A stretch of DNA of 64,000 bases from Oscillospiraceae bacterium (lineage in GTDB: Bacteria; Bacillota; Clostridia; Oscillospirales; Ruminococcaceae). Below are positions 1 through 64,000 of the stretch, piece by piece. Every line of letters starts with the position of its first letter. The first letter of the stretch is position 1. The stretch is from contig JAQXIW010000026.1 in NCBI GenBank assembly GCA_029007985.1, positions 560-64,559 on the forward strand, given 5' to 3'. A program made the position numbers and the translations under genes. The notes below the pieces were generated by a model. It did not search any database and was not told the origin of the DNA. It saw only the letters and a program-made list of their open reading frames with translations.

Positions 1-620
1 AATTAGAGTTATCTATTCTCTCTCTCCGTCTTGGATTACGCCAATACACCTCCCTCATCAGATGGAGGCCTGCGGCAATGTTTTCACTTTTGAAAGACAC
101 AAAGCCTACAAATCATTATATATACTGCTGGGACGAGACAGGGTTAATCCACTACATTGTATTGGTAAATCAGGCGAGGCTCCACTTGTCAGGGGAGCTG
201 TCGCTGAAAGCGACTGAGGGGTAGTCTAAAAATATAGCGTTACAATTATGATGTGTTTTTTCTCTCCCTCCGTCAAAAATCAGAGATTTTTGCCACCTCC
301 CTCATCAGATGGAGGCTTGCTGAAAATTCCCATATAATAAAGAATGAAGTTTGCTCTATCGGTGTTTTCTATCCCCACCGTCAAAAGTCTGCGACTTTTG
401 CCACCTCCCCTTTGTCTAAAAGGGGAGGCTTGCAGCAATGTTTTCACTTTCGAAAGACGCAAAGCCTACAAATCATTATATATACTACCGGGACGATATC
501 GGGCATAGTCCCCTACATTGTATTGGTAAATCAAGCAAGGCACCCCTTTATCTAAAAGGGGAGGCTTGCGCTAATTATTCTGCTATCAAAGAAATTACTT
601 ATACAAAATCTTCACCGAGA
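1..620. repeat. Repeat cluster A: X-type double-hairpin arms at 17-73, 259-320 and 368-433, a half module at 539-569, a Y-type arm at 173-226, and a ~110-bp internal direct repeat
   Basis: Repeated framework TCTCTCC(C)TCCGTC-[hairpin]-CCACCTC-[hairpin]-GGAGGCTTGC and its partner GCAAGGCTCC-loop-GGGGAGCTGTC-[hairpin]-GACTGAGGGGTAGTC. The same modules recur at 10.4-11.3 kb, 28.3-28.9 kb and 38.36-38.57 kb. Confidence 0.85.
173..320. repeat. Composite palindromic unit 1 (Y arm, ~33-bp AT-rich spacer, X arm)
   Basis: Starts GGCGAGGCTCC and ends GGAGGCTTGC. Y arm 173-226, X arm 259-320. Confidence 0.8.
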
Positions 621-719
621 AAGGTGCACACAGTGCAAATGCTTCTAATTTATTATTGACGCCGTGTGAAATAACACTATTATTAAAGCAAAACTGATTT
701 TGAAATTAAAACGACTCGT

Positions 720-1097
720 TCAGTCCTTCGAATTGCTTTGCCTTAACGATTCTTTTACAGCCAAGTCTATATATTCGCATACACCGAGAAAGTTTTTGAA
801 AATCTCATTGTTGGGAATGCGGATGACTTTCAGCCCGTATTGCCGTAAAAACTCGGTGCGACTTTCGTCTTTATTTATACCTTTGTCCTCATAGTGACCG
901 GAGCCGTCCAATTCTACAACAAGATTCGCCCGTGCACAGTAGAAGTCCGCTATATATCGTCCCAAGACTTTTTGCCTTAAAAACTTCACAGGGTAATCTC
1001 GTAAAAAACCATACCACAGGTGTCGCTCTTCTTTTGTCATATTTTTTCTCAGTTGTCTTGCAAAAGGGACAAGGCTTTTGTTGTGCTTTTTTTGCAT
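720..1097 (-). CDS. DUF559 / Vsr-like endonuclease-fold protein
   Basis: 125-aa ORF with ARQLRKNMTKEE..LW..LR, FLRQ, YIADFYC and VVELDGSGH blocks typical of the DUF559 family. Confidence 0.75.
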   Translation of the reverse strand: MQKKHNKSLVPFARQLRKNMTKEERHLWYGFLRDYPVKFLRQKVLGRYIADFYCARANLVVELDGSGHYEDKGINKDESRTEFLRQYGLKVIRIPNNEIFKNFLGVCEYIDLAVKESLRQSNSKD

Positions 1098-1158
1098 TTC
1101 AGTTTACCGTATTTTGAAATTTAAGAAACCGCGCAAACACAAGAAATCACGATAAAAA

Positions 1159-2433
1159 TCACTCAAACACATCCGTGCTGACGGTCATAACCTCAAAGCC
1201 GTCGTCTGCGAAAATTTCGACAATGCCTCTGTCAAAATACATATCAATATGACAGTCGCCGCATTTTTCTCTCTTGGCGTGCATTATCGTATAGGCTTCG
1301 TCCTGTGCCAAAAGGTCTGTCTTTTGGGCGATAGGGGATATTTTCCTGTCAAGGTGTATGTACTTTTCGCCCACGGTCAAGGTGAAAGCCGGCTGTCCGC
1401 CGTTTTCGACGGTCACGGTTTCGCCCACCTTCAAATCATAGCTCTTTTTGCAAAACTCGGCGGCAGGGGTGAATTTTAAGCGGTAGCCGTTATCGGTCTT
1501 TACCAAATCCGCATATCTTGGGGCGGTCATTTTGCCGCGGTAATCACGGCAAGGGGTGGTCTTGACATAGCCCCAATTTTCCGCCCAGCCGATGAAAAGC
1601 GGCTTGTCAACGCCGGCAAAAGACACCATCGCGTAGTTATCCGTACCCCAATCCGGGATTAAAACTTCGTTTTCTCCCTCCTCGGCGGTGAAGGAGTAGC
1701 CGTCCCAAGAGCCGACAAAATACTGCATCGGGTGGCCCTTTATCACGCCGAAAGGCAGATTTTCGCTGTTTTCCATCGTAACCGAATCAATCAGCACATA
1801 TTTTTCGCCGTCCGGGGTGTCAAATCTTACTAAATCCGGGCATTCGTAAATGCCGTCGATGATTTTTTTCTCAGGGGCAAACTCGCCGCTTTTTTCCCAG
1901 TGAATAAAATCGTCTGTGTGGTAAAAAAGTATTCTGTCGCCGCCGCTCAGCACAGCCGAATAGCCGCCGCGCACTTTGTCCGGGAACATTTTCGGGTCGC
2001 GGCAATCCGGCCTGTAACCGTCGGTGCCAAGCACATTCGGTATCACCGGGTTGTTTTCATACTTTGTAAAGTGAATGTAATCCGTCGAATAGGCTATGGA
2101 TTGTTGTTGCTCGCCGGTCACGGGATTGTGGGAGGTATACATCGCTATCATCCGCGGCTTTTTGCCCCCAAAGCCAGACAGATTTTCTGTATCAATCACC
2201 GCCGAGCCGGAAAATATGTAGCCCAGCCGGTCGGGGCAGAGGGCGGTTTCCTTTTCATCCCAGGTCAGCAAGTCGCGGCTTTGGGCGTGCCCCCAATACA
2301 TAGGGCCCCAAATAGGCTCGTCCGGGTAATACTGAAAGAAAATGTGATAGACTCCGTCGGCAAATACGCAGCCGTTCGGGTCGTTTATCCAGCCTTTTTT
2401 AGGCGTAAAATGATATAAAGGTCTGTTGCTCAT
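1159..2433 (-). CDS. Glycoside hydrolase family 32 (beta-fructofuranosidase / sucrose-6-phosphate hydrolase-like), cytoplasmic
   Basis: WINDPNG nucleophile block, CRDPKMF (RDP) and YECPDL (EC) blocks. No signal peptide. GGAG lies 7 nt upstream of the ATG. Confidence 0.9.
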   Translation of the reverse strand: MSNRPLYHFTPKKGWINDPNGCVFADGVYHIFFQYYPDEPIWGPMYWGHAQSRDLLTWDEKETALCPDRLGYIFSGSAVIDTENLSGFGGKKPRMIAMYTSHNPVTGEQQQSIAYSTDYIHFTKYENNPVIPNVLGTDGYRPDCRDPKMFPDKVRGGYSAVLSGGDRILFYHTDDFIHWEKSGEFAPEKKIIDGIYECPDLVRFDTPDGEKYVLIDSVTMENSENLPFGVIKGHPMQYFVGSWDGYSFTAEEGENEVLIPDWGTDNYAMVSFAGVDKPLFIGWAENWGYVKTTPCRDYRGKMTAPRYADLVKTDNGYRLKFTPAAEFCKKSYDLKVGETVTVENGGQPAFTLTVGEKYIHLDRKISPIAQKTDLLAQDEAYTIMHAKREKCGDCHIDMYFDRGIVEIFADDGFEVMTVSTDVFE

Positions 2434-2666
2434 ATTATCGCTCCGTTTTGTTTTTTTATATTCTATAATAGAGCCGCCGTTAATTCAAGAAAAAGTTATA
2501 GCAAAGACAAAACACAGTCAAAATTCCGCTTTACCGAATATGCCGCCTTATATGCACCTTTGGCTTTTATCAGGCGCCCCACAGTTATCAAAAAAATTAC
2601 ACTTGCAAATTTGCAAATTCTGTATATAATAGTATAGTAAAATAATATACAGAGGAGAGAACAATT

Positions 2667-2897
2667 ATGCCATCAAATGCAGAATTCAAATTTGAAGTCG
2701 TAAAAACTCTCGGTGTTGTCAGCGAAGGCAAAAACGGCTGGAAAAAGGAGCTCAACCTTGTATCCTGGTCAAACAGACCTGCAAAATACGACATCAGAGA
2801 ATGGAACGAAGACCACACTCAGATGAGAAAGGGTATCACACTGACAGACGAGGAAATCGCCGTGCTCAAAGAGATACTTGACGAAATCGACCTTTAA
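2667..2897 (+). CDS. YdbC-like PC4-type ssDNA-binding protein
   Basis: 76 aa. FKFEVVKTLGVVSE..NGWKKELNLVSWSNRPAKYDIREW resembles the YdbC family from memory. Strong RBS AGGAGAG. Confidence 0.7.
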   Translation: MPSNAEFKFEVVKTLGVVSEGKNGWKKELNLVSWSNRPAKYDIREWNEDHTQMRKGITLTDEEIAVLKEILDEIDL

Positions 2898-3064
2898 TAT
2901 TAAATAAATACAGGGCAATCCCGTTTTGGGGTTGCCTTTTTGCTTGTATAAGCAATTCTTATAATAAACATATTACTTGTTTGTGCACAAAATATATTAA
3001 CAAAAGACAAAATATTTGATAAAATGTTACTTATAAAAGTATGCGAATAACGGAGGCATTTATT

Positions 3065-4333
3065 ATGAAATACGGTATTATTGGCTTTGGCTGTGCCGGC
3101 TACTATGCGGCTAAGACAATCAGAGCCAACGACAAAGACGGTGAGATTGTTGTGTATTCCGACCACAACGCCGCACCGTACAACCCTATGCTTACTACAT
3201 ACTATGTCGCGGAAAAAATACCTTACGAGGCTTTATTTCCGTTTGGCTCAATGGAAAAAATCAAAGACGAATTAAACTTGACGGTTCACACAGGCACAAA
3301 AGTAGCCCGGGTAAAAGCCGCCGAAAAAGAGATAGTTCTGACAGACGGCACAAGCGAAAAATTCGACAAAATTTTAGTCGCCACCGGCGCCAGAGCCTTT
3401 GCGCCTAAGGTTGACGGAATGGACCCGGCTGACGCTTTCTATATGCGTACGCTTGACGACGCCGTAAAGCTGCACGAGGCTTTGAAAGAGCATGAATACA
3501 AATCGGCTCTTGTCGTGGGCGCGTCGATGGTGGGTATCAAGGTGGTAGAGCTGCTCAACAAAAAGGGCATTGACACAACTCTTGCCGATATGGCGCCGAG
3601 GATTTTCCCTCTTGCAGCCTATGAGTCGGTTTCCGCCGAAATCGAGAGAAGAATCGCGGAAAAAGGCGTTAAGTTCGCCTTCGGCAAGGCTCTCACACGG
3701 GCCGAAAAGACACGGACGGGTTATTCCTGCATTATGACCGACGGCTCGAGAATTGAGGCGGATTTGGTTGTTCTCTGTATCGGTACAAGGGCAATCACCG
3801 AATTGGTTGACAAGGACGAAGTCAAAGTCAACCGCGGCATCGTCGTAGACGACAGAATGATGACATCGGCGGACGGCATTTACGCCGCCGGCGACTGCTG
3901 TGAGGGCACGGAATTGCAGTCCGGCTCTAATATGATTATCGGTCTGTGGGCAAACGCTGCCCACCAGGGCACGACAGCCGGCGCAAATATGGCGGGGGCA
4001 AAAGCCGAATTTGACGGCAACTTCCTGCACAACATCACTCACTTTATGGATATGGACTTTATCGGCTTCGGCGACAACCGCAAGACCGGCAAAGTCATAA
4101 CTTCCGGCAACATCGAGAGCGGCCTCTATGTAGAGGCGGTTTTGGACGAGACAGGCCTTGTGGGCGTAAACATTTTGGACAATTACAGAATTTCCGGCGC
4201 GGTCAAAAATTACCTTTACAGAATTATGGAAAAGGGTACGGCAAAGGTATCGCCGATTCAGAGAGGTATCCTCATAAAAGAGGGTCTCAGACCGTCGTTT
4301 ATCGAAAAAATGGAGGGCAGATACAATGGCTGA
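3065..4333 (+). CDS. FAD/NAD(P)-dependent pyridine nucleotide-disulfide oxidoreductase family protein, likely the electron-input subunit
   Basis: N-terminal GIIGFGCAGYYAA dinucleotide fold, second VVGASMVGIKVVE fold, and YAAGDC FAD block. Lacks the redox Cys of Nox/CoADR (AAPYNPMLL). Start moved to the ATG after CGGAGG. Confidence 0.85.
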   Translation: MKYGIIGFGCAGYYAAKTIRANDKDGEIVVYSDHNAAPYNPMLTTYYVAEKIPYEALFPFGSMEKIKDELNLTVHTGTKVARVKAAEKEIVLTDGTSEKFDKILVATGARAFAPKVDGMDPADAFYMRTLDDAVKLHEALKEHEYKSALVVGASMVGIKVVELLNKKGIDTTLADMAPRIFPLAAYESVSAEIERRIAEKGVKFAFGKALTRAEKTRTGYSCIMTDGSRIEADLVVLCIGTRAITELVDKDEVKVNRGIVVDDRMMTSADGIYAAGDCCEGTELQSGSNMIIGLWANAAHQGTTAGANMAGAKAEFDGNFLHNITHFMDMDFIGFGDNRKTGKVITSGNIESGLYVEAVLDETGLVGVNILDNYRISGAVKNYLYRIMEKGTAKVSPIQRGILIKEGLRPSFIEKMEGRYNG

Positions 4334-6446
4334 AAAAATTAAAAAACTGCCGGGAGAAGACGGCATTGAAATTAAACATTCACAGTGCGCAATCTGTTCA
4401 CCGGGTCTGCACTGCGGTCTTTCCTGCTATGTAAAGGACGGCAAGGTTATAAAGGTCGAGGGCTGGGACGAGCACCCGTTCTCAAAAGGCGGCTTGTGTA
4501 CAAAAGGTCTGTCCAACAGAGAGTTCCTTTACAGAAAAGACAGAGTTCTCTACCCGATGAAGAGGGTGGGCGAAAGAGGCGAGGGCAAGTTTGAGAGAAT
4601 TTCCTGGGAACAGGCCTACACCGAAATCGCCGAGAAAATGAACGCCGTAAAGGATAAATACGGCGCCGACAAGGTGGCTTTCTATTCCGGATACAACAAG
4701 TGGTACCGCAATATGCTCGCCAGATTTGCCCATTCGTTCGGCTCACAGTCCTACGGCACAGAGTCGTCCTCCTGTTTTGTAGCCGGTGAAATGGCTTGGC
4801 AATGCCGGACGGGTACGGGCATGACTCAGAATTTAGAGACGGATTTGCTCATCGGCTGGGCTAACAACGGTTTCTATTCAAAATACACAATGATGGGCCC
4901 TCTGGAAAAGGCAAAGGCGAGAGGCATGAAATACATAGTAGTAGACCCGAGAGTTACACCGGGCTCTATACGCTATGCCGATTTACACCTGCGTCCGCAC
5001 CTGGGCACAGACGGCGCTTTGGCTCTGACGATAGCAAACTGCCTTATCAAAGACGACGCCGTAGACCACGACTACATCGAAAAATATGTACACGGCTATG
5101 AAGAGTACAAGGCCTATGTTTCGTATTTCACCCCCGAAAAGGGCGAAGAGCTGACGGGCGTACCGGCTCGGGATATTCTCAAAGCCGTAGAAATGATAAA
5201 AGAGGCAAAGACGATGTCCATTACCGAATGTTCGGCGCCTATTCCTCACCACAGAAACGGCTTACAGAACTACCGCGCACAGATGTCTCTGCTCGCCATC
5301 ACCGGCAACATCGATGTGCCGGGCGGTCAGAAACCGGCTCATTTCTCATTTTCGGAAAGAAACGCCGGCTTTACCACCCTGGAAGAAGAGTTTATGTATG
5401 AAACCTTCCCTCAGGACGCGGATAAATCCGTCGGCGCGGACATTCACCCGTTGTGGTACTATCTCAGACACGATATGCAGGCCAACGACTTGCCGGCAAA
5501 TGTGCTGAAGGACGATGAAAAGTCAATCAAGGCTCTCTACGCCCACGGTTTGAATTTCAGAATGTTCACCGACAACAAAAAGTGGCTTGAAGTATTCAAA
5601 AAACTGGATTTGTATGTGGATGTCGACCTGTTTATGACCGACTCTGCAAAATGGGCGGACTATGTACTGCCTTGCTGTACATCTATGGAAAGATACGAGC
5701 TCAAAGCCTATCCGGGTCAGCTGCTTTGGTATGTCAGACCGGTTGTTGAGCCGCTGGGCGAATCAAAGAGAGATGTTGACATCATTTCCGAGCTCGCCAA
5801 CTACATCGGCGTCGATGACGAGATACTATGTTCCGGCTATGAAAACGCATGTAAATATATGTTCCGCGAGACAGATGTGGATTTGGACGAGGTTATGGCG
5901 ACAGACGGCTTTGTAAAGGTCAAAGCCGAGCCGTACAAGGTCGGCACAAGACTGGAAAAAGGCTGGCCGACGCCTACCGGCAAGATTGAGCTGGTCAGCG
6001 AAGTCATCGCACAGCACCCGGAATGGGGCTTAGACGCTCTGCCGACTTATGTTGAGCCTTACACGGCGGACAGCGAAAAATATCCGTTCCGCCTCTGCGC
6101 CGGCACAAGAATACCGAACGCTATCCATTCCAGACTGCACGATTCCCCGTGGGAGAGAAGCCTGACCCCTGAACCTCAGGCAGAGATGAACCCGGCAGAC
6201 TGCGACAGACTCGGCGTCGAATTGGGCGATGATGTGCTGGTCGAGACCGAGATAGGCGGCTTCACCTATAAAGTCGTGCCTACTCTGACGGTAAAAGAGG
6301 GCGAGGTCTACATCTACCACGGTTACAGAGAAAAAGACATCAACTCGATTTTACCGTACGACAAAAACAACTGGGACCCTTATTCGGGCTACCCGGCATA
6401 CAGAAGCGCATATTGCAATGTAAAGGGGGTTAAGACAAATGGCTAA
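4326..6446 (+). CDS. Molybdopterin (Mo/W-bisPGD) oxidoreductase catalytic subunit, cytoplasmic
   Basis: N-terminal Cys cluster CAICSPGLHCGLSC...GGLCTKG. Overall length is typical of the DMSO reductase superfamily. No twin-arginine signal. Overlaps the upstream gene by 8 nt. Confidence 0.9.
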   Translation: MAEKIKKLPGEDGIEIKHSQCAICSPGLHCGLSCYVKDGKVIKVEGWDEHPFSKGGLCTKGLSNREFLYRKDRVLYPMKRVGERGEGKFERISWEQAYTEIAEKMNAVKDKYGADKVAFYSGYNKWYRNMLARFAHSFGSQSYGTESSSCFVAGEMAWQCRTGTGMTQNLETDLLIGWANNGFYSKYTMMGPLEKAKARGMKYIVVDPRVTPGSIRYADLHLRPHLGTDGALALTIANCLIKDDAVDHDYIEKYVHGYEEYKAYVSYFTPEKGEELTGVPARDILKAVEMIKEAKTMSITECSAPIPHHRNGLQNYRAQMSLLAITGNIDVPGGQKPAHFSFSERNAGFTTLEEEFMYETFPQDADKSVGADIHPLWYYLRHDMQANDLPANVLKDDEKSIKALYAHGLNFRMFTDNKKWLEVFKKLDLYVDVDLFMTDSAKWADYVLPCCTSMERYELKAYPGQLLWYVRPVVEPLGESKRDVDIISELANYIGVDDEILCSGYENACKYMFRETDVDLDEVMATDGFVKVKAEPYKVGTRLEKGWPTPTGKIELVSEVIAQHPEWGLDALPTYVEPYTADSEKYPFRLCAGTRIPNAIHSRLHDSPWERSLTPEPQAEMNPADCDRLGVELGDDVLVETEIGGFTYKVVPTLTVKEGEVYIYHGYREKDINSILPYDKNNWDPYSGYPAYRSAYCNVKGVKTNG

Positions 6447-6948
6447 AAAAATAGAGCTTGACATTTCCAGATGCTGTGCCTGCGGCGCATGTGCAATCGC
6501 CTGTATGGACCAGAACGACATCGACCTTTCCACAGGCGTGCGCCCTTTCAGAACTGTTTTCAGACAGGAGGAAAGAGCCACCGGTAAAATACAGTATTAC
6601 TCAATAGCCTGTATGCACTGCAAGGACGCCCCTTGTGTTGAGGCATGCCCGTCCGGCTGTCTGTACAAGGACGAAAAGACAGGCCTGACTCTCTATGACA
6701 ACACCTACTGCATAGGCTGTCACTCCTGCGCCATGGCATGCCCGTTCGGCGCACCGACCTTCGGCGAGGACAACAAGATGAGAAAATGCGACGGCTGTAT
6801 CGACAGACTCAACGCAGGGCTTGTGCCTGCCTGCGTAAAGGCTTGCCGCTTTGACGCCCTCAAACTTGTTGACACCGACGACAACCCGGTAGACAAAGAA
6901 AATTCTCTTATCGACATCTGCGAAGATTTGGTAAAGAGTCAGAAATAA
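6439..6948 (+). CDS. 4Fe-4S dicluster ferredoxin-type electron-transfer subunit
   Basis: Multiple CxxCxxCxxxC(P) motifs (CCACGACAIAC, CMHCKDAPCVEACP, CIGCHSCAMACP, CDGC...C). Overlaps the upstream gene by 8 nt. Confidence 0.9.
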   Translation: MAKKIELDISRCCACGACAIACMDQNDIDLSTGVRPFRTVFRQEERATGKIQYYSIACMHCKDAPCVEACPSGCLYKDEKTGLTLYDNTYCIGCHSCAMACPFGAPTFGEDNKMRKCDGCIDRLNAGLVPACVKACRFDALKLVDTDDNPVDKENSLIDICEDLVKSQK

Positions 6949-7171
6949 TACGAACAGCGGACGGCGGGCGGCAAAATGCACTCGCTGTCCGCCTTAACTT
7001 AATATACGGACTTAAAAGGAGGACTTTTTGAGAATAATTTTAGCTTTGAAATCCCCGATTGCAACGGATGTGGCAATGTGAGCCGTTTCGGCTTACACCG
7101 ATTCGGCAAATTGAAGTTATGTATAAAAATACAACATTATTCAATTCAATCACACAATCGGAGACACAAAA

Positions 7172-8170
7172 ATGATACAGCAAAGAGCCAGAATTATTTC
7201 ACAGGAAAAGGGCTTGTACAGAATTTCCTGTGACGGTTATGAAAACCGGGCGGAACTGTCCGGCAAATTTATATACGAGACAAACACGGCGGCGGACTAT
7301 CCGGCGGTGGGCGACTATGTCATCGCGACCTGCCCGACCGACGGCAGCCGCTCTGTAATCACCGACCTGTTCCCGAGAAAAAGCGCCTTTGTGCGCAGGG
7401 CGGCCGGCAGCCGGAACACACGGCAGGTAGTGGCGCGGAACATCGACACGGTGTTTTTGTGTATGTCATTGAACAACAATTTTAACCTGCGCCGAATGGA
7501 GAGATATCTTTCAATAGCATGGGACTGCGGCGCCGTGCCGGTCATCGTCCTGACAAAGGCGGACTTGTGCCGGGACATCGGCGAAAAAACCGCACGGGTT
7601 GAGAGCATTGCGCCGGGGGTGGATATACTGACGGTGTCGTCCTACAACAACGATATTGAAGCGGTAAAAAAGTATCTTACACCGGGTCAGACCGTGGCGT
7701 TTTTGGGCTCGTCCGGGGTGGGCAAATCCACTTTAATCAACAAAATAGTGGGGAATGACGATATTAAGACGGCGGAAATCCGCCCTGACGGCAAGGGCAG
7801 ACACACTACAACCCACCGCGAGCTCATCTCCCTGGACAACGGCGCCTTTGTTATCGACACGCCGGGTATGAGAGAGCTGGGGCTGTGGGATTCCGCCGAG
7901 GGCATTGACCGGCGGTTTTCCGACATCGAGCGGCTGACCCAAAAGTGCCGATTTGCCGACTGTACCCACACAAACGAGCCGGGCTGTGCGGTCTTGGCGG
8001 CGGTTGCAAACGGTATTCTCGACGAGGACAGGTGGCTGTCCTACCAAAAGCTGAAAAGCGAAAATCGGTATGTACAAAACCAAAGCGAGTACATGCAGGC
8101 TAAAAAGGAAAAGTTTAAGCAAATCGCCAAGAAAAACAAATTCAATAAAAAAGATAGGGTTAAACCCTAA
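7172..8170 (+). CDS. rsgA: Ribosome small-subunit-dependent GTPase A
   Basis: Circularly permuted GTPase: LTKADL, GSSGVGKSTLIN, DTPGMRE and C-terminal zinc knuckle CRFADCTHTNEPGC. Confidence 0.9.
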   Translation: MIQQRARIISQEKGLYRISCDGYENRAELSGKFIYETNTAADYPAVGDYVIATCPTDGSRSVITDLFPRKSAFVRRAAGSRNTRQVVARNIDTVFLCMSLNNNFNLRRMERYLSIAWDCGAVPVIVLTKADLCRDIGEKTARVESIAPGVDILTVSSYNNDIEAVKKYLTPGQTVAFLGSSGVGKSTLINKIVGNDDIKTAEIRPDGKGRHTTTHRELISLDNGAFVIDTPGMRELGLWDSAEGIDRRFSDIERLTQKCRFADCTHTNEPGCAVLAAVANGILDEDRWLSYQKLKSENRYVQNQSEYMQAKKEKFKQIAKKNKFNKKDRVKP

Positions 8171-8259
8171 AAACAAAAACCGCGGTATCGCAAGATGCCG
8201 CGGATATTTTGAAAACATATATTTCAAACCGCCCGGTACGGACGGGAGCAGGACATAAA

Positions 8260-8544
8260 ATGAAACATTATATAATAGTAAAATGGAATAAAGGCGTCGA
8301 TAAAAAGACGGCGCGGGCAGACGCTTACAATCTGTATAAAAATGCAACAGAGCGGGACGGCGTTTTCGGCGTGGAGTTCAAACAAAACATCACCGACCGA
8401 GAAAACAGATACGATTTGATGATTGTGCTTGACACCGATTCCGACAACCTTTCTAAATGGAACGGCTGTGAGATTCACAAAAAATGGAAGTCAGATTTCG
8501 GCGATAAAATAGCTGCAAAATGCATTTTTGACAGCGAAAGTTAA
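8260..8544 (+). CDS. Dabb (stress-responsive alpha/beta barrel) family protein
   Basis: About 94 aa. MKHYIIVKW... with the size and pattern of the Dabb domain. Start moved to the internal ATG after GGGAGCAGG. Confidence 0.65.
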   Translation: MKHYIIVKWNKGVDKKTARADAYNLYKNATERDGVFGVEFKQNITDRENRYDLMIVLDTDSDNLSKWNGCEIHKKWKSDFGDKIAAKCIFDSES

Positions 8545-8768
8545 GCGGTAATCGGGTAAAATTCACAGGCATATCTTAATGACCGAGTTTGTGATTTCTC
8601 ACCGACAGCGAATCACGGTACAAAATCACAATAAAACAAAACTAAAACGGCAAGAGCGAAACCGTCTTGCACCGAATTTCCGGTGCGGCGCAAAATTTCG
8701 CACTGCCGTTTTTATTGTTCATATTTTATTCAGCCTATATTTTTTGTGCGATCGCCAATTAAACAAAT

Positions 8769-9926
8769 TCAGGCTTTTTCTCTTTGGGTTGCCCACAGAC
8801 CTATGGCGGCGACCAGACCGAATACCGACATCACCAGCATTGCACCCCGGGTTTTCATCTGTGGGATAAGCAGTGCCATAAGCGGATTGATAATCAAGGT
8901 GTTCACCAACGAGTAGGCAATACCGACCGCCGATACAACAAGAGCAATGTGGCCTTTCGGCGCGTTGGTTTTTATGTACTCCATTTTTGAGCCTACAATC
9001 AGCGGAAATGATATAGCCTGTGTCACACATGTGGCGACCACCAGAGACGGCGTCGGCGCCAGCGCCCGGGCGGCAGTCTTAATAAAAATGCCCACCATAC
9101 CGATACACATTATTTTCAGTGTGCCGTGCCTGCTTATGAGCTTTGCCACTGCAAACATTACAAAAAATTCAATCAGCGCTTTCAGAAAGTCGTGCAGACC
9201 GGTGTACGCAGTCGTGCCGCCTTTTTCCAATATCGTTACGCCGATATAAATATCGGTCATATCAATCAGCGACGCGCCTATCCGATAAAATACTATAAAC
9301 CGTAAAATTTTTCTGTCGGTGAGGATTTCCTTTATGCCTTCAAAAAACGAGGTCTTTTCTTCCGCGCTCTCGGCTTTTGGGTCAGGCAGAGAGGCGGCAA
9401 ACAGCAAAAAGCCGAATAGGAAAATCACTATGGCGACCGGGGCGGCAATCAGGCCGAATTTTGACAAAGCCGTGCCGAAAATCAGCCCGATGAAAGCAAA
9501 TGAAAGCGAGCCGCAGGCTCTGACTTTGCCGTATTCGATTTCCGGGTAGACGGCGGACAGCTTTAATGTCCAGGAATCTATTGTTTCAACTATTACACAG
9601 GACACCGCCGACACCGCCACAGCGTAGACCACGGCGTGAAAAACGGTCTTTTGCCGAGAGCCGAAAAAGAACGCCGTGCCGAAAAGCAGTACAGCCCCGA
9701 GAGAAAACACGATGGCTCGGCAATGGCCCTTGTCGTTAAAAGCGGCGAAAAAAGGCTTGGCAACTATGAGAGCCGCGCCGTATAAGGTCATCATTCTGGC
9801 GACAAAGTCCGCCTCAAAACCGGACAGCACCATATAGGACGAAAACATAATAAACGCAGGGTAAAACACCCGGTAATATAGCGCAAACATTGCGCTGCAA
9901 CGCGCGCTCAGCGACATTTTATTCAT
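8769..9926 (-). CDS. Multi-pass membrane transporter, MFS-like
   Basis: 385-aa hydrophobic protein with many predicted TM segments. Start set at the ATG preceded by AAGGGGAGA. Confidence 0.65.
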   Translation of the reverse strand: MNKMSLSARCSAMFALYYRVFYPAFIMFSSYMVLSGFEADFVARMMTLYGAALIVAKPFFAAFNDKGHCRAIVFSLGAVLLFGTAFFFGSRQKTVFHAVVYAVAVSAVSCVIVETIDSWTLKLSAVYPEIEYGKVRACGSLSFAFIGLIFGTALSKFGLIAAPVAIVIFLFGFLLFAASLPDPKAESAEEKTSFFEGIKEILTDRKILRFIVFYRIGASLIDMTDIYIGVTILEKGGTTAYTGLHDFLKALIEFFVMFAVAKLISRHGTLKIMCIGMVGIFIKTAARALAPTPSLVVATCVTQAISFPLIVGSKMEYIKTNAPKGHIALVVSAVGIAYSLVNTLIINPLMALLIPQMKTRGAMLVMSVFGLVAAIGLWATQREKA

Positions 9927-10063
9927 AATTTCTCCCCTTAAAAAGCGGAAAACCGCATATTCTGTTTGACTATAACACTTAAACACTGCCTTGTCAACAA
10001 AATGCTTATGTGTTACAATAAAATACATATTATATATGAATTGTCCTTCTGAAAGGGGAAAAA

Positions 10064-10384
10064 ATGAAAATAGCTTTTATTGTTTGGACGGTTGTATCTC
10101 TGATTTATGTGGGTATAGCAATATACACCGCAAAACAAAAAACTGCGGCGGGCTTTTTTTCAAATAGCCCGGCGCCGACCGATATAAAAGATGTGGCGGC
10201 TTACAATAAAGCCGTGGCAAGAATTTGGCTGTTTTTTGCCGCGGGTATGGAGATAGTAGGTTTGCCGCTTTTATTTGCAGAGCAAAATGACCCGAAAGTA
10301 TTCATATCGATAATCGGCACTATTGCGCTGATAAACGCAATAGTTGTAATGTATATGAAAACATATAAAAAATATAGGAAATGA
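10064..10384 (+). CDS. Small membrane protein, function unknown
   Basis: 106 aa, three hydrophobic segments, RBS GAAAGGGGA. Confidence 0.55.
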   Translation: MKIAFIVWTVVSLIYVGIAIYTAKQKTAAGFFSNSPAPTDIKDVAAYNKAVARIWLFFAAGMEIVGLPLLFAEQNDPKVFISIIGTIALINAIVVMYMKTYKKYRK

Positions 10385-10596
10385 AAGAGGACAGCCGACG
10401 ATAAAGAATAAAATAGACTGTCTGCGCAGCAGACCGGGGGGTTGATTAGCACCGACCGAACCGACAGGAAGTTTTAACAAATAAACGGGTTAAATTTGGC
10501 CCCTTTTGGATAAAGTGGGCTGTCACAATGGAATCGTGACTGGGGGATTGAAAAACCGAGTAAAATAACTTCATTCTTTTGTTAATAATATTATTA

Positions 10597-10746
10597 GCAA
10601 GGCTCACCTTGTGAGGGGAGCTGTCGCTGAAAGCGACTGAGGGGTAGTCTAAAAATATTGTTAGGATAACATCACTATTTTCCGTTCTCTCTCTCCGTCA
10701 CGGCGTTCGCCGTGCCACCTCTCTCGTCAGAGAGAGGCTCACTTGC
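10597..10746. repeat. Composite palindromic unit 2 (Y arm 10597-10649, X arm 10685-10746)
   Basis: GCAAGGCTCACCTTGTGAGGGGAGCTGTCGCTGAAAGCGACTGAGGGGTAGTC ... TTCTCTCTCTCCGTCACGGCGTTCGCCGTGCCACCTCTCTCGTCAGAGAGAGGCTCACTTGC. Confidence 0.8.
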
Positions 10747-10812
10747 TCATTTGTTGAAATTCAAAAATCACCGACCGAGCCGGCAGGCGACTTTAATTGA
10801 AATAATTATTTA

Positions 10813-11019
10813 GCAAGGCTCACATTGTCAGGGGGTGCGGGTGTCCGGTGGACACCTTTGCGAAGCAAAAGCACCGACCGAGCCGACAGGCGAGACCCGG
10901 CGCTGAAAGCGACTGAGGGGTAGTCATTGTAATTAAACATTGTAATTATGATGTGTTTTTCTCTCCCTCCGTCAAAAATCAGAGATTTTTGCCACCTCCC
11001 TCATCAGATGGAGGCTTGC
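10813..11019. repeat. Composite palindromic unit 3, long form (Y arm carries a 65-bp insert at 10836-10900)
   Basis: Same termini as units 1 and 2. The insert TGCGGGTGTCCGGTGGACACC...CCGACCGAGCCGACAGGCGAGACCCGG is shared with unit 5. Confidence 0.8.
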
Positions 11020-11322
11020 CAAAATTCCTATTTAATAAAGAATGAAATTTGCTCTATCGGCGTTTTTCTATCCCCACCGTCACGGCAATTTTTCCGGCAT
11101 ACAAAAGACGAAAATATACAGCTCTTTATATAAGCGGTACGATGTCGGGCCGGTCCCTACAATGATAGACATAATATTTACGAAACCAATAAATAATTAC
11201 AAATTAAATTTAGTTCTCTCTGCGTCATGGCTTCGCCGTGCCGACTTTCTTATCACAGAGAAACTTTTACAAATTTCTTATCAGCAAAACGACTCCAATT
11301 AAATATCCAAAATTACATTATC

Positions 11323-11359
11323 AAAAAAATTCCCGTAGACAGTTTCGACTGTCTCCGGG
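11323..11359 (-). terminator. Rho-independent terminator of the thiamine operon
   Basis: On the minus strand: CCCGGAGACAG-TCGAAA-CTGTCTACGGG followed by AATTTTTTT. Confidence 0.7.
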
Positions 11360-11413
11360 ATAGTATTTAATATTCTGTTAGTATGCAGCACTATCTAATT
11401 ATTCAGTATTGCA

Positions 11414-12073
11414 TTATTTCCCCATATTCCAAGCCATTTCCCAGAATTTGAGCTCGTACAGCGAGCAGGTGCGGAAAATTTTGACAAGCCTTTCAAGCTG
11501 TTCTTCGGTACATTTTTCGCCGAGCCTGTCCATCTCGTCAATCAATTCCTTGTTGTCTGCGGAATATCTGTCCGAGATGTAGCCCTTTACCCAGTCGCCG
11601 TAAAAACCGTCGTCCGCCGAGTGCGGATTGTTTTTTACCATATTTTTTGCGATAACTTCGTATGAGAGCGCACAGGACAAAATCGCAGCCATCACTTCCG
11701 CCTCACCCCATTCGTATGCTATACGCAGCATATATGAAGTGTATGAAAGATTGTCGAGAGCCGCCGGAGTGCTGTACAGCTCCTCTTTTGTCACATTGAA
11801 TTTGCCCAAGTAACCCTCGTGCACATCCATTTCGCCGTTGAGCATATTCACATACTTAGAAAAAAGAGCCGCCGTTCTCGGATTCGTCGCTTTTGCCGTA
11901 CCCACCGCAAAAGTCCTGGCGTAGTCCTGCAAGTAGATATAGTCCTGGACGATGTAAAAGCGGAATTTTTCACGGTCGAGGTCGCCGTTTTGAATACCCA
12001 GCACAAAAGGGTGGGCATTGTACATTTCCCAGATGTCCTTTGAGCCGTCAAGAAGTCTTTTTGTCGTCTTCAT
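11414..12073 (-). CDS. tenA: Thiaminase II / aminopyrimidine aminohydrolase
   Basis: TenA/PqqC-like pattern (HPFVLGIQNGDL..EKFRFYIVQDYIYL). Its start overlaps the thiD stop (TAATG). Confidence 0.85.
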   Translation of the reverse strand: MKTTKRLLDGSKDIWEMYNAHPFVLGIQNGDLDREKFRFYIVQDYIYLQDYARTFAVGTAKATNPRTAALFSKYVNMLNGEMDVHEGYLGKFNVTKEELYSTPAALDNLSYTSYMLRIAYEWGEAEVMAAILSCALSYEVIAKNMVKNNPHSADDGFYGDWVKGYISDRYSADNKELIDEMDRLGEKCTEEQLERLVKIFRTCSLYELKFWEMAWNMGK

Positions 12074-12885
12074 TATTTTGCCTCCTTTGAAAATTCGCCG
12101 CTTAAATCAAAGGCGTGATTCATAGGACCCGAGCCCTTGCCCAAATCCAGCATCCGTGAAAGCGCACCGGAAATATAGTCTTTTGCTCTTTTTACGGATT
12201 CTTTCAGTGTGTAGCCCTTTGCCAGATTAGAAGCGATGGCAGAAGACAGAGTACAGCCTGTGCCGTGGGTGTTAGGGTTGTCGATACGCTTGCCCGTAAA
12301 CCAAGTGAACTCGCCGTCGGCGTACAGCAAATCGTTGGCGTCGTTTACGCTGTGGCCGCCTTTGAGCAGTACGGCGCAGCCGCTTTCGTCGCCGATTTTC
12401 TTTGCGGCGGCTGTCATATCCTCCCGGGTGTTGATTTTCATACCGGACAGCACCTCCGCCTCCACCACATTCGGCGTGACGACTGAGGCAATCGGAAACA
12501 GCTCTATGACCAGCGTGTCGACGGCGTCGGTCTTCATCAGCCGAGAGCCCGAGGTCGCCACCATAACAGGGTCTACAACGATGTTTTCGGCCTTGTAAAA
12601 TTTCAGCTTTTCGGCAATTACCCTTATCAATTCGCTTGAAGAAACCATACCGATTTTGACGGCGTCCGGGCGGATATCGCCAAATATCATATCAATCTGC
12701 CGCGCCAAAAATTCCGGCGAGGATTCCGAAATTGCGCTGACCCCGGTGGTGTTCTGAGCCGTCAGGGCAGTGATTGCGCTCATGGCGTATACGCCGTTCA
12801 TCGTCATCGTTTTAAGGTCGGCCTGAATACCTGCGCCGCCGGAACAGTCGCTGCCGGCTATCGTCAATGCTGTTTTCATCTTCAT
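12073..12885 (-). CDS. thiD: Hydroxymethylpyrimidine/phosphomethylpyrimidine kinase
   Basis: ALTIAGSDCSGGAGIQADLKT, VVDPVMVATSG and GTGCTLSSAIA motifs. Start set at the ATG 7 nt after GGAG. Confidence 0.9.
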   Translation of the reverse strand: MKMKTALTIAGSDCSGGAGIQADLKTMTMNGVYAMSAITALTAQNTTGVSAISESSPEFLARQIDMIFGDIRPDAVKIGMVSSSELIRVIAEKLKFYKAENIVVDPVMVATSGSRLMKTDAVDTLVIELFPIASVVTPNVVEAEVLSGMKINTREDMTAAAKKIGDESGCAVLLKGGHSVNDANDLLYADGEFTWFTGKRIDNPNTHGTGCTLSSAIASNLAKGYTLKESVKRAKDYISGALSRMLDLGKGSGPMNHAFDLSGEFSKEAK

Positions 12886-12953
12886 AACAAAACTCCTTTG
12901 TGAAATAGGTTTTATATATTGCGGCAAAAAACCGTTTTTAATTTAGAGAATAA

Positions 12954-13595
12954 TTATTCGGCGACAATTTGCTTTGACATTTCCTTTAATGTCTCACATT
13001 CTTTTTCTATGTCGTCTGCGGCAAAAATTGCGCTGACCAAAGCCACACCGTCAATGCCTGTGCCTTTTAATTTAGGCATATTGGCTTTGTTAATGCCGCC
13101 GATGGCCACGACCGGAACTGACACGGCGTTACAAATATCTTTCAATGTCTGTAAAGGCAAAGCGCTTGCATCCTTTTTGGTGGCAGAGCCGAAAACCGCG
13201 CCCACGCCCAAATAGTCGGCGCCGCCCCGGACAGCCCGCAAAGCCTCCCGTACCGAGTGAGCCGACACGCCGATTATCATATCATCGCCGGCTTTTTTGC
13301 GCACATCGGCTATATTCATATCGTCCTGACCCACATGCACGCCGTCGGCTTTGCACTTTATCGCTATGTCGACATTGTCGTTTACGATAAACGGCACGCC
13401 GTATCTTTCACAAAGAGCTTTTATTTTGACAGCCCGCCGCAGAAAATCCTCCTCCGAAGCGGTTTTCTCCCTGAGCTGAACACAGGTCACGCCGCCTTTC
13501 AGCGCGCTTTCAACCTGTTCGTACAGAGTCTGTTTACCCGTCCACGCCCTGTCGGTCACGGCGTAGAGCAGCATATTTTCTTTACTTAATCTCAT
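12954..13595 (-). CDS. thiE: Thiamine-phosphate synthase
   Basis: LYAVTD, VQLREK, GADGVHVGQDD and GVGAVF..TK blocks. Start set at the ATG that overlaps the thiM stop by 14 nt. Confidence 0.9.
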   Translation of the reverse strand: MRLSKENMLLYAVTDRAWTGKQTLYEQVESALKGGVTCVQLREKTASEEDFLRRAVKIKALCERYGVPFIVNDNVDIAIKCKADGVHVGQDDMNIADVRKKAGDDMIIGVSAHSVREALRAVRGGADYLGVGAVFGSATKKDASALPLQTLKDICNAVSVPVVAIGGINKANMPKLKGTGIDGVALVSAIFAADDIEKECETLKEMSKQIVAE

Positions 13596-14385
13596 ATTTT
13601 GCCCCTTTTTCAAGAGTGTCGCCGTCCATATTGAAAACGGCGTCAATCAGATAGTTGCGAAAGCTTGCATTGCCGTCTTTGTCGTTCATTCGCTCAAAGG
13701 CTGTCTCGCCGGCAAGCCCCATTGCGCACACGGCGGCGGCTGTTGATACAAGCACATTGTCCGGGTTGGCCGAAACAAAGGCGCAGATGAGCCGTGACAG
13801 CATACAGCCCGAGCCGGTAATGCGCGACATCATTTCACAGCCGTTGCGTATTAAATATACTCTCTCGCCGTCGGTGACGGTATCTGCCGCCCCGGTCACG
13901 ACGACTACCGATTTTGTCCTTTTCGCAAATGACTTTGCCAATGCGGTGACATCTTCGCCACCGTCAAAATCCGCGTCTACACCTCGGTTTCCGTTTATGC
14001 CCAGAGCCAAGGTTTTTATTTCTGAGGAGTTTCCCTTTATAACTGCCATGTCAAAGCCGTCAATCAAGAGTTTTGCGGTGTTTTTTCTCATTGAAGAAGC
14101 CCCGACTCCCACCGGGTCGAGCACCGTCGGTATGTTTTTTCGGCTTGCCGCCCGGGCAGACAGAAGCATCGCCTCTGTCTTTTGCGCCGTCGGCATACCC
14201 ATATTGAGATTCAGCCCGTCGCACAGCGAGGTGATTTGCGCCGACTCATCCGGGCTTTCCGCCATAATCGGCGAGGCGCCGCATGCCAAAACAATGTTGG
14301 CGCAGTCGTTTATCGTGACATAGTTTGTAATGCTGTGAATCAGGGGCTTTTTTTCTCTGACATTGTCAAATATTTCTTTGAACAT
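13582..14385 (-). CDS. thiM: Hydroxyethylthiazole kinase
   Basis: PLIHSITNYVTINDCANIVLACGASPIMA and VLDPVGVGAS blocks typical of ThiM. Confidence 0.9.
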   Translation of the reverse strand: MFKEIFDNVREKKPLIHSITNYVTINDCANIVLACGASPIMAESPDESAQITSLCDGLNLNMGMPTAQKTEAMLLSARAASRKNIPTVLDPVGVGASSMRKNTAKLLIDGFDMAVIKGNSSEIKTLALGINGNRGVDADFDGGEDVTALAKSFAKRTKSVVVVTGAADTVTDGERVYLIRNGCEMMSRITGSGCMLSRLICAFVSANPDNVLVSTAAAVCAMGLAGETAFERMNDKDGNASFRNYLIDAVFNMDGDTLEKGAKYEIK

Positions 14386-14393
14386 ATTATTCC

Positions 14394-14912
14394 TTATTTA
14401 TTAACAGAAGCTTGCATATCCGCAAGAGCGCCGGTTTTTTCCAGGGCAAAAATTATCATTCCCGAAACCGCCGCACCCACAAAGGTGGATACAAAAAAAG
14501 GGAAGACATAGGCATAAAACGCCAGGCCTGCCCCGGCTTTGCCCATAAACATTATGGCGATAGGGTAGGCGCAGAGGCCGCCGAGCACGGCGGTACCGAA
14601 AACCTCGCCGATTACCGCGCCGATGACGCTGCGGGTTTTCTTATAGATAACGCCGCACAAAAACGCGCCGAACATACTGCCCGGGAAAGCCAAAAGACTG
14701 CCCAAGCCCAAAATATTGCGTATGAGAGAAGCCGCAAAAGCCGCCCCGACCGCATAAGCAGGGCCTAAAAGCACGCCGCACAGGACATTGACCATGTGCT
14801 GAACAGGCGAACACTTTGAGCCGAAAACCGGGAAAGAAAACAGGCTGCCGACAACGGCAACGGCGCAGAAAAGAGCCGCGACCGCAAGCTTTTTTGTTTT
14901 TGAGTTTTTCAT
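14394..14912 (-). CDS. thiW: ECF-type S component ThiW (putative thiazole precursor transporter)
   Basis: 172-aa multi-TM protein with CSPVQHMVNVLCGVLLGP resembling ThiW. First gene after the TPP riboswitch. RBS AAAGGAGAA. Confidence 0.8.
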   Translation of the reverse strand: MKNSKTKKLAVAALFCAVAVVGSLFSFPVFGSKCSPVQHMVNVLCGVLLGPAYAVGAAFAASLIRNILGLGSLLAFPGSMFGAFLCGVIYKKTRSVIGAVIGEVFGTAVLGGLCAYPIAIMFMGKAGAGLAFYAYVFPFFVSTFVGAAVSGMIIFALEKTGALADMQASVNK

Positions 14913-15120
14913 AATTCATTCTCCTTTGAAATATCGGAAATGTCTGTATACAGCGACATTTCCACTAAAACTATACGCCGTCAAAAAGACAGGCGCCGGT
15001 GAAAATCGGTCGACACTTACGGTGTCCTCTCACGCCGCAACACGGCTTCCCATCGCTGAATACAAAATCCGAGGCGCTCCCCTCCGATTCGCCACAAGAG
15101 TGGAAGAGTTTGCCTTTTTC

Positions 15121-15152
15121 AAAAGAAAAAGACCGCCTGTGCGGCAGCCTTT
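15121..15152 (-). terminator. Expression-platform terminator of the TPP riboswitch
   Basis: Minus strand AAAGGCTGCC-GCACA-GGCGGTCTTTTTCTTTT (7-bp stem including 2 G-U pairs, followed by a U tract). Confidence 0.55.
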
Positions 15153-15167
15153 GTAAAACCGTAATGT

Positions 15168-15255
15168 AACTTCCTACGGCGGCATTATCCGCATCAGGTA
15201 AAGGGTCGAAGTTGGATTACTTCCTCTCAGCCCGCCAAAACGAGCTCCCCTGTTT
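15168..15255 (-). promoter_or_regulatory. TPP (THI-box) riboswitch
   Basis: Minus strand reads GGGGAGC...GGCTGAGAGG...ACCCTTTACCTGATGCGGATAATGCCGCCGTAGGAAG. This carries the CUGAGA and ACCUGAU..GGAUAAUGCC..CGUAGGGAA consensus blocks. Confidence 0.9.
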
Positions 15256-15300
15256 TATGTATTTAATATACACCCTAATGCGATAAAATACAAGTCGTAA

Positions 15301-16152
15301 TTATTTTTCTTTTTCAAAATATGCCAGACCGAAAGCCCCCGGGCCCACATGAGTGCCGATTACACAGCCGATTGTTATCACCGGTATGCTGTCGACATCG
15401 GCATAAATGTGACGGGAATTTTCGATGTAATTATCGAGAGTCTCCCTTGACGAGCCGGAATACCCAAGATATATCGGCATGGTTTCGTCAATGCCGTTGC
15501 CGTCCTCGATGTATTTTATCAGCAGGTTGTCCGCCGCCTTTGCGCCTCTGGCTTTACCGACCACCGCGATAACGCCCTCGTCTACGGTCAAAACAGGCTT
15601 AATGCCCAAAAGACCGCCTGCAAAAGCCGCCGCAGATGAAATTCTGCCGCCCTTTTTGAGATATTTCAGGGTGTCCACCACCGCCAGAAGCCTTATTCTT
15701 TTTTTCGCTTTTTCCAGCTTTTTGACGACCGCCTTTACGTCAGACTCATTCTTTGCCAATTTCGCCCGGTATTCGCCCAAAACCGATTGTCCTACGCAGG
15801 CGTTTTCGCTGTCTACCACATAGACATTTTCAAAATCCCGCCGAGCCAAAACAGCGGAATTGTAACAGCCGGAAAGCTTTGACGACAGGCTGACGACGAT
15901 TACGCTGTCGCCGTTTGCGGTCATCTCTCGGAAAACATCCTCGTATTCCGCCGGGGAGACCATAGAGGTAACAGGTATGTCCTCGCTGTTTTCCAGCTTT
16001 TTGTAAAATTCGGCGTGAGTCATCGACACATTGTCCAGATAGCTTTCGCCGCCCGGAAAAGTAAATTTCATAGGTATAACCGTTATACCCAACCGTTCTG
16101 CTCTTTCTTTCGGAATGTCACAGGAGGATTCCATAACTATTTTTATTGCCAT
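15301..16152 (-). CDS. DegV family fatty-acid-binding protein
   Basis: 283 aa. MAIKIVMESSCDIP..ERAERLGITVIPM and overall DegV pattern. Confidence 0.9.
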   Translation of the reverse strand: MAIKIVMESSCDIPKERAERLGITVIPMKFTFPGGESYLDNVSMTHAEFYKKLENSEDIPVTSMVSPAEYEDVFREMTANGDSVIVVSLSSKLSGCYNSAVLARRDFENVYVVDSENACVGQSVLGEYRAKLAKNESDVKAVVKKLEKAKKRIRLLAVVDTLKYLKKGGRISSAAAFAGGLLGIKPVLTVDEGVIAVVGKARGAKAADNLLIKYIEDGNGIDETMPIYLGYSGSSRETLDNYIENSRHIYADVDSIPVITIGCVIGTHVGPGAFGLAYFEKEK

Positions 16153-16309
16153 AATTTTTCCTTTTTTAACATTTAATTAACATTTGTTGATTATTTCAAC
16201 AGAAAGTAGTATAATTAGTTATCACGCATAAATCAAGAGCCAATTTATAAACAAATGTTGATTAAAATACAAAAAAAATATAATTGTATACTAAAATCAC
16301 GGGGATTCT

Positions 16310-16870
16310 ATGGACAGAAGAATAAAAAACACAAAAGAAAAAATCAGGGTGTGCTTTGTGGAGCTGTTGAGGAAAAAGCCGATTGACGAAATAACCGTCA
16401 CCGAACTTTGCGAAAAGCGGGATATAAACAGGGCGACCTTTTACAAATACTATGAGAATCAGTACGATTTGCTGGACAAATTGGAACAGGACTACATTCG
16501 GGAAATCCTTGACGATATTGAAAAATCCGGCTCGGAAGAATTCCCTATGCTCATACGCCCGATTATCGAAAAGGTCAAAAGTACACAGGACTATTTTTCC
16601 ATTCTCATTTCGGAAAACGGCGACAGGCGATTCAGAGATAAAGTCTTTTCGCTCTGTTACAAAGAGAATATGAAAATTATTGACGGATATTTCAAAAACT
16701 GCGACGAAACCCAAAAAAAGTGGCTTTTCTATTTTATGGGCGAGGGCTTGAACGGTATTTTCCGCAGATGGCTGGCAGACGGTATGAAAGAATCCGCCGA
16801 CGATATAGTAAGATTTGCCAAAGCCGTGGTGGATTCTGTCAACGAGGGCTTTGAAAAACACAACGGATAA
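16310..16870 (+). CDS. TetR/AcrR family transcriptional regulator
   Basis: N-terminal HTH: IDEITVTELCEKRDINRATFYKYY. Confidence 0.85.
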   Translation: MDRRIKNTKEKIRVCFVELLRKKPIDEITVTELCEKRDINRATFYKYYENQYDLLDKLEQDYIREILDDIEKSGSEEFPMLIRPIIEKVKSTQDYFSILISENGDRRFRDKVFSLCYKENMKIIDGYFKNCDETQKKWLFYFMGEGLNGIFRRWLADGMKESADDIVRFAKAVVDSVNEGFEKHNG

Positions 16871-16880
16871 AGGAGTAAAT

Positions 16881-17126
16881 ATGTTTCCGCTTACATTGGG
16901 CGAAATCGCCACACGGGTGATAAAGGAACTCAACAGGGGCTTTGCCGGGGTATTCAATTTGGGCTCTGTAATCTGCATTTGCATATTCGTAAAAGAGTTT
17001 GCGTCGGCTTTTGTCGGCGGCGGCGAAAGCGATTTCGACCCGTCTTTTTTGAGAAAAGTTTTGATTGTAATGCTCGGCTGCGACCTGGTCAGAATGAGTT
17101 TTGTGATTGTCACAAGTTTGATATGA
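16881..17126 (+). CDS. Small hydrophobic protein downstream of the TetR gene
   Basis: 81-aa ORF starting 10 nt after the TetR stop, with RBS AAAGGAG. Two hydrophobic segments. Confidence 0.5.
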   Translation: MFPLTLGEIATRVIKELNRGFAGVFNLGSVICICIFVKEFASAFVGGGESDFDPSFLRKVLIVMLGCDLVRMSFVIVTSLI

Positions 17127-17294
17127 TGAAAATATAAATAAAAATTATAAAGATATAAAACGCATGGAATTTTATGTTGCCGCATAAAAAAGCCACATAA
17201 ATAATCATAAAATGAAAAACAGATAATTATTGTAATATAGATTATAAAATAATAAAGACCAATAGAAAATACATGCAATGCATAAAGTTATCGG

Positions 17295-17320
17295 GGCGCA
17301 AATTTGCGCCTTTATTTTTT
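17295..17320 (+). terminator. Rho-independent terminator
   Basis: GGCGCAAATTTGCGCC palindrome followed by TTTATTTTTT. Confidence 0.65.
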
Positions 17321-17405
17321 AAGTTTCACTTAATGTTCACACTTTCAAATAGCATAAATTTTTTATTATGCTATAATGAAAGTGACAAACTTTTAGGAGT
17401 ATAAA

Positions 17406-18230
17406 ATGATAAAAGTACAGAATTTGAGAAAGGTGTATAAAGTAGGTGATGAAAAGGTTGTTGCTCTTAACAACATTTCGCTGGAAATACCCGACGGTGA
17501 ATTCTGTTGTATCGTGGGTACATCCGGCTCGGGCAAATCCACGCTGTTAAATCAGCTGGCGGGGCTGGAAAAACCTACAAAGGGCAAAGTCAGCATAAAC
17601 GGCAAGCTCATCAGCAAAATGACGGAAAAGGAATTGGCTAAATTCCGCCAGGAATCAATCGGCTTTATTTTCCAGTCCTACAATCTGATGCCGACCTTGA
17701 CGGCTGTGGAAAATGTGGCTTTTCCGCTGATGTTTGCGGGTGTCGGAAAAAAGGAAAGAGAAAAAAGAGCCGCCAAAATGCTGGACCAAATGGGGCTCGG
17801 CCACCGCAAAAATCACAAGCCGGGCGAAATGTCGGGCGGTCAGCAACAGCGTGTGGGCATTGCCAGAGCCTTTGTGGGCAGGCCGTCGGTAATATTTGCC
17901 GACGAGCCGACAGGCAATCTTGACTCGGCTACAACGGAATCCGTAATGGAAATGCTGATAGACATATCGGCAAAAAACAACATAACATTTGTAATGGTCA
18001 CTCACGACCCGGAGCTTGCCAAAAAGGCAAAGAGGGTGATAACGCTTAAAGACGGCAAAGTTATTGCGGACACCCGCGACGGCGTAAGCCTTATGGAAGA
18101 GGATTTGGCCATCGCAAAAGAAGATTCGGACGCAGACAAAAATAAAAACACAGACGAAACAATAAAGTCCGAAAAAAACGCAGAAAAAACCGTTGCGAGC
18201 GAAAAATTGGAGGAAAATAATGAACGGTAA
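17406..18230 (+). CDS. ABC transporter ATP-binding protein (MacB/LolD type) with a charged C-terminal tail
   Basis: Walker A GTSGSGKST, signature SGGQQQRV, Walker B IFADEPTGNLD. Confidence 0.9.
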   Translation: MIKVQNLRKVYKVGDEKVVALNNISLEIPDGEFCCIVGTSGSGKSTLLNQLAGLEKPTKGKVSINGKLISKMTEKELAKFRQESIGFIFQSYNLMPTLTAVENVAFPLMFAGVGKKEREKRAAKMLDQMGLGHRKNHKPGEMSGGQQQRVGIARAFVGRPSVIFADEPTGNLDSATTESVMEMLIDISAKNNITFVMVTHDPELAKKAKRVITLKDGKVIADTRDGVSLMEEDLAIAKEDSDADKNKNTDETIKSEKNAEKTVASEKLEENNER

Positions 18231-19770
18231 TATTAAAAGGGTTGTGTCAGCCTTACTGACACTGAGTCTTGTATTCGGCATGGTGCCTCTCGGCGCATTT
18301 GCCGAGGAGGTATCGCCTTCGTCGGGCTCTTCGTCACAGACAGAGCAGTCGTCTTCACAGGCGTCTGTGTCTTCACTTGCGGACGACGAAGAAACCAATG
18401 CAACGGCTGACGACAATTCAAATTCAGACAGCCGGTCGGATTCCGATTCTTCAGAAGTCACACCGACGCCTACACCGGCACCGTCGGTTGAACACGACGG
18501 CAATATCTATGTATCAAACTATGCGGTAGTTGACAACGGCGGCAATGTTATTTCCAAACTGACCCCGGGCTCAAAGGGCATAGTCGCCGTCACGGTAATT
18601 GACGAGAGAATCCCGGCGGAAATGTTCCCGGGCGTATCCGCCGGCTCAATAACGGGCTATATTCACGCCACAATGACGCAGGGCTCTTTCACAGGCAACA
18701 ATGTTTCCGTCCGTATGAGAGCGCCGGTCAACGGCAAAATTTGCTACACCGTTGAATTCAGAGATGTCACCTATGTGGGCGGCGACAACACATTCAGCTT
18801 TGTTGTGGGATATTCACGGGAAGGGGCCAACGGATATGATGTTGTTCCTTTCGCCGTAGAGCAAAAATTGCTCTCTGTAGTCATTGCACAGGCGGTTGAC
18901 GATGTACCGGCGCCGAATATTATTCTCACAGGCGCAAACTACGGCGGCAATGTGGAGGCAGGCGCTACATTCACTCTTTCAACCGTTGCACAGAACACTT
19001 CCGACAGCCTTGAGCTCGACAATGTGACGGTTAAACTCGTTTTGCCTCAGGGGCTTTCCATCGCCGGCGGCAACAACCAGTATCTCATCGGCAAAGTCGG
19101 CAAAAAAGGTACCGTTAAACAGGCTTTCACTCTAAAAAGCGACGCCATTCAGACAGAGTCCACCACTATGCCTGTAACAGTACAGTATACATTTGAGGCT
19201 TTGGTAAACGGCAAGAGAACAACCTTTACATCAGACCAGCAGATTTCAATAAATGTTACCCAGCCTACCAGATTTACCGTTTCATCGGTGGATTATTCCG
19301 ACACGGTCTATGTGAACGAAGAGGGCTATTGCACGGTAAACCTTGTAAACAAGGGCAAATCCACGGTTTACAATGTAACGGTTGAAATGGTTTCCGACTT
19401 TTTCACACCTGAGGATGTGGATTTTGTCGGCAATATGAACCGGGGTACACAGAACGAATCCGAGATTTCTTTCCGCGCCGATACGGCAGGCTCCGGCAAA
19501 GCCAAAATTGTAGTCACATATGAGGACATGGTGGGCGAGCAGTACAAGATAGAAAAAGAAATCACCGTTGAAGCAATGGAAAACCGGTACAACGACCCGG
19601 GCTTTGTCGACCCGATGCCTATGCCGGAAGAGCCGGAGAAAAAGAGCAACACACCTATCTACATAGGCGTTGGTGCGGCAGCAGTTGCCATTGCAGGCGC
19701 AGTTATATATTTCAAAAAGAAAAAGGCTAAGAGATTAGCAGAGCTTGAGGACGAAGATGAAGATATCTGA
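18220..19770 (+). CDS. Secreted cell-surface protein with a C-terminal TM anchor, encoded between the ABC ATPase and permease genes
   Basis: Signal peptide (VVSALLTLSLVFGMVPLGAFA), S/D/T/P-rich linker, ~400 aa of beta-rich sequence, C-terminal TM (IYIGVGAAAVAIAGAVIYF) and a KKKKAK...EDEDEDI tail. Overlaps both neighbouring genes. Confidence 0.75.
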   Translation: MNGNIKRVVSALLTLSLVFGMVPLGAFAEEVSPSSGSSSQTEQSSSQASVSSLADDEETNATADDNSNSDSRSDSDSSEVTPTPTPAPSVEHDGNIYVSNYAVVDNGGNVISKLTPGSKGIVAVTVIDERIPAEMFPGVSAGSITGYIHATMTQGSFTGNNVSVRMRAPVNGKICYTVEFRDVTYVGGDNTFSFVVGYSREGANGYDVVPFAVEQKLLSVVIAQAVDDVPAPNIILTGANYGGNVEAGATFTLSTVAQNTSDSLELDNVTVKLVLPQGLSIAGGNNQYLIGKVGKKGTVKQAFTLKSDAIQTESTTMPVTVQYTFEALVNGKRTTFTSDQQISINVTQPTRFTVSSVDYSDTVYVNEEGYCTVNLVNKGKSTVYNVTVEMVSDFFTPEDVDFVGNMNRGTQNESEISFRADTAGSGKAKIVVTYEDMVGEQYKIEKEITVEAMENRYNDPGFVDPMPMPEEPEKKSNTPIYIGVGAAAVAIAGAVIYFKKKKAKRLAELEDEDEDI

Positions 19771-21073
19771 TCTTTTACGGCTTTCATTCAATAATCTGAA
19801 AAGGCGAAAAGGCAGAACTTTCCTGACGGTTTTGGGCGTTGTCATCGGCACATGCTCCATTGTGCTGATGGTGTCTATCGGCGTGGCTCTGGAAAAGAGC
19901 TATGACGAGATGCTTCAAGGTTGGGGCGATTTGACGGCTATCGAGGTCTACAAATACGGCTCGTCGACAGACAATGATGTAAAATTGACCGATGCCGTCG
20001 TGGATTCGTTTTTAGAGCTGCCTAATGTCACGGTTGCTACGCCTGTTTACAGCCCGAGCGTGTCGTTACAGGTGGTGTCCGGCAATAACGATAAATATCA
20101 GGCGTACGCCCAGATTAAAGCGATGAGAAAATCCGCCATCGAGGCATACGGCTATGAAATAGTCGAGGGCACAATGCCGAGCGAGCACGAAAAATCTTTC
20201 ACCGTGCTTTTCGGTGAAGATTATGCCTATGAATTCCAGAACACAAAAAAGAAAAACAACAATTATGTAAGCAAATACGATGTGGACGCCGACGGCAATC
20301 CGCCTGACCCGTTTGTCGACCCTATGCACGACAAATTTTACATTGTCGCAAAGGGGTGGGAAGAGGACAGTAAAGAGTACAGAGTGCAGCTGAATGTTTC
20401 CGGCAGAGTCAAGGGCGACTATTCAAAGGGCTATGAAACGGTCTACGGTATGATAATGGATATCGAGGATGTCATCGCCATTGAGAAAGAGTACAACAAA
20501 CTCAACAACATCAAGACCGATAAAAATAAAGAGCGCACCTACACCGATGCCATAGTCAAAGTCAACGATATGAAAAATGTCGAGGATGTGGAACGGGCAA
20601 TAAAAGCCATGGGCTTTGAGACCTACTCGATGTCCTCCACCCGTGACGAATTGAAAAAAGAGACGCGGATAATTGAGATGATTCTCGGCGGTCTGGGCGG
20701 TATTGCCATGCTGGTATCTGCCATTTCCATCGCGAATACCATGACAATGGCTATTTACGAGAGAACAAAGGAAATCGGCGTTATGAAAGTTTTGGGCTGT
20801 GAGCTGAGAGATATTAAAAATATGTTCCTGTCCGAAGCGGCATTTATCGGCTTTTTGGGCGGTGCAACCGGGCTTGCAATAAGTTTGGCAATATCCAAAC
20901 TGCTCAACACTATCGCCGGCTCTATGATGGGCGGCACTAAAATGTCCGTTATTCCGCCGTGGCTGGCAATATTCAGCCTTTGCTTCGCCACATTGGTAGG
21001 CATTATTTCAGGCTATATACCTGCTGTCAGGGCAGTTAAAATTACCGCATTGTCGGCTATCAGACACGAATAA
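19757..21073 (+). CDS. ABC transporter permease, FtsX/MacB family
   Basis: N-terminal NLKRRKGRTFLTVLGVVIG TM, large extracytoplasmic domain, and a C-terminal FtsX-type 3-TM bundle (ERTKEIGVMKVLG). Confidence 0.9.
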   Translation: MKISDLLRLSFNNLKRRKGRTFLTVLGVVIGTCSIVLMVSIGVALEKSYDEMLQGWGDLTAIEVYKYGSSTDNDVKLTDAVVDSFLELPNVTVATPVYSPSVSLQVVSGNNDKYQAYAQIKAMRKSAIEAYGYEIVEGTMPSEHEKSFTVLFGEDYAYEFQNTKKKNNNYVSKYDVDADGNPPDPFVDPMHDKFYIVAKGWEEDSKEYRVQLNVSGRVKGDYSKGYETVYGMIMDIEDVIAIEKEYNKLNNIKTDKNKERTYTDAIVKVNDMKNVEDVERAIKAMGFETYSMSSTRDELKKETRIIEMILGGLGGIAMLVSAISIANTMTMAIYERTKEIGVMKVLGCELRDIKNMFLSEAAFIGFLGGATGLAISLAISKLLNTIAGSMMGGTKMSVIPPWLAIFSLCFATLVGIISGYIPAVRAVKITALSAIRHE

Positions 21074-21085
21074 AGCTATACATAA

Positions 21086-21110
21086 AGACGGCGCAAAGCC
21101 GTCTTTTTTG
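21086..21110 (+). terminator. Rho-independent terminator
   Basis: AGACGGC-GCAAA-GCCGTCT followed by TTTTTG. Confidence 0.8.
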
Positions 21111-21329
21111 TTGAATGAAATGCGGCTAACGGCTTTTTTGTTTGCAAAAGACCGACTGAGAGAGTGTGCGGATTTTGCAGATAATGATTCAGAGCAAGGC
21201 TCATTCAAGTAAATTCCGTGTAATAATTTTTAATTTATACTTAAATTGCATAATACAGATTGCTATTTGAATTTCTTTTTTCTTAATATGTGATATAATG
21301 TTCACTACATTAACTGTTTGGAGAGAAAA

Positions 21330-21701
21330 ATGACATTAAAGGAAAGAGCCGAGAGGCTGAAAAGCGATATACCCCGGGTGTATCTTTGCTTTATGGACGG
21401 CGAAACGCCGCTGCCGGCAAAAATCGCCGCCGCTGCTCGGGTAGTTTACGCCCTGTCGCCGATAGATTTTATACCGGATTTTATACCGGTGCTGGGGGCT
21501 TTGGACGATTTGATAATTTTGCCGCTGCTGGTCGCCCTTGCAATAAAGCTCATCCCGAAAGCCGTGTGGGATAAAAACTACGCTCTGTCCCGGGATTTGT
21601 GGCAAAACGGCAGACCTGAGCGGTGGTATTACTCAATACCCATCATAATTCTGTGGGCAATTATAATTTATCGGGCAGTTTATTCGTTTTTTATTAAGTA
21701 A
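21330..21701 (+). CDS. YkvA/DUF1232 family membrane protein
   Basis: YALSPIDFIPDFIPVLGALDDLIILP motif. Start set at the ATG after GGAGAG. Confidence 0.8.
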   Translation: MTLKERAERLKSDIPRVYLCFMDGETPLPAKIAAAARVVYALSPIDFIPDFIPVLGALDDLIILPLLVALAIKLIPKAVWDKNYALSRDLWQNGRPERWYYSIPIIILWAIIIYRAVYSFFIK

Positions 21702-21712
21702 AGGAGAAAGAT

Positions 21713-22210
21713 ATGAAAATGACATCCGCACAGGCGGCAAAACTTTTAAGAAGTCTCAACGACGAGCTTTTTGATTTGCTGTCAAATGAAAACAATACCA
21801 AGACATTTACCGCGCGGACAAGCGAGGACATCGAGAGCGTCCGCCCGGAATACGACTATGGCGACACGCTTGCAAAACAGATTGAATTGCAGACAAAAAT
21901 CCGCAAGCTCAAACACAGAATCAATGTATTCAATTCCGTCACCGTCATTGGGGAATTTGATATGACCATAGACGAAATGCTGGTTTATATCCCACAGCTG
22001 ACAAGCATGAAAAACAAGCTGGCGTCAATGAAAGATATTTTGCCGAAACAGAGAGACAGAGCCTATCGGGCGACCGGCGTTATCGACTATATTTATGCCA
22101 ACTATGATGTTTCAAAGGCTAAAGAGGATTACCTTAAAACCGCCGACGAGCTGGCAAGAGCGCAAACTGCCCTGGATTTTGTCAACAACACGGTTGAGTT
22201 TGACTTTTAA
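21713..22210 (+). CDS. Hypothetical coiled-coil protein
   Basis: 165-aa ORF with RBS AAAGGAGAAAG. No family recognised. Confidence 0.55.
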   Translation: MKMTSAQAAKLLRSLNDELFDLLSNENNTKTFTARTSEDIESVRPEYDYGDTLAKQIELQTKIRKLKHRINVFNSVTVIGEFDMTIDEMLVYIPQLTSMKNKLASMKDILPKQRDRAYRATGVIDYIYANYDVSKAKEDYLKTADELARAQTALDFVNNTVEFDF

Positions 22211-22434
22211 GCGGCTTTCCGTCCGACGACGATTATTTTTTGCTTAATGAGCAGTTTTAGGTTTAATGTAAAGGTTTTTGTTTTTTGTTATTCTTTTATT
22301 TATAAGTTTAAGTTTATTGTCAAAGAGAGTACAGAAAAATGAATCCTTTTAATCGATGTCGGAAAAAACTTTTTCGGCGGCGGAAGTACGGTTTCAAACC
22401 GCCGGCATTTTGCAAAAAAAATGTATTCCTTTTG

Positions 22435-22463
22435 TTGACAAATGTGTATTACGGGAGTATAAT
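22435..22463 (+). promoter_or_regulatory. Sigma-A type promoter of the T-box leader
   Basis: TTGACA, 17-nt spacer, TATAAT. Confidence 0.75.
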
Positions 22464-22474
22464 CACGGTATAAA

Positions 22475-22731
22475 CCATTGAATGAGAATAGTAGCTTTAC
22501 TGCTTTGATTCAGAGAGTGCGCGGTGGGTGCGAGCGCATGAAAGGGCGTAGAGCGAATGGGCTCATGAGGGCGGCAGGAAAGCGAATGCGAGTAATGGCC
22601 GACGGGATACGCGTCCGTTATCAGAGCGTTGCGTGTATATGCACGCAAAATGAGTGGCGTTTTTACGCAAACCGGGTGGTACCGCAGAGATTTATCTTTG
22701 TCCCAGTGATTTAGTGGGGCAAAGTTTTTTT
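22475..22731 (+). promoter_or_regulatory. T-box riboswitch leader, specifier UGC (Cys), with terminator
   Basis: Stem I base CCATT/AATGG, AGTA S-turn, AGAGAG bulge, and GGTGGGTGCGA distal loop. Upper stem GCTTTACTGC/GCAGGAAAGC is followed by GAA-TGC-G (22584-22590). T-box sequence AACCGGGTGGTACCGCAG at 22669-22686. Terminator CTTTGTCCC...GGGGCAAAG plus T7 at 22696-22731. Confidence 0.85.
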
Positions 22732-22766
22732 ATTGCCCCGAAACAAAAATTTCGGAGGGTTTGAAA

Positions 22767-23933
22767 ATGATCGACTACATGAACGAAGCAAAAGCAATTT
22801 TTGAGGAAGTGAGAGAAAACAGAAGATACCTGCATCGGCACGCAGAGGGCGGTTTTGATTTGGAAAACACCGTAAAGTTTATCGATGAAAAGCTGACAGA
22901 AATGGGCATCGAGCACAGAAAATGCGGCAGAGCCGGTATCGTTGCGAAGGTCGGCAAAGGCGATAAGTGCGTTCTTTTGCGCGCGGATATGGACGCTTTG
23001 CCGATGAAAGAGGTCGCAGATGTGCCGTTTGCCTCAAATACGGGCTACACACATTCATGCGGCCACGACTGTCATGCAACCACCCTTTTGGGCGCGGCAA
23101 AAATACTCAAAGCCCACGAGAGCGAGCTTTGCGGCGTGGTTAAATTTATGTTCCAGCCGGCTGAAGAGCTGCTGCAGGGCGCGTTGGATATGGTAAATGA
23201 CGGCGTTTTGGAAAACCCAAAGGTCGACGCCGCATTCGGCACACACATTTCCGTCGGCAAACCGGGCTCAACCGTCGGCACGATGACTTATTCCGCCGGC
23301 CCGGCTCTCTATTCCGGCGATATGGTTACTTTGGAAGTCTTCGGCAAACAGTCACACGGCGCGGCTGCCTATGCCGGCGTTGACGCCATAAATATTGCGG
23401 CCCACATTGTAATCGCCTTGGAGGAAATCATCGCCAGAGAAATACCGATGGACGATAGCGCCGTTGTGCTGGTGGGTAAAATCGAGGGCGGAGATTCCTG
23501 TAACACAACTGCCGGCTATGCCAAGCTGGAGGTATCCGCCAGAGCGCAGACAGAGGAAAAGAGACAGTTTTTGCTCAAACGCATTGAGGAAATCTCAAAG
23601 GGCGTGGCCGCCACATACAGAGGCAGAGTGGAATACACCCACAACTACGGTATGTCTCCGCTGGTATGCGATGAAAAGATCGCCGCGATAGGTGCAAAAG
23701 CAGCCGAAGATTTGGGTATGAAAGTCACCTGTCTGCCGACAGCCGGCGGCACTGAGGACTTCACCGCCGTGGCAAACTTAGTGCCTGCCGTTATGCTCAA
23801 TGTGGGCGCAGGCTCTCTGGAGGAAGGTCACACCTGCGGCCATCACAATCCGGGCTTTGTGGTTGACGAGGGCGTGTTGGTCTACGAGACCGCTCTATAC
23901 TGCAAATGCGCCGTAGACTACCTGTCAAAATAA
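22767..23933 (+). CDS. M20D family amidohydrolase (N-acyl-L-amino acid amidohydrolase / aminoacylase type)
   Basis: LRADMDALPM, HSCGHDCH and FQPAEE metal-ligand blocks. Start set at the ATG 8 nt after GGAGGG. Confidence 0.9.
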   Translation: MIDYMNEAKAIFEEVRENRRYLHRHAEGGFDLENTVKFIDEKLTEMGIEHRKCGRAGIVAKVGKGDKCVLLRADMDALPMKEVADVPFASNTGYTHSCGHDCHATTLLGAAKILKAHESELCGVVKFMFQPAEELLQGALDMVNDGVLENPKVDAAFGTHISVGKPGSTVGTMTYSAGPALYSGDMVTLEVFGKQSHGAAAYAGVDAINIAAHIVIALEEIIAREIPMDDSAVVLVGKIEGGDSCNTTAGYAKLEVSARAQTEEKRQFLLKRIEEISKGVAATYRGRVEYTHNYGMSPLVCDEKIAAIGAKAAEDLGMKVTCLPTAGGTEDFTAVANLVPAVMLNVGAGSLEEGHTCGHHNPGFVVDEGVLVYETALYCKCAVDYLSK

Positions 23934-24115
23934 AACTGCACATACTTTTTACATAATAAACTCCTTTTTAATATAATATCGTCATTTTGAACAAAAGGCT
24001 GCATTTTTTGCAGTCTTTTTTCTGTTTACTGAAATTATTTTTTGGTTGCACTATGCTAACTACTGTGCTATAATACAGTTAGCCAATGATAACATTATTT
24101 ATGGAGGCTTTCAAA

Positions 24116-26458
24116 ATGACAATTAAAGATATGAATATAGGCGATTCCGCCGTTGTAAACGAGGTGGGCGGCGAGGGCTCTCTGCGCCAACACTTTTTGG
24201 ATATGGGCGTTATCCCGGGCACAGTCGTCACAATAGTTAAATACGCCCCGATGGGCGACCCGGTGGAAATCCGTCTGCACGGCTACGAGCTGACATTGAG
24301 GCTTGCCGACTGTGAAAAAATCACCGTCACTCCATGCAAACCCGAGACGGAAAAGGCGAGTGCGGATATTCTGTTTACGGATTTAGACCACCCGGGTTTA
24401 GGTCAGGGCGGCATATATCACAAATCCGGAGACGGCGCCGAGCTGCCTCGGAACACGATTCTTTCATTCGCGCTGGTGGGCAATCAAAACTGCGGCAAGA
24501 CCACGCTGTTCAACCGGCTGACCGGCTCTAATCAGCATGTGGGCAATTTCCCGGGCGTAACCGTCGACAGAAAGGACGGCTCGATAAAGGGCTACCCGAA
24601 CACCGTCGTCACGGATTTGCCGGGCATATATTCGCTTTCGCCTTATTCGGCGGAGGAGATTGTTTCCAGAGATTTTGTGCTCAACGAAAAGCCAAAGGGC
24701 ATTATAAACATCGTAGACGCCACAAACATTGAGAGAAATATGTATCTCACAATGCAGCTTTTGGAAATGAACATTCCTATGGTAATAGCGCTGAATATGA
24801 TGGACGAAATGACCGGCAACGGCGGCTCAATCGACATCAACAATATGGAGAGAATACTCGGCGTGCCGGTTGTACCGATTTCAGCCGCCAAAAATCAGGG
24901 TATCGAAGAGCTGGTAAACCACGCAATTCATGTTGCGAAATATAGGGAAAAGCCGCAGAGACAGGATTTCTGCGACCCGAGAGACAGAAACGGCGCGGTA
25001 CACAGAGCTTTGCACAGCATTATTCACTTAATTCACGATCACGCTTACAGACGGGGCATACCGGTGAGATTTGCGGCGTCAAAGCTTTGCGAGGGCGACC
25101 GGCTGATTTTGGACAAACTGGGTTTGGACGGCAACGAAAAGGAATTGCTGGAGCACATTCTCATTCAGATGGAGACGGAATCCGGCCTGGACAGAAACGC
25201 CGCCGTAGCGGAGATGAGGTTCAACTTCATTCAAAAGGTCTGCGGCGCGACGGTCAAAAAGCCGCGCGAGAGCCGTGAGCACATACGCTCGCAGAAAATC
25301 GACAAAATTCTCACCGGCAAATATACGGCTATACCGGCTTTTGCCGCCATAATGCTGGGGGTTTTCTATCTAACCTTCAATGTAATCGGTGCGTTTTTCC
25401 AGGGCATACTTGAAAGCGGCGTAGACCGGCTGACCGTTGCTGTCGATGTGCTTTTTACAAATCTTAACATCAATCCGGCTCTGCACCGTCTTGTGATAGA
25501 GGGTATTTTCGGCGGTGTCGGCTCGGTGGTCAGCTTTTTACCTATCATCGTCACCCTGTTTTTCTTCCTGTCGCTGTTGGAGGATTCCGGCTACATCGCC
25601 CGTGTGGCGTTTGTCATGGACAAGCTGCTCAGAAAAATAGGTCTTTCCGGCCGTTCCATCGTGCCTATGCTCATAGGCTTCGGCTGTACCGTGCCGGCGG
25701 TTATGGCGACGAGAACGCTCCCGTCGGAAAGAGACAGAAAAATGACGGTTATTTTGACGCCGTTTATGTCCTGTACGGCTAAATTGCCTATATACGCCTT
25801 TTTTGTAGACGCGTTTTTCCCTCGTCATGGCGGCTTTGTGATGACAGGTCTGTATTTAGTGGGCATTGTTGTGGGTATTGCCGTGGCGTTTCTTTTCAAA
25901 AACACGGTTTTCAAAGGCGAGGCAGTGCCTTTCGTTATGGAATTGCCTAACTATCGTATGCCGGGGGCAAAAAATGTCGCGATGCTCTTATGGGACAAGG
26001 CAAAGGACTTCTTGCAAAGGGCGTTCACCGTCATTTTAGTGGCGACGGTTGTCGTATGGATTTTGCAAAACTTTGACGCAGGGTTCAACATCACTTCCGA
26101 CCGGTCAAAGAGCATACTCGCCCTTGTCGCCGGTAAGATTTCGCCGATTTTCGCCCCGATTGGTCTGAACGACTGGCGAATCACCACATCGCTTTTCACC
26201 GGTTTTATGGCAAAAGAGAGCGTTGTGTCTACAATGGAAATTCTGTTTGGCTCGCGGGGCGGAGTCGAGGCGGCGCTATCGTCCTTACAGGCGGCTTCGC
26301 TGCTGATTTTCAGCCTTTTGTACACACCGTGTGTTGCGGCGGTGGCGGCAATTAAAAACGAAATGGGCGCAAAATGGGCTGTCGGCGTGGTCGTCTGGCA
26401 ATGCGTCGTAGCCTGGCTTATGTCCTTTGTCGTATACAACATCGGCGCACTTTTGTGA
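24116..26458 (+). CDS. feoB: Ferrous iron transporter, FeoA-FeoB fusion
   Basis: N-terminal FeoA SH3-like domain (GDSAVVNEV...GTVVTIVKYAPMGDPVEI). G domain ALVGNQNCGKTTLFN, DLPGIYSL, ALNMMD. Polytopic C-terminal permease. Start set at the ATG after GGAGG. Confidence 0.9.
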   Translation: MTIKDMNIGDSAVVNEVGGEGSLRQHFLDMGVIPGTVVTIVKYAPMGDPVEIRLHGYELTLRLADCEKITVTPCKPETEKASADILFTDLDHPGLGQGGIYHKSGDGAELPRNTILSFALVGNQNCGKTTLFNRLTGSNQHVGNFPGVTVDRKDGSIKGYPNTVVTDLPGIYSLSPYSAEEIVSRDFVLNEKPKGIINIVDATNIERNMYLTMQLLEMNIPMVIALNMMDEMTGNGGSIDINNMERILGVPVVPISAAKNQGIEELVNHAIHVAKYREKPQRQDFCDPRDRNGAVHRALHSIIHLIHDHAYRRGIPVRFAASKLCEGDRLILDKLGLDGNEKELLEHILIQMETESGLDRNAAVAEMRFNFIQKVCGATVKKPRESREHIRSQKIDKILTGKYTAIPAFAAIMLGVFYLTFNVIGAFFQGILESGVDRLTVAVDVLFTNLNINPALHRLVIEGIFGGVGSVVSFLPIIVTLFFFLSLLEDSGYIARVAFVMDKLLRKIGLSGRSIVPMLIGFGCTVPAVMATRTLPSERDRKMTVILTPFMSCTAKLPIYAFFVDAFFPRHGGFVMTGLYLVGIVVGIAVAFLFKNTVFKGEAVPFVMELPNYRMPGAKNVAMLLWDKAKDFLQRAFTVILVATVVVWILQNFDAGFNITSDRSKSILALVAGKISPIFAPIGLNDWRITTSLFTGFMAKESVVSTMEILFGSRGGVEAALSSLQAASLLIFSLLYTPCVAAVAAIKNEMGAKWAVGVVVWQCVVAWLMSFVVYNIGALL

Positions 26459-26467
26459 GGTATAATT

Positions 26468-26614
26468 ATGAATATATTTGACATCATCATCGCCGGGGCG
26501 GTTGTTTTAGCCGTCGGTCTGGCGATTGCACAGATAATAAAAAACCAAAAAAACGGCAAGAGCTGCTCCTGTAACTGCCGGGGCTGCCCTCACAGCTGTA
26601 AAAAGGAAGTATAA
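26468..26614 (+). CDS. FeoB-associated Cys-rich small membrane protein (48 aa, below the ORF-track cutoff)
   Basis: MNIFDIIIAGAVVLAVGLAIAQIIKNQKNGKSCSCNCRGCPHSCKKEV: one TM plus a C-terminal Cys cluster. Starts 10 nt after the feoB stop. Confidence 0.7.
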   Translation: MNIFDIIIAGAVVLAVGLAIAQIIKNQKNGKSCSCNCRGCPHSCKKEV

Positions 26615-26621
26615 AAATTTT

Positions 26622-26652
26622 GCCCGGTACAGCGAATGTATCGGGCTTTTTT
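26622..26652 (+). terminator. Rho-independent terminator of the feo operon
   Basis: GCCCGGTAC-AGCGAAT-GTATCGGGC followed by TTTTTT. Confidence 0.8.
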
Positions 26653-26734
26653 ATAAAAATATTGATAATCAATTTGCAGTTGTGATATAATATTTATACT
26701 TATTTTATGAATATTTTACATGTGAGGTGCTGTT

Positions 26735-27676
26735 ATGGCAAAGGGCATTGTTGTTTTAGGCGCGGTTTTTGTGGATATTAAGGGCTACCCGGAGGACACT
26801 TATATTCCGACCGGGCGAAATGTGGGCAGAATCGAACAGCTGCACGGCGGCGTGTCAAGAAATATTGCGGAGGACATCGCCAATGTGGAATTGAGACCGA
26901 CATTCGTCTCTCTCATTGACGACACCGGCTTGGGAGAGGATGTAAAGAACAAGCTGAGAGACCACAAGTGCAACACCGACTATATATGGGCTGTGCCTGA
27001 CGGTATGGGCACATGGATGGCTATTTTTGACAACAACGGCGATGTTGCCGGATCTATATCAAAGCGACCGGATTTGTCACCGATGGTGGATTATCTGGAA
27101 AAATACGGGGACGAGATATTTTCCGACTGCGACGCCATAGCCTTGGAATTTGACATGGATAAGGAAACCACTAAACTGGTTTTCAAATATGCCGAAAAGT
27201 ACAATAAACCTGTGTTTTCCGCCGTTTCAAATATGAGAATTGCCATTGAGAGAAGAGACCTTATGCTTAAATCACGGTGCTGCGTATGCAATCAGTTAGA
27301 GGCAGGTATTCTCTTTTCGGAAAACTACGAGGACAAAACCCCTCGGGAAATGGTGGAGATAATTTCTCAAAAAGTCGTAAATTCCGACATTGCCGAAATG
27401 GTGGTAACTCTTGGCGGCGACGGCGCGGTTTATGCCGACAAATACGGCAACAAGGGCATTGTTGCGCCTAACAAAGTCGATGTCATCGACACAACCGGCG
27501 CCGGTGACGCTTTCTTTGCCGGCGTAGTCATAGGCTGTACCTACGGAAAGAGTCTTGCCGAGGCGTGCGTCATCGGTACAAGACTGGCGCGGAGCGTCAT
27601 TCAGTCAAAGGACAATGTCTGCCCGAGATTTCAGCCGAGCGAATTCGGCATAACCGTACCCGACTATATAAAATAA
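26735..27676 (+). CDS. PfkB family carbohydrate/nucleoside kinase (pseudouridine kinase-like)
   Basis: GGVSRNIAEDIA and DTTGAGDAFFAG motifs of the ribokinase/PfkB superfamily. Confidence 0.85.
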   Translation: MAKGIVVLGAVFVDIKGYPEDTYIPTGRNVGRIEQLHGGVSRNIAEDIANVELRPTFVSLIDDTGLGEDVKNKLRDHKCNTDYIWAVPDGMGTWMAIFDNNGDVAGSISKRPDLSPMVDYLEKYGDEIFSDCDAIALEFDMDKETTKLVFKYAEKYNKPVFSAVSNMRIAIERRDLMLKSRCCVCNQLEAGILFSENYEDKTPREMVEIISQKVVNSDIAEMVVTLGGDGAVYADKYGNKGIVAPNKVDVIDTTGAGDAFFAGVVIGCTYGKSLAEACVIGTRLARSVIQSKDNVCPRFQPSEFGITVPDYIK

Positions 27677-27696
27677 AGAAATATAAGGAGTATACT

Positions 27697-28269
27697 ATGA
27701 ATCCGGTACTTACATTTGAACTTGAAAACGGCAAAAACATCGTTGTGGAACTTTTGCCGGACAATGCGCCGAACGCTGTGAACAGCATTTTGTCCGTCGC
27801 CATGCGAGGCGGTATGGACAACCATAAGATACAGAGAATTGTGCCGGGCAAATGGATAGATTTGTCCTATTCCGCGTTCAACAGGGCGGAAAATCAGTAT
27901 TTAATTCCAAAGGAATACGATTTGCACCCGGAAATCGAGCCGCTGGATTCTCACCCGGGCTGCGCCTGTCTGGGCGGCTACGGCGACAGGGGCTTGGCTT
28001 CCTGTGAGATATTCTTCCCGGTCAAAGACTGCCCTGAGCACAAGGGCGTATATCCTGTCATCGGCAAAGTCGTCGAGGGCATGGACGAGATATACCGTCT
28101 GGAAAAAGTGGCGACAAAGCCTGTACCTTTCCCTTACGAAGGCGTAGAGGTCAACGAGCCGCTGACGCCGGAAATCATCACAAAGGTGACAGTGCAATTA
28201 AACGGCTATGAGCCGCAGGAGCCTGTAAAAATGCCGGGCGACTGGAAGCCGCGGACATGGAAGGCGTGA
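27697..28269 (+). CDS. Cyclophilin-like peptidyl-prolyl isomerase family protein
   Basis: ELENGKNIVVELLPDNAPNAVNSIL and GKVVEGMDEIYRLE resemble cyclophilin-type PPIases. Start set at the ATG after AAGGAG. Confidence 0.6.
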   Translation: MNPVLTFELENGKNIVVELLPDNAPNAVNSILSVAMRGGMDNHKIQRIVPGKWIDLSYSAFNRAENQYLIPKEYDLHPEIEPLDSHPGCACLGGYGDRGLASCEIFFPVKDCPEHKGVYPVIGKVVEGMDEIYRLEKVATKPVPFPYEGVEVNEPLTPEIITKVTVQLNGYEPQEPVKMPGDWKPRTWKA

Positions 28270-28289
28270 GGTAATTGTCAGTATACAGC

Positions 28290-28940
28290 CGAATGTGCAA
28301 ATCACCGACCGAGCCGACAGGCGGTTTTGGCGTATAAGAAAGACAAACTTGGCCCCTTTTAGATAAAGGGGGCTGTCTGCGAAGCAGACTGGGGGATTGA
28401 AAACATCGACCAAATCGACTCTATTCTTTTGTTAATAATATTATTAAGCATGGCTCCACTTGTCAGGGGAGCTGTCACCGAAGGTGACTGAGGGGTAGTC
28501 TTTGTAAGTAATCATTGCAATTATGTTATGTTTTTTCTCTCCCTCCGTCAAAAATCATAGATTTTTGCCACCTCCCTCATCAGAGAGAGGCTTACTGAAA
28601 CAAATCTATATCAAAAGACGAAATTCTTTTTCTTTATCGTCTATCCCCACCGTCAAAAGTTTTCAACTTTTGCCACTGTCTCAACTGTCGGTGCTTCTGA
28701 ACATAAATGTTCGGAGGTCGCCTTCGGCGACCCACACCCCTTTGTATAAAAGGGGGAGACTTTCTTTAATAATTCTGCTTTCAAAAATACCGTAGGGGAC
28801 GATGCCCACATCGTCCCGCAAATTATTTACCGATAGAAATTATATAATAACTGTTTTGACAGCAAATTTGTTGTTATTCCGTTCTCTCTCCGTCTTGGCT
28901 TACGCAAATCCACCTCTCTCGTCAAAGAGTGGCTTGCGGC
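28290..28940. repeat. Repeat cluster C: W module, G-variant arm, composite unit 4, an X arm with an internal insertion, a Z hairpin and a solo X arm
   Basis: Modules at 28303-28323, 28349-28399, 28448-28595, 28640-28763, 28791-28820 and 28881-28937. Module order is colinear with cluster B. Confidence 0.85.
28448..28595. repeat. Composite palindromic unit 4 (Y arm 28448-28500, X arm 28535-28595)
   Basis: GCATGGCTCCACTTGTCAGGGGAGCTGTCACCGAAGGTGACTGAGGGGTAGTC ... TTCTCTCCCTCCGTCAAAAATCATAGATTTTTGCCACCTCCCTCATCAGAGAGAGGCTTAC. Confidence 0.8.
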
Positions 28941-29106
28941 ATTTTCATAAACAGACTTTTCGTCGTTGCTACTCTCCATATATGCAATTTTTACAGTTTT
29001 ATGCCGTGTTTTTGATTAAAACATAGAAAATGTTTTAGTTTGTTTACAGTTTTACCCGAATAATTTATAATATAATAAATTACTATGTAAAAAGGAGATT
29101 ACCGAT

Positions 29107-29670
29107 ATGGCAAAAATTAAAGCCGGAGAAAAATTCCCTAACTACACCGTTGATTCCGTTTACGGAACGGATGTTATCAAGGGCACAACAATCGAAAAAA
29201 TTATGAACGGCAAGCCGACAATGTTCTGGTTCCAGAGATATATGGGCTGTCCGCCTTGCAGACTCGATGTTCATCTGCTTGTTATGAACTATGAAAAATT
29301 CGTTGAAAAAGGCGTTGAAGTCGTAGTAGTAATGCAGTCAAAGCCTGAAATCGTCCTTAAGGATATGGTCGACAAGACTCTTCCGTTCCACCTTATCTGT
29401 GACCCGACAGAGTCGATTTACAAGGATTTGGAAATCGGTGATATGGAAAAAGACTCCATGACAGAGGCCGATATGGCAAAATTTGCCGTCAAGAGAGAAA
29501 TGATGGCTGCCGAGCCTGAAAAGTACGAGCACGGCGAATACGAGGGCAACGAGGCACAGGCTCCGGCATGGTTCTGGCTGGACAAAGATATGACCGTCAT
29601 CGAGGCTCACTACGCAAAGAATATCGCCGATATGCCGCTTGCACAGGAAGCTTTGGACAAAATCAAATAA
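29107..29670 (+). CDS. Thioredoxin-fold redoxin / AhpC-TSA-like protein
   Basis: GKPTMFWFQRYMGCPPCR (CPPC active-site-like motif) in a peroxiredoxin-like context. RBS AAAAGGAGA. Confidence 0.7.
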   Translation: MAKIKAGEKFPNYTVDSVYGTDVIKGTTIEKIMNGKPTMFWFQRYMGCPPCRLDVHLLVMNYEKFVEKGVEVVVVMQSKPEIVLKDMVDKTLPFHLICDPTESIYKDLEIGDMEKDSMTEADMAKFAVKREMMAAEPEKYEHGEYEGNEAQAPAWFWLDKDMTVIEAHYAKNIADMPLAQEALDKIK

Positions 29671-29755
29671 TTAAAAAAATAATGGGCGAGCAATCGCCTT
29701 TTATTTTTCCCACAAAATATGGTATAATATTCAAAACATTTAAGGCGGTCAGTTT

Positions 29756-30322
29756 ATGTATGAGGATATTTTCAACGAAATAAAAGAAAAATCAAAGGGC
29801 AGAGACAGATTTTTAATTTGTGTTGACGGCAAATGCGGTTCCGGCAAGACGGTGTTTTGCGAAATGCTGCAAAAAGAGTTGGATACGGATTTGGTGCACA
29901 TAGACTATTTCTATTTGCCGATAAAGGAAAGACCGGAAAATTTTGATAAAATCCCACGGGGCAATATGGATTTACGGCGATTTGAAAAGACGGTTTTACA
30001 GCCGTTCAAAGAGGGCAAGCCGGTCACCTATTACCGTTTTCAGAACATGGGTCAGTACAGGGCGGAGGACATTTCCCTGACGGGCAGGAAAATTTTAGTC
30101 ATCGACGGCTCTTATTCCATGCATCCGAATTTGGAAAACTACTATGATTTGAAAATATTTATGACCTGTTCCGACGAGAAACAGACGGAAAGGCTGAAAA
30201 AACGCGAGGGCGACAGGTACGAATTTTTCAAACAGTGGGTGGGTAAGGAAATTTTCTACCACAGGGTTTTTGACATTGAAAGCAAGGCGGACATGCTCAT
30301 CGACACCACAGAGCTTTTCTAA
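29756..30322 (+). CDS. P-loop NTPase, uridine-kinase-like
   Basis: Walker A VDGKCGSGKT, then LVIDGSY. Size and layout match uridine/cytidine-kinase-like proteins. Confidence 0.65.
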   Translation: MYEDIFNEIKEKSKGRDRFLICVDGKCGSGKTVFCEMLQKELDTDLVHIDYFYLPIKERPENFDKIPRGNMDLRRFEKTVLQPFKEGKPVTYYRFQNMGQYRAEDISLTGRKILVIDGSYSMHPNLENYYDLKIFMTCSDEKQTERLKKREGDRYEFFKQWVGKEIFYHRVFDIESKADMLIDTTELF

Positions 30323-30401
30323 ATTACTGTTTACAAAACGGCAATAAAATTATATAATTATAGTAATGCAATAAAATGAAGAATAATATGGAGTGCAAAT
30401 T

Positions 30402-30698
30402 ATGTTCAATTTATACGATTTTGAGACAAAATTTCAGGATTTTGAAACAAAGCTGAAAGAGACCGTAGACGGCGAAGAATACGAGGAAATCGGCAAAGAA
30501 AATCCGGCGAGAGTCGTTACAAGAATCTATGTCAAAATGTGCAGACCGCAGATGTATTTCGGCGTGGACAAAAAAGCCGAATACGAGGGCGTTGTGGATA
30601 TGATGGCACAGTTCATCAAAGACTATCCGGAATTTCCTGAAATGCAGAAATTCCACACGGATTTTGACACTTATGTTTCGGAAGAATTCAGAAAATAA
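30402..30698 (+). CDS. Hypothetical acidic protein
   Basis: 98-aa ORF. ATG lies 8 nt after GGAG. No family recognised. Confidence 0.45.
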   Translation: MFNLYDFETKFQDFETKLKETVDGEEYEEIGKENPARVVTRIYVKMCRPQMYFGVDKKAEYEGVVDMMAQFIKDYPEFPEMQKFHTDFDTYVSEEFRK

Positions 30699-30732
30699 AA
30701 ATATGTCAGACGGCGTACCGTCTGACATTTTT

Positions 30733-32100
30733 TTACGCTTTTGCGCTTTTTGCCGCGCGCAGTTTTTTCATTATCGCCAAAAATTCAACAGATACAACAA
30801 CCGTTGCGGCTATCCAAGCTGTCTGGTCGGTAAAGCATACGCCGATGTAACCGGTGGCAGGTATCACAAACAGAGCCATAACGCCGCGGGCGATAAGCTC
30901 GGACAGGCCGGCTATCATAGCAAGCCCCGAATAACCCAGACCCTGCACCGACATTCTGATTACATTCAGAGCCGCCACAATCATAAAGAAGAAGGACACG
31001 CATTTGAGATTGAGAGTTACCAGTGAGAGTACCTCGACTTCTGCGGCGTCTACGAAAATGAGAGCCAGTCTGCCGCCGACCGTCATAAAAATCAAGCCGA
31101 CGACAAAGCCGTAAATTTCCGATACAATAGTAGCCGATTTTACGCCCTGTGGGATTCTGTCCAAATTGCCCGCGCCCAAATTCTGTGATACGAATGTCGC
31201 GCTGGCAGAGGCAAAGCCGTCAAAAGGAGCCATGGCGAACTGCTTTATTTTCTGCGTCGCCGTATAGGAAGCCACATACACCGTACCCAGAGAGTTTACG
31301 GCGGATTGCAGCATTACCGTGCCGATGGCGGTTATGGAAAACTGCAAGCCCATAGGCAAGCCCATCATACACAGTTTGCGCATTTTTCTGCCCACTATCG
31401 CCAATTCGCCTTTTTCAAACTTCAAGACAGGGTACCGGTTCTTCATATAGATAAGGCAGAGTATGCCCGACACCGCCTGTGAAATAATTGTGGCGTAAGC
31501 CGCGCCGGCAACGCCGATTTTCAAAACTATGATGAAAACCAAATCGAGAATGACATTCAAAACAGCCGAAAGCACCAAAAACTTAAACGGGGTTTTTGAG
31601 TCGCCCAACGCTCTGATGAATGACGAAAGCGTGTTGTAGAGAACGGTGAAAGGTATGCCGGCAAAAATGATGACAAGATAGGCGTAAGAGCCGTCTATGA
31701 TGTCCGCCGGGGTTTTCATAACCGTCAAAATTGTGCGGCAGAGCAAAACCGTCCGCACAGTGATAACAGCTGACATACCCCGAGCAAGATATGAGGCGTT
31801 TGCGATGTATTTTCTCATGCTGTCGTATCTCTGTGCGCCGAATTTTTGTGCCACCGGAATACCGAAGCCCTGACACATACCCATACAAAAACCGAGTATC
31901 AAGAATGTGACCGAGCCGGTTGAGCCCACCGCCGAAAGAGCCGAAAGGCCTAAATATTTACCCACTATAATAGTGTCTACCAAGTTATATAATTGCTGAA
32001 ATATGCTGCCCATAATGAGAGGTATAGCAAAGCCGATGATGAGAGACATCGGATTGCCCGCCGTCATATCGCGCATATTTGATTTTTTTGTGTTGCTCAT
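30733..32100 (-). CDS. MATE family efflux transporter
   Basis: 455-aa 12-TM protein. N-terminal MTAGNPMSLIIGFAIPLIMGSIFQQLYNLVDTIIVG is typical of MATE. Start set at the ATG after GGGGGTG. Confidence 0.9.
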   Translation of the reverse strand: MSNTKKSNMRDMTAGNPMSLIIGFAIPLIMGSIFQQLYNLVDTIIVGKYLGLSALSAVGSTGSVTFLILGFCMGMCQGFGIPVAQKFGAQRYDSMRKYIANASYLARGMSAVITVRTVLLCRTILTVMKTPADIIDGSYAYLVIIFAGIPFTVLYNTLSSFIRALGDSKTPFKFLVLSAVLNVILDLVFIIVLKIGVAGAAYATIISQAVSGILCLIYMKNRYPVLKFEKGELAIVGRKMRKLCMMGLPMGLQFSITAIGTVMLQSAVNSLGTVYVASYTATQKIKQFAMAPFDGFASASATFVSQNLGAGNLDRIPQGVKSATIVSEIYGFVVGLIFMTVGGRLALIFVDAAEVEVLSLVTLNLKCVSFFFMIVAALNVIRMSVQGLGYSGLAMIAGLSELIARGVMALFVIPATGYIGVCFTDQTAWIAATVVVSVEFLAIMKKLRAAKSAKA

Positions 32101-32239
32101 ATTTTCACCCCCCTGGAAAAAATCGAATGAATTATAGCAAAAAGACCCGAAAAAATCAACAAAAAAATTACACAATTTTTGTATCTGTAAACAAATTTTA
32201 ATTGTTAAAAAATAAAAATCACCGCAAGCGGTGACTTTA

Positions 32240-32875
32240 TCAAAGTATAATATCGCAAAATTCGGTTAGGGAATCCACGACCTTTGCCCCGGTGACCTCC
32301 AATCGACTGCGGCTCTGATGACCCCGACAGGTGAGAACGCACCCGACGCCTATTGCCTTTGACACATCGTAATCGTGGGTGGAATCGCCTATCATCACGG
32401 CCGTATCTCTGTCGATTTGGGCTTTTTTCATCCAATTTATTGCGGCGTCTATCTTGCCGTGACCGTGTATGGAGTCTGTGCCTATCACGGCGTCAAAATA
32501 GCCGGCTATGCCGAATTTTTCCACCTGGTTTTTGAGATTGTTTTGTTCGGTGGCGGACAGAATAACCATTTTGACTCCCCGATTTTTCAGCCTTTCAAAA
32601 ACTTCCGTTACGTCCGGCATCAGTGGACAGTTTATGAATGTGCGATTAAATTCGTCTATGAACTCAGCCGACATCACCTCAAAAGGATCGTTGTCAAAGT
32701 TTATACCCATCGAGCGATAGTAGTCGATGACCGGGAAGCCGAAATGCTCTTTATAATATTCCAATGTGACGGGCTTGTAGCCTCTTTTCATCAGCAATTC
32801 GTTTTCGATGTCGACGGAAAACCGCGCGTCGTCGATGATTGTGCCGTTGAAGTCAAAAATTACAGTTTTTATCAT
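32240..32875 (-). CDS. HAD-superfamily hydrolase (phosphatase)
   Basis: Motif I VIFDFNGTIID, and motif IV MIGDSTHD. Confidence 0.85.
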   Translation of the reverse strand: MIKTVIFDFNGTIIDDARFSVDIENELLMKRGYKPVTLEYYKEHFGFPVIDYYRSMGINFDNDPFEVMSAEFIDEFNRTFINCPLMPDVTEVFERLKNRGVKMVILSATEQNNLKNQVEKFGIAGYFDAVIGTDSIHGHGKIDAAINWMKKAQIDRDTAVMIGDSTHDYDVSKAIGVGCVLTCRGHQSRSRLEVTGAKVVDSLTEFCDIIL

Positions 32876-32949
32876 TTGTGTTCAGCCTTTGCGTTCAAAT
32901 GGGATTTTACAAATTATATCACGAAAGCTCTGCTTTTCAAAAGGGTTTT

Positions 32950-33483
32950 TCAAAAACAGTTAATTTCTGTTTCTATTTCAGACAAAGCGTCAAAATCAAT
33001 AAATGACACTTTTTTGTTGTATGTGTCAATCATTGCCTGTGTTTCGGCATTTCGTTTTTCCGCCGGTATGCCTGACGCCTTTTTGTACAGCAGGGACATC
33101 ATAACCTTGTGCTTAAATCCCGGTTTTGAATAGTCGAGACCGCCCCTTAGGTAAAAAATCTTTGCGCTTTCAAATATTTCTTTTGACAGCTGTGTTTTCA
33201 TTGAGTTTTCAATGTTCCGTATGTTTTCGGCGTCTGTCGAGTCGGCAAGACCCACGGTGGCTATGACAATATTTTTGCCATCTGCGGTCTTCAGATTTTC
33301 AAATGTCTTTTTCATACCCAGTACGCCGCCGGCGTAAAGCGCGCCGATGTATATTATTGTACCGTATTTTTCTATGTTTTCCACATTGTTAAAAGCGACA
33401 ACCGGTATACCCGTCCTTTTGCCCAATTCATCGGCGTAGGCTTTTGCCGTGCCGTACCCCGAGCCGTAAATAATAATTTTCAT
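32950..33483 (-). CDS. Flavodoxin-domain protein (HemG-like)
   Basis: MKIIIYGSGYGTAKAYADEL N-terminal flavodoxin-like fold. Confidence 0.7.
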   Translation of the reverse strand: MKIIIYGSGYGTAKAYADELGKRTGIPVVAFNNVENIEKYGTIIYIGALYAGGVLGMKKTFENLKTADGKNIVIATVGLADSTDAENIRNIENSMKTQLSKEIFESAKIFYLRGGLDYSKPGFKHKVMMSLLYKKASGIPAEKRNAETQAMIDTYNKKVSFIDFDALSEIETEINCF

Positions 33484-33537
33484 TCATTTCTCTGTATAAA
33501 CAGTTGTAAATCCGCATGGAGCCTGTCGGTCTCGGTT

Positions 33538-33717
33538 TTATTCTTTTACCAACACATAGCCGATGAAACAGCCGCTTGCAGCCCCGTACAAAACCGAGTT
33601 GACCGCGCTGGAGCGCAAAGGGCACGCCCCGGTAGGACAGCCTAAAAAACGAAACATCAAATACCCCACAAATGCGCCGCCCAGAGCACAAAGTAAAAAT
33701 ATGACAGCTTTTTTCAC
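33538..33717 (-). CDS. Small two-TM membrane protein (59 aa, below the ORF-track cutoff)
   Basis: GTG start after AGGGGGCG. Translation is VKKAVIFLLCALGGAFVGYLMFRFLGCPTGACPLRSSAVNSVLYGAASGCFIGYVLVKE. Confidence 0.45.
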   Translation of the reverse strand: MKKAVIFLLCALGGAFVGYLMFRFLGCPTGACPLRSSAVNSVLYGAASGCFIGYVLVKE

Positions 33718-33811
33718 AGACTTCGCCCCCTTTGTATTATTATAAATTATTCATATATATAATGCAACAGCACAAAATTTATGATATAATTAAAAAAAGC
33801 GAGGTGTTTTT

Positions 33812-34165
33812 ATGACATTTATTTGGTATCCAAAATGCTCCACCTGTGTAAAGGCCAAAAAGTGGCTGGAAGCAAAGGGCGTAGACTTTATACCGAGACA
33901 TATTGTACGGCAAAACCCGACCGCCGAAGAACTCAAAGAGTGGCACAAAATAAGCGGCCTGCCTCTCAAAAAATTCTTTAACACAAGCGGCAATTTATAC
34001 AAGACAATGGGCTTAAAAGACAAGCTTGCCGATATGACAGACCGGGAAATGTACGACCTTTTGGCGAGCGACGGTATGTTGGTTAAAAGGCCGCTGGTGA
34101 TAGGCGACGGCTTCGTTCTGGTCGGTTTCAAGGAAGCTGAGTGGGCGGAAAAATTAAAATTATGA
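33812..34165 (+). CDS. ArsC/Spx-family thioredoxin-fold protein
   Basis: MTFIWYPKCSTCVKAKKWL...LVKRPLV pattern of the ArsC/YffB/Spx family. Confidence 0.85.
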   Translation: MTFIWYPKCSTCVKAKKWLEAKGVDFIPRHIVRQNPTAEELKEWHKISGLPLKKFFNTSGNLYKTMGLKDKLADMTDREMYDLLASDGMLVKRPLVIGDGFVLVGFKEAEWAEKLKL

Positions 34166-34168
34166 CAG

Positions 34169-34375
34169 ATGAGCAAATACAGTCGGCTGTGGCAGCGGGT
34201 GAAGGACAGAGACTGCGATATGCTCACTTTGACTTTTGCCGAGATTGCGGCTGTTCCGGGATTTGAAATCGACCATTCTTTTTTGAGCTGCAAAAAGGAA
34301 TTGGCGGAATACGGCTGCAAGGTCGGCAAAATTTCTATGAAAAATAAAACTTTGACTTTTGAAAAATTAAAGTAA
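34169..34375 (+). CDS. Hypothetical small protein
   Basis: 68-aa ORF starting 4 nt after the upstream stop. Confidence 0.45.
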   Translation: MSKYSRLWQRVKDRDCDMLTLTFAEIAAVPGFEIDHSFLSCKKELAEYGCKVGKISMKNKTLTFEKLK

Positions 34376-34505
34376 TTGACGGATTGTTTTTGCAAAAAAA
34401 TATGTATTTTCGGCGTAAAAAATAATAAATTATCGGCTATTTTTAATATTTTTTTGAAATGCTCTTTACTTTTTTGTGAAATGTGATATACTGAAAAAGT
34501 CAAAA

Positions 34506-34581
34506 GGGCCATTAGCTCAGCCGGGAGAGCGCCAGGTTCGCAATCTGGAGGCCAGGGGTTCGATCCCCCTATGGTCCACCA
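34506..34581 (+). tRNA. tRNA-Ala (anticodon CGC)
   Basis: Cloverleaf GGGCCAT/ATGGTCC acceptor stem with the G3:U70 alanine identity pair. Anticodon loop TTCGCAA, GGTTCGATCC T arm, and an encoded CCA. Confidence 0.95.
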
Positions 34582-34625
34582 AAACTAAATCAAAGCCGCG
34601 GCTTATATTCACGGCAAGCGCAAAT

Positions 34626-34649
34626 GCACCTTGAAAAAGGTGCTTTTTT
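34626..34649 (+). terminator. Rho-independent terminator after tRNA-Ala
   Basis: GCACC-TTGAAAAA-GGTGC followed by TTTTTT. Confidence 0.65.
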
Positions 34650-34688
34650 ACTTGACCGGGCGGCAAATTTTCAAAAACAGGGGTAATT

Positions 34689-35213
34689 ATGCGCTTTTTT
34701 CGGCATCTGCACACCGTAAACACACACAGAAAAAATGTCAGAAAACTTTGCTTTAAGGCCGGCCTCTATTGGCAGGGCCTCACTCACGATTTGTCAAAAT
34801 ATTCGCCGTCGGAATTTATCCCCGGGGTGAAATATTACCAGGGCGACAGAAGTCCGAACGAAAAGGAGAGGGAGCTTTTAGGCTATTCGCCGGCGTGGAT
34901 GCACCACAAGGGCAGAAACAAGCACCACATAGAGTATTGGAACGATTTTAATTATGTGACAAAGAAAATCGAGCCTGTGCCTATGCCGAGAAAATATGTG
35001 GCGGAAATGTTCTGTGACAGGGTGGCGGCGTGCAAGACCTATCAAAAAGAAAAGTATACCGACCGCTCTGCGCTGGATTATTTCAACAGACGACGGGGCC
35101 ATCGTTGGATTGCCGACCAAACCGAGCGGGAACTGGGCTTTTTACTCAATATGCTGCGGGAAAAAGGCGAAAAAGAGACTTTTGAATATATTAAAAAGTG
35201 GGTTAGGGAATAG
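34689..35213 (+). CDS. DUF5662-like protein
   Basis: GLTHDLSKYSPSEFIPGVKYYQGDRSPN..E......SPAWMHHKGRNKHHIEYW resembles the DUF5662 family from memory. Confidence 0.6.
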   Translation: MRFFRHLHTVNTHRKNVRKLCFKAGLYWQGLTHDLSKYSPSEFIPGVKYYQGDRSPNEKERELLGYSPAWMHHKGRNKHHIEYWNDFNYVTKKIEPVPMPRKYVAEMFCDRVAACKTYQKEKYTDRSALDYFNRRRGHRWIADQTERELGFLLNMLREKGEKETFEYIKKWVRE

Positions 35214-35383
35214 TTTAGAAAAAACAAAAAGCGGCGGTTAGCCGCTTTTTAATATTGCAATGAAAAATCGTATTTGTATAAATCTATAAGTAAATTTTGT
35301 ATCGCGCGATTAAGTCCGGTCGAAAATATTTGTCAATATACCTAACTTTAAGTTGTCAAACAAAATAAAAACGCAAACAAAAA

Positions 35384-35500
35384 GTCAGCACCGTCCTATT
35401 TTCCCGGGGCGTCGCCACCCAAGTATTTTCGGCGCTGCTCAGCTTAACTTCTGTGTTCGGCATGGGAACAGGTGGATCCTGAGCGCTATCGGCACTGACC
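35384..35500 (-). rRNA. rrf: 5S ribosomal RNA, stand-alone copy
   Basis: Minus strand reads GTCAGTGCCGATAGCG...CACCTGTTCCCATGCCGAACACAGAAGTTAAGC...AGCGCCGA...GGGAAAATAGGACGGTGCTGAC. Conserved 5S loop and helix blocks are present, and the terminal helix GTCAGTGCC/GGTGCTGAC closes. Confidence 0.9.
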
Positions 35501-35507
35501 GAAAAGT

Positions 35508-35536
35508 AATATATCATACATTTTAGTAAAAATCAA
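35508..35536 (-). promoter_or_regulatory. Sigma-A type promoter of the orphan 5S gene
   Basis: Minus strand TTGATT, 17-nt spacer, TATATT. The -10 element ends ~7 nt before the 5S 5' end. Confidence 0.6.
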
Positions 35537-35589
35537 GAACATTTTTGATATTTTGTGATATAATGTAAAAAAGACTGCGGGTAAACGAT

Positions 35590-36900
35590 ATGGAACAGAC
35601 TACATTTTTTGATAACTCATTGCCGCTGCGGGCAAGACTGCGCCCGGAAAATCTGTCGGAATTTGCAGGTCAGAAACATCTTTTGGGCGAGGGCAAGGTG
35701 CTGAGAAGGCTCATCGAGAGCGACAATATTTCATCAATGATATTTTGGGGGCCGCCGGGTGTGGGCAAAACCACCTTGGCACGAATCATTGCGCGACAGA
35801 CAAAGGCAAAGTTTATAGACTTTTCCGCCGTCACAAGCGGAATAAAAGAAATACGAGAAGTAATGCAGAGAGCCGACGAAAACAGGCGATACGGCGAAAA
35901 AACCATTGTATTTGTGGACGAAATCCACCGCTTCAACAAGGCGCAGCAGGACGCTTTTTTGCCTTTTGTGGAAAAAGGGGCTATCATTCTGATTGGCGCA
36001 ACCACCGAAAATCCGTCTTTTGAGATTAACGGCGCCCTGCTGTCAAGGTGCAAGGTTTTTGTGTTACAGCCGCTGTCGGCGGATGACATTGTCGCTCTGC
36101 TCAAAAGGGCGATAAGCGATGAAAGGGGCTTTGGCAATCTGAAAATAAACATCGGTGACGACATATTGGACTATGTGGCGAATTTTGCCAACGGCGACGC
36201 CCGCAATGCCCTTACCACGCTTGAAATGCTGGTGCTGAACAGCAATGAAGAGGGCGGCGTCATAACCGTCACCGAGCAGACATTAAAGGATTTGACCGGC
36301 CGAAAGTCGCTTTTGTACGACAAAAAGGGCGAGGAGCACTATAATTTAATATCCGCGCTTCACAAGTCGATGAGAAATTCCGACCCGGACGCCGCTGTGT
36401 ATTGGCTTGCCAGAATGTTGGAGGCGGGGGGGGACCCGCTCTACATCGCCAGGAGAATTATTCGATTCGCCTCGGAGGACATCGGTATAGCCGACCCGCG
36501 CGCTCTGGATTTGGCGGTTTCGGTATATCAGGCCTGTCATTTTCTGGGTATGCCGGAATGTAACGTACACTTGACTCAGGCCGTCGTCTATATGTCGATT
36601 GTGCCTAAATCCAATGCTCTGTATATCGCCTACGGCAGACGGCGAGAGGATGCGCAGAAAATGCTTGCCGAGCCGGTGCCGTTGGTCATACGCAACGGCG
36701 TCACATCGCTTATGAGCGATTTGGGCTACGGCAAGGGCTACCAATACGCCCATGACACCGAGGACAAGCTGACAAATATGCAATGTCTGCCGGATTCTTT
36801 GCTCGGCCGCGAATACTACACCCCGACGGAGCAGGGGCAGGAGGCAAAATTTAAGCAAAGACTGCGGCTTATAAAAGAATGGAAAGAAAAGCATAAATAA
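35590..36900 (+). CDS. rarA: Replication-associated recombination protein A (AAA+ ATPase)
   Basis: Walker A GPPGVGKTT, Walker B VFVDEIHRFNK, plus the MgsA C-terminal domain (HYNLISALHKSMRNSDPDAAVYWLARML). Confidence 0.92.
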   Translation: MEQTTFFDNSLPLRARLRPENLSEFAGQKHLLGEGKVLRRLIESDNISSMIFWGPPGVGKTTLARIIARQTKAKFIDFSAVTSGIKEIREVMQRADENRRYGEKTIVFVDEIHRFNKAQQDAFLPFVEKGAIILIGATTENPSFEINGALLSRCKVFVLQPLSADDIVALLKRAISDERGFGNLKINIGDDILDYVANFANGDARNALTTLEMLVLNSNEEGGVITVTEQTLKDLTGRKSLLYDKKGEEHYNLISALHKSMRNSDPDAAVYWLARMLEAGGDPLYIARRIIRFASEDIGIADPRALDLAVSVYQACHFLGMPECNVHLTQAVVYMSIVPKSNALYIAYGRRREDAQKMLAEPVPLVIRNGVTSLMSDLGYGKGYQYAHDTEDKLTNMQCLPDSLLGREYYTPTEQGQEAKFKQRLRLIKEWKEKHK

Positions 36901-36933
36901 TTATAATTTACATTATTAAGAAAGGAAAAAACT

Positions 36934-38292
36934 ATGTGTAATACTTTTAACGATTATTCAAATTACAGCGACTATCAAAAAAATCAAGTCACCGTCGCCG
37001 GTACAATGGCGTATCTCATCGGGGCGAAGACGGAATTTTTTGAAAACTATATCACCGATGCGGAGGAATTTGAAAAGCTGAAAGCCAACGAAAACGCGGT
37101 TATTATGAGAGCTCTGTGCAATATCCGTTCAAATCTGATGCTTAATTTCTCAAAAACCGACAATTTAATGCGCTACGATATGCAAAACATAGACCGACAG
37201 GCAATTTATTCCGAGGATGTCGCTATGCTATATAAAAACGGCATAAACTTGGTTAAAGCCAACTATACGGTCAACAAATATTTGCGGGATATCAATACTC
37301 ACATTGTAAACAGACTTGATAAAATTAAAGGCTTTTTTCCGGACTGGGTGGAATGGGCGTACATCAAGGATTTATTCATTATGCCGAAAGGCACGGTTGA
37401 AAGCTCGATAGTATCCGAATCAAAAAAATATCAGCAAAATCAGGGCTACTACCCGTATAAAAGATACATTCATTGGAACCCGGTTGACAAAGGCAACATT
37501 CTGCTTAACGATGTAAAGTTTTTGGACATTGTTTACAGACAGCACAATGATATTTTCACCGACAAATCAAAGGTTCTGGACGCCTCCGAGACCACAAAGG
37601 GCAATATTTACGACTTTATTTCCAACGCGGAATCTGCAGTCGTAGTCGTCGACTGTGAAAATTCCGACGCGTACAAGATAGCCTCCGTCTTAAAACAGCT
37701 CAACCCGGAGGAACTGTCAAAGATTAAAAAAATAATGCTCTACGACGACAAGCACACCACAAACGCCTGGAAGTATATGAAAGCCGTTACAAACATTGAT
37801 GTGGAGTACGAGGAGATAAAGCGAATCAACGAGTACAAATCTCTGGTCGATATGCGTATGGGAATGGGCATTTCCCGTGAATTTTACAAAAACAATGTGG
37901 ATTCTTTTATTATTTGCTCGTCGGATTCGGACTATTGGGCGGTAATTTCCGAATTGCCGGAGGCAAATTTCCTGGTTATGATGGAATACGACAAGTGCGG
38001 CGGCGACATCAAGGGCGAGCTTGCCGAACACGGCATTTATTATTGCTCGATAGACGATTTTTGTACAGGCAATATTGCGAGCTTCAAAAATGTGGTGCTT
38101 ATATCCGAGCTGAAGGACAGAATCTCAAATCTGTTCGAGCTGAACGCCGACACGCTGGTTGACAATGTGTTTATCGCCGCCAGAATCGACGCCACCGACG
38201 CAGAAAAAAAGAGTTTTTACGACAAGTACATAAAGAAAATGACCGTCGCTATCGACGACAACGGCAATATGTCGCTGAAAATACCGGATTGA
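36934..38292 (+). CDS. Hypothetical protein with a C-terminal NYN/PIN-like (LabA-type) nuclease domain
   Basis: VVVVDCENS, KSLVDMRM and IICSSDSDYWAV match the acidic-residue layout of NYN domains. The N-terminal ~240 aa are not recognised. Confidence 0.65.
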   Translation: MCNTFNDYSNYSDYQKNQVTVAGTMAYLIGAKTEFFENYITDAEEFEKLKANENAVIMRALCNIRSNLMLNFSKTDNLMRYDMQNIDRQAIYSEDVAMLYKNGINLVKANYTVNKYLRDINTHIVNRLDKIKGFFPDWVEWAYIKDLFIMPKGTVESSIVSESKKYQQNQGYYPYKRYIHWNPVDKGNILLNDVKFLDIVYRQHNDIFTDKSKVLDASETTKGNIYDFISNAESAVVVVDCENSDAYKIASVLKQLNPEELSKIKKIMLYDDKHTTNAWKYMKAVTNIDVEYEEIKRINEYKSLVDMRMGMGISREFYKNNVDSFIICSSDSDYWAVISELPEANFLVMMEYDKCGGDIKGELAEHGIYYCSIDDFCTGNIASFKNVVLISELKDRISNLFELNADTLVDNVFIAARIDATDAEKKSFYDKYIKKMTVAIDDNGNMSLKIPD

Positions 38293-38358
38293 TAATTTTT
38301 CAATAACATTTCAGTTGAGGCAGAGGATATATTTATTATGTTATGAGATAATTTTTTT

Positions 38359-38569
38359 GCAAGGCTCCACTTGTCAGGGGGTGCGGGTGTCCGGTGGACA
38401 CCTTTGCTGCAGGCAAAAGCGCCGACCGAGCCGACAGGCGAGACCCGGCAAAACGGAGTTTTGACTGAGGGGTAGTCTTTGAATAAAGGATATTATAGAT
38501 TGCTATATTTCGTTCTCTCTCTCCGTCACGGCTCTGCCGTGCCACCTCTCTCGTCAGAGAGAGGCTTGC
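38359..38569. repeat. Repeat cluster D = composite palindromic unit 5, long form (Y arm 38359-38477 with a 67-bp insert at 38382-38448; X arm 38513-38569)
   Basis: Near-identical framework to unit 3. The terminal hairpin is replaced by CAAAAC-GGA-GTTTTG. Confidence 0.85.
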
Positions 38570-38617
38570 ACAAGCGGCGCTACAATCAAAAGATAAATAT
38601 TATTATCAACTAATAAA

Positions 38618-38648
38618 GTCTCTGCCCCCGGGCAGAGATTTTTATTTT
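38618..38648 (+). terminator. Rho-independent terminator downstream of the rarA/NYN genes and repeat unit 5
   Basis: TCTCTGCC-CCCG-GGCAGAGA followed by TTTTTATTTT. Confidence 0.8.
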
Positions 38649-38981
38649 CAAAAGACGGCGGACACAGAGAATACATATATTTACATTACAATAATTATGG
38701 GTTACAATATTTCCGCATCACTAAATATGGTGGCTGCACACATAGATTGTAACATAATATAGTGTTTGTCATATTGTACAAATAATGTCGCGGCGAGGGC
38801 GAAAAATTTTGCATACCGCATGCGTAGATATACAATTAAAAAGCCGTATGCAGACAAAACTCTGTATATTCTCAGCAAAGCTTTATATTTTTATTACATT
38901 AAAGGCGGTTTTGTATACAAAAAGTACGGCGGCGTGAATATTTTTACATTGTGCAATATCACCAATCAAATAAAGACTTTG

Positions 38982-38997
38982 CGACAATATGTTGTGA
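38982..38997 (+). promoter_or_regulatory. NrdR box 1
   Basis: CGACAATATGTTGTGA compared with the NrdR consensus acaCwAtATaTwGtgt. Confidence 0.65.
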
Positions 38998-39013
38998 ATT
39001 ATCTATTGCACAA

Positions 39014-39029
39014 ACACAATATGTTGTGG
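39014..39029 (+). promoter_or_regulatory. NrdR box 2, abutting an extended -10 element (TGGTATACT, 39027-39035)
   Basis: ACACAATATGTTGTGG, positioned 32 bp (about 3 helical turns) after box 1. Confidence 0.7.
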
Positions 39030-39088
39030 TATACTATATTCACTGAAAAATGAAATAACCGTGCGTTCTATAAATAATCGGAGGGAAT

Positions 39089-41281
39089 ATGGAAATAATC
39101 AAAAGAAACGGCGTAAAAGAAACTTTCAACGACCAGAAAATTTTCAACGCCATATATAAAGCAAATCAAAATGCCGAGGTAAAACCGGACGACCGCATGC
39201 TCGATTCGGAAATTTCGGCTGTCACAAACCGTGTTGTCGCAAAGTGCTCCGCCATGGATAAAATACCGGGTGTCGAGGACATTCAGGATTTCGTTGAAGA
39301 AGAGCTCATGGCGAGAGGCTTCCATGCAGTTGCAAAGGCCTATATCAAATACCGCTATCTGCACACAATGAGAAGAGACAGATACGAAGAGATGATGGAA
39401 ATCGTCAGAGACAAGGTCACGGCGTCAAATGTTCAGAATCAGAACGCCAATGTGGACGAATTTTCCTTCGGCGGCAGAATGGGCGAGACTTCCGACGCCA
39501 TTCTCAAAAACTATGCTCTCGAATACTGCATGTCAAAGATGGCGAGAGAAAACCATCTGAACAACGAGGTCTACATTCACGACCTGTCACACTACGCCTT
39601 GGGCGACCACAACTGTCTCTCTGTGCCGTTTGACCACCTTTTGGCCACCGGCTTTAACACAAGACAGACGGATGTCAGACCGGCTAATTCCGTAAACACG
39701 GCTTTCCAGCTTGTTGCGGTTATTTTCCAGCTCCAGTCGCTGCAGCAGTTCGGCGGCGTATCCGCCACACACCTTGACTGGACAATGGTGCCTTATGTCA
39801 AAAAGTCCTTCTACAAGCATTACAGAGACGGCTTGAAATATCTTGACGAAAAGGAAATGCCTGCCGATTTCACAAATGAAATGTCCATCGGCGACGAAAA
39901 GTACAAGGAATACTCGCCGAAAGCCTACAAGTTCGCATACGATATGACGGAAAAAGAGACATTCCAGGCTGTCGAGGGCATGTACCACAACCTCAACACA
40001 CTTCAGTCCCGTTCCGGCAACCAGCTGCCGTTCACATCAATCAACTACGGTACCTGCACATCGCCGGAGGGCAGAATGGTAATCAAGGCTCTGCTTGAAG
40101 CCTCTATCGAGGGCGTGGGCAGACTGCACAAAACCGCCATTTTCCCATGCGGAATTTTCCAGTGCATGAAGGGTGTCAACCGTCGGGAAGGCGACCCGAA
40201 CTACGATTTGTTCCAGCTGGCTCTCAAATCCACGGCAAAACGCCTTTACCCGAACTACGCAAATGTCGACTGGTCGGGCAACGCCGGCTACGACATCAAC
40301 GACCCGAGAACATATTTCTCAACCATGGGCTGCCGCACGGCAAACGGCTGGGATATAAACGGCTTCGGTCAGATGAAGGACGGCAGAGGCAATATCTGCC
40401 CGACGACAATCATTATGCCGACTCTTGCAATGGAGGCCGACAGAGATGTCGAAAAGTTTATGGCTTTGCTGGATAAGAAAATCCACGAGGCAAAGGATAT
40501 GCTTTTGGAAAGATTTGAGTGGATTTGCAGCCAGAATCCGCAGTCGGCTTCATTTATGTATGAAAACGGCCTTATGTCCGGCTATATCCCGTCGGAAGGT
40601 ATCCGTTCGGCTCTCAAACACGGCACACTTGCCCTGGGTCAGCTGGGTCTTGCCGAGACTTTACAGCTTCTCATCGGCAAAAACCAGACCACCGAAGAAG
40701 GCATGGCTTTGGCAAAGAGAATCGAAGGTCTTTTCAAACAGAGATGCGCCGAGTTCAAGGAAGAGTACAAGCTCAATTTCGGCGTATACTACACACCTGC
40801 CGAAAACCTTTGCTACACGGCTATGAAGAATTTCAGAAAGAAATACGGCGTCATCGAGAACGTATCCGACAAGGATTATTTCACAAACTCCATTCATGTG
40901 CCGGTTTGGGAAGAAGTCACGCCGTTTGAAAAAATCGACATTGAATCACAGCTCACAGGCTATTCATCCGCCGGCTGCATCACTTATGTAGAGCTGGATT
41001 CCAGCGTCAAGCACAATACAAAAGCCATTGAGACGGTCGTCAACTACGCTATGGACCACGACATTCCTTATTTCGCCATCAACATTCCTAACGACACATG
41101 TTTGGAATGCGGCTATACCGACGAAATCAACGAATGCTGCCCGATGTGCGGCTCAAAGAAAATCCGCAGACTGCGCCGTGTAACAGGCTATCTCACAGGC
41201 GACTACAAGACGAATTTCAATCTCGGCAAACAGCAGGAGACAGAAATGCGTACAAAACACACAGGAATTGAAATGTTCTGA
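39089..41281 (+). CDS. nrdD: Anaerobic ribonucleoside-triphosphate reductase (class III)
   Basis: N-terminal ATP-cone (IIKRNGVKETFNDQKI), C-terminal Zn ribbon CLECGY...CPMCG, and glycyl-radical motif RRVTGYL. Confidence 0.95.
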   Translation: MEIIKRNGVKETFNDQKIFNAIYKANQNAEVKPDDRMLDSEISAVTNRVVAKCSAMDKIPGVEDIQDFVEEELMARGFHAVAKAYIKYRYLHTMRRDRYEEMMEIVRDKVTASNVQNQNANVDEFSFGGRMGETSDAILKNYALEYCMSKMARENHLNNEVYIHDLSHYALGDHNCLSVPFDHLLATGFNTRQTDVRPANSVNTAFQLVAVIFQLQSLQQFGGVSATHLDWTMVPYVKKSFYKHYRDGLKYLDEKEMPADFTNEMSIGDEKYKEYSPKAYKFAYDMTEKETFQAVEGMYHNLNTLQSRSGNQLPFTSINYGTCTSPEGRMVIKALLEASIEGVGRLHKTAIFPCGIFQCMKGVNRREGDPNYDLFQLALKSTAKRLYPNYANVDWSGNAGYDINDPRTYFSTMGCRTANGWDINGFGQMKDGRGNICPTTIIMPTLAMEADRDVEKFMALLDKKIHEAKDMLLERFEWICSQNPQSASFMYENGLMSGYIPSEGIRSALKHGTLALGQLGLAETLQLLIGKNQTTEEGMALAKRIEGLFKQRCAEFKEEYKLNFGVYYTPAENLCYTAMKNFRKKYGVIENVSDKDYFTNSIHVPVWEEVTPFEKIDIESQLTGYSSAGCITYVELDSSVKHNTKAIETVVNYAMDHDIPYFAINIPNDTCLECGYTDEINECCPMCGSKKIRRLRRVTGYLTGDYKTNFNLGKQQETEMRTKHTGIEMF

Positions 41282-41298
41282 GAAAGAAGCTCTAAACC

Positions 41299-41808
41299 AT
41301 GAATTATTTGAATGTTACTAAATCAGATATAGCCAACGGCGAGGGCGTAAGGCTCGTTCTTTGGGTGAGCGGCTGTTCCCACGGCTGTGACGAATGTCAT
41401 AACCCGGAGAGCTGGAACCCAAACGCCGGCAAGAAATTTGACGATTTGACATTTGTCAAAATGCTGTCGGAGCTGGCAAAACCGGTCTATGACGGCATTA
41501 CATTGTCCGGCGGCGACCCGCTTTACCCGGCAAACAGAGAAGAAGTGGAAAATATCTGTCGCAAGATTAAAACCGTTTTCCCGAACAAGACAATTTGGCT
41601 GTGGACAGGCTATGATTGGGATGAAATCAAAGATTTGCCGCTTTTACAGTATGTCGACATAGTGGTTGACGGCAAATATGACAAGACCCGCCGCGATGTC
41701 ACAATCGCATTCAGGGGCTCTACAAACCAAAACATTATTGATGTACAGCCGTCTCTCAAAAGCGGAGAATGTATAATTCTCAACAGCATTTACGATGTAC
41801 GGTATTGA
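41299..41808 (+). CDS. nrdG: Anaerobic RNR activating protein (radical SAM)
   Basis: GEGVRLVLWVSGCSHGCDECHN cluster motif immediately downstream of nrdD. Confidence 0.9.
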   Translation: MNYLNVTKSDIANGEGVRLVLWVSGCSHGCDECHNPESWNPNAGKKFDDLTFVKMLSELAKPVYDGITLSGGDPLYPANREEVENICRKIKTVFPNKTIWLWTGYDWDEIKDLPLLQYVDIVVDGKYDKTRRDVTIAFRGSTNQNIIDVQPSLKSGECIILNSIYDVRY

Positions 41809-41815
41809 TTTATTA

Positions 41816-41841
41816 AAACGCTCTCAAAAGAGGGCGTTTTA
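41816..41841 (+). terminator. Rho-independent terminator of nrdDG
   Basis: ACGCTCTC-AAAA-GAGGGCGT followed by TTTATTT. Confidence 0.65.
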
Positions 41842-41907
41842 TTTGCATAACGGCTGAATTCATTGTATAATTATCTCATTGAAAATAAAATTTTTGCGGT
41901 GAAAGAT

Positions 41908-42582
41908 ATGAAAGAAACTGTAATTGACAATAAAAAAGTGCTTATTTACTGCGGAGAAAATCCGCGGTATATCCTGATACAGCCGGTGGACAGCCATGAC
42001 GCCGAAAGGCTTGAGAACGAGCTGAAAAAAATAAAAGAGTATCGGAAAAAGAAAAACTTTATCTTTGCGGCTTTTAATGTGGACAGTTGGAACAGGGATT
42101 TGTCGCCTTGGTGCGCCCCGGCGGTTTTCGGCGACGAGGCATTCGGCGACGGAGCGTCAGATACACTCAAATATATTACAGACAGCCTTCTGCCGGCCTT
42201 GAAAAGCGAATACGGATTACCTGATGATATTAAAGTCGTATTGGGCGGTTATTCTCTCGCCGGGCTGTTTGCCCTTTGGGCAGGTTATGAGACAAAAGTA
42301 TACGGTATAGCCGCCGCATCGCCGTCGGTGTGGTTTGAGGGCTTTGACAAATACACCGACTCTCACCGGCTTAAAGCCGAAAAAGTCTATCTTTCGGTGG
42401 GCAATAAAGAGGAAAAAACCCGCAATCAAACAATGGCGAGAGTGGGCGACAGGCTGAGGGCGCTGAATCGGGAATATACACGGGCGCTGGGGGAAAATAC
42501 CGCCTTTGAAATAAACCCGGGCAACCACTTTGTCGATACGGATATACGCACTGCTAAGGCATTTGCGTGGGTAATTAAATAG
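41908..42582 (+). CDS. Alpha/beta-hydrolase esterase (PF00756-like)
   Basis: GYSLAGLFALW nucleophile elbow (GxSxG). The TTG at 41863 lies inside a TGTATAAT promoter-like element, so the start is moved to the ATG at 41908. Confidence 0.7.
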   Translation: MKETVIDNKKVLIYCGENPRYILIQPVDSHDAERLENELKKIKEYRKKKNFIFAAFNVDSWNRDLSPWCAPAVFGDEAFGDGASDTLKYITDSLLPALKSEYGLPDDIKVVLGGYSLAGLFALWAGYETKVYGIAAASPSVWFEGFDKYTDSHRLKAEKVYLSVGNKEEKTRNQTMARVGDRLRALNREYTRALGENTAFEINPGNHFVDTDIRTAKAFAWVIK

Positions 42583-42590
42583 AGGATATT

Positions 42591-42800
42591 ATGATTTACG
42601 ACAAAAGACTGTCGCCGGAGATGAACCGGAAAATAGACGAAATAAAGGACGAATTCGGCACAGAGGAGCACTTAAAGCTTGTATTGGAAAAATACGACGG
42701 CTTCAAAAACGGCACTCTTGCTGATTGGTCGATAACCGAAGAGGATAAAAAATATTTTATCAGACTGCTCGAAATCGAAACCCGGCTGGTCCACGCCTAA
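42591..42800 (+). CDS. Hypothetical small protein (possibly a truncated form; see findings)
   Basis: 69-aa ORF with RBS AGAGGA. It is followed in the same frame by TAA-AAG-TAA and 47 more sense codons. Confidence 0.4.
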   Translation: MIYDKRLSPEMNRKIDEIKDEFGTEEHLKLVLEKYDGFKNGTLADWSITEEDKKYFIRLLEIETRLVHA

Positions 42801-43054
42801 AAGTAAAAAATCGCCCGGGCAAACAGAGAGATAGACGGCCGGGTGGACGACTTTGTCACAAGGCTGGAAAACAACTACTTTGACGACGGCATTGAAAGGA
42901 TAAAGAAAGAAAAGAAAAAGGGCTATTTCGATAAGCTTTTCGGCAAATAAAAGGCGGTATAAGGCTGAATAATTGCTTTCACCATAAAATTGCCGATTAC
43001 AGAGATACTATTTCTCAAAATAAACAAAATTCATACGGAATATACGGAAGAACC

Positions 43055-43639
43055 ATGAAAAAGAAATTCAAGATTACCTTTAATTCGCCTGTGATACTGA
43101 CCTTCTGTGCAATTTGCATTGTTTCGTTGGCCGTCAGCGCAATCACCGGCGGCGCCTCAAATATGGCTTTTTTTATGACCTACAATTCGGGCTTGGACAA
43201 CCCTATGACATATTTAAGGCTTTTTACCCATGTTTTCGGCCATGCAAATATTGAGCATTTGATGAATAATCTTACTTACATTTTGCTTTTGGGGCCAATG
43301 TTAGAGGAAAAATACGGCGGCAAAATCATCTGTGTTATAATCGCCCTGACCGCCGTCACGACAGGTTTGGCGAATATGCTTTTCTTTCCCGGCTCGGCTC
43401 TGCTCGGGGCGTCCGGCGTGGTATTTGCCTTTATCATTCTGTCCTCAATAACCGGTATAAAAGACGGCGAAATTCCGCTGACATTTATACTGATATTTGT
43501 ATTCTATATCGGGGCACAGATTTATCAGGGGCTTTTTGTGGCGGACAATGTGGCAAATTTTGCCCACATCATCGGCGGTATCGTCGGCGCGGCGGTGGGT
43601 TTCACCCTTGTGAACAGAAAACCGGACGCGGCATATTAA
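43055..43639 (+). CDS. Rhomboid family intramembrane serine protease
   Basis: Six TM segments, catalytic GASGVVFA and HIIGGIVG (Ser-His dyad), plus an HxxxN-like EHLMNN. Confidence 0.8.
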   Translation: MKKKFKITFNSPVILTFCAICIVSLAVSAITGGASNMAFFMTYNSGLDNPMTYLRLFTHVFGHANIEHLMNNLTYILLLGPMLEEKYGGKIICVIIALTAVTTGLANMLFFPGSALLGASGVVFAFIILSSITGIKDGEIPLTFILIFVFYIGAQIYQGLFVADNVANFAHIIGGIVGAAVGFTLVNRKPDAAY

Positions 43640-43822
43640 ACCGCAAATATTAGTCAACAGCAATAAATGCGCCGTGGGAAAGTGTTTTCCGCCGGCGTAT
43701 TTTTTATGCATTTTATATAAAAATGAGCGCAAAAAATCTATTTTGTGAAAAAACTGTTTTCCTTGAATATGCAAAAGCATAATAGTAAAATATTTATAGT
43801 AAACACAGGGGAGGGCAAACCG

Positions 43823-44410
43823 ATGGCGAAAACCGAATTAAAGGGCAACCGGAAGCGGACTGCGGCCGAAAAAACAATAGCAAAATCAGGTCTTAATAAT
43901 CTCAAAAGCGATTTTGCAAAACCTGTAATAACACAGGGCTATGTGTGCTTTCATTTGATAAGCGAGCCGAATCGGATACTGAGCAACTGGTATTCCTCTT
44001 CATTCGAGCTGGGCGGATTGAAATATTCCTCGGCAGAGCAGTATTTTATGCACCAAAAGGCGTTGACATTCGGCGATTTGGGCACCGCAAAAGTGCTGCT
44101 GTCCACAAACAACCCACAGAAAATCAAAATGTACGGTCGCATGGTAAAAAACTACAACGACAAGGTGTGGAACGGTATCAGGGCGGTAGTTCTCTATGAG
44201 GGACTGTTGGCAAAATTTTCACAAAATGAAGCCGCAAGACAGTTTTTGCTGTCGACGGGCGACGCCGTACTCTGTGAGTGCGCCAAAAACGATTTAATAT
44301 GGGGTAACGGCATGGATATGAACGACCCCGACCGTCTGGATATGAGCAAATGGCGCGGCGAGAGTTTGCTCGGGTTTATACTGATGAAAGTCAGAGAGAA
44401 AATAAAGTAA
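43823..44410 (+). CDS. NADAR (YbiA/DUF1768) family protein
   Basis: LSNWYSSSFELGGLKYSSAEQYFMHQKA and DLIWGNG blocks. Start set at the ATG after GGGGAGGG. Confidence 0.8.
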   Translation: MAKTELKGNRKRTAAEKTIAKSGLNNLKSDFAKPVITQGYVCFHLISEPNRILSNWYSSSFELGGLKYSSAEQYFMHQKALTFGDLGTAKVLLSTNNPQKIKMYGRMVKNYNDKVWNGIRAVVLYEGLLAKFSQNEAARQFLLSTGDAVLCECAKNDLIWGNGMDMNDPDRLDMSKWRGESLLGFILMKVREKIK

Positions 44411-44432
44411 AATTAAATAAAGGAGTTTATAT

Positions 44433-45266
44433 ATGTCACTTTTACATCTCAATTTTGAAAGCGAATATCTGCATTTTAACACCGATGTCAATATCATTAT
44501 GCCGGACAGACCGAAAAACATAACGCCGGAGGAATTTTATCTCAGCGGCGAAAAATACAAGGTACTGTATCTTTTACACGGTACATACGGCGATTACAGC
44601 GACTGGATAAGGAAAAGTAACATCGAGGTCTACGCCGCCGAGAGAAATTTGGTGGTTGTCATGCCGTCGGCGGGCAATTCCTATTATTCAAACTGGTCCA
44701 CAATGATGGGCATAAATGTCCGGGACTACCTGATTAAAGAGCTTATGCCGCTTATCAACGGCTGGCTGCCTGTGTCGGACAAAAGGGAAGATACCTTTAT
44801 TGCCGGCCTGTCCATGGGCGGCGAGGGCACACTGAAATATGCCGTAAATCACCCGGATAAATTTGCCGCCGCGGCTGTGCTGTCTATGTATTCCAGAGAT
44901 TACGCCGCCATTCCGCCGGAAAAAGCCGACCGGCGCACACTGGACAGATACAACGCCGTGGGCGGTTTTGAAAACTTTATAAACTCATACGAAAACACCA
45001 GAGAGCTTCTGCTGCGGCATAAAGACGACGGCACTTTGCCGAGACTGATGTTCACGATAGGCGAGGACGACTTTTTGTGGGAAGGCTACTGTGAATTCAA
45101 GAAATGGGCTGTCGAAAACGGCATAAAAGCTGAGTTTTACGAGACCCCGGGCTACACACACGAGTGGAGATTCTGGGATTTGGAAATCCAGAGAGCTTTG
45201 GACTTTTTCGGCATTGAAAAGTTTGACCCGGTAAATTTTTGGGATTTGAAAAAAGATAAAAAGTAA
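44433..45266 (+). CDS. Esterase family protein (S-formylglutathione hydrolase / tributyrin esterase-like)
   Basis: LYLLHGTYGDYSDW and GLSMGG nucleophile motif, with a C-terminal GYTHEW. Confidence 0.8.
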   Translation: MSLLHLNFESEYLHFNTDVNIIMPDRPKNITPEEFYLSGEKYKVLYLLHGTYGDYSDWIRKSNIEVYAAERNLVVVMPSAGNSYYSNWSTMMGINVRDYLIKELMPLINGWLPVSDKREDTFIAGLSMGGEGTLKYAVNHPDKFAAAAVLSMYSRDYAAIPPEKADRRTLDRYNAVGGFENFINSYENTRELLLRHKDDGTLPRLMFTIGEDDFLWEGYCEFKKWAVENGIKAEFYETPGYTHEWRFWDLEIQRALDFFGIEKFDPVNFWDLKKDKK

Positions 45267-45480
45267 AAAAGATACAAAAAATATCATACCATATAGAAAT
45301 ACAACCGCATGGGATTGATACCGTGCGGTTGTATTTTGCGGAAATATATACTCTTATTTATAGAAGAAGTACAAATTTTTTCACCGGCAGAGATTCTAAA
45401 ACAGGAATTTCGAAACAAACAGTATAAACAAAAACCCGACCTAATCAAATAGGCCGGGCTATGATATTATATACGGCGTT

Positions 45481-46434
45481 TTATCCTCTTGTGCCCTCGG
45501 TCTTGTAGTCTGTTGACCAGCCCTGCAGGTCGGTCGGGGAAATGCTGTCGTCCCATGTGCCGAGAGAGACGGCGTTATAGTATTCTACCCAGGCCGCGTC
45601 CGAACGAATTGCCGTACCCGTGCGGTACTTGTCTTCCCAAGGATTTTGAGTATCCGGGTCGGTCGGGTCCCAACCGCGCAGTTCCGTATCGTCCGGGTCG
45701 ATGTAAATTGTACCCGGTTTGCCCATAGGGCCCGGGCAATTTTCGTCATCATAGATGAACACAGGTGTGCCGATAGGGCAGTTGTCGTATATCCACTTGA
45801 CATCGACCACCTGCAGCCTGATACAGCCCAGAGAGGCGATAGAGCCCAGCTTGTTGTATTCCACATATTCGATGTCGTCCTTATGCTGTGAGTAGTACGG
45901 CACCGAATGGAAAAGATAGGCGCTCCAAATTCTGGTGGAATACTGACCGTATGACGGGCCGGCGAGCAGACGCCACTCATAATTGACAGGCGTTTCAAAA
46001 TAGCCGGTCGGGGTGTCGGTGCCGCCGGAGCAGACAAAAGCCATATACGGCACGGTGTATTCGCCGTTTTCGTCCGGGGTGTAAACCGTGACAGTGGAGG
46101 CGGCTCTGTTTACACACAGCCAATATTTCCAGCCCGGCTGTTCCTTTATTGATGTGCCGAATTGATTGGAAAGCGCGTGCATAATCTCGGCGCCCTTTTC
46201 GTTCCAAGTAGACGGGTCAGTGACCTGCGGCTGATTGAGAGTACACAGCTCGGAAGCCTTGCTGACAACCTCGTCGTATTTCTGTTTGCGGATTTCATCC
46301 TCCGTCGGCTCGGAAGAAACAACGGACGACGGTGAGTCGCTGTTCACCGGGGTGTCCGCATTCTTTTTTGCACAGCCTGCAAAAACGGCGGCACACAAAA
46401 CAAGAGCCGATATAATAAAAGTCAGTCTTTTCAT
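45481..46434 (-). CDS. L,D-transpeptidase (YkuD domain) lipoprotein
   Basis: Lipobox LCAAVFAGC. Catalytic HSVPY...SLGCIRL motif. Confidence 0.85.
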   Translation of the reverse strand: MKRLTFIISALVLCAAVFAGCAKKNADTPVNSDSPSSVVSSEPTEDEIRKQKYDEVVSKASELCTLNQPQVTDPSTWNEKGAEIMHALSNQFGTSIKEQPGWKYWLCVNRAASTVTVYTPDENGEYTVPYMAFVCSGGTDTPTGYFETPVNYEWRLLAGPSYGQYSTRIWSAYLFHSVPYYSQHKDDIEYVEYNKLGSIASLGCIRLQVVDVKWIYDNCPIGTPVFIYDDENCPGPMGKPGTIYIDPDDTELRGWDPTDPDTQNPWEDKYRTGTAIRSDAAWVEYYNAVSLGTWDDSISPTDLQGWSTDYKTEGTRG

Positions 46435-46683
46435 ACAGTCCTCAATATAATTATTTGCATATATTATACCACAAAAAACGGGATAAAACAGTTAATTTTT
46501 GATAAATAAATAACAATCCCACAAAATGTGTTGAGATGTAAAATCAGCGTGAAAACCATAATGATAGTATATGAATCTTTGACAACTCTCGTTTATGTTT
46601 ATATCAGTTAATTAAAATACGGATGAATACCGTCAAATAATACAAGACAAAAAATAAGCATAGTCTTAGAACGCCATTATAAA

Positions 46684-46712
46684 TAAAAGCCCCCACGGAG
46701 AACCGTGGGGGA
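46684..46712 (-). terminator. Rho-independent terminator of PatB paralog 1
   Basis: Minus strand CCCCCACGG-TTCT-CCGTGGGGG followed by CTTTTATTT. Confidence 0.8.
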
Positions 46713-46748
46713 CATATTATGCTGTTTTAAGCAATTTGTAAACCCAAA

Positions 46749-47972
46749 TTACAGGATGTATTCCTTGAGTCTGCGGCACATTTCGTCGCAAGCTTCTGTA
46801 GGAATAGCCATGTTCATACGGATTGAGTTCGGAGCGTGGAACGGACGGCCGTCCTGCCAGATAACACCGTACTTAACACCCTTCTTCTGGAGCTCTTCAA
46901 TTGTCATGCCCTTTTCTTCGAGGTACTTGTCGAACTGAGCATAAATCATGAATGTGCCTTCCGGCTTAGCAACTTCAATGCCAGGAACAGATGTGAGTGT
47001 GTTGTAAACTTTTTCTGAGTTTTCTGTGATAGCTTCTTTGAATGATTTTACCCATTCATAGCCGTCTTCACCGGAGTATGCGCCGATCATAGCGTGCATC
47101 CAGAGAACGTTCATTGAGTTGTAGTGTGTCAATGAAGCTTCCTTGTTCCATCTGTCTCTCCAGTACTTGTTGTAGATGATACCGTAAGAACCTACGAAAC
47201 CTGCAAGGTTGAATGTCTTTGAAGGAGCATAGAAGGAAATTGTGTTCTGTTTTGCCCATTCGTTTGTAAGCTCAGGTGAGAGGTGTTTGTAACCAACATG
47301 GATACAGTCAGCCCAAATCTGGTCAGCGATAACTTTAACATCGTATTTCTCGAAGATAGCATAAGCTTTTTCGAGTTCTTCTTTTGTCCATACACGGCCA
47401 CATGGGTTGTGAGGAGTGCAGAATACTGTTACATGGATGTTGTTTTCAGCGATAACTTTTTCCATGTCTTCATAGTCCATTCTCCATGTACCGTTCTCGT
47501 CTTTCTTGAGCCAAGAGTGAACGATTTCGAAGCCCTGGTTCTTGAGGCAGTTTGTGAAGCCGATGTATGTCGGAGCGTGAAGAAGAACTTTGCAGCCCTT
47601 TTCACCGAAGATGTTCATAGCTGAGAGAACGCCGCCGAGGAGGCCGTTAGCGTAAACGATGTCTTCTTTCTTAACATCTGCGCCGTAGTTGTTCTTCTGC
47701 CATCTGATGATACCTTCAAAGTATTCATCTCTCGGTGCGAAGTAACCGAATGCAGGGTGATCGGCTCTCTTCTTGATAGCGTCTGTGATAGCAGGGCATG
47801 TCTTGAATGACTGGTCGGCAACCCATGTTGGGATGATGTAGTCTTTCCATTCAGGGTCTACTTCAGCGCCCGGAATCGGAATAACGTCAACAGCTCTTGC
47901 GTCCATACCGTGTCTTTCGTTGATGAAAGAAGCGTGCTGGAAAAGGTCATAATACTTGAGATTCTTGTCCAT
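46749..47972 (-). CDS. MalY/PatB family PLP-dependent C-S lyase / aminotransferase, paralog 1
   Basis: WVADQSF, HNPCGRVW and APSKTFNLAG (PLP lysine) blocks. Start set at the ATG after AAAAAGGAGAA. Confidence 0.9.
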   Translation of the reverse strand: MDKNLKYYDLFQHASFINERHGMDARAVDVIPIPGAEVDPEWKDYIIPTWVADQSFKTCPAITDAIKKRADHPAFGYFAPRDEYFEGIIRWQKNNYGADVKKEDIVYANGLLGGVLSAMNIFGEKGCKVLLHAPTYIGFTNCLKNQGFEIVHSWLKKDENGTWRMDYEDMEKVIAENNIHVTVFCTPHNPCGRVWTKEELEKAYAIFEKYDVKVIADQIWADCIHVGYKHLSPELTNEWAKQNTISFYAPSKTFNLAGFVGSYGIIYNKYWRDRWNKEASLTHYNSMNVLWMHAMIGAYSGEDGYEWVKSFKEAITENSEKVYNTLTSVPGIEVAKPEGTFMIYAQFDKYLEEKGMTIEELQKKGVKYGVIWQDGRPFHAPNSIRMNMAIPTEACDEMCRRLKEYIL

Positions 47973-48231
47973 AAAATTTCTCCTTTTTAATCGTCTGTAA
48001 TGCGATAGGACACGCATTACACATCTTTTTACAGTTTCTATTATAATATATTTTTAGCGATAAGTCTATCAAAACCATACAATTTAGACATAGAAAAACA
48101 TACAAGATTTTTAGTGATATTAACGAAAACCACAATTTAATTAGATAAAAGTATGTATAAATGATACAAAAACAAGTTGGTTTATAAATAGTTCAATAGT
48201 GTAATGTTTTGTAAAAATTTTATGTTATCGG

Positions 48232-48268
48232 TGCAAAAAAAAATCCCTCTCCGAAATCGGAGAGGGAT
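48232..48268 (-). terminator. Rho-independent terminator of PatB paralog 2
   Basis: Minus strand CCCTCTCCGA-TTT-CGGAGAGGG followed by ATTTTTTTTT. Confidence 0.8.
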
Positions 48269-48305
48269 AATGTTATTCGTCCGTGAGAATAACCAAAAAC
48301 TCAAA

Positions 48306-49529
48306 TTACAGGATGTATTCCTTGAGTCTGCGAGCCATTTCGTGGCAAGCTTCAACAGGGATAGCCATGTTCATACGGATTGAGTTCGGAGCGTGGAACG
48401 GACGGCCGTCCTGCCAGATAACACCGTACTTAACACCCTTCTTCTGGAGTTCTTCAATTGTCATGCCCTTTTCTTCGAGGTACTTGTCGAACTGAGCATA
48501 GATCATGAATGTGCCTTCAGGTTTAGAAACTTCAATGCCAGGGATAGATGTAAGAACATTGTAGATTTCTTCTGAGTTTTCTGTGATAGCTTCCTGGAAT
48601 GATTTTACCCATTCGTAGCCGTCTTCACCGGAGTATGCGCCGATCATAGCGTGCATCCAGAGAACGTTCATGTCGTTGAAGTGTGAGAGGGAAGCTTCCT
48701 TGTTCCATCTGTCTCTCCAATACTTGTTTCTGATGATACCGTAAGAACCTACGAAACCTGCAAGGTTGAATGTCTTAGAAGGAGCATAGAAGGAAATTGT
48801 GTTCTCTCTTGCCCAAGCGTTTGTGTTTTCAGGTGGGAGCTGCTTGTAGCCAACGTGGATGCAGTCAGCCCAGATCTGGTCACAAACTACCTTAACATCA
48901 TACTTTTCGAAGATAGCATAAGCCTTGTCGAGCTCTTCTTTTGTCCATACACGGCCGCATGGGTTGTGCGGAGCGCAGAATACTGTAGCATGGATGTTGT
49001 TTTCAGCGATAACTTTTTCCATGTCTTCGAAGTCCATTCTCCAAATGCCGTTTTCATCTTTCTTCAGCCAGGAGTGAACGATTTCGTAACCGTTGTTGTG
49101 GATACAGCCTGTGAAGCCGATGTATGTAGGAGCGTGGAGGAGAACCTTTGCGCCCTTTTCGCAGAATACGTTGAGAGCTGCGATAACGCCGCCGAGAAGA
49201 CCGTTAGCGTAAACGATGTCTTCCTGCTTTACATCTGAATCATACTGATTCTTCTGCCATCTGATGATGCCTTCATAGTATTCAGGTCTTGGAGCATAGT
49301 AACCGAATGCAGGGTGCTTTGCTCTGGCGATAACAGCGTCCTGAATAGCAGGGCATGTCTTAAATGACTGGTCAGCAACCCATGTAGGGATGATGTAGTC
49401 TTTCCATTCTTCGTCTACTTCTGCGTCAGGAATCGGGATTCTGTCAACAGCCATAGCGTCCATGCCGTGTCTTTCATTGATGAAAGAAGCGTGCTGGAAA
49501 AGATCATAGTACTTAAGATCCTTGTTCAT
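48306..49529 (-). CDS. MalY/PatB family PLP-dependent C-S lyase / aminotransferase, paralog 2
   Basis: Same motifs as paralog 1. The proteins are colinear and highly similar over their full length. Confidence 0.9.
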   Translation of the reverse strand: MNKDLKYYDLFQHASFINERHGMDAMAVDRIPIPDAEVDEEWKDYIIPTWVADQSFKTCPAIQDAVIARAKHPAFGYYAPRPEYYEGIIRWQKNQYDSDVKQEDIVYANGLLGGVIAALNVFCEKGAKVLLHAPTYIGFTGCIHNNGYEIVHSWLKKDENGIWRMDFEDMEKVIAENNIHATVFCAPHNPCGRVWTKEELDKAYAIFEKYDVKVVCDQIWADCIHVGYKQLPPENTNAWARENTISFYAPSKTFNLAGFVGSYGIIRNKYWRDRWNKEASLSHFNDMNVLWMHAMIGAYSGEDGYEWVKSFQEAITENSEEIYNVLTSIPGIEVSKPEGTFMIYAQFDKYLEEKGMTIEELQKKGVKYGVIWQDGRPFHAPNSIRMNMAIPVEACHEMARRLKEYIL

Positions 49530-49866
49530 AAAAATTTCTCCTTTTTGTTTGTTCCGGCAGAGCCGGAAATTTTAATCAATAATCATAACGCGATTATTTT
49601 CTGTTTACATTATACTCCTTTTTGTGTATAAGTGTATACATTCTGTTATGTTTATCGAGTAGAACTTTTGCAAAAAAAACTGTTAAAAATGACGAAAACG
49701 GCGAATAAAAAAGTACAATATACAAAAATCATAATAAAAATTGTAATACATACATATCAATTAAATAATAAAAACGGGCAAGGTGAAACGCTTGAAAGTA
49801 TACAGACTATCAAACACGGATTTCACCGCCCGTTTTGCATTTATATGTTTAAGTTATATAATTTTT

Positions 49867-50862
49867 TTATACTCCGAGCTTGGCTCTGATTTTTGCCTTT
49901 GTCTCTTCCGAGCAGAAAGCGGCGTCGAGCGCGTTGAGAGTTGTCTGCCAAAGCTGCTGTTCCGTAACACCGATTCTGTTAAGAATGTAGTGCTCATATT
50001 TGAGACAGGTTCTCGAAAACATCATATTGTCGGAATTGAGCGTGACCTTTGCGCCGGCTGCAATGAGTTTTCTGACCGGGTGGGCGGCGTAGTTTCTTTC
50101 CGCCTTTACATTGGAGGACACACAGACCTCCAGCGGAATCTGTGTTTTGACGACCTCCCGCAGCCATTCATCGTTATCTACGCAGTGTACGCCGTGGCCG
50201 ATTCTGCTTGCGCCCATATTTATGGCTTTTATTACATTTTCGCCGTTGCCCATTTCGCCGGCGTGGGCTGTCAGCGGCATACCGTATTCTTTACATTTGT
50301 CAAACAGCGGCTTGTAAAGGCTGTAATCGCCGTTGTTCTCGTAGCCGGCCAAGTCCATACCCACCAGACCTTTGCCAAGATATTTCATAGACGCCTCGAG
50401 GGCCTCCATATTCTCTTTCATATTGAAATTTGCGTCCGGTCCCTTGTGCATAAAGCAGTTGAGCAGGCCGATTTCAATGTCCGGGAAATCCTTTTTGGCA
50501 AGTCTTATGCCCTCGCAGAGAGCGTCGACCGTGTCCGCCTGTGACAGACCTTTGAGGGTGTGCTGCTGTGAGGCGTATCTGATTTCGGCATAGACAAGGC
50601 CCTCGTCGTTGAGCTGTTTAATGAGATTGTATATTGATTCTATCAGGTTTTCTCTCGTCTGCATAACGGCGCAGGTGAGCTCGAATTTGCGGAAGCCGTC
50701 TTCTCTCGAGGCATATTTAGTGTTGTAGAGCATGTTGTAGTACTCTTCAAAAGTGGTTTCCCGAGGAATTACGCCCTCTTTAATGCTCTTTTCATAAGCC
50801 CACGGCAATTCGAGAGAGCCGTCAAGATGAAGGTGAAGTTCGATTTTGGCTGTGTTCATCAT
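49867..50862 (-). CDS. add: Adenosine deaminase
   Basis: ELHLHLDGSL, AHAGE and NSDNMMF (SDD-like) metal and active-site blocks. Confidence 0.9.
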   Translation of the reverse strand: MMNTAKIELHLHLDGSLELPWAYEKSIKEGVIPRETTFEEYYNMLYNTKYASREDGFRKFELTCAVMQTRENLIESIYNLIKQLNDEGLVYAEIRYASQQHTLKGLSQADTVDALCEGIRLAKKDFPDIEIGLLNCFMHKGPDANFNMKENMEALEASMKYLGKGLVGMDLAGYENNGDYSLYKPLFDKCKEYGMPLTAHAGEMGNGENVIKAINMGASRIGHGVHCVDNDEWLREVVKTQIPLEVCVSSNVKAERNYAAHPVRKLIAAGAKVTLNSDNMMFSRTCLKYEHYILNRIGVTEQQLWQTTLNALDAAFCSEETKAKIRAKLGV

Positions 50863-51172
50863 ATAACTCCTTTTATTATTTTTTATTAAGTATAACATTT
50901 TTGACCGGTAAAGTATATATTATTTATTACAATTATTGTGATTGCATAATTGCATAAACTGTTGTAAAATTACAATTATGCCAAATAAACGGCAGATTTG
51001 CGGCGATTATTCCGCTATTTATATGATTTTTTATCTATATTAAATTTGCCGTACAAGGAAATTATAATAAAGAATGTATATTTATATCTGTAATTTCAAA
51101 CGCTAAAACCGAAATAAGCTTATTCCGTTTAGCTGCGTTTTGTGCGGATGTTTTTATAAATCGGGGGCATAT

Positions 51173-51697
51173 ATGGACTACAATTTGAGAAATGCTTTTG
51201 AGAGTATTCGGCAGACTCGGGCGGTGTGCACACGGGAATGCGGCATGGGGTATTCAAAGGAAGAAATTGAAAATACGCTGACTTTGGAAACCGTGCTATT
51301 TATAGCCTACATTATTTCCTGTGACGAAATTACTCGGGAGGATGTGGCAAAACTGGCTTTCTACACCGGTTTTGACTTGTCGGTTTTTGATTTGTACGAC
51401 ATAATGAGGGAAAACGGCATAGAGGACAACACATTTGAATACAATGTGCCGCGACTTTTGGATATTATGGTACAGCTGGACAATATTTTGATTGACAACG
51501 GCGCGCAAATCGGCGTGTCGCAATATATGTCTCTGGCTTATATACAGACCTTTGGTTATCTGGCGGAGGAATTTTACAGCGACAACGGCAGAATAAATTA
51601 CGACAGACGCGAGAATTGGGATGTTTTCCAAAAAACTCTGACCGCCTATGTAGATGGGAATTTGCACAGCGGCCGGTCGGAATACGATATATTCTGA
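51173..51697 (+). CDS. Hypothetical protein
   Basis: 174-aa ORF. ATG follows GGGGGC. No family recognised. Confidence 0.5.
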   Translation: MDYNLRNAFESIRQTRAVCTRECGMGYSKEEIENTLTLETVLFIAYIISCDEITREDVAKLAFYTGFDLSVFDLYDIMRENGIEDNTFEYNVPRLLDIMVQLDNILIDNGAQIGVSQYMSLAYIQTFGYLAEEFYSDNGRINYDRRENWDVFQKTLTAYVDGNLHSGRSEYDIF

Positions 51698-51906
51698 ATA
51701 ATATAAAGCCACGGCGGATTGGGGCGGTTTTTCAGCCGGCACCGTGCAGTATCATATTTAGGGGAAATTGTACAGATTGTTATTTATTTTTGTTTCGGTT
51801 ATTATTCATATGGCAGAATCGGTTTTAAGCCTGAACAAAAATGTATACAAACGGTGTAAAATGTGGTAGTATTGTCACCGTTTGATATAAATTTTTGGGG
51901 GTTAAT

Positions 51907-52815
51907 ATGTGGTTTTTATTCACACTTTTGACGACGGCTCTTTGGTCGCTCGCCGAGCTCTTTTATAAAAAGGGCGCAAGGGAGGACGAAAAATACGCCC
52001 ATCTTAAAATCTGCGTCTGCGTCGGCTTTGTCATGGGCGCTCACGCTCTGTACACGATAGTGACCGGCGGCGGATATAATCCGGTAAACATTGTAAAATA
52101 TCTGCCTGTTTCAGCCTGTTACATTCTGTCCATGGCCTTTTCCTTTTTCGGAATGAGATTTATCGAGGAATCCATCTCCGACCCTATCGAGAATACCTCC
52201 GGCGCAATCTGCGCTCTTATGGCGGTTGTACTGCTCGGCGAGGAAATCGCCCGGGGCTCTGTTGTCGCCATCGGCGTCATTTTAGTGGGTATTTTGGGAA
52301 TAGGCTATCTTGAAAACAGCGGTGAGACAAAGAGAAGCGATAAGTTGGGCAAAAAAATGGCGGTAATCGCCTTTTCAATGCCGTTTCTCTATGCGATTAT
52401 CGACGCGCTGGGCTCGTTCCTTGACATAGTTTATCTGGATATCGAGATGACAAACCTTGTGGGAGTTACGGCTGAAAACATCGAGGACATCGCCAATACT
52501 TCATACGAGCTGACCTTCTTTATCTGTGCGGTTATTTTGCTTGTTTTTATGATGATAAAGGGCGTAAAGTTCGAATTGCCGAAACAGAGAGACAAGGTGA
52601 TTGCTGCTTTGTGCGAGACAGGCGGCCAGTATTTCTATGTTTACGCAATGAGCGGCAACGGCGCCATAGCTGCGCCGATTATTTCGTCGGTCTGTGTTTT
52701 TTCCGTTTTGCTTTCGAGAATATTCTTAAAAGAAAAGCTGACGAAAAAGCAGTACTTCTTCATTGCTCTTGTCCTCATCGGCATTTTGACTTTGGGAATT
52801 ATCGAGGGCGACTAA
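51907..52815 (+). CDS. DMT superfamily (EamA-like) membrane transporter
   Basis: About 300 aa, roughly 10 hydrophobic segments in two halves. Start set at the ATG after TGGGGG. Confidence 0.65.
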   Translation: MWFLFTLLTTALWSLAELFYKKGAREDEKYAHLKICVCVGFVMGAHALYTIVTGGGYNPVNIVKYLPVSACYILSMAFSFFGMRFIEESISDPIENTSGAICALMAVVLLGEEIARGSVVAIGVILVGILGIGYLENSGETKRSDKLGKKMAVIAFSMPFLYAIIDALGSFLDIVYLDIEMTNLVGVTAENIEDIANTSYELTFFICAVILLVFMMIKGVKFELPKQRDKVIAALCETGGQYFYVYAMSGNGAIAAPIISSVCVFSVLLSRIFLKEKLTKKQYFFIALVLIGILTLGIIEGD

Positions 52816-52831
52816 ACCGATACATAACGAT

Positions 52832-52865
52832 ACACACCCTGTCAAACGGCAGGGTGTGTTTTTCA
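52832..52865 (+). terminator. Rho-independent terminator
   Basis: ACACACCCTG-TCAAACGG-CAGGGTGTGT followed by TTTTC. Confidence 0.8.
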
Positions 52866-52959
52866 TTGTCATAAATTGAATATTTTTCACAATTTTTTGT
52901 TTATATTAAAAGTTTAGCAATAAATCTGTGGTATAATATCCGTAAAGGAGTGTGGCGAA

Positions 52960-53712
52960 ATGAGTGATACATTAAAATTCCGTCGGGACGAAGACAATTC
53001 CATGATAGATTCAAGGCGTGACGATATTGTACTCAAAACATTGATGAACGATAAATTTATGGAATTTATCGAAGAGCAGAGAGAGCCTTATCAGGAGCTT
53101 TTGGCGTACTATCGCTGTGCCATTATGGAGATGGAGACGAAATTCCGCGTTCTCAACGAGCAGTTTTCTCTGCAATACGACAGAAACCCGATTGAGAGCA
53201 TAAAATCCCGAATTAAGTCGATGGACAGCCTGTTAAAGAAAATCAAGGTAAAAAATGTCAACCTGACTTTACAGGACATCGAAAATCAGATAACAGACAT
53301 TGCGGGCGTGAGAGTGGTCTGCTCTTTCCCGGAGGACATATATCTTTTGTATGACTGCCTTGCGAAACAGGACGATATAAAAATATTGGAAGTCAAAGAC
53401 TACATCAAAAACCCGAAGCCGAGCGGATACCGTTCTCTGCACTTGATAGTGGAGATACCGATTTTCCTGCGGAACGAAAAGCGCAATATGAAGGTCGAAG
53501 TCCAGCTCAGGACAATAGCCATGGACTTCTGGGCGAGCCTTGAACACAAATTGAGATACAAAAAGGATATACCGGAGGATATTCTTCGGGGGCTGTCAAA
53601 GGAATTGTCGGAATGTGCCGAAACTATCGCCCGGCTCGATTACAAAATGCAGATGATTCGCAACGAGCTCAGCCCGGAGGAGCACATCTGGAAACTGCCT
53701 ACTTTATACTGA
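52960..53712 (+). CDS. Small alarmone synthetase (RelP/RelQ-type GTP pyrophosphokinase)
   Basis: DIAGVRVV, GYRSLHLIV and VEVQLRTIAMDFWASLEHKLRYK synthetase-domain blocks. No hydrolase domain. Confidence 0.9.
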   Translation: MSDTLKFRRDEDNSMIDSRRDDIVLKTLMNDKFMEFIEEQREPYQELLAYYRCAIMEMETKFRVLNEQFSLQYDRNPIESIKSRIKSMDSLLKKIKVKNVNLTLQDIENQITDIAGVRVVCSFPEDIYLLYDCLAKQDDIKILEVKDYIKNPKPSGYRSLHLIVEIPIFLRNEKRNMKVEVQLRTIAMDFWASLEHKLRYKKDIPEDILRGLSKELSECAETIARLDYKMQMIRNELSPEEHIWKLPTLY

Positions 53713-53714
53713 AT

Positions 53715-53740
53715 AAAAAAGCACCCGCCGGGGTGCTTTT
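53715..53740. terminator. Bidirectional terminator between convergent genes
   Basis: AAAAAAGCACCC-GCCG-GGGTGCTTTT. Confidence 0.75.
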
Positions 53741-53777
53741 AGTTTGTATACAATTAAACGGTTATCGCTCTTTCGGT

Positions 53778-55043
53778 TTATACAGCCGTGTAAATCACAT
53801 CAAAGAGCGTGAGAGCGCCGTCTTTTGAAAATTCAGCTGTGAAGCGGCCGCCGGTGAATCTCCACTCGGCGTGGGTTTCGGTGCCCGACTGTCTCAAATA
53901 TGCCGGAGAGCCGAAAATCCGTGTGAAGTCTTGATAACCCGACTTTTCGCTCACTCCGAAAAAGCTTAGTCCGTGATTGGCTTTTTCAAGATAGAGCGTT
54001 GCGCCGATAACCTTGCAGTCCTCGGCTTCGCGCTCGGCTGATTTATGGTTGTAAACGGTCAGAGCCATCGAGCCGTCCTCGGACAGAACGGTTTTCTTTT
54101 CGCCGCCGGACAAATTGAAGTCGTCATCAAAATCCGCAATGTCATAGTCGAAGATGAGCGACGCCGTCATCGGCAGAGCGAAAAGCTCGCCGTCTATGTC
54201 GTATTGGAACATATTTATATCGTACATCTGATTGTCGTCGTAGACTTCGGTATATAACAGTTCGTCATCGTCGTCTTTATTATCGGTATTTTCAATCTGC
54301 GGCAGAGCAATATCTTCACATTCGTACAGCTCGACATTTATCACGACTGTAAAGGTGTTTATATTTACACCCATTGCCGACGCCAAGCCAATCATGGAAT
54401 CCGGCAATGTCAGCCGAATTGACTTGATTTTCAGGCTCTTTCTATCAAAGGTCAGCTCCGCGTTGAATTTGGCGTTTTCCAATACTTTGTCCGCCGCATC
54501 GTCGTCCGCCGTAATATCCGTGTCAAAAAGTGTATCGATAGCTTTTTTGACAGGTATTGTAGCGTTCACCACATAGTTGTCGCCGTCGGCGGAAATATTC
54601 ATTTCTTCAAACAAATCCAAGGTGAATTTTGACAAATCGACTGTCAGTTTGAGCTCATCCTTCCGGTCGTCCGCCTCGTAGCACTGCCACTTGTCGTTTT
54701 TGTCCTTTGCGTAAATCTTGCCGTTTTGGGCGTCAACGAATATTTCGCCTTTTACGGTTTGAGCAAAATCCGCGCCCAAAGATAATTCGGTATCGCTGTC
54801 AATGTGGTAGATACCGTTTTTTGCCTCAATGTCGGATAAAGAGTTTATTGCCGCATTTGTATATTCCTGGTCACCGTCTTTCGTATTGATTTGAAAATCC
54901 GCTTCTACCGCAACGGAATATTTGCCCTCGGAAAATATGTCCCTGTTCGCCCGGATGATTTTTTCCGGCGTCGGCGCGTCCGCACAGGCGGTCAAACCCG
55001 CAGCCATGGCGAGAGCGAAAAGGGCTCCGCAAAATTTTTTCAT
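53778..55043 (-). CDS. Lipoprotein of unknown function
   Basis: Lipobox AAGLTAC after a signal peptide. 421 aa, acidic, no family recognised. Confidence 0.7.
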   Translation of the reverse strand: MKKFCGALFALAMAAGLTACADAPTPEKIIRANRDIFSEGKYSVAVEADFQINTKDGDQEYTNAAINSLSDIEAKNGIYHIDSDTELSLGADFAQTVKGEIFVDAQNGKIYAKDKNDKWQCYEADDRKDELKLTVDLSKFTLDLFEEMNISADGDNYVVNATIPVKKAIDTLFDTDITADDDAADKVLENAKFNAELTFDRKSLKIKSIRLTLPDSMIGLASAMGVNINTFTVVINVELYECEDIALPQIENTDNKDDDDELLYTEVYDDNQMYDINMFQYDIDGELFALPMTASLIFDYDIADFDDDFNLSGGEKKTVLSEDGSMALTVYNHKSAEREAEDCKVIGATLYLEKANHGLSFFGVSEKSGYQDFTRIFGSPAYLRQSGTETHAEWRFTGGRFTAEFSKDGALTLFDVIYTAV

Positions 55044-55215
55044 TTCATTACCTCACATAATAAGATTTGTTTTCATTATATCATCAAATTGTAAAAAATT
55101 ATTGTAATTTTCAAAAAATAAACGCATTTTAATATGTTTTATAAAAATTTATAACCGTTGATTACATCGGTATACATATGTTATTATATATAAGATAAAA
55201 TAAAAGGAGTAAAAA

Positions 55216-56811
55216 ATGCTGATAATTAACGAACTTACACACGAATTTGACGGCCGCACGCTGTTCAAAGATGTGAATCTCGTATTCAACGACGGCAACT
55301 GCTACGGTATTATCGGCGCAAACGGCGCAGGTAAATCCACATTGCTGAAAATTATATCCGGTCGGCGTGAAGCCACAAAGGGTGAAATAACCATGGGCAA
55401 GAACGAGAGAATGTCCGTTCTTGAACAGGACCATTTCAAATACGACAACTATACCGTTATGGAGACGGTCATTATGGGCAACCCGCGTCTTTACCGGGTT
55501 ATGAAAGAAAAGGACGAATTGTACATGAAGCCGGATTTCTCCGAGGCAGACGGCGAGAGAGCCGCCGAATTGGAGGGCGAATTTGCCGAGTTGGACGGCT
55601 GGGAGGCGGAAAACGAAGTGTCACGGCTGCTGAACGGGTTAGGCGTGGCAAAGGAGTTGCATTACGGCGGGATGGCTAATCTCAAAGGCAGAGATAAGGT
55701 TAAAGTCCTGTTGGCAAAAGCGCTTTTCGGCAAGCCGTCAATCATTTTGTTGGACGAGCCTACAAACGACTTGGACATCGACGCTATAGAATGGCTGGAG
55801 GAATGGATAATAGATTTTCCGGGTACGGTTTTAGTAGTATCCCACGACAGACATTTTCTGAACACGGTCTGTACCTACACCGTCGACATAGATTACGGCA
55901 AAATCAAAATGTACGCCGGCAACTATGATTTTTGGTATGAGTCGTCTCAACTTATGAATCAGCTCATCAAAAACCAAAACAAGAAAAAAGAGGAAAAAAT
56001 TAAACAGCTGGAGGAATTCATCAGAAGATTTTCCGCCAACAAGTCCAAGTCTAAACAGGCGACCTCGAGAAAGAAAATCCTCGACAACATTCAGCTGGAG
56101 GAAATGCCGGCGTCATCGAGAAGATACCCGTTTGTACAGTTTGTTCAGGACAGGGAGGTCGGCAAAGATGTTTTGGAGGTGTCCAATCTCACAAAGACCA
56201 TCGACGGCGTAAAGGTTTTGGACAATGTGTCATTCATCGTAAAGCGACTTGACAAAATCGCTCTCGTGGGCGATAACGAGGCAGGTCAGACGGCGCTTTT
56301 CAAAATACTCAACGGCGAAACCGAGCCGGATTCCGGCAGCTTCAAATGGGGCGTTTCCACATCGAGAAGCTATTTTCCAAAGGACAACGGCGAATTTTTC
56401 AACGACTCGCCGTACAATATGGTGGAATGGCTGGCGCAGTATTCAAAAGACCAGACCGAGAGCTTTTTGCGCGGTTTCTTGGGCAGAATGCTGTTCTCCG
56501 GCGACGAGGTCTACAAAAAGGTCAAAGTCCTGTCCGGCGGCGAAAAAGTCAGATGTATGCTGGCGAGAATGATGTTAAAAGAGGCCAATGTCATAATGCT
56601 CGACCAGCCGACAAACCATTTGGATTTGGAATCCATCACCGCTGTCAACAATGGGCTTGCGGATTTTAAGGGCACGGCGATTTTTGCCTCTCACGACCAC
56701 CAGTTTATACAGTCCGTTGCCAACAGAATAATAGAAATAAACGCCGACGGCTCAATTACCGACCGGCCGATGACATTTGAAGAATACATAGATTGGAAAC
56801 ACAACAGATAA
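55216..56811 (+). CDS. ABC-F family ATPase (two ABC domains, no TM domain)
   Basis: Two Walker A sites (GANGAGKST; GDNEAGQT, degenerate), two LSGG signatures, and a charged inter-domain linker (KKKEEKIKQLEEFIRRF). Confidence 0.9.
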   Translation: MLIINELTHEFDGRTLFKDVNLVFNDGNCYGIIGANGAGKSTLLKIISGRREATKGEITMGKNERMSVLEQDHFKYDNYTVMETVIMGNPRLYRVMKEKDELYMKPDFSEADGERAAELEGEFAELDGWEAENEVSRLLNGLGVAKELHYGGMANLKGRDKVKVLLAKALFGKPSIILLDEPTNDLDIDAIEWLEEWIIDFPGTVLVVSHDRHFLNTVCTYTVDIDYGKIKMYAGNYDFWYESSQLMNQLIKNQNKKKEEKIKQLEEFIRRFSANKSKSKQATSRKKILDNIQLEEMPASSRRYPFVQFVQDREVGKDVLEVSNLTKTIDGVKVLDNVSFIVKRLDKIALVGDNEAGQTALFKILNGETEPDSGSFKWGVSTSRSYFPKDNGEFFNDSPYNMVEWLAQYSKDQTESFLRGFLGRMLFSGDEVYKKVKVLSGGEKVRCMLARMMLKEANVIMLDQPTNHLDLESITAVNNGLADFKGTAIFASHDHQFIQSVANRIIEINADGSITDRPMTFEEYIDWKHNR

Positions 56812-56825
56812 TTGTGTTTTGACGG

Positions 56826-56854
56826 TTGACAAATGTCATTCCGAGTAGTACAAT
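56826..56854 (+). promoter_or_regulatory. Sigma-A type promoter of the leader upstream of the second M20 gene
   Basis: TTGACA, 17-nt spacer, TACAAT. Confidence 0.7.
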
Positions 56855-56885
56855 GAATTTACAAAACTAATCGGAGGTCGTCTGT

Positions 56886-56954
56886 ATGTTCGCACAAACA
56901 TCATTTTATTTTTACTTTACATATGCGGACTTTGCAGACACCGAAAAAATCTGA
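56886..56954 (+). CDS. Candidate 22-aa leader peptide MFAQTSFYFYFTYADFADTEKI
   Basis: GGAGG lies 8 nt upstream of the ATG. The ORF sits between a consensus promoter and an intrinsic terminator. 8 of 22 residues are Phe or Tyr. Confidence 0.4.
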   Translation: MFAQTSFYFYFTYADFADTEKI

Positions 56955-56977
56955 GCGATTTACAGGTGAATAACAAG

Positions 56978-57020
56978 TCCGCTGTTTGTGATTGAAAAAT
57001 CCGACACAGCGGGCTTTTTG
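56978..57020 (+). terminator. Intrinsic terminator in the 5' leader of the M20 gene (attenuator)
   Basis: CCGCTGT...ACAGCGG stem with inner GATT/AATC pairing, followed by GCTTTTTGTTT. Confidence 0.6.
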
Positions 57021-57060
57021 TTTAACTTAAATACGCCGACACATGAGGAGGTTATTAAAT

Positions 57061-58410
57061 ATGTGGGATCCGATAGAACAAAAAATCATTGACATCATCG
57101 ACTCAAAGCGGGATGAAATCATCGCGTTCGGCGACGACATCTGGCACCACGCCGAGCTGGGCTACAAAGAAGTACGCACAGTCGGCAAGTATACAGAGTG
57201 GATGGAGAAACTCGGCCTCGAGACAGAACAGGGCTGGGCTATCACAGGCGCAAAGACATATCTTAACCCAAAGGGCACAACAGAGGGCCCGACTCTCGCC
57301 GTAATGGGCGAAATGGACGCTTTGCCGATTCCGAACAACCCGGATTCCTACCAGGGCAACGCACACTGCTGCGGCCATAACGCACAGATTACAGGCGTTG
57401 TAGGCGCGGCTCTGGCATTGACAGACCCTGAGGTAAAGGCTGCTCTCGGCGGCAACATCTGCTTTATGGCTGTACCTGCCGAAGAATTCGTAGACATCAC
57501 ATACAAGTCAAACCTTATGAAAGAGGGCAAGCTCCACTACGGCGGAGGCAAATGCGAGCTCATTCGCGTCGGCGCAATGGACGATATCGACATCGCTCTC
57601 GGCCACCACACAAGCACATCACAGATGGGTATTATGAACGGCACATCTAACGGCTTTATCAACAAGACAGTCACATTCACAGGCCGTTCCGCACACGCCG
57701 CAGGCATGCCTCACGAGGGCGTAGACGCTCTCAACGCCGCTACAATCGCCATGGTAAACGCAGCATTCCAGCAGGAATCATACAGAGATGAGGACTCGGT
57801 CAGAGTACACGGCTTTGTACAGGAGGGCGGCACAGCCGTCAATGTTATCGCCGACCATGTCGTAATGCAGTGGTGCACAAGAGGCAAGACACCTGAAGCA
57901 TACAAAGACGCGTCCGACAAGCTCGACCGTTCGCTCAAAGCCGCCGCTGTCGCAACAGGCTGCGGTCTCCACATCGAGTCGATGGCAGGCTATATGTCAG
58001 AGGTATCAAACCCGCATATCGAAGTCATCAAATCCGTTCTCGACGATATAGCCGCCGAGGGCAAGTACACCGAAATAAAGATTGATGAAGGTCACTCAAC
58101 AGGCTCCGACGACTACGGCGACATCTCTTGCCTTATGCCTCTCGTTCACTTCTCGACAGGCGGCGCGGCAGGCGCAGTACACAACCCGACATTCCATTTT
58201 GAAGACCAGTACCTCGCTTATGTCGTCACTTCAAAGATTTTTGCTCTCACGGCATACAGACTTATGAAGGACGGCGCAAAGGCTGCAAAAGAAAACATTG
58301 CGGACTACAAGCCGGTATTCACAAAGGAGGAATACATCGCATTCCAGGATTCAATGCAGACATCATTCGATATGCCTATGGATCCTCTTCCAATCGTCGG
58401 CAAAAAATAA
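57061..58410 (+). CDS. M20 family amidohydrolase/peptidase (AbgB-like)
   Basis: GEMDALPI, HCCGHNAQ and VPAEE blocks. Start set at the ATG after GAGGAGG. Confidence 0.9.
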   Translation: MWDPIEQKIIDIIDSKRDEIIAFGDDIWHHAELGYKEVRTVGKYTEWMEKLGLETEQGWAITGAKTYLNPKGTTEGPTLAVMGEMDALPIPNNPDSYQGNAHCCGHNAQITGVVGAALALTDPEVKAALGGNICFMAVPAEEFVDITYKSNLMKEGKLHYGGGKCELIRVGAMDDIDIALGHHTSTSQMGIMNGTSNGFINKTVTFTGRSAHAAGMPHEGVDALNAATIAMVNAAFQQESYRDEDSVRVHGFVQEGGTAVNVIADHVVMQWCTRGKTPEAYKDASDKLDRSLKAAAVATGCGLHIESMAGYMSEVSNPHIEVIKSVLDDIAAEGKYTEIKIDEGHSTGSDDYGDISCLMPLVHFSTGGAAGAVHNPTFHFEDQYLAYVVTSKIFALTAYRLMKDGAKAAKENIADYKPVFTKEEYIAFQDSMQTSFDMPMDPLPIVGKK

Positions 58411-58418
58411 TAACACTG

Positions 58419-58445
58419 ACCCCGAGCAATCGGGGTTTTGTTTTG
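58419..58445 (+). terminator. Rho-independent terminator
   Basis: ACCCCGA-GCAA-TCGGGGT followed by TTTGTTTT. Confidence 0.8.
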
Positions 58446-58490
58446 CCATTTTTCATAAATATGATATAATGTATTAAAAGGGGTATTGAT

Positions 58491-58733
58491 ATGATAAATT
58501 ATGAAAAAGCAAAGGAAAGAGCCTTGAAAATTGACGGCTCGGTGAACGCCGCCAGAGATGTGGGCATAGGCTGGATATTTGAAAACTCCGAATCAGGGGA
58601 CGGCGGCCCGTTTTTGATGATTAAAAAAGAGGGCGACGCGGTCGAGGATATTTTAGATTTTTTAGAGGAGTATATGCGGCAAGAAACAAAGACGGACATC
58701 CCTCTTGACTTTGATTCCGGGGAGCCGCTGTGA
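58491..58733 (+). CDS. Hypothetical small acidic protein
   Basis: 80-aa ORF with RBS AAAGGGG. Confidence 0.5.
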   Translation: MINYEKAKERALKIDGSVNAARDVGIGWIFENSESGDGGPFLMIKKEGDAVEDILDFLEEYMRQETKTDIPLDFDSGEPL

Positions 58734-58736
58734 GAG

Positions 58737-59270
58737 ATGAGAAACGCAAAAGACAGAATAAAAAAAGCGCTTGCCGAATTGAGCAGGCAAAAGGACTTTG
58801 CCGATATTTCGGTTAAATCAATCTTTGAGGCGGCCGGCGTGTCAAAACAGTCTTTTTACAACTATTATTTGGACAAATACGATGTGGTGTTTGATTTGTT
58901 CAGAGACGACATTAAACAGCAGGGCGGCGACGATGTTTTTCTCAACCCGTCGGAAATGATGTTAAACGCCGATAAGCTCGCCGAAAACAAGGATTTATAT
59001 CTTTCCGCCTTTTACGACGACAGCTATAAAATATTGCCGTATATAGTTGAGTACGCCTATTCAAAAAACATAGCCACCCTGGAAAAAATCTTAGGGCCGG
59101 ACGCCGTATCGGAACAGGACAAATACAATGTCAGGGTGTGGGTTTACGGCGGTATGCACATTTTTACCGAATGGCTCGCCGGCAGAATAGACACCCCGAA
59201 AGAAAAGTTGCTGGAATATTCCTACAACAGCGTGCCGGATATAATTAAAAGAGCCGAAAAACTTAAATAA
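58737..59270 (+). CDS. TetR-family-like transcriptional regulator
   Basis: N-terminal HTH-like ISVKSIFEAAGVSKQSFYNYY. Confidence 0.7.
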   Translation: MRNAKDRIKKALAELSRQKDFADISVKSIFEAAGVSKQSFYNYYLDKYDVVFDLFRDDIKQQGGDDVFLNPSEMMLNADKLAENKDLYLSAFYDDSYKILPYIVEYAYSKNIATLEKILGPDAVSEQDKYNVRVWVYGGMHIFTEWLAGRIDTPKEKLLEYSYNSVPDIIKRAEKLK

Positions 59271-59378
59271 GTAAATATATACAAAAAAATTACAATAATT
59301 ATCAAAGAATTTATTGAAAAGTACATTTGATTATGTTATCATAAAGCCAGGAATAATTTTTTTGCGAAAGGACAGATT

Positions 59379-60833
59379 ATGATTTTACAGGACTACAAAC
59401 AGATTGACAACTGCAGCACGATTATCGTGGGCAAAAATGCGTCTGCCACCGGCAAAGTGCTTATGGCACACAATGAGGACGATATGAATTGCCTGGTACA
59501 GACACATGTTGTACCGAGAAAAACCCACCCGGACGGAGAGACAATTATTTACAAGGACGGCCCGGCGGTAATTCCTCAGGTCAAAGAGACCTTCAAATAC
59601 ACCTGGTCGGAATTCAGATCTCCGAACGGCGAGTCTTTTGCCGACGGATTTGCCAACGAAAACGGCGTTGTGGTGGTGTCTAACGGCTGTATCGGCACAA
59701 ACCAGGACGAAAACGACCCTCAGCCAAAGGGTATCGGCTATGCTTTGAGACAGATTATCGCCGAAAGAGCCACTTCCGCCCGCCACGGCGTTGAAATTGC
59801 CGCCGAAATGATAAAGACTTACGGCTACATAAGCACCCGTTCGTACACAATCGTCGACAAGGACGAGGGCTGGTTCTTCCAGGTCACTACAGGCACAAAC
59901 TATGTGGCAAAGAGAATAGGCGACGACGAAATCGCCTACATCCCGAACTGGCTGACAATTCACTCGGTTGACTTTACCGACACCGAGCACAAAAACTACT
60001 ATTGGTCGGACACTCTGGTGTCTTATCCGATGTCGCACGGCTGGTATAAGCCTGCCGTCGAGGGCGATTATTCCGACTTTGACTTTGCACGGGCATATCA
60101 GGCGCCGGGCGAAATGGTCAAATCAAATATGGACCGTTCGGATTTGGCATGGTCTCAGCTTGTGGGTGAAAAATTGCCGTACAAGACAACCTGTGTCAAA
60201 GCGCCGAAAATTTACACGATAGACGACCTCAAAAAAGTTTTGCGCTCGCACTATATGGAGTGGGAAGAAGATTTGAAAGCCGACCCGACAATGTCGCCGC
60301 ATAGATACGGTATCTGCCGCGACACTACGGTGGAATCCCTCGTAGTCGAATTTTCCGATAAGCCTGAGACTTCTGTGGTTTGGAGAGCTTCTCCGCGCCC
60401 GTGCGTCATGCCGTACACACCGTGGTTTATCGGCATTGAAAGAAACCCGACAGGCTATGAATGGAACACGACCGAGGCCTCGAGAAAAACTCATCTCTCA
60501 CCGGACGCCGACGAATTTAAGTACAACAAAGACTTTGCGTACTGGGCTTTCCGCACATTGCAGAACACAATGGAATTTAACTACCCGGCGGTAGCGGACA
60601 AGGTACACGCCGACATCGCTAAATTGGAAGCGGAATGGAAAGTCACCGTGCCTGAGATAATCAAGACATACGATACTCTCGACAAGGTAAATCACGAATA
60701 CGCAGTCAGACTGCTGACAGATTTTACCTGCGCACAGGCACAAAAAGCTTGGGATTGGGCTCTCGGTGAAAATTCCGAAATCACAGACCTTATCGACAAA
60801 CAGAGAATGGATTTCTGGAGAAGCAAACTTTGA
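59379..60833 (+). CDS. C69 family dipeptidase (Ntn-hydrolase)
   Basis: Nucleophile context DNCSTIIVGKNASATGKVLMAHNED after a short propeptide. Size is typical of C69. Confidence 0.8.
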   Translation: MILQDYKQIDNCSTIIVGKNASATGKVLMAHNEDDMNCLVQTHVVPRKTHPDGETIIYKDGPAVIPQVKETFKYTWSEFRSPNGESFADGFANENGVVVVSNGCIGTNQDENDPQPKGIGYALRQIIAERATSARHGVEIAAEMIKTYGYISTRSYTIVDKDEGWFFQVTTGTNYVAKRIGDDEIAYIPNWLTIHSVDFTDTEHKNYYWSDTLVSYPMSHGWYKPAVEGDYSDFDFARAYQAPGEMVKSNMDRSDLAWSQLVGEKLPYKTTCVKAPKIYTIDDLKKVLRSHYMEWEEDLKADPTMSPHRYGICRDTTVESLVVEFSDKPETSVVWRASPRPCVMPYTPWFIGIERNPTGYEWNTTEASRKTHLSPDADEFKYNKDFAYWAFRTLQNTMEFNYPAVADKVHADIAKLEAEWKVTVPEIIKTYDTLDKVNHEYAVRLLTDFTCAQAQKAWDWALGENSEITDLIDKQRMDFWRSKL

Positions 60834-60870
60834 TTTTGCTCTCTGATATTCGGGGAAATAATAAGGGTAT

Positions 60871-60896
60871 AAAGGGCGAGCAATCGCCCTTTTTTC
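60871..60896 (+). terminator. Rho-independent terminator
   Basis: AAAGGGCGA-GCAA-TCGCCCTTTTTT. Confidence 0.85.
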
Positions 60897-61170
60897 TGTT
60901 ATTGTGTCCGTGTACAAATTATTACAAATTTATTACACTGACTTCATTGATATTATGAAATATATAAAAAGCACCGCCAATGATTCGATGTTTATTATTA
61001 AAATTATATTTATTTATGCAAATACGATAAAAAATAGTAAGTCTGTATAAAAAATTCTATTTATATTGTATAAAAACACAATAGAATATGAGCAAAAATG
61101 GTGTTATACTTAATTCAAATAAAACATTTGTTGTATAAAATAATGATTCGGGGGTGCTCGCGTTACTCTG

Positions 61171-61184
61171 TGGAAACGGTTTCA
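61171..61184 (+). promoter_or_regulatory. cre-like / LacI-family operator palindrome
   Basis: TGGAAACGGTTTCA compared with the cre consensus TGWAANCGNTNWCA (one mismatch). Lies 22 nt upstream of the LacI-family gene. Confidence 0.45.
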
Positions 61185-61205
61185 TAAAAGAGAGCGGCGT
61201 AAAAT

Positions 61206-62225
61206 ATGTCAATTACAATTAAAGATGTCGCCAGACTTTCAAATGTTTCCGTCAGCACGGTGTCGAGAGTATTAAACAATAATCCGTCGGTCAGCGACGA
61301 GGTCAGGCGGCGCGTTTCAGCCGTGATAAAAGAGCACAATTTCGTGCCGCACGAAGGGCGGGCGAACTTGGCAAAGCCAAAAACAAACGCAATCGGCCTT
61401 TTGATGAGAGGCGCCGGCAACGCTTTCTTTACAGGTATGGTGATGAGTTTTGAAAGAGAGGCGGCGGCTCGAGGCTACTCTTTGGCGGTAAAACAGATAG
61501 GCGAGAGAGAAGACGAGATGATATGCGCTCCGGCTTTCGTCAAGGAAAAAAACCTGAAAGGCATCATTCTTTTAGGCGGTAAATTCGACTTTTCAAAAGC
61601 CGAGACCGAAAGAATCAACGCACCCTTTGTATGCTGTACATTTACAAACAGCTTCGGCGAAATTCGGGAAAGCCGGTATTCGTCGATATGCGCCGACGAC
61701 ATTGGCATAGGCTTTAAGGCGGTAAATCATCTTATAGACAACGGCCACAGACGAATTGCGGCTCTTTTGCGGAATACACGGGATAAATCCATCAGTGAAT
61801 TGAGATACAAAGGTTATGAAAAAGCGCTGAGAGAGAGAAGTATCCCGATAGATGATAAACTGGTCATGAACTGCGGCGATTACAGTATGAAAAACGCCTA
61901 TGAGACCACCCTGAAGCTGATTGATTCCGGCGAAAAGTTTACCGCTGTGTTCACAGGTTCCGACATAATGGCAATCGGGGCGATAAAAGCTCTGTTTGAC
62001 AGGGGGATAGCCGTGCCGGACGATTGCAGCGTCATCGGGGTGGACGGCTTAGAGTCGTCGCTGTACTGTATACCTACTCTCACTACAATGGTACAGCCCG
62101 CCGAAAAAATGGCTGTCGGCGCAGTGGATATTCTGGACAGGCTGATAAAGGGCGAATGTTCCTATCGGCATATTACTGCGGAAGTCCGGCTCAGAGAGGG
62201 CGGCAGCGTTAAAAATATTTTGTAA
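61206..62225 (+). CDS. LacI family transcriptional regulator
   Basis: N-terminal HTH ITIKDVARLSNVSVSTVSRVLNN plus a periplasmic-binding-fold sugar sensor domain. Confidence 0.9.
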   Translation: MSITIKDVARLSNVSVSTVSRVLNNNPSVSDEVRRRVSAVIKEHNFVPHEGRANLAKPKTNAIGLLMRGAGNAFFTGMVMSFEREAAARGYSLAVKQIGEREDEMICAPAFVKEKNLKGIILLGGKFDFSKAETERINAPFVCCTFTNSFGEIRESRYSSICADDIGIGFKAVNHLIDNGHRRIAALLRNTRDKSISELRYKGYEKALRERSIPIDDKLVMNCGDYSMKNAYETTLKLIDSGEKFTAVFTGSDIMAIGAIKALFDRGIAVPDDCSVIGVDGLESSLYCIPTLTTMVQPAEKMAVGAVDILDRLIKGECSYRHITAEVRLREGGSVKNIL

Positions 62226-62276
62226 TTTATGCCCGACAGGGCGTGAATATATAATTTTCAAAGGAGAAAACCAAAA

Positions 62277-63575
62277 ATGAAAAAAGTATTGGCACTTGTA
62301 CTTGCATTGGTTGTTTGCCTCGGTGTTTTCGCCGGCTGTTCAAGCAACAAAGATACAGGTACATCAACAGACACCGGTTCGGTTTATTGGCTGAACTTCA
62401 AACCGGAAGCTGACGAGGCTTTCCAGAAGCTTGCTAAGGCTTACACAGAAGAGACAGGTGTTCCGGTAACAGTTGTAACTGCTGCTTCGGGTACATACCA
62501 GCAGACACTTACATCCGAAATGGACAAATCAACACCTCCTACGCTCTATGTCGTAACAGGCTCGGAAGAAATGAAGTCATGGGCTGACTACGCTTATGAC
62601 CTCACAGGCTCAAAGATTGCCGCCGACCTCACAAACGACTCATTCAAGCTCTACACAGAAGACGGCAAATTCGGCGGTATCGCATACTGCTACGAAGCAT
62701 ACGGCCTTATCGTAAACAAGACCCTTCTTGCAGAAGCAGGTTACTCACTTGAAGACGTTTATGACTTCGCATCACTCAAAGCTGTTTGCGAAGACATCCA
62801 CGCAAGAAGCGCAGAGCTCGGCTTTGACGCATTCACATCTTCAGGTATGGACGCTTCTTCTTCATGGAGATTCACAGGCCACCTCCTCGGTCTCCCTCTC
62901 TACTATGAAAAGGAAGCTCAGGGCTACACAAGCCAGCCTGCAACACTTACAGGCGAATATCTTGACAACTTCAAGATGATTTGGGACCTCTACCTCGACA
63001 ATTCTGCCTATGACCCTGCAACACTTGCAACAGGCGGTTATGACGCAGAAAAAGAATTCCTCGACGGCAAAGCAGTCTTCTATCAGAACGGCACATGGGA
63101 ATACTCGGCACTTTCCGCTAAGTACACAAACGATGAACTCGCTATGATTCCTATCTACTGCGGCGTTGACGGCGAAGAGAACTCGGGCGTTTCTTCAGGC
63201 ACAGGTAACATTTGGGTTGTTAACTCAAAGGCAAAACAGGCCGACATCGACGCAACACTTGAATTCATGTATTGGTGCGTATCTTCCGATGTAGGCACAG
63301 AAATATTCGCACAGGAACTCGGCGGCGTACCTTATAAGAATGCAGCCGAATCACCGAACGTATTCTTCCGGTATGCAGACAAGTACCTTGCAGAAGGCAA
63401 GTACAATGTTGACTGGGATATGTCCACTTGGACACCTAACACAGACGCATTCAGAGCAGGTATCGTTTCCGCTATGAACAAGTATGACGCTGACAGAACA
63501 GACGCCAACTGGGCAGAAGTTGTAACAGCCGTTACACAGGGTTGGGCTAACCAGTACAAAGCTGCTAATCCATAA
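62277..63575 (+). CDS. ABC transporter sugar-binding lipoprotein (solute-binding family 1)
   Basis: Lipobox LGVFAGCSS. 432 aa with typical extracellular SBP composition. Followed by a permease gene. Confidence 0.9.
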   Translation: MKKVLALVLALVVCLGVFAGCSSNKDTGTSTDTGSVYWLNFKPEADEAFQKLAKAYTEETGVPVTVVTAASGTYQQTLTSEMDKSTPPTLYVVTGSEEMKSWADYAYDLTGSKIAADLTNDSFKLYTEDGKFGGIAYCYEAYGLIVNKTLLAEAGYSLEDVYDFASLKAVCEDIHARSAELGFDAFTSSGMDASSSWRFTGHLLGLPLYYEKEAQGYTSQPATLTGEYLDNFKMIWDLYLDNSAYDPATLATGGYDAEKEFLDGKAVFYQNGTWEYSALSAKYTNDELAMIPIYCGVDGEENSGVSSGTGNIWVVNSKAKQADIDATLEFMYWCVSSDVGTEIFAQELGGVPYKNAAESPNVFFRYADKYLAEGKYNVDWDMSTWTPNTDAFRAGIVSAMNKYDADRTDANWAEVVTAVTQGWANQYKAANP

Positions 63576-63696
63576 TCGGTCAGTAAAGCCATAACAGTTT
63601 GATAAAAGCCGGGGCGTCGGTGGCGCCTCGGCAATATCAAATTGTATGTAAGGTTTTCAAATTTGAATCGGAAAAAGATTTATTGGGAGAAGATCT

Positions 63697-64000
63697 ATGA
63701 AAAAGAAACGCAGAGGTGATGGCTCAACTGTCAACTCCAAGTTAATCAGAGGCCCTATAATGAAGTGCTTCCCGCTTTTCTTGTTGCCGACCGTTGCAGC
63801 TTTCTTTATCGGATTTATATATCCTTTCCTCAAAGGCTTCTACCTGTCGTTCTGTACATTCCAGACGACGAGTAACGCCAAGTGGGTAGGTTTACAAAAC
63901 TATATCACGGCTTTTAACGACAAGTCGTTCAGACACGCGTTTACATATACTGCCGGTTTTGCGATTGTCACGGTTATTTTGATTAACCTTTTCGCATTTA
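63697..64000 (+). CDS. Sugar ABC transporter permease (MalF/UgpA-like), 5' part, runs off the window
   Basis: ATG after GGGAGA. Translation MKKKRRGDG...LFLLPTVAAFFIGFIYPFLKGFYLSF...WVGLQNYITAF is typical of a permease N-terminus. The ORF is open to the window end. Confidence 0.8.
   Translation, partial: MKKKRRGDGSTVNSKLIRGPIMKCFPLFLLPTVAAFFIGFIYPFLKGFYLSFCTFQTTSNAKWVGLQNYITAFNDKSFRHAFTYTAGFAIVTVILINLFAF

Follow-up and report, generated by a model that had tools for sequence, protein, structure and literature searches.

Palindromic intergenic repeats of gut Clostridia and the DUF559 nuclease genes found between their arms

Repeat units and neighbouring genes in the window

The window analysed here, a 64,000-nucleotide stretch of an Oscillospiraceae genome, carries five copies of a composite palindromic repeat, all on the + strand and each made of a Y arm, an AT-rich spacer and an X arm. 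Unit 1 lies at 174-320 (Y arm 174-226, AT spacer 227-259, X arm 260-320), unit 2 at 10597-10746 (Y arm 10597-10649, spacer 10650-10684, X arm 10685-10746), unit 3 at 10813-11019 (long Y arm 10813-10925, X arm 10959-11019), unit 4 at 28448-28595 (Y arm 28448-28500, X arm 28535-28595), and unit 5 at 38359-38569 (long Y arm 38359-38477, X arm 38513-38569), starting 67 nt past the stop codon of an NYN-domain gene. Units 3 and 5 are longer solely through an insert of ~60 nt that splits the first hairpin of the Y arm, and folds are predicted for units 1 and 4. This set had been proposed in an initial annotation of the same DNA, and reanalysis bore out the five units (with the start of unit 1 refined to 174), their termini GCAAGGCTCC and GGAGGCTTGC plus variants, and the double hairpin in each arm. 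It also confirmed the AT-rich spacers, which measure 33-35 nt and in three of the five contain a TACAATTATGATGTG-like sequence. The Y core GACTGAGGGGTAGTC occurs 5 times in the window, compared with 0.04 in shuffled sequence, and the X core TCTCTCYCTCCGTC 6 times, compared with 0.03; the chance expectation for the five-unit set is ~0.04 in shuffles. The Y arm is approximately the reverse complement of the X arm across about 55 nt, giving the unit terminal inverted repeats. The reported lack of a target-site duplication also stood, as there is no direct repeat at the unit ends.

The inventory itself was incomplete, since the same four intergenic regions hold further pieces: solo arms, a second arm subfamily (Y'/X'), the insert of 60 nt known from the long arms, and a single hairpin standing alone. 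The first region opens with a solo A-type X arm (16-73, +; core TCTCTCTCTCCGTC, a variable hairpin and the terminal hairpin CCTCCCTC-ATCAGAT-GGAGG). Copy a of a linker block (74-172, +) runs from this X-type arm to the Y-type start of unit 1. Beyond unit 1 lie a linker (321-366, +; repeat D20), partly complementary to the linker preceding units 2 and 4 (D17: AACTTCATTCTTT versus AAAGAATGAAGTT), and an X' arm of the B-type subfamily (367-433, +; core CTATCCCCACCGTC, a hairpin, then GCCACCTCCCC-TTTGTCTAAA-AGGGGAGGCTTGC). Copy b of the linker block follows at 434-534 (+), the counterpart of 74-172 with 89% identity between the copies (repeat D9, 64-143 versus 424-503). A solo hybrid terminal hairpin without assigned strand ends the cluster (535-569; GCAAGGCACCCC-TTTATCTAAA-AGGGGAGGCTTGC).

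Units 2 and 3 share a region with a partial Y-type arm (10420-10444, +; hairpin GTCTGC-GCA-GCAGAC plus core CGGGGGGTTG) and a free-standing piece of the insert seen in long arms, called the Z module (10450-10470, +; CACCGACCGAGCCGACAGGCG). The Z module recurs at 10769-10789 and at 28303-28323, and the long Y arms contain it at 10872 and 38420. The two units are enclosed between a B-type Y' arm (10498-10550, +; GGCCCC-TTTTGGATAAAG-TGGGC, a hairpin and core GACTGGGGGATTG) and a truncated X' arm (11066-11097, +), a nested or mosaic arrangement, and a degenerate X arm follows at 11214-11265 (+). Unit 4 has a B-type Y' arm on its left (28351-28399, +) and, on its right, a long X' arm with a mirror-image insert in its terminal hairpin (28639-28760, +), with a solo A-type X arm beyond (28882-28937, +).

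The window also encodes a nuclease. A gene at 720-1097 on the - strand, ~150 nt from the first repeat cluster, specifies a 125-aa DUF559 protein (PF04480; Pfam E=5.5e-28), a Vsr-like PD-(D/E)xK nuclease that matches PDB 3hrl at E=2e-11. The view that no mobility gene lies nearby had overlooked this gene. Its residues D51, E62, D64 and H68 are all intact, and these belong to the set invariant in 48 DUF559 sequences (D51, E62, D64, G65, H68, D77, R80, R93 and N96). By its Pfam family the protein falls in a group that has a proven homing enzyme, I-Bth0305I. The window's tandem 400-aa paralogues, considered as mobility genes, proved to be aminotransferases.

Arm structure and distribution of the repeat family

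Three elements make up each arm of the family: a conserved terminal hairpin (C-rich/G-rich), a hairpin that varies freely and a core that is G-rich in the 5' arm and C-rich in the 3' arm. The two arms are inverted copies of one another. Between species, the H1, H4 and core sequences show strong conservation, and GTAG, present in the Y core (GGGGTAGTC), occurs neither in the X arm nor in arm types A, B and C. The variable hairpins are conserved in structure. In these hairpins 95.6% of cells are paired versus 87.4% in shuffles (0/500), double-change cells number 108 versus 32 in shuffles, and the covariation score is 0.193 versus 0.049, with slid controls at or below 0.044; distinct perfect stems number 14 and 21. 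C-GNA-G triloops, which form very stable DNA mini-hairpins, are frequent among them (GAA 30, GTA 9 and GCA 5 of 61). The predicted folds of the units are more stable than those of shuffles (z -1.8 to -3.8). A hammerhead-like CUGAUGA was noticed in one loop, and the hammerhead reading was dropped because Rfam gave no match on the units.

Across the family the spacers have a GC content of 28%, a length of 20-50 nt (up to 105 nt) and widely varying sequence. They do not behave as palindromes (best internal stem 5.04 bp versus 4.80 in shuffles), nor as remnants of a gene, as ATG is kept in 28/83 versus an expected 0.29, with no enrichment. A tblastn search of the window's linkers returned no DUF559 fragments, and a weak match at 29927-30202 was traced to a P-loop kinase.

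A genome scan placed the repeat family at more than 107 loci, almost all in metagenome-assembled genomes (MAGs) of Acutalibacteraceae, Ca. Fimenecus and Oscillospiraceae, and the family is widespread in gut Acutalibacteraceae and Ca. Fimenecus genomes. We compiled 113 units from the 107 listed loci together with the window. All but one are intergenic. The uniform orientation reported earlier holds for the five units of the window and disappears across the family: the flanking genes are convergent at 24 units, co-directional at 31 and divergent at 16, and the sign of the GC skew is split 59 versus 54. A coupling of the units to transcription or replication, prompted by the uniform + orientation, was rejected given this absence of gene or GC-skew bias. 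Neither the window nor the recurrent neighbourhood of the units contains a transposase, in agreement with the initial annotation; clustering all open reading frames of the 107 listed loci yielded housekeeping families only and no transposase-like recurrent neighbour.

The assignment to the general class of modular, dispersed, palindromic intergenic repeats (REP, BIME and BOX) is likewise supported, as is the lack of a named family, with no Rfam match and no entry in the searchable literature. An Rfam scan of the whole window at gathering thresholds detected T-box, TPP riboswitch, 5S rRNA and tRNA only, none on the units, and a permissive scan of 10380-11420 gave chance-level matches only. The unit pattern had no match among IMG/VR viral contigs, from which we conclude that the element is not phage-borne.

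Comparison of same-species contigs demonstrates that units are gained or lost, with breakpoints in the terminal hairpins. At one locus, a 164-bp unit (L109) is replaced by a single hybrid hairpin in two other contigs (L112 and L118); the junction consists of the hairpin itself only, and the solo hairpin at 535-569 of the window is of the same kind. Elsewhere, 101 bp within a hairpin loop distinguish L155 from L153, and 987 bp including tandem units distinguish L140 from L142. Ordinary recombination between direct repeats of 8-11 bp in the terminal hairpins would also account for these indels. In six species, one unit is retained between ThiF and YchF at the same intergenic site, where the left-hand gene must be transcribed through or from the unit. 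Many units are located at contig ends. Contigs with the window's own DUF559 gene mostly end ~315 nt beyond the gene, inside repeats, and exact-protein look-ups for the window's own loci returned only short contigs terminating in repeats.

Repeat arms around DUF559 genes

The repeat had been regarded as an orphan element with no gene of its own. This could not be upheld, as DUF559 genes lie between the same arms in an independent sample of 80 metagenomic loci, fetched by DUF559 protein similarity alone. After dereplication to 46 genes, an arm-type hairpin was found within ~160 nt of every one (46/46) and on both sides of 32, compared with 14/107 for other gene ends at the same loci. In ~40/66 testable loci, the upstream flank can be aligned with the downstream flank in reverse complement at a z of at least 6. 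In ~28/46 genes, judged by eye, the arrangement is canonical, with the gene exactly at the spacer position of a unit (...GGGAGG-TGGC-hairpin-GACGGAGGGAGAGAA-ATG...gene...AAATCTCTCCCTCAGTC-hairpin-GACAGCTCCCTC-GTCAGA-GGGAGCC). The X arm of a unit is the reverse complement of the cassette 5' arm, and the Y arm that of the cassette 3' arm. In the canonical cassette, the predicted ribosome-binding site comes from the 5' arm core and the last codons are overlapped by the 3' arm core. A gene that takes its putative ribosome-binding site from one arm core and whose reading frame runs on into the other arm points to long co-evolution with the arms and not to insertion of a self-contained gene.

Nuclease clade and arm type co-vary. 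All 13 of 13 clade 1 proteins have A-type arms (GGAGGGAGAG / CTCTCCCTC), and B-type arms (GGGGGAT / ATCCCCC) form their own blocks in the protein clustering. The window's own gene, on the strand opposite to the units, has the orientation expected from full cassettes. Its arms are decayed, and the C-terminus of its protein (...KESLRQS) is homologous to the arm-encoded KKSLPQS of another locus (L053). A difference between two further loci (L180 and L181) falls ~40 nt past the 3' arm and is uninformative on the cassette ends. The pairing of this repeat with a DUF559 nuclease is not described in the literature that we could search.

Origin of the units and known systems

We consider it probable that the units derive from a small selfish DUF559 nuclease cassette, of which they would be non-autonomous copies lacking the gene, in a relationship analogous to REP/RAYT or MITE/IS. 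In favour of this reading are the multicopy nature of the units, the arms found at all 46 dereplicated genes, the joint diversification of gene and arms, the intact nuclease motif, the small number of genes relative to units (1 DUF559 gene versus 113 units within 787 kb of unit loci), the presence/absence differences between same-species contigs, the covariation in the variable hairpins and the lack of a linked transposase. The full cassette would consist of a 5' arm, a gene for a ~120-aa DUF559 (Vsr-like PD-(D/E)xK) endonuclease and a 3' arm, and the gene-less unit would carry an AT-rich spacer of 20-50 nt in the gene's place. The nuclease may recognise the arms cognate to it, probably dimerising on the two-fold symmetric element or on hairpins that are extruded or single-stranded, and may cut in or near the terminal hairpins. 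Break-induced recombination between arms would then lead to copies being gained, lost and homogenised, and we infer that the units spread in a homing-like or gene-conversion-like manner, not by cut-and-paste transposition. Within the mRNA of the cassette, the ribosome-binding site would be the 5' core, and base pairing with either the 3' core or the C-rich strand of its own terminal hairpin could mask it, which would limit nuclease expression.

Several observations count against the cassette reading. Arms stand in non-canonical arrangements in 18/46 genes, for example with the gene between two units. A promoter-like sequence upstream of the 5' arm is common to clade-1 cassettes, and the conserved segment is thus not strictly bounded by the arms. 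The same-species indels have an alternative explanation in ordinary recombination. The DUF559 protein of the window belongs to a clade other than that cognate to A-type arms, and the cognate gene, if present in this genome, lies outside the window. No recognisable remnant of the DUF559 gene is found in the unit spacers, and none of the fetched loci has both a gene-containing and a gene-less allele. In addition, we know of no lone PD-(D/E)xK nuclease that mobilises DNA.

The units could instead be the targets of the nuclease. A free-standing DUF559 homing endonuclease gene would then sit at the centre of a pre-existing palindromic repeat that spreads otherwise, with gene-less units being cut and their arms serving as homology for copying the gene in. 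The position of the gene exactly between two cores, interrupting what would be a recognition site with two-fold symmetry, is consistent with this, as are the absence of a target-site duplication and the number of gene-less units, which far outnumber genes. So are a weak PADLOC match of DUF559 to 'homing endonuclease' and the inclusion of the characterised homing endonuclease I-Bth0305I (PDB 3r3p) in the Vsr/DUF559/DUF2726 fold group (PMC3424549). We nevertheless regard this as unlikely, because the fetched loci include no pair of gene-containing and gene-less alleles at one locus, the variable length and sequence of the spacers are a poor fit to a fixed cleavage site, the reliance of the gene on the arms indicates long co-evolution, and the movement of units to new sites is left unexplained. 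Selection by the host would provide another rationale, the units being structured RNA or DNA elements (mRNA stabilisers or processing sites, translational operators or protein-binding sites) that are not currently mobile. The interspecies conservation of H1, H4 and the cores, the covariation in the variable hairpins, the fold stability, the retained ThiF-YchF copy, and the location of the 5' arm within the cassette 5' UTR, downstream of the conserved promoter-like sequence, would all be expected of such elements. Random orientation relative to flanking genes, with convergent, divergent and co-directional gaps alike, is not, and neither are the lack of an Rfam match, the presence/absence differences, tandem arrays and nesting of units, or their breaking of assemblies in the manner of multicopy repeats. 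Host selection as the full account is therefore quite unlikely in our judgement, although the host may have put individual copies to use, which is compatible with a nuclease cassette origin.

Two further readings invoke a transposase. The units could be REP/REPIN-type elements moved by a RAYT or an IS200/IS605-type Y1 (HUH) transposase elsewhere in the genome, with DUF559 as a passenger or neighbour. The occurrence of arms as singlets and inverted doublets of a hairpin module, the mosaic clusters with linkers, the many variable hairpins with C-GNA-G triloops, the GTAG of the Y core and the missing target-site duplication all recall such elements. This is very improbable given that the arm-flanked gene is DUF559, not a Y1 transposase, in 46/46 dereplicated cases, that the 107 listed unit loci have no recurrent transposase-like neighbour, and that GTAG is missing from the X arm and the other arm families. 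Moreover, a replication-strand bias would be expected from transposition of single strands, and the GC skew shows none. A classical MITE, an internal-deletion derivative of a DDE-transposase insertion sequence moving by cut-and-paste, would share with the units their terminal inverted repeats, small size (about 120-210 bp) and multicopy, intergenic distribution. It would, however, be expected to leave a target-site duplication, which is seen neither at any unit nor at the L109/L112 junction, and the inverted 'termini' are here structured arms of 55-115 nt. With no transposase in the window or as a recurrent neighbour and no IMG/VR viral contig match, we consider a MITE origin extremely improbable.

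The nuclease cassette reading has a possible parallel in Escherichia coli, where the DUF559 gene ycjD ends (...SPSP*) within a C-rich/G-rich palindromic block. An inverted partner of this block lies 154 nt downstream and is a member of a repeat found at 16 places in the median E. coli genome; the start region of ycjD lies within a perfect 17-bp hairpin. The dispersed GC-rich palindromic repeat beside ycjD is presumably the 'Box C' family, first described near envM/fabI. Differing from the cassettes described here, ycjD shows the repeat on its downstream side only. The 11-mer GACCGAGCCGA is common to the ycjD-associated repeat and the Z module, and a long-arm HMM matched the ycjD locus weakly (nhmmer E=0.018), a level at which DNA homology of the window arms to this repeat is not established. 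In ycjD-negative E. coli, the locus is occupied by the eef efflux operon and not by an empty unit. The resemblance is one of architecture only, and the parallel is suggestive.

Dispersed palindromic repeats are common in bacteria, and to our knowledge only REP/REPIN have a known dedicated enzyme (RAYT), with none for BOX, SPRITE, ERIC, Box C and many others. Here, independent sampling links DUF559, a family without an assigned function, to a repeat that abounds in uncultured gut Clostridia. If the link is functional, it would constitute a second kind of repeat-plus-enzyme system, built on a nuclease of the restriction-endonuclease fold. It would also explain the occurrence of DUF559 genes on very short metagenomic contigs and their enrichment among predicted 'programmed inversion' targets (PMC9881135). 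It is tempting, if somewhat doubtful, to speculate that small DUF559 (YcjD-like) proteins are an unrecognised class of repeat-associated nucleases that, combined with the hairpin arms cognate to them, constitute a novel type of selfish element spread by nuclease-triggered recombination and not by a transposase. Such a class would cross phyla, with YcjD and the probable 'Box C' repeat as the enterobacterial counterpart, and both an orphan gene family known for decades and a repeat family so far without explanation would thereby acquire a function. For testing this idea, the ycjD locus of E. coli is amenable to genetics. In practical terms, the repeats break short-read assemblies of Acutalibacteraceae MAGs.

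Among known repeats, BOX, RUP and SPRITE of Streptococcus pneumoniae are, like the present family, modular hairpin-forming intergenic repeats of Firmicutes with separable boxes and variable internal modules, although they share no sequence similarity with it and follow a different module logic; we know of no gene associated with BOX or SPRITE. Pairs of MITEs and insertion sequences (Correia/NEMIS, RUP with IS630-Spn1, Nezha) are similar in that abundant gene-less elements share inverted ends with a rarer gene-carrying form. In the present case, however, target-site duplications, a DDE transposase and a gene remnant in the spacer are lacking, the indel junctions lie inside the terminal hairpins, and the gene-carrying partner encodes DUF559 and not a known transposase family. 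Homing endonuclease genes, free-standing or borne by introns, such as that of the Vsr-like I-Bth0305I offer a small nuclease of the same fold group and a gene in the middle of a symmetric sequence, and spread would in both cases depend on recombination between flanking homologies. The 'site' here differs in being a dispersed multicopy repeat instead of a single conserved gene, and the fetched loci yielded no allele pair with and without the gene.

REP/REPIN elements with their RAYT (TnpA_REP, a Y1 HUH enzyme) and the BIMEs of E. coli resemble the family in being short hairpin modules dispersed in intergenic DNA. Both occur as singlets and as inverted doublets with a short spacer, represented here by solo X and X' arms and by Y-X doublets, and the clusters with conserved linkers recall BIME mosaics. 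Both also have one or a few dedicated enzyme genes flanked by inverted repeats, and copies that lack target-site duplications and persist for long at orthologous sites. In contrast to REP, the arms described here are longer (55-115 nt), comprise two hairpins and a core, share no sequence similarity with REP and show no replication-strand bias. The arm core doubles as a predicted ribosome-binding site and overlaps the last codons of the gene, and the gene between the arms encodes a DUF559 Vsr-like PD-(D/E)xK nuclease in place of a Y1 HUH transposase.

Composite repeats of the window

The window contains five units, all on the + strand, at 174-320, 10597-10746, 10813-11019, 28448-28595 and 38359-38569, each composed of a Y arm, an AT-rich spacer of 33-35 nt and an X arm. 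The initial annotation had described all five, and only the first start shifts, to 174. Their cores are far above the shuffled expectation, with 5 copies of the Y core GACTGAGGGGTAGTC in the window versus 0.04 in shuffles and 6 copies of the X core TCTCTCYCTCCGTC versus 0.03. The tally of five stands for Y-X units but undercounts the repeats, as the same regions also hold solo X arms (16-73 and 28882-28937), a degenerate X arm (11214-11265), arms of a second subfamily (Y' at 10498-10550 and 28351-28399; X' at 367-433, 11066-11097 and 28639-28760), a solo hairpin (535-569), conserved linker blocks in the four repeat-bearing intergenic regions, and the Z module CACCGACCGAGCCGACAGGCG, an insert fragment standing alone at 10450-10470, 10769-10789 and 28303-28323. 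The insert, an extra ~60 nt splitting the first hairpin of the Y arm, distinguishes the long units (2/5) from the short ones, and the Z module also lies within both long Y arms (10813-10925 and 38359-38477). Within the window, X arms belong to type A and Y'/X' arms to type B, and Y arms form a variant resembling type D. In regions 2 and 3, Y-X units are flanked by a Y' arm and an X' arm, which makes the arrangement a nested mosaic. A small hairpin module, GGGGACGATGCCCACATCGTCCC, lies at 28797-28819 and recurs beside Y arms in several species (unit flanks in L013 and L094).

As read from the unit sequences, hairpin H1 (GGCTCCCC-TTGTCA-GGGGAGC) is followed by H2, a variable hairpin enclosed by TGTC...GAC, and the Y core TGAGGGGTAGTC. 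Beyond the spacer, which across the family spans 20-50 nt at 28% GC, lie the X core TCTCTCCCTCCGTC, a second variable hairpin (H3) and H4 (GCCACCTCCCTC-GTCAGA-GGGAGGC). The Y and X arms resemble each other in inverted orientation. Predicted RNA or DNA folds contain all four hairpins plus a stem in which the two cores pair around the spacer, with z of -1.8 to -3.8. The variable hairpins covary: in 42 distinct short units, compared with shuffles (n=500) and slid controls, the five-helix model gave 95.6% pairing vs 87.4% in shuffles (0/500), 108 double-change cells vs 32, and a covariation score of 0.193 vs 0.049, with slid controls at 0.044 or below. The compensatory changes are confined to H2 and H3, which have 14 and 21 different perfect stems, respectively. 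H1, H4 and the cores are invariant in these units, an invariance that the search pattern imposed on the cores and not on H1 and H4.

Elsewhere in the window, a 5S rRNA gene (35383-35499, -; Rfam 97 bits) appears to be an orphan, as no 16S or 23S rRNA was found within the 64 kb. A tRNA-Ala(CGC) gene lies at 34506-34581 (+). A T-box leader (22469-22708, +) precedes the ORF at 22761-23933, and a TPP riboswitch (15154-15261, -) precedes a thiamine-related operon ending with TenA (11414-12073); both are ordinary in Firmicutes. Tandem class I/II aminotransferase paralogues (46749-48017 and 48306-49529, -) are 91% identical over their last 300 nt including the downstream flank (repeat D1, 46740-47039 vs 48297-48596).

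DUF559 genes and their arms

The units had been regarded as orphan repeats with no mobility gene nearby. This view is overturned by a DUF559 gene at 720-1097 (-; Pfam E=5.5e-28), ~150 nt from repeat region 1, and by DUF559 genes bracketed by arms elsewhere. The units are best read as a DUF559-nuclease cassette lacking its gene. Among the 107 listed unit loci, the sole homologue of the window protein is encoded at L053 (60% identical), where arms lie on both sides of the gene. Directly 5' of its ATG is the reverse complement of an X arm, whose core, GACGGAGGGAGAGAAAA, abuts the ATG, indicating that the arm supplies the ribosome-binding site. An X-type core, AAAAAATCTCTCCCTCAGTC, encodes the final residues K K S L P Q S and has a hairpin, then a long terminal one, on its 3' side. 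The gene thus sits where a unit has its spacer, encoded against the Y-to-X direction, and the strand relation in the window is the same (units +, DUF559 gene -). The window gene clusters with C-type cassettes and retains only decayed remnants of its own arms, making it a relative and not a demonstrated cognate. L053 also encodes a tyrosine recombinase (5869-6861, -; Phage_integrase family, XerC/D-like), probably housekeeping, at a distance of 40 nt from the unit abutting the arm-flanked DUF559 gene.

An independent sample of metagenome contigs was chosen purely by DUF559 protein similarity (277 relatives, 80 loci kept, dereplicated to 46 genes). A C-rich/G-rich arm-type hairpin lies within ~160 nt of the gene in all 46, and on both sides in 32, compared with 14/107 other gene boundaries of the same loci. 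By eye, ~28/46 have the canonical layout of 5' arm, gene and 3' arm, including L178, in which one arm is long and carries the insert; the remainder include genes between two units or with a 3' arm alone. In ~40 of 66 testable loci, the upstream and downstream flanks align with each other in inverted orientation (z>=6). Several arm families occur: A (GGAGGGAGAG / CTCTCCCTC, loop GTCAGA), B (GGGGGAT / ATCCCCC, loop TTGCCTAAA), C (GAGGGAT / ATCCCTC, loop TTGTGTAAA) and D (GAGGGGT / ACCCCTC). Gene and arms have co-diversified: both arms of any one cassette belong to the same family, and the family tracks DUF559 protein clustering, with A-type arms in 13/13 clade-1 proteins. The nuclease residues D51, E62, D64, G65, H68, D77, R80, R93 and N96 are identical across all 48 sequences compared, E. 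coli YcjD among them, and the C-terminal tails are read-through into the arm. Between L167 and L185, similarity stops directly beyond the 3' arm.

The subfamily of the window gene has at least 7998 protein matches, and most of those listed (P0001-P0120) are on contigs under 2 kb. Contigs bearing the window gene itself mostly stop ~315 nt downstream, within repeats (L193-L199). Short contigs and ends within repeats are both typical of multicopy flanks, and the cassette and its arms systematically break short-read assemblies.

Among NCBIfam models, YcjD matches the window protein best, and the E. coli ycjD locus offers a suggestive parallel. In E. coli MG1655 (NC_000913 1351030-1351830; ycjD at 3908-4261, -, of locus L189), the gene ends (...SPSP*) within a C-rich/G-rich palindromic block whose inverted partner is located 154 nt downstream; between the two is a fragment duplicated from the 3' end of ycjD, and a perfect 17-bp hairpin encloses the start region. 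DNA comparison with the window arms did not establish homology (E=0.018). The 11-mer GACCGAGCCGA of the Z module also occurs just past the ycjD stop codon. The downstream block is a dispersed repeat in 5426/5426 complete E. coli genomes, occupying 16 places in the median genome, and is probably the 'Box C' family first reported beside envM/fabI. The gene is present in ~3340 of the 5426 genomes; in the remainder, the site holds the eef efflux operon (PMC12817139).

Distribution, gain and loss of units

In a Y-core/X-core pattern scan of one genome per species, units were found at more than 107 loci, and nearly all matches listed are in gut MAGs of Acutalibacteraceae, Ca. Fimenecus or Oscillospiraceae. 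One unit lies in an Actinomycetota bin (L008, CAVELL010000041.1, labelled Eggerthellaceae), reflecting either bin contamination or horizontal transfer; all other listed matches are Clostridia. The pattern was not found in IMG/VR viral contigs. The intergenic location annotated in the window extends to all listed units but one, perhaps within a spurious ORF. The shared orientation is confined to the window: flanking genes are convergent at 24 units, co-directional at 31 and divergent at 16, and GC-skew sign is split 59 vs 54, indicating that the uniformity is local. Many units lie at contig ends, and ORF clustering of the listed unit loci gave only housekeeping neighbours (ABC ATPase, YchF, MFS, GH2, ThiF, AspRS and others).

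Units are gained or lost. At a divergent ThiF-YchF intergenic site, one unit is kept in six congeneric species (L042, L047, L048, L092, L102, L106), with a short Y arm in two and two different versions of the ~60-nt insert among the other four. The start codon of the left-hand gene is ~20 nt from the beginning of this unit, so transcription of that gene must pass through the unit or begin in it. Within species, a 164-bp unit in L109 corresponds to a single hybrid hairpin in L112/L118, the L109/L112 junction being ambiguous over the 11-bp repeat ACGCCTCCCTT; L155 has 101 bp extra in a hairpin loop relative to L153; and in L126 and L128 two abutting hairpins have collapsed to one. The solo hairpin at 535-569 of the window is of the same kind as the single hairpins at unit-less sites. 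L140 carries 987 bp missing from L142, with five tandem, near-identical units that lack a gene, each made of a 5' arm, a short spacer, a 3' arm and a linker, downstream of a DUF559 gene, indicating that units can form BIME-like arrays. These same-species differences show gain or loss with breakpoints in the terminal hairpins, which fit site-specific cutting and recombination between short direct repeats alike. The unit loci, 787 kb in total, contain 113 units and a single DUF559 gene.

Proposed mechanism and relation to known systems

We propose that the DUF559 nuclease acts on its cognate arms, and that copies may spread and homogenise via break-induced recombination. This is preferred to transposition because no target-site duplication is visible at the window units, as first annotated, and because, to our knowledge, PD-(D/E)xK enzymes have no strand-transfer activity. 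The same lack of a duplication, together with the lack of a transposase in the window or as a recurrent neighbour, makes it very unlikely that the units are classical MITEs. Also in favour of recombination, the fold group of DUF559 includes a homing endonuclease (PMC3424549). Less likely explanations make the units targets of a homing gene, elements moved by an unseen RAYT, or a structure selected purely by the host. Under the cassette model, pairing of the complementary 5' and 3' cores in the mRNA would mask the ribosome-binding site. Consistent with an RNA-level role, clade-1 cassettes have a conserved promoter-like TTGAAA-N17-TATATT 5' of the 5' arm.

An Rfam search gave no match on the units, and assignment to an Rfam family was rejected. 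The searchable literature mentioning DUF559 yielded no connection to repeats. 'DUF559 domain-containing protein' is 14-fold enriched, without further comment, among predicted programmed-inversion targets, which are flanked by inverted repeats (PMC9881135). There is a substantial chance that the units, as a repeat with a dedicated enzyme, represent a new class of element. The closest system in this logic is REP/REPIN with RAYT, from which the units differ in enzyme class and in their larger, bipartite arms.

Follow-up and report, generated by a model that had tools for sequence, protein, structure and literature searches.

Known since the 1990s, BoxC/TMECO repeats have neither an established origin nor a partner. 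In E. coli and other Proteobacteria these sequences (BoxC/PIT/TMECO) are short, intergenic and present in high copy number, each combining a pyrimidine-purine hairpin with a mirror purine tract (class II), and the authors report having found no mobility gene associated with them (Holder et al. 2015, PMC4666352). Published triplex searches limit loops to 1-6 nt (ITxF) or 0-10 nt (Hoyne et al.) (PMC4666352). Among other extragenic palindromes, the REP/BIME/REPIN sequences are associated with the RAYT, an HUH Y1 transposase, and for the CGTC REPs a dedicated transposase is not known, according to the authors (Di Nocera et al. 2013, PMC3733652).

Here we compare with these systems a family of repeat arms that occurs in a 64,000-nucleotide stretch of an Oscillospiraceae genome (contig JAQXIW010000026.1; hereafter the window) and at many other loci. 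We propose, with a probability of about 0.6, that a single explanation covers the family: a triplex-type module forms the ends of a DUF559 nuclease cassette, and the nuclease would act on the folded arms. Neither the family nor a link between nuclease and repeat was found described in the literature searched (exact repeat strings; Clostridia/Bifidobacterium MITEs; DUF559, PF04480 and ycjD).

One Module in Two Orientations

The X and Y arms are one module of ~55 nt, M, in two orientations, Y being close to the reverse complement of X. M consists, in order, of a pyrimidine tract (F), a variable hairpin (hp2), one A and a second hairpin (hp1: pyrimidine strand, loop, purine strand). The window arms lie in four intergenic clusters in a single orientation (1-600, 10400-11300, 28290-28950 and 38340-38570), and the features discussed below are these:

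17-73, plus strand: X arm (M sense), with F CTCTCTCC at 20-27, hp2 at 28-47 (TTGG/CCAA) and hp1 at 49-68 (CCTCCCTC-ATCA-GATGGAGG)
174-226, minus strand: Y arm (M on the minus strand), with plus-strand hp1 at 179-198, hp2 at 200-214 (GTCGC-TGAAA-GCGAC) and purine third tract TGAGGGGT at 215-222
259-320, plus strand: X arm, with F CTCCCTCC at 264-271, hp2 at 272-294 (CAAAAATC-AGA-GATTTTTG) and hp1 at 296-315
368-433, plus strand: X' arm of subfamily B, with F TATCCCCACC at 370-379, hp2 at 380-402 (CAAAAGTC/GACTTTTG) and hp1 at 404-428 (CCTCCCCTTT-GTCTA-AAAGGGGAGG)
534-569, no strand assigned: lone B-type hp1 (CCCCTTT-ATCTA-AAAGGGG) with GCAAGGC and GCTTGC on its flanks
720-1097, minus strand: DUF559 (PF04480) gene, 125 aa, ~150 nt from cluster 1
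10411-11268, no strand assigned: cluster 2, with arms of types A and B
10411-10445 and 10496-10552, minus strand: Y'(B) arms of cluster 2
10597-10649, minus strand: Y arm of cluster 2
10685-10746, plus strand: X arm of cluster 2
10812-10925, minus strand: long Y_L arm of cluster 2
10958-11019, plus strand: X arm of cluster 2
11066-11100 (X') and 11210-11268 (X), plus strand: decayed arms of cluster 2
28296-28941, no strand assigned: cluster 3
28349-28399 (Y'(B)) and 28448-28500 (Y), minus strand: arms of cluster 3
28535-28595 and 28883-28941, plus strand: X arms of cluster 3
28640-28760, plus strand: interrupted X'(B) arm of cluster 3
38294-38612, no strand assigned: cluster 4, with a Y_L arm at 38359-38477 (minus strand) and an X arm at 38513-38569 (plus strand)

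The arms at 174-226 and 259-320 make up one gene-less Y-X dimer, and in cluster 2 the type-B arms enclose nested type-A dimers. The arm at 17-73, which joins an F of the CTCTCTCC class to an hp1 of the CCTCCCTC class and has two mismatched triplet positions, looks recombinant from these mixed classes. Several window arms have mismatches in hp1. The pattern CTCCGTC-N10-25-CCACCTC occurs 6 times in the window against 0.00 expected, and GACTGAGGGGTAGTC occurs 5 times against 0.04 expected, its spacing to CCGTC being 43-45 nt in 5/5 copies. No relevant tandem repeats were found in the window. A hammerhead, considered for CTGATGAG on the X-arm reverse strand, was rejected: these letters are the loop of hp1, and Rfam concurs.

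Pairing Is Kept While the Hairpins Change

The original prediction held that an internal hairpin differs between copies yet remains self-complementary, and all the stems and positions that it listed are present in the window. Folding resolves each window arm into two local hairpins, the conserved hp1 and an hp2 that changes its stem but keeps it Watson-Crick paired. Among 96 distinct copies from outside the window there are 77 distinct hp2 sequences with at least 42 stems, and 5.45 anchored pairs are found versus 1.84 after shuffling, with only 3 G.T pairs; an independent sample of 165 copies, picked by hp1 alone, contains 118 distinct hp2 sequences. When 36 copies with a 15-nt hp2 are taken together with the window copy at 261-319 (37 copies), 98.5% of cells pair, versus 86.6% when shuffled and ~45% when slid, double-change cells number 69 versus 19.8 in shuffled sets (0/500 shuffles), and wobble pairs occupy 3 of 518 cells (~0.6%). 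Compensated variation had also been claimed for hp1, and it is evident in the pair columns of that hairpin (UA/CG 28:9, UA/CG 25:11 and CG/UA 24:12). The strong covariation in both hairpins bears out the core of the prediction, that selection acts on structure and not on sequence, and upholds its argument that copying followed by decay is inadequate to explain the pattern.

The base of the hp2 stem is conserved (G-N-C...G-A-C) and its top is variable, and ~60% of the hp2 loops are GAA, GCA, GTA or GGA when read on the purine-motif strand. CCGTC stands 5' of hp2 in X-type arms and CAGTC in Y-type arms, GTAG is found only 3' of Y arms, and some window copies form stem-sharing subfamilies (for example, CAAAAATC in 3 copies). 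The hp2 of X arms resembles the CGTC REPs in its CGTC, 7-9-bp stem, 3-5-nt loop and CCA tail, and head-to-head dimers predominate in both families. However, the CGTC REPs are single hairpins with stems conserved within a family, and they have been reported from Alphaproteobacteria, Neisseria and others, not from Firmicutes/Actinobacteria (PMC3733652). In Y-type arms, AGTC and CAG take the place of CGTC and CCA.

A Mirror Tract Covaries with hp1 in a Triplex-Type Register

The hairpins had been placed in a constant framework; this framework is itself structured in a way that was missed: the tract F, 5' of hp2, mirrors the purine strand of hp1, and the two covary in one parallel register only. 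The opposite strand of M therefore reads Py-loop-Pu-[hp2]-Pu(mirror). Class II intrastrand triplexes of the purine motif, among them E. coli BoxC/TMECO, are arranged in this way, with a 3-nt loop in the position of hp2. In the first sample, 29 haplotypes follow the purine-motif rules at 7.48 of 8 positions, versus 5.88 when permuted (0/5000 permutations) and 6.48 of 8 under the pyrimidine-motif rules, and the parallel (mirror) register scores 0.81, whereas no direct or antiparallel register exceeds 0.72. The association of F with hp1 persists within strata of the hp1-selected independent sample, where Fisher tests at positions 1, 2, 6 and 8 give p values of 7e-37, 7e-37, 7e-15 and 2e-39, from a pattern scan that held four of the eight purine positions fixed and with the qualification that these values overstate independence because the copies share descent.

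The mutual-information matrix has F8-R8 (0.80), F6-R6 (0.28) and F1/2-R1/2 (~0.75) on its diagonal versus at most 0.07 on its anti-diagonal, the parallel columns are UA25/CG12 and UA27/CG8, and an additional class combines CTCCTTCC with GAGGAAGG in a Klebsiella plasmid. In the arm at 368-433, 10/10 triplets on the opposite strand obey G.GC, A.AT and T.AT, and the fold has z = -4.9. Because the tracts are of low complexity, alternative Watson-Crick pairings of 5-7 bp between F and hp1 exist as well. Positions 1 and 8 are non-canonical for the pyrimidine motif, the T.CG reading of position 8 following the triplex literature.

M shares with BoxC/TMECO a Py-Pu hairpin and a third tract on one strand, the triplet rules G.GC, A.AT and T.AT, and a tie to between-strain instability of the loci. 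The two differ in their loops: loop 1 of the arms measures 4-6 nt, and a hairpin of 11-42 nt takes the place of the 3-nt loop 2 of BoxC/TMECO. Existing triplex finders would miss the arm family because they allow only short loops. The arms have no sequence similarity to BoxC/TMECO, and the TMECO consensus CCCTCNCCC-N3-6-GGGNGAGGG-N3-GGGNGAGGG has 0 matches in the window and 1 in the E. coli positive control; the hosts of BoxC/TMECO are Proteobacteria, whereas the arms are found in Clostridia and Bifidobacterium, as inverted dimers. From this pattern we infer that the arms may fold into intrastrand triplexes, in which hp2 would replace the short second loop of the motif, and this would explain why only the pairing of hp2 matters. 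Three features suggest a module that acts as DNA and not as RNA: its very few G.T pairs, its agreement with purine-motif rules and its GNA triloops.

Inverted Arms Flank a Nuclease Cassette

Elsewhere the arms stand, in inverted orientation, at the two ends of a ~450-nt cassette, the predicted product of which is a ~120-aa DUF559 nuclease (Vsr-like PD-(D/E)XK). The DUF559 gene lies exactly between the arms at L127, L149, L177, L226, L236 and L243, and its signals are part of them: the purine tract of the left arm, GGAGGGAG, is a Shine-Dalgarno sequence ~5 nt upstream of the ATG or GTG, and the F tract and hp2 of the right arm hold the last codons and the stop of the open reading frame, the stop lying in hp2. 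The NLSLSQ C-terminus encoded by F is present in 33/33 homologues, and N-extended gene calls include the translated left arm. At L149 a gene-less copy lies beside the cassette; its right arm has an hp2 identical to that of the cassette, and in its left arm hp2 differs by a compensated change. The window arm at 259-320 is nearly identical to the reverse-complemented left arm of the cassettes at L226, L236 and L243. The Y-X units of the window have the anatomy of gene-less, MITE- or REPIN-like derivatives of the cassette.

The DUF559 gene of the window has its own arms decayed or absent. Its protein matches the Pfam family at E = 5.5e-28 (97.5 bits versus a curated cut-off of 20.6) and PDB 3HRL at E = 2e-11, and the gene is 55-58% identical to the arm-flanked cassette genes. 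PF04480 is the precomputed Pfam match for 120/120 of the homologues listed, and the cassette protein has at least 7,995 relatives at E <= 1e-10. In E. coli K-12 the DUF559 gene ycjD has a pyrimidine tract at its end and a TMECO 168 nt downstream, at a single locus; the 3' segment of ycjD is single-copy and only the BoxC part is multi-copy, with a median of 13 places per genome. DUF559 genes are 14-fold enriched among predicted inversion targets, that is, genes overlapped by inverted repeats (PMC9881135).

The likeness to REP/BIME elements that had been suggested is apt. Both are short extragenic palindromes, mostly in inverted head-to-head dimers (among close dimers of the arms, 68 HH, 15 TT and 11 HT, with the arms 0-54 nt apart) and in mosaic clusters downstream of genes, and both have a single small gene between inverted copies of the same repeat. 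The gene, however, is not the one anticipated: at the loci examined no RAYT, IS200/IS605 TnpA or integron integrase turned up as a partner and no HUH Y1 transposase gene flanked by arms was found, whereas the gene between the arms encodes a DUF559/Vsr-like nuclease. The arms also differ from REPs in having two hairpins and a mirror tract, and they seem to lack a conserved 5' GTAG tag. The far-spaced dimers inspected have no transposase between or beside their arms, and the distant Y...X pairs of L184 and L178, tried as carriers of a partner gene, enclose ordinary genes or spurious ORFs.

With MITEs the family has in common gene-less internal-deletion derivatives that share their ends with a coding parent, strain polymorphism and nested insertions, but the parent here encodes only a ~120-aa nuclease without known transposase chemistry. 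We know of no strand-transfer chemistry for a 120-aa PD-(D/E)XK nuclease, nor of homing endonuclease genes with structured inverted arms or gene-less repeat dimers. Genes of free-standing or intron-borne homing endonucleases with a Vsr-like catalytic domain (I-Bth0305I; PDB 3R3P, cited in PMC3424549) resemble the cassette gene in that they are small and selfish, belong to the Vsr/DUF559 clade and are inserted between host genes. Neither a clean empty site nor a target-site duplication was found for any cassette examined. The ABC-PfkB slot was rejected as an empty site, as related strains have different genes there, which indicates replacement and not insertion.

Copy Number, Distribution and Strain Polymorphism

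Gene-less arms far outnumber nuclease genes: the window has ~20 arms and a single, arm-less DUF559 gene, and across 1.7 Mb of loci 375 arms were counted but only 6 genes. They occur at many unrelated loci and nested in each other, and also in Bifidobacterium, IMG/VR viral contigs and Klebsiella plasmids. Arms lie within open frames of 150 or more codons at 0.42, versus 0.85 for random windows, in what is a blunt test given that the loci are GC-rich and full of spurious frames. Frames such as LPLSGELS..TEG* account for spurious ORFs; a coding explanation of the cross-phylum conservation was rejected because frames of this type leave the covariation unexplained.

Cluster 4 is a 319-nt block that a strain of 97.5% identity lacks. 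In the window this block separates the stop codon of an NYN gene from the terminator of that gene (38615-38642), and given this place it is probably transcribed. Its junction reads TAAT...TAAT in the window versus TTAT in the empty site, and a search for target-site duplications gave nothing consistent at the cassettes or at the copies in the MAG JAZPZR. In that genome a ~230-bp unit with extra outer inverted repeats, TTCAAATTGYRGTTT, is present in 15 or more nearly identical copies, and given these repeats the unit could be mobilised by another transposase. Exact-protein look-ups with the window genes returned nothing, or short contigs of the same strain that break at the repeats.

Alternative Explanations

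The arms could be ordinary MITE/REP inverted repeats moved by a conventional transposase, with hp2 a neutral filler kept by templated (quasi-palindrome) mutation and subfamily amplification, DUF559 a passenger and the mirror tract without a structural role. We regard this as unlikely. It would fit the outer inverted repeats of the JAZPZR unit, the partial grouping of window copies into hp2-sharing subfamilies and the insertion/deletion polymorphism of one cluster between strains, and near-wobble-free perfect stems are the expected product of template switching; however, replication-based mechanisms yield inverted or direct repeats and not mirror repeats, which leaves the parallel F-R covariation unexplained, the inspected far-spaced dimers hold no such transposase gene, and, unlike what is expected of a passenger gene, DUF559 has its reading frame and ribosome-binding site physically merged with the arms in all the cassettes examined, as also in 33/33 homologues. 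Somewhat less probable still is that the arms are expression signals of DUF559, the left one sequestering the ribosome-binding site and the right one acting as a 3' stabiliser or terminator, with gene-less dimers as deletion scars, nothing mobile, and the covariation reflecting alternative mRNA pairings. The Shine-Dalgarno sequence and the stop codon are indeed placed in the arms, F can pair with the hp1 purine strand over 5-7 Watson-Crick bp in every class (shifts -3 and +1), and the gene-less dimer of L149 directly adjoins a cassette. Against this stand the great excess of gene-less arms over genes, their nesting and their spread over unrelated loci, Bifidobacterium, viral contigs and plasmids, the covariation of positions 6 and 8 in a parallel and not an antiparallel register, and the near absence of wobble pairs.

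That M works as a structured RNA (3'-UTR element or small RNA), with selection acting on the transcript, we consider improbable. The position of cluster 4 between stop codon and terminator and the folds of some arms, which beat shuffled sequence with z down to -4.9, speak for it, but the rarity of wobble pairs speaks against it, and Rfam contains no matching family, either at gathering scores with the whole window or at E <= 10 with cluster 2, where the matches are at chance level. Purine-motif triplexes are absent from RNA, although pyrimidine-motif triplexes are possible there (PMC4666352), and it is the DNA-only purine motif that fits the arms better. Furthermore, the motif occurs once per strand in each unit, and the preferred loops read GNA on a strand that, in half of the arms, would be the antisense one. 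The least credible of the alternatives, to which we attach hardly any weight, is that the arms are attC-like or other folded sites of a tyrosine recombinase. In hp2, as in integron attC sites, a folded stem with a conserved base ends in a variable structure, but the likeness that had been drawn fails on anatomy: the aligned arms, as read, have no R''/L''...L'/R' boxes (RYYYAAC/GTTRRRY), the closely spaced inverted dimers do not form cassette-spaced arrays beside an intI, strand specificity is lacking, and there is no integrase among the 10 cluster-flanking proteins scanned or between far-spaced arms.

Proposed Mechanism and Significance

In the explanation that we prefer, with a triplex-type module at the ends of a nuclease cassette, a single-stranded arm would fold into a hairpin plus third strand, hp2 folding back compactly and bringing the third strand to hp1. 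Because hp2 would need only to fold back compactly, its sequence could drift freely while pairing and a stable GNA loop are retained. The nuclease would nick or cut the folded arms, and the unit would then be copied or moved by host repair or replication, a process that may also destabilise the loci. On this view the mobility of the unit would be driven by the nuclease. A wider proposal is tentative, and we hold it to be rather doubtful in its full extent: DUF559 nucleases might be the missing partner of triplex- and hairpin-type extragenic repeats across bacteria, namely the Clostridia/Bifidobacterium family, the enterobacterial BoxC/TMECO repeats and perhaps the CGTC REPs. Together they would then represent a new class of selfish elements: a ~120-aa Vsr-like nuclease would recognise folded triplex-plus-hairpin DNA at the inverted ends of its own unit, and would rely on host repair or replication to spread both itself and the gene-less derivatives.

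On a practical level, gut-metagenome assemblies break at the arms, which also give rise to small spurious ORFs (...PPSDEGGG..., ...NLSLSQ...), and a triplex finder that permits a hairpin as loop 2 would find more examples. For DUF559, a very large family without an assigned function, the link to the arms supplies a hypothesis, and the BoxC/TMECO repeats gain in the DUF559 nuclease a candidate partner. Together, the physical link between nuclease and arms and the three-strand covariation amount to a concrete, testable hypothesis for both orphans and, if it is true, would provide rare natural comparative evidence for the selection of intramolecular DNA triplexes in bacteria.

Organization of the Arms in the Window

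The repeat arms are modules of about 55 nt made up of a pyrimidine tract (F), a variable but always paired second hairpin (hp2) and a conserved pyrimidine/purine hairpin (hp1) with purine strand R. X arms carry the module on the plus strand and Y arms, which are imperfect reverse complements of X arms, on the minus strand. All stems listed in the original prediction are present in the window, and each arm gives two local hairpins on folding. The arms lie in four clusters, all intergenic and in one common orientation, and the framework motif is far more frequent than expected by chance in this stretch of a Bacillota genome (GC content about 45%), whose closest relatives are uncultured Oscillospiraceae and Clostridia.

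Features of the window
1-600: arm cluster 1
10400-11300: arm cluster 2
28290-28950: arm cluster 3
38340-38570: arm cluster 4
10450-10470, 10762-10798, 10865-10901, 28296-28332, 38413-38449: sites of the ~68-nt insert of long arms
140-170, 490-520, 11138-11165, 28795-28830: hairpin repeat unrelated to the arms
61-68, 192-198, 308-315, 10610-10620: arms with G-to-T changes in hp1
720-1097 (−): DUF559 gene adjoining cluster 1
15154-15261 (−): TPP riboswitch, above the Rfam gathering score
22469-22708 (+): T-box leader, above the Rfam gathering score
34506-34578 (+): tRNA gene, ~800 nt from the 5S rRNA gene
35383-35499 (−): lone 5S rRNA gene
46740-47039 and 48297-48596: 300-nt direct repeat, 91% identical, shared by two neighboring class I/II aminotransferase paralogs in the end of each gene that encodes the N terminus

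In 5 of 5 window copies, 43-45 nt separate GACTGAGGGGTAGTC from CCGTC, and this constancy, together with the inverse complementarity of Y and X, indicates that the basic unit is a Y-spacer-X inverted dimer of about 150 nt. Arms of subfamily B, in which hp1 reads CCCCTTT…AAAGGGG, flank dimers of type A, and the clusters are thus nested mosaics.

Several further observations concern the same clusters. Several genomes have a long variant of the arm, in which hp1 and hp2 are separated by an insert of ~68 nt with two extra hairpins, GTGTCC-NNN-GGACAC and one that varies, as well as the conserved string CACCGACCGAGCCGACAGGCG; outside the window this insert occurs at L045, L047, L049, L052, L056 and L059, and fragments of it are also found on their own. 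Another hairpin repeat, unrelated to the arms, is interspersed with them; it reads GGGACGA…TCGTCCC, or GTAGGGGCGACC…GGTCGCCCGC, and then CCCTACAAT, and is also present at L004, L039 and L044. The hp1 purine strand shows recurrent G-to-T changes (AGTGGAGC, GATGGAGG, GGTGGAGG and AGGTGAGC), at several other loci as well, without compensation on the opposite strand; its G run could be a mutational hotspot. A thiamine-related operon follows the TPP element and extends as far as the TenA gene adjoining cluster 2. The 64-kb window contains no 16S or 23S gene.

Covariation within the Hairpins

Collection scans with a Y-arm 15-mer or Y–X patterns as query placed the arm framework in numerous Oscillospirales MAGs of human, pig and ruminant gut origin, and also in several Bifidobacterium species and IMG/VR viral contigs. 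With an nhmmer profile built from the module (X arms as is, Y arms reverse-complemented), 96 distinct copies were obtained, among which there are 77 versions of hp2 with 42 or more different stems; anchored pairing of hp2 averaged 5.45 bp, compared with 1.84 bp when the interiors were shuffled. Pairs were counted in 37 copies (window 261-319 and 36 copies whose hp2 measures 15 nt), in which 98.5% of hp2 cells are paired, versus 86.6% after shuffling and about 45% with slid partners. Double-change cells number 69 versus 19.8 in shuffled copies, a count reached in 0 of 500 shuffles. These data confirm the original prediction that hp2 changes in sequence while its pairing is kept; neither a few clonal subfamilies lacking supported covariation nor frequent disruption of the hairpins was found. 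Covariation is present in hp1 too.

Arms as Probable Ends of DUF559 Cassettes

Three far-spaced Y…X pairs in loci from other genomes or contigs (L127, L149 and L177) enclose about 345 nt, in each case with an open reading frame for a DUF559 (PF04480) protein. By tblastn, 1.7 Mb of fetched loci contain six distinct DUF559 genes, the window's own among them, and all lie 0-400 nt from arms. Three more of these ~450-nt cassettes, each between different housekeeping genes, have both arms (3/3), and their left arms, once reverse-complemented, are almost the same in sequence as the window X arms that have the CAAAAATC stem.

Arm and gene are closely interlocked. In gene orientation, the left arm reads GCCTCCCTC-TGAT-GAGGGAGG-TG-hp2-GAC-GGAGGGAG-AGA, then ATG or GTG, and the third-strand tract thus also serves as the Shine-Dalgarno sequence; two gene calls with an N-terminal extension include the left arm in their translation. 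In the right arm, the F tract and hp2 form the last codons, AAT CTC TCC CTC AGT CAG …TGA. With the L127 protein as query, at least 7,995 relatives were retrieved; the best 120 are ~80% identical, have a length of ~122 aa and come mostly from short contigs. The C-terminal …NLSLSQ followed by a variable tail was seen in all 33 homologs inspected.

At L149, a gene-less dimer adjoins the cassette, with the same right-arm hp2 and a left-arm hp2 that differs by one compensated pair. The Y–X units thus have the anatomy of internally deleted cassette derivatives, in which they resemble MITEs or REPINs. Head-to-head dimers dominate (68, versus 15 tail-to-tail and 11 head-to-tail). We propose, with a probability of roughly 0.8, that the arms are the ends of DUF559 cassettes and the Y–X units their gene-less derivatives.

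A Mirror Tract Consistent with a Triplex

The 8-nt tract F is, across subfamilies, the mirror image of the hp1 pyrimidine strand or, equivalently, a Hoogsteen-type partner of R in parallel reading.

Co-varying F tracts and hp1 purine strands (R)
F CTCCCTCC, R GAGGGAGG
F CTCTCTCC, R GAGAGAGG
F CCCCTC, R GGGGAG
F CTCCCCC, R GAGGGGG
F TCCCTCC, R AAGGGAGG
CTCCTTCC with GAGGAAGG: further co-varying class, in one of the two arms at L265 1500-1670 (plasmid pKP13f)

Among 29 haplotypes, a single parallel F–R register matches at 0.81, versus at most 0.72 for direct-repeat or antiparallel registers, and permuting F among haplotypes never attained the observed score. On the opposite strand, 7.48 of 8 positions fit purine-motif rules (G.GC, A.AT and T.AT, plus T opposite a C-G inversion), under which the A-opposite-A positions are no longer exceptions, as they are in the pyrimidine reading. 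As an independent test, viral and metagenome contigs were scanned with a degenerate pattern on hp1 only, giving 196 unique matches, 165 with a recognizable hp2. In these 165 copies the tract 5′ of hp2 follows R at each of the four positions that vary (Fisher p = 7e-37, 7e-37, 7e-15 and 2e-39), and the association is kept within strata. The mutual-information matrix is diagonal (F8–R8 0.80, F6–R6 0.28 and F1/2–R1/2 ~0.75 bits; anti-diagonal at most 0.07), and pair counting in parallel columns gives UA25/CG12 and UA27/CG8.

Because replication-based mutation cannot make mirror repeats, this pattern requires selection, and the sole established meaning of a mirror tract beside a pyrimidine/purine hairpin is, to our knowledge, an intramolecular triplex. 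By the classes set out for BoxC/TMECO, an intrastrand triplex repeat of Escherichia coli (PMC4666352), one strand of the arms has the class II order (Py–Pu–Pu) and its complement that of class IV. F abuts hp2 directly and a single A separates hp2 from hp1, a geometry in which hp2 stands where TMECO has its 3-nt second loop. As a triplex connector, hp2 would be irrelevant in sequence yet required to fold on itself, which would explain why it is variable but paired. Triplex formation by the arms is predicted from their sequence, and we lean toward tracing the mirror covariation to selection on a triplex-type fold in which hp2 serves as the connector.

We favor the view that the arms act as single-stranded DNA, specifically as the purine-motif strand. 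Wobble pairs are rare (about 0.6% of cells in the 37-copy count, with just three G.T pairs in hp2 of the 96 nhmmer copies), and the motif occurs once per strand in each dimer. On the purine-motif strand, hp2 loops are GAA, GCA, GTA or GGA closed by C-G in about 60% of cases, which we take to be hyperstable DNA mini-hairpins of the d(GCGNAGC) type. RNA forms no purine-motif triplexes (PMC4666352), and no Rfam family matches the arms.

Comparison with Known Systems

BoxC/TMECO is the closest known system, sharing with the arms its three-tract logic and triplet rules but not its sequence, host taxa or type of loop 2. In published triplex searches the loop length was capped at 6 or 10 nt (PMC4666352), so that the arm family would have been missed. 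No mobility genes were reported near the motif by the TMECO authors (PMC4666352). In E. coli K-12 (NC_000913.3 1351000-1351900; L225 3500-4400), ycjD, the only gene annotated DUF559 in the 5-kb stretch examined, ends in the pyrimidine tract …TCA CCC TCT CCC TGA and is followed by a decayed copy of its own 3′ end; a full BoxC/TMECO motif lies 168 nt downstream of ycjD, between it and fabI. The BoxC part alone is multi-copy (median 13 places per genome), and the E. coli link is one locus. A long hairpin overlaps the ycjD start codon.

Functionally, REP/REPIN–RAYT is the closest analogy to arms and cassette, with a different enzyme class. CGTC-tagged REPs resemble the X-arm hp2 (CGTC, stem, loop and CCA tail) and are said to be without a transposase (PMC3733652). 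Identity with attC sites does not fit the arms. Among predicted inversion targets, DUF559 genes are 14-fold enriched, that is, inverted repeats overlap their coding sequence (PMC9881135), an independent hint of an association between DUF559 and inverted repeats. In the searchable literature, coverage of which is incomplete, we found no earlier description of the arm family or of a DUF559-repeat link.

Possible Mobility and Spread

A 97.5% identical pig-gut contig lacks exactly window 38294-38612, the whole of cluster 4, which separates a stop codon from its terminator; at the junction, the window has TAAT…TAAT and the empty site TTAT. MAG JAZPZR has at least 15 near-identical copies, most at contig ends, of a MITE-like unit of ~230 bp in which outer inverted repeats TTCAAATTGYRGTTT…AAACYRCAATTTGAA surround one Y–X dimer (L029-L070, e.g., L031 7480-7720, L035 and L065). 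Positions within the outer repeats differ between otherwise identical copies. The intergenic slot between ABC transporter and PfkB kinase genes (L226/L245/L255) is a replacement hotspot, occupied in related gut strains by a DUF559 cassette, a NUDIX gene or a 315-aa gene without Pfam match; no clean empty site for a cassette was found there.

The cassette protein is a PD-(D/E)XK nuclease of ~120 aa, kin to Vsr and PDB 3HRL. Since we know of no strand-transfer chemistry for such a nuclease, the most plausible route would be homing-like: the enzyme would nick or cut, and host repair or replication would copy the element. We tentatively propose that the arms are the target of this nuclease and spread through its action.

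Two arms lie beside sul2 in the Klebsiella pneumoniae plasmid pKP13f (NZ_CP004000.1; L265 1500-1670), in a segment with rsmH and tgt genes, and the same arms occur in seven other Klebsiella/Enterobacter conjugative plasmids. The repeat family has thus reached enterobacterial resistance plasmids.
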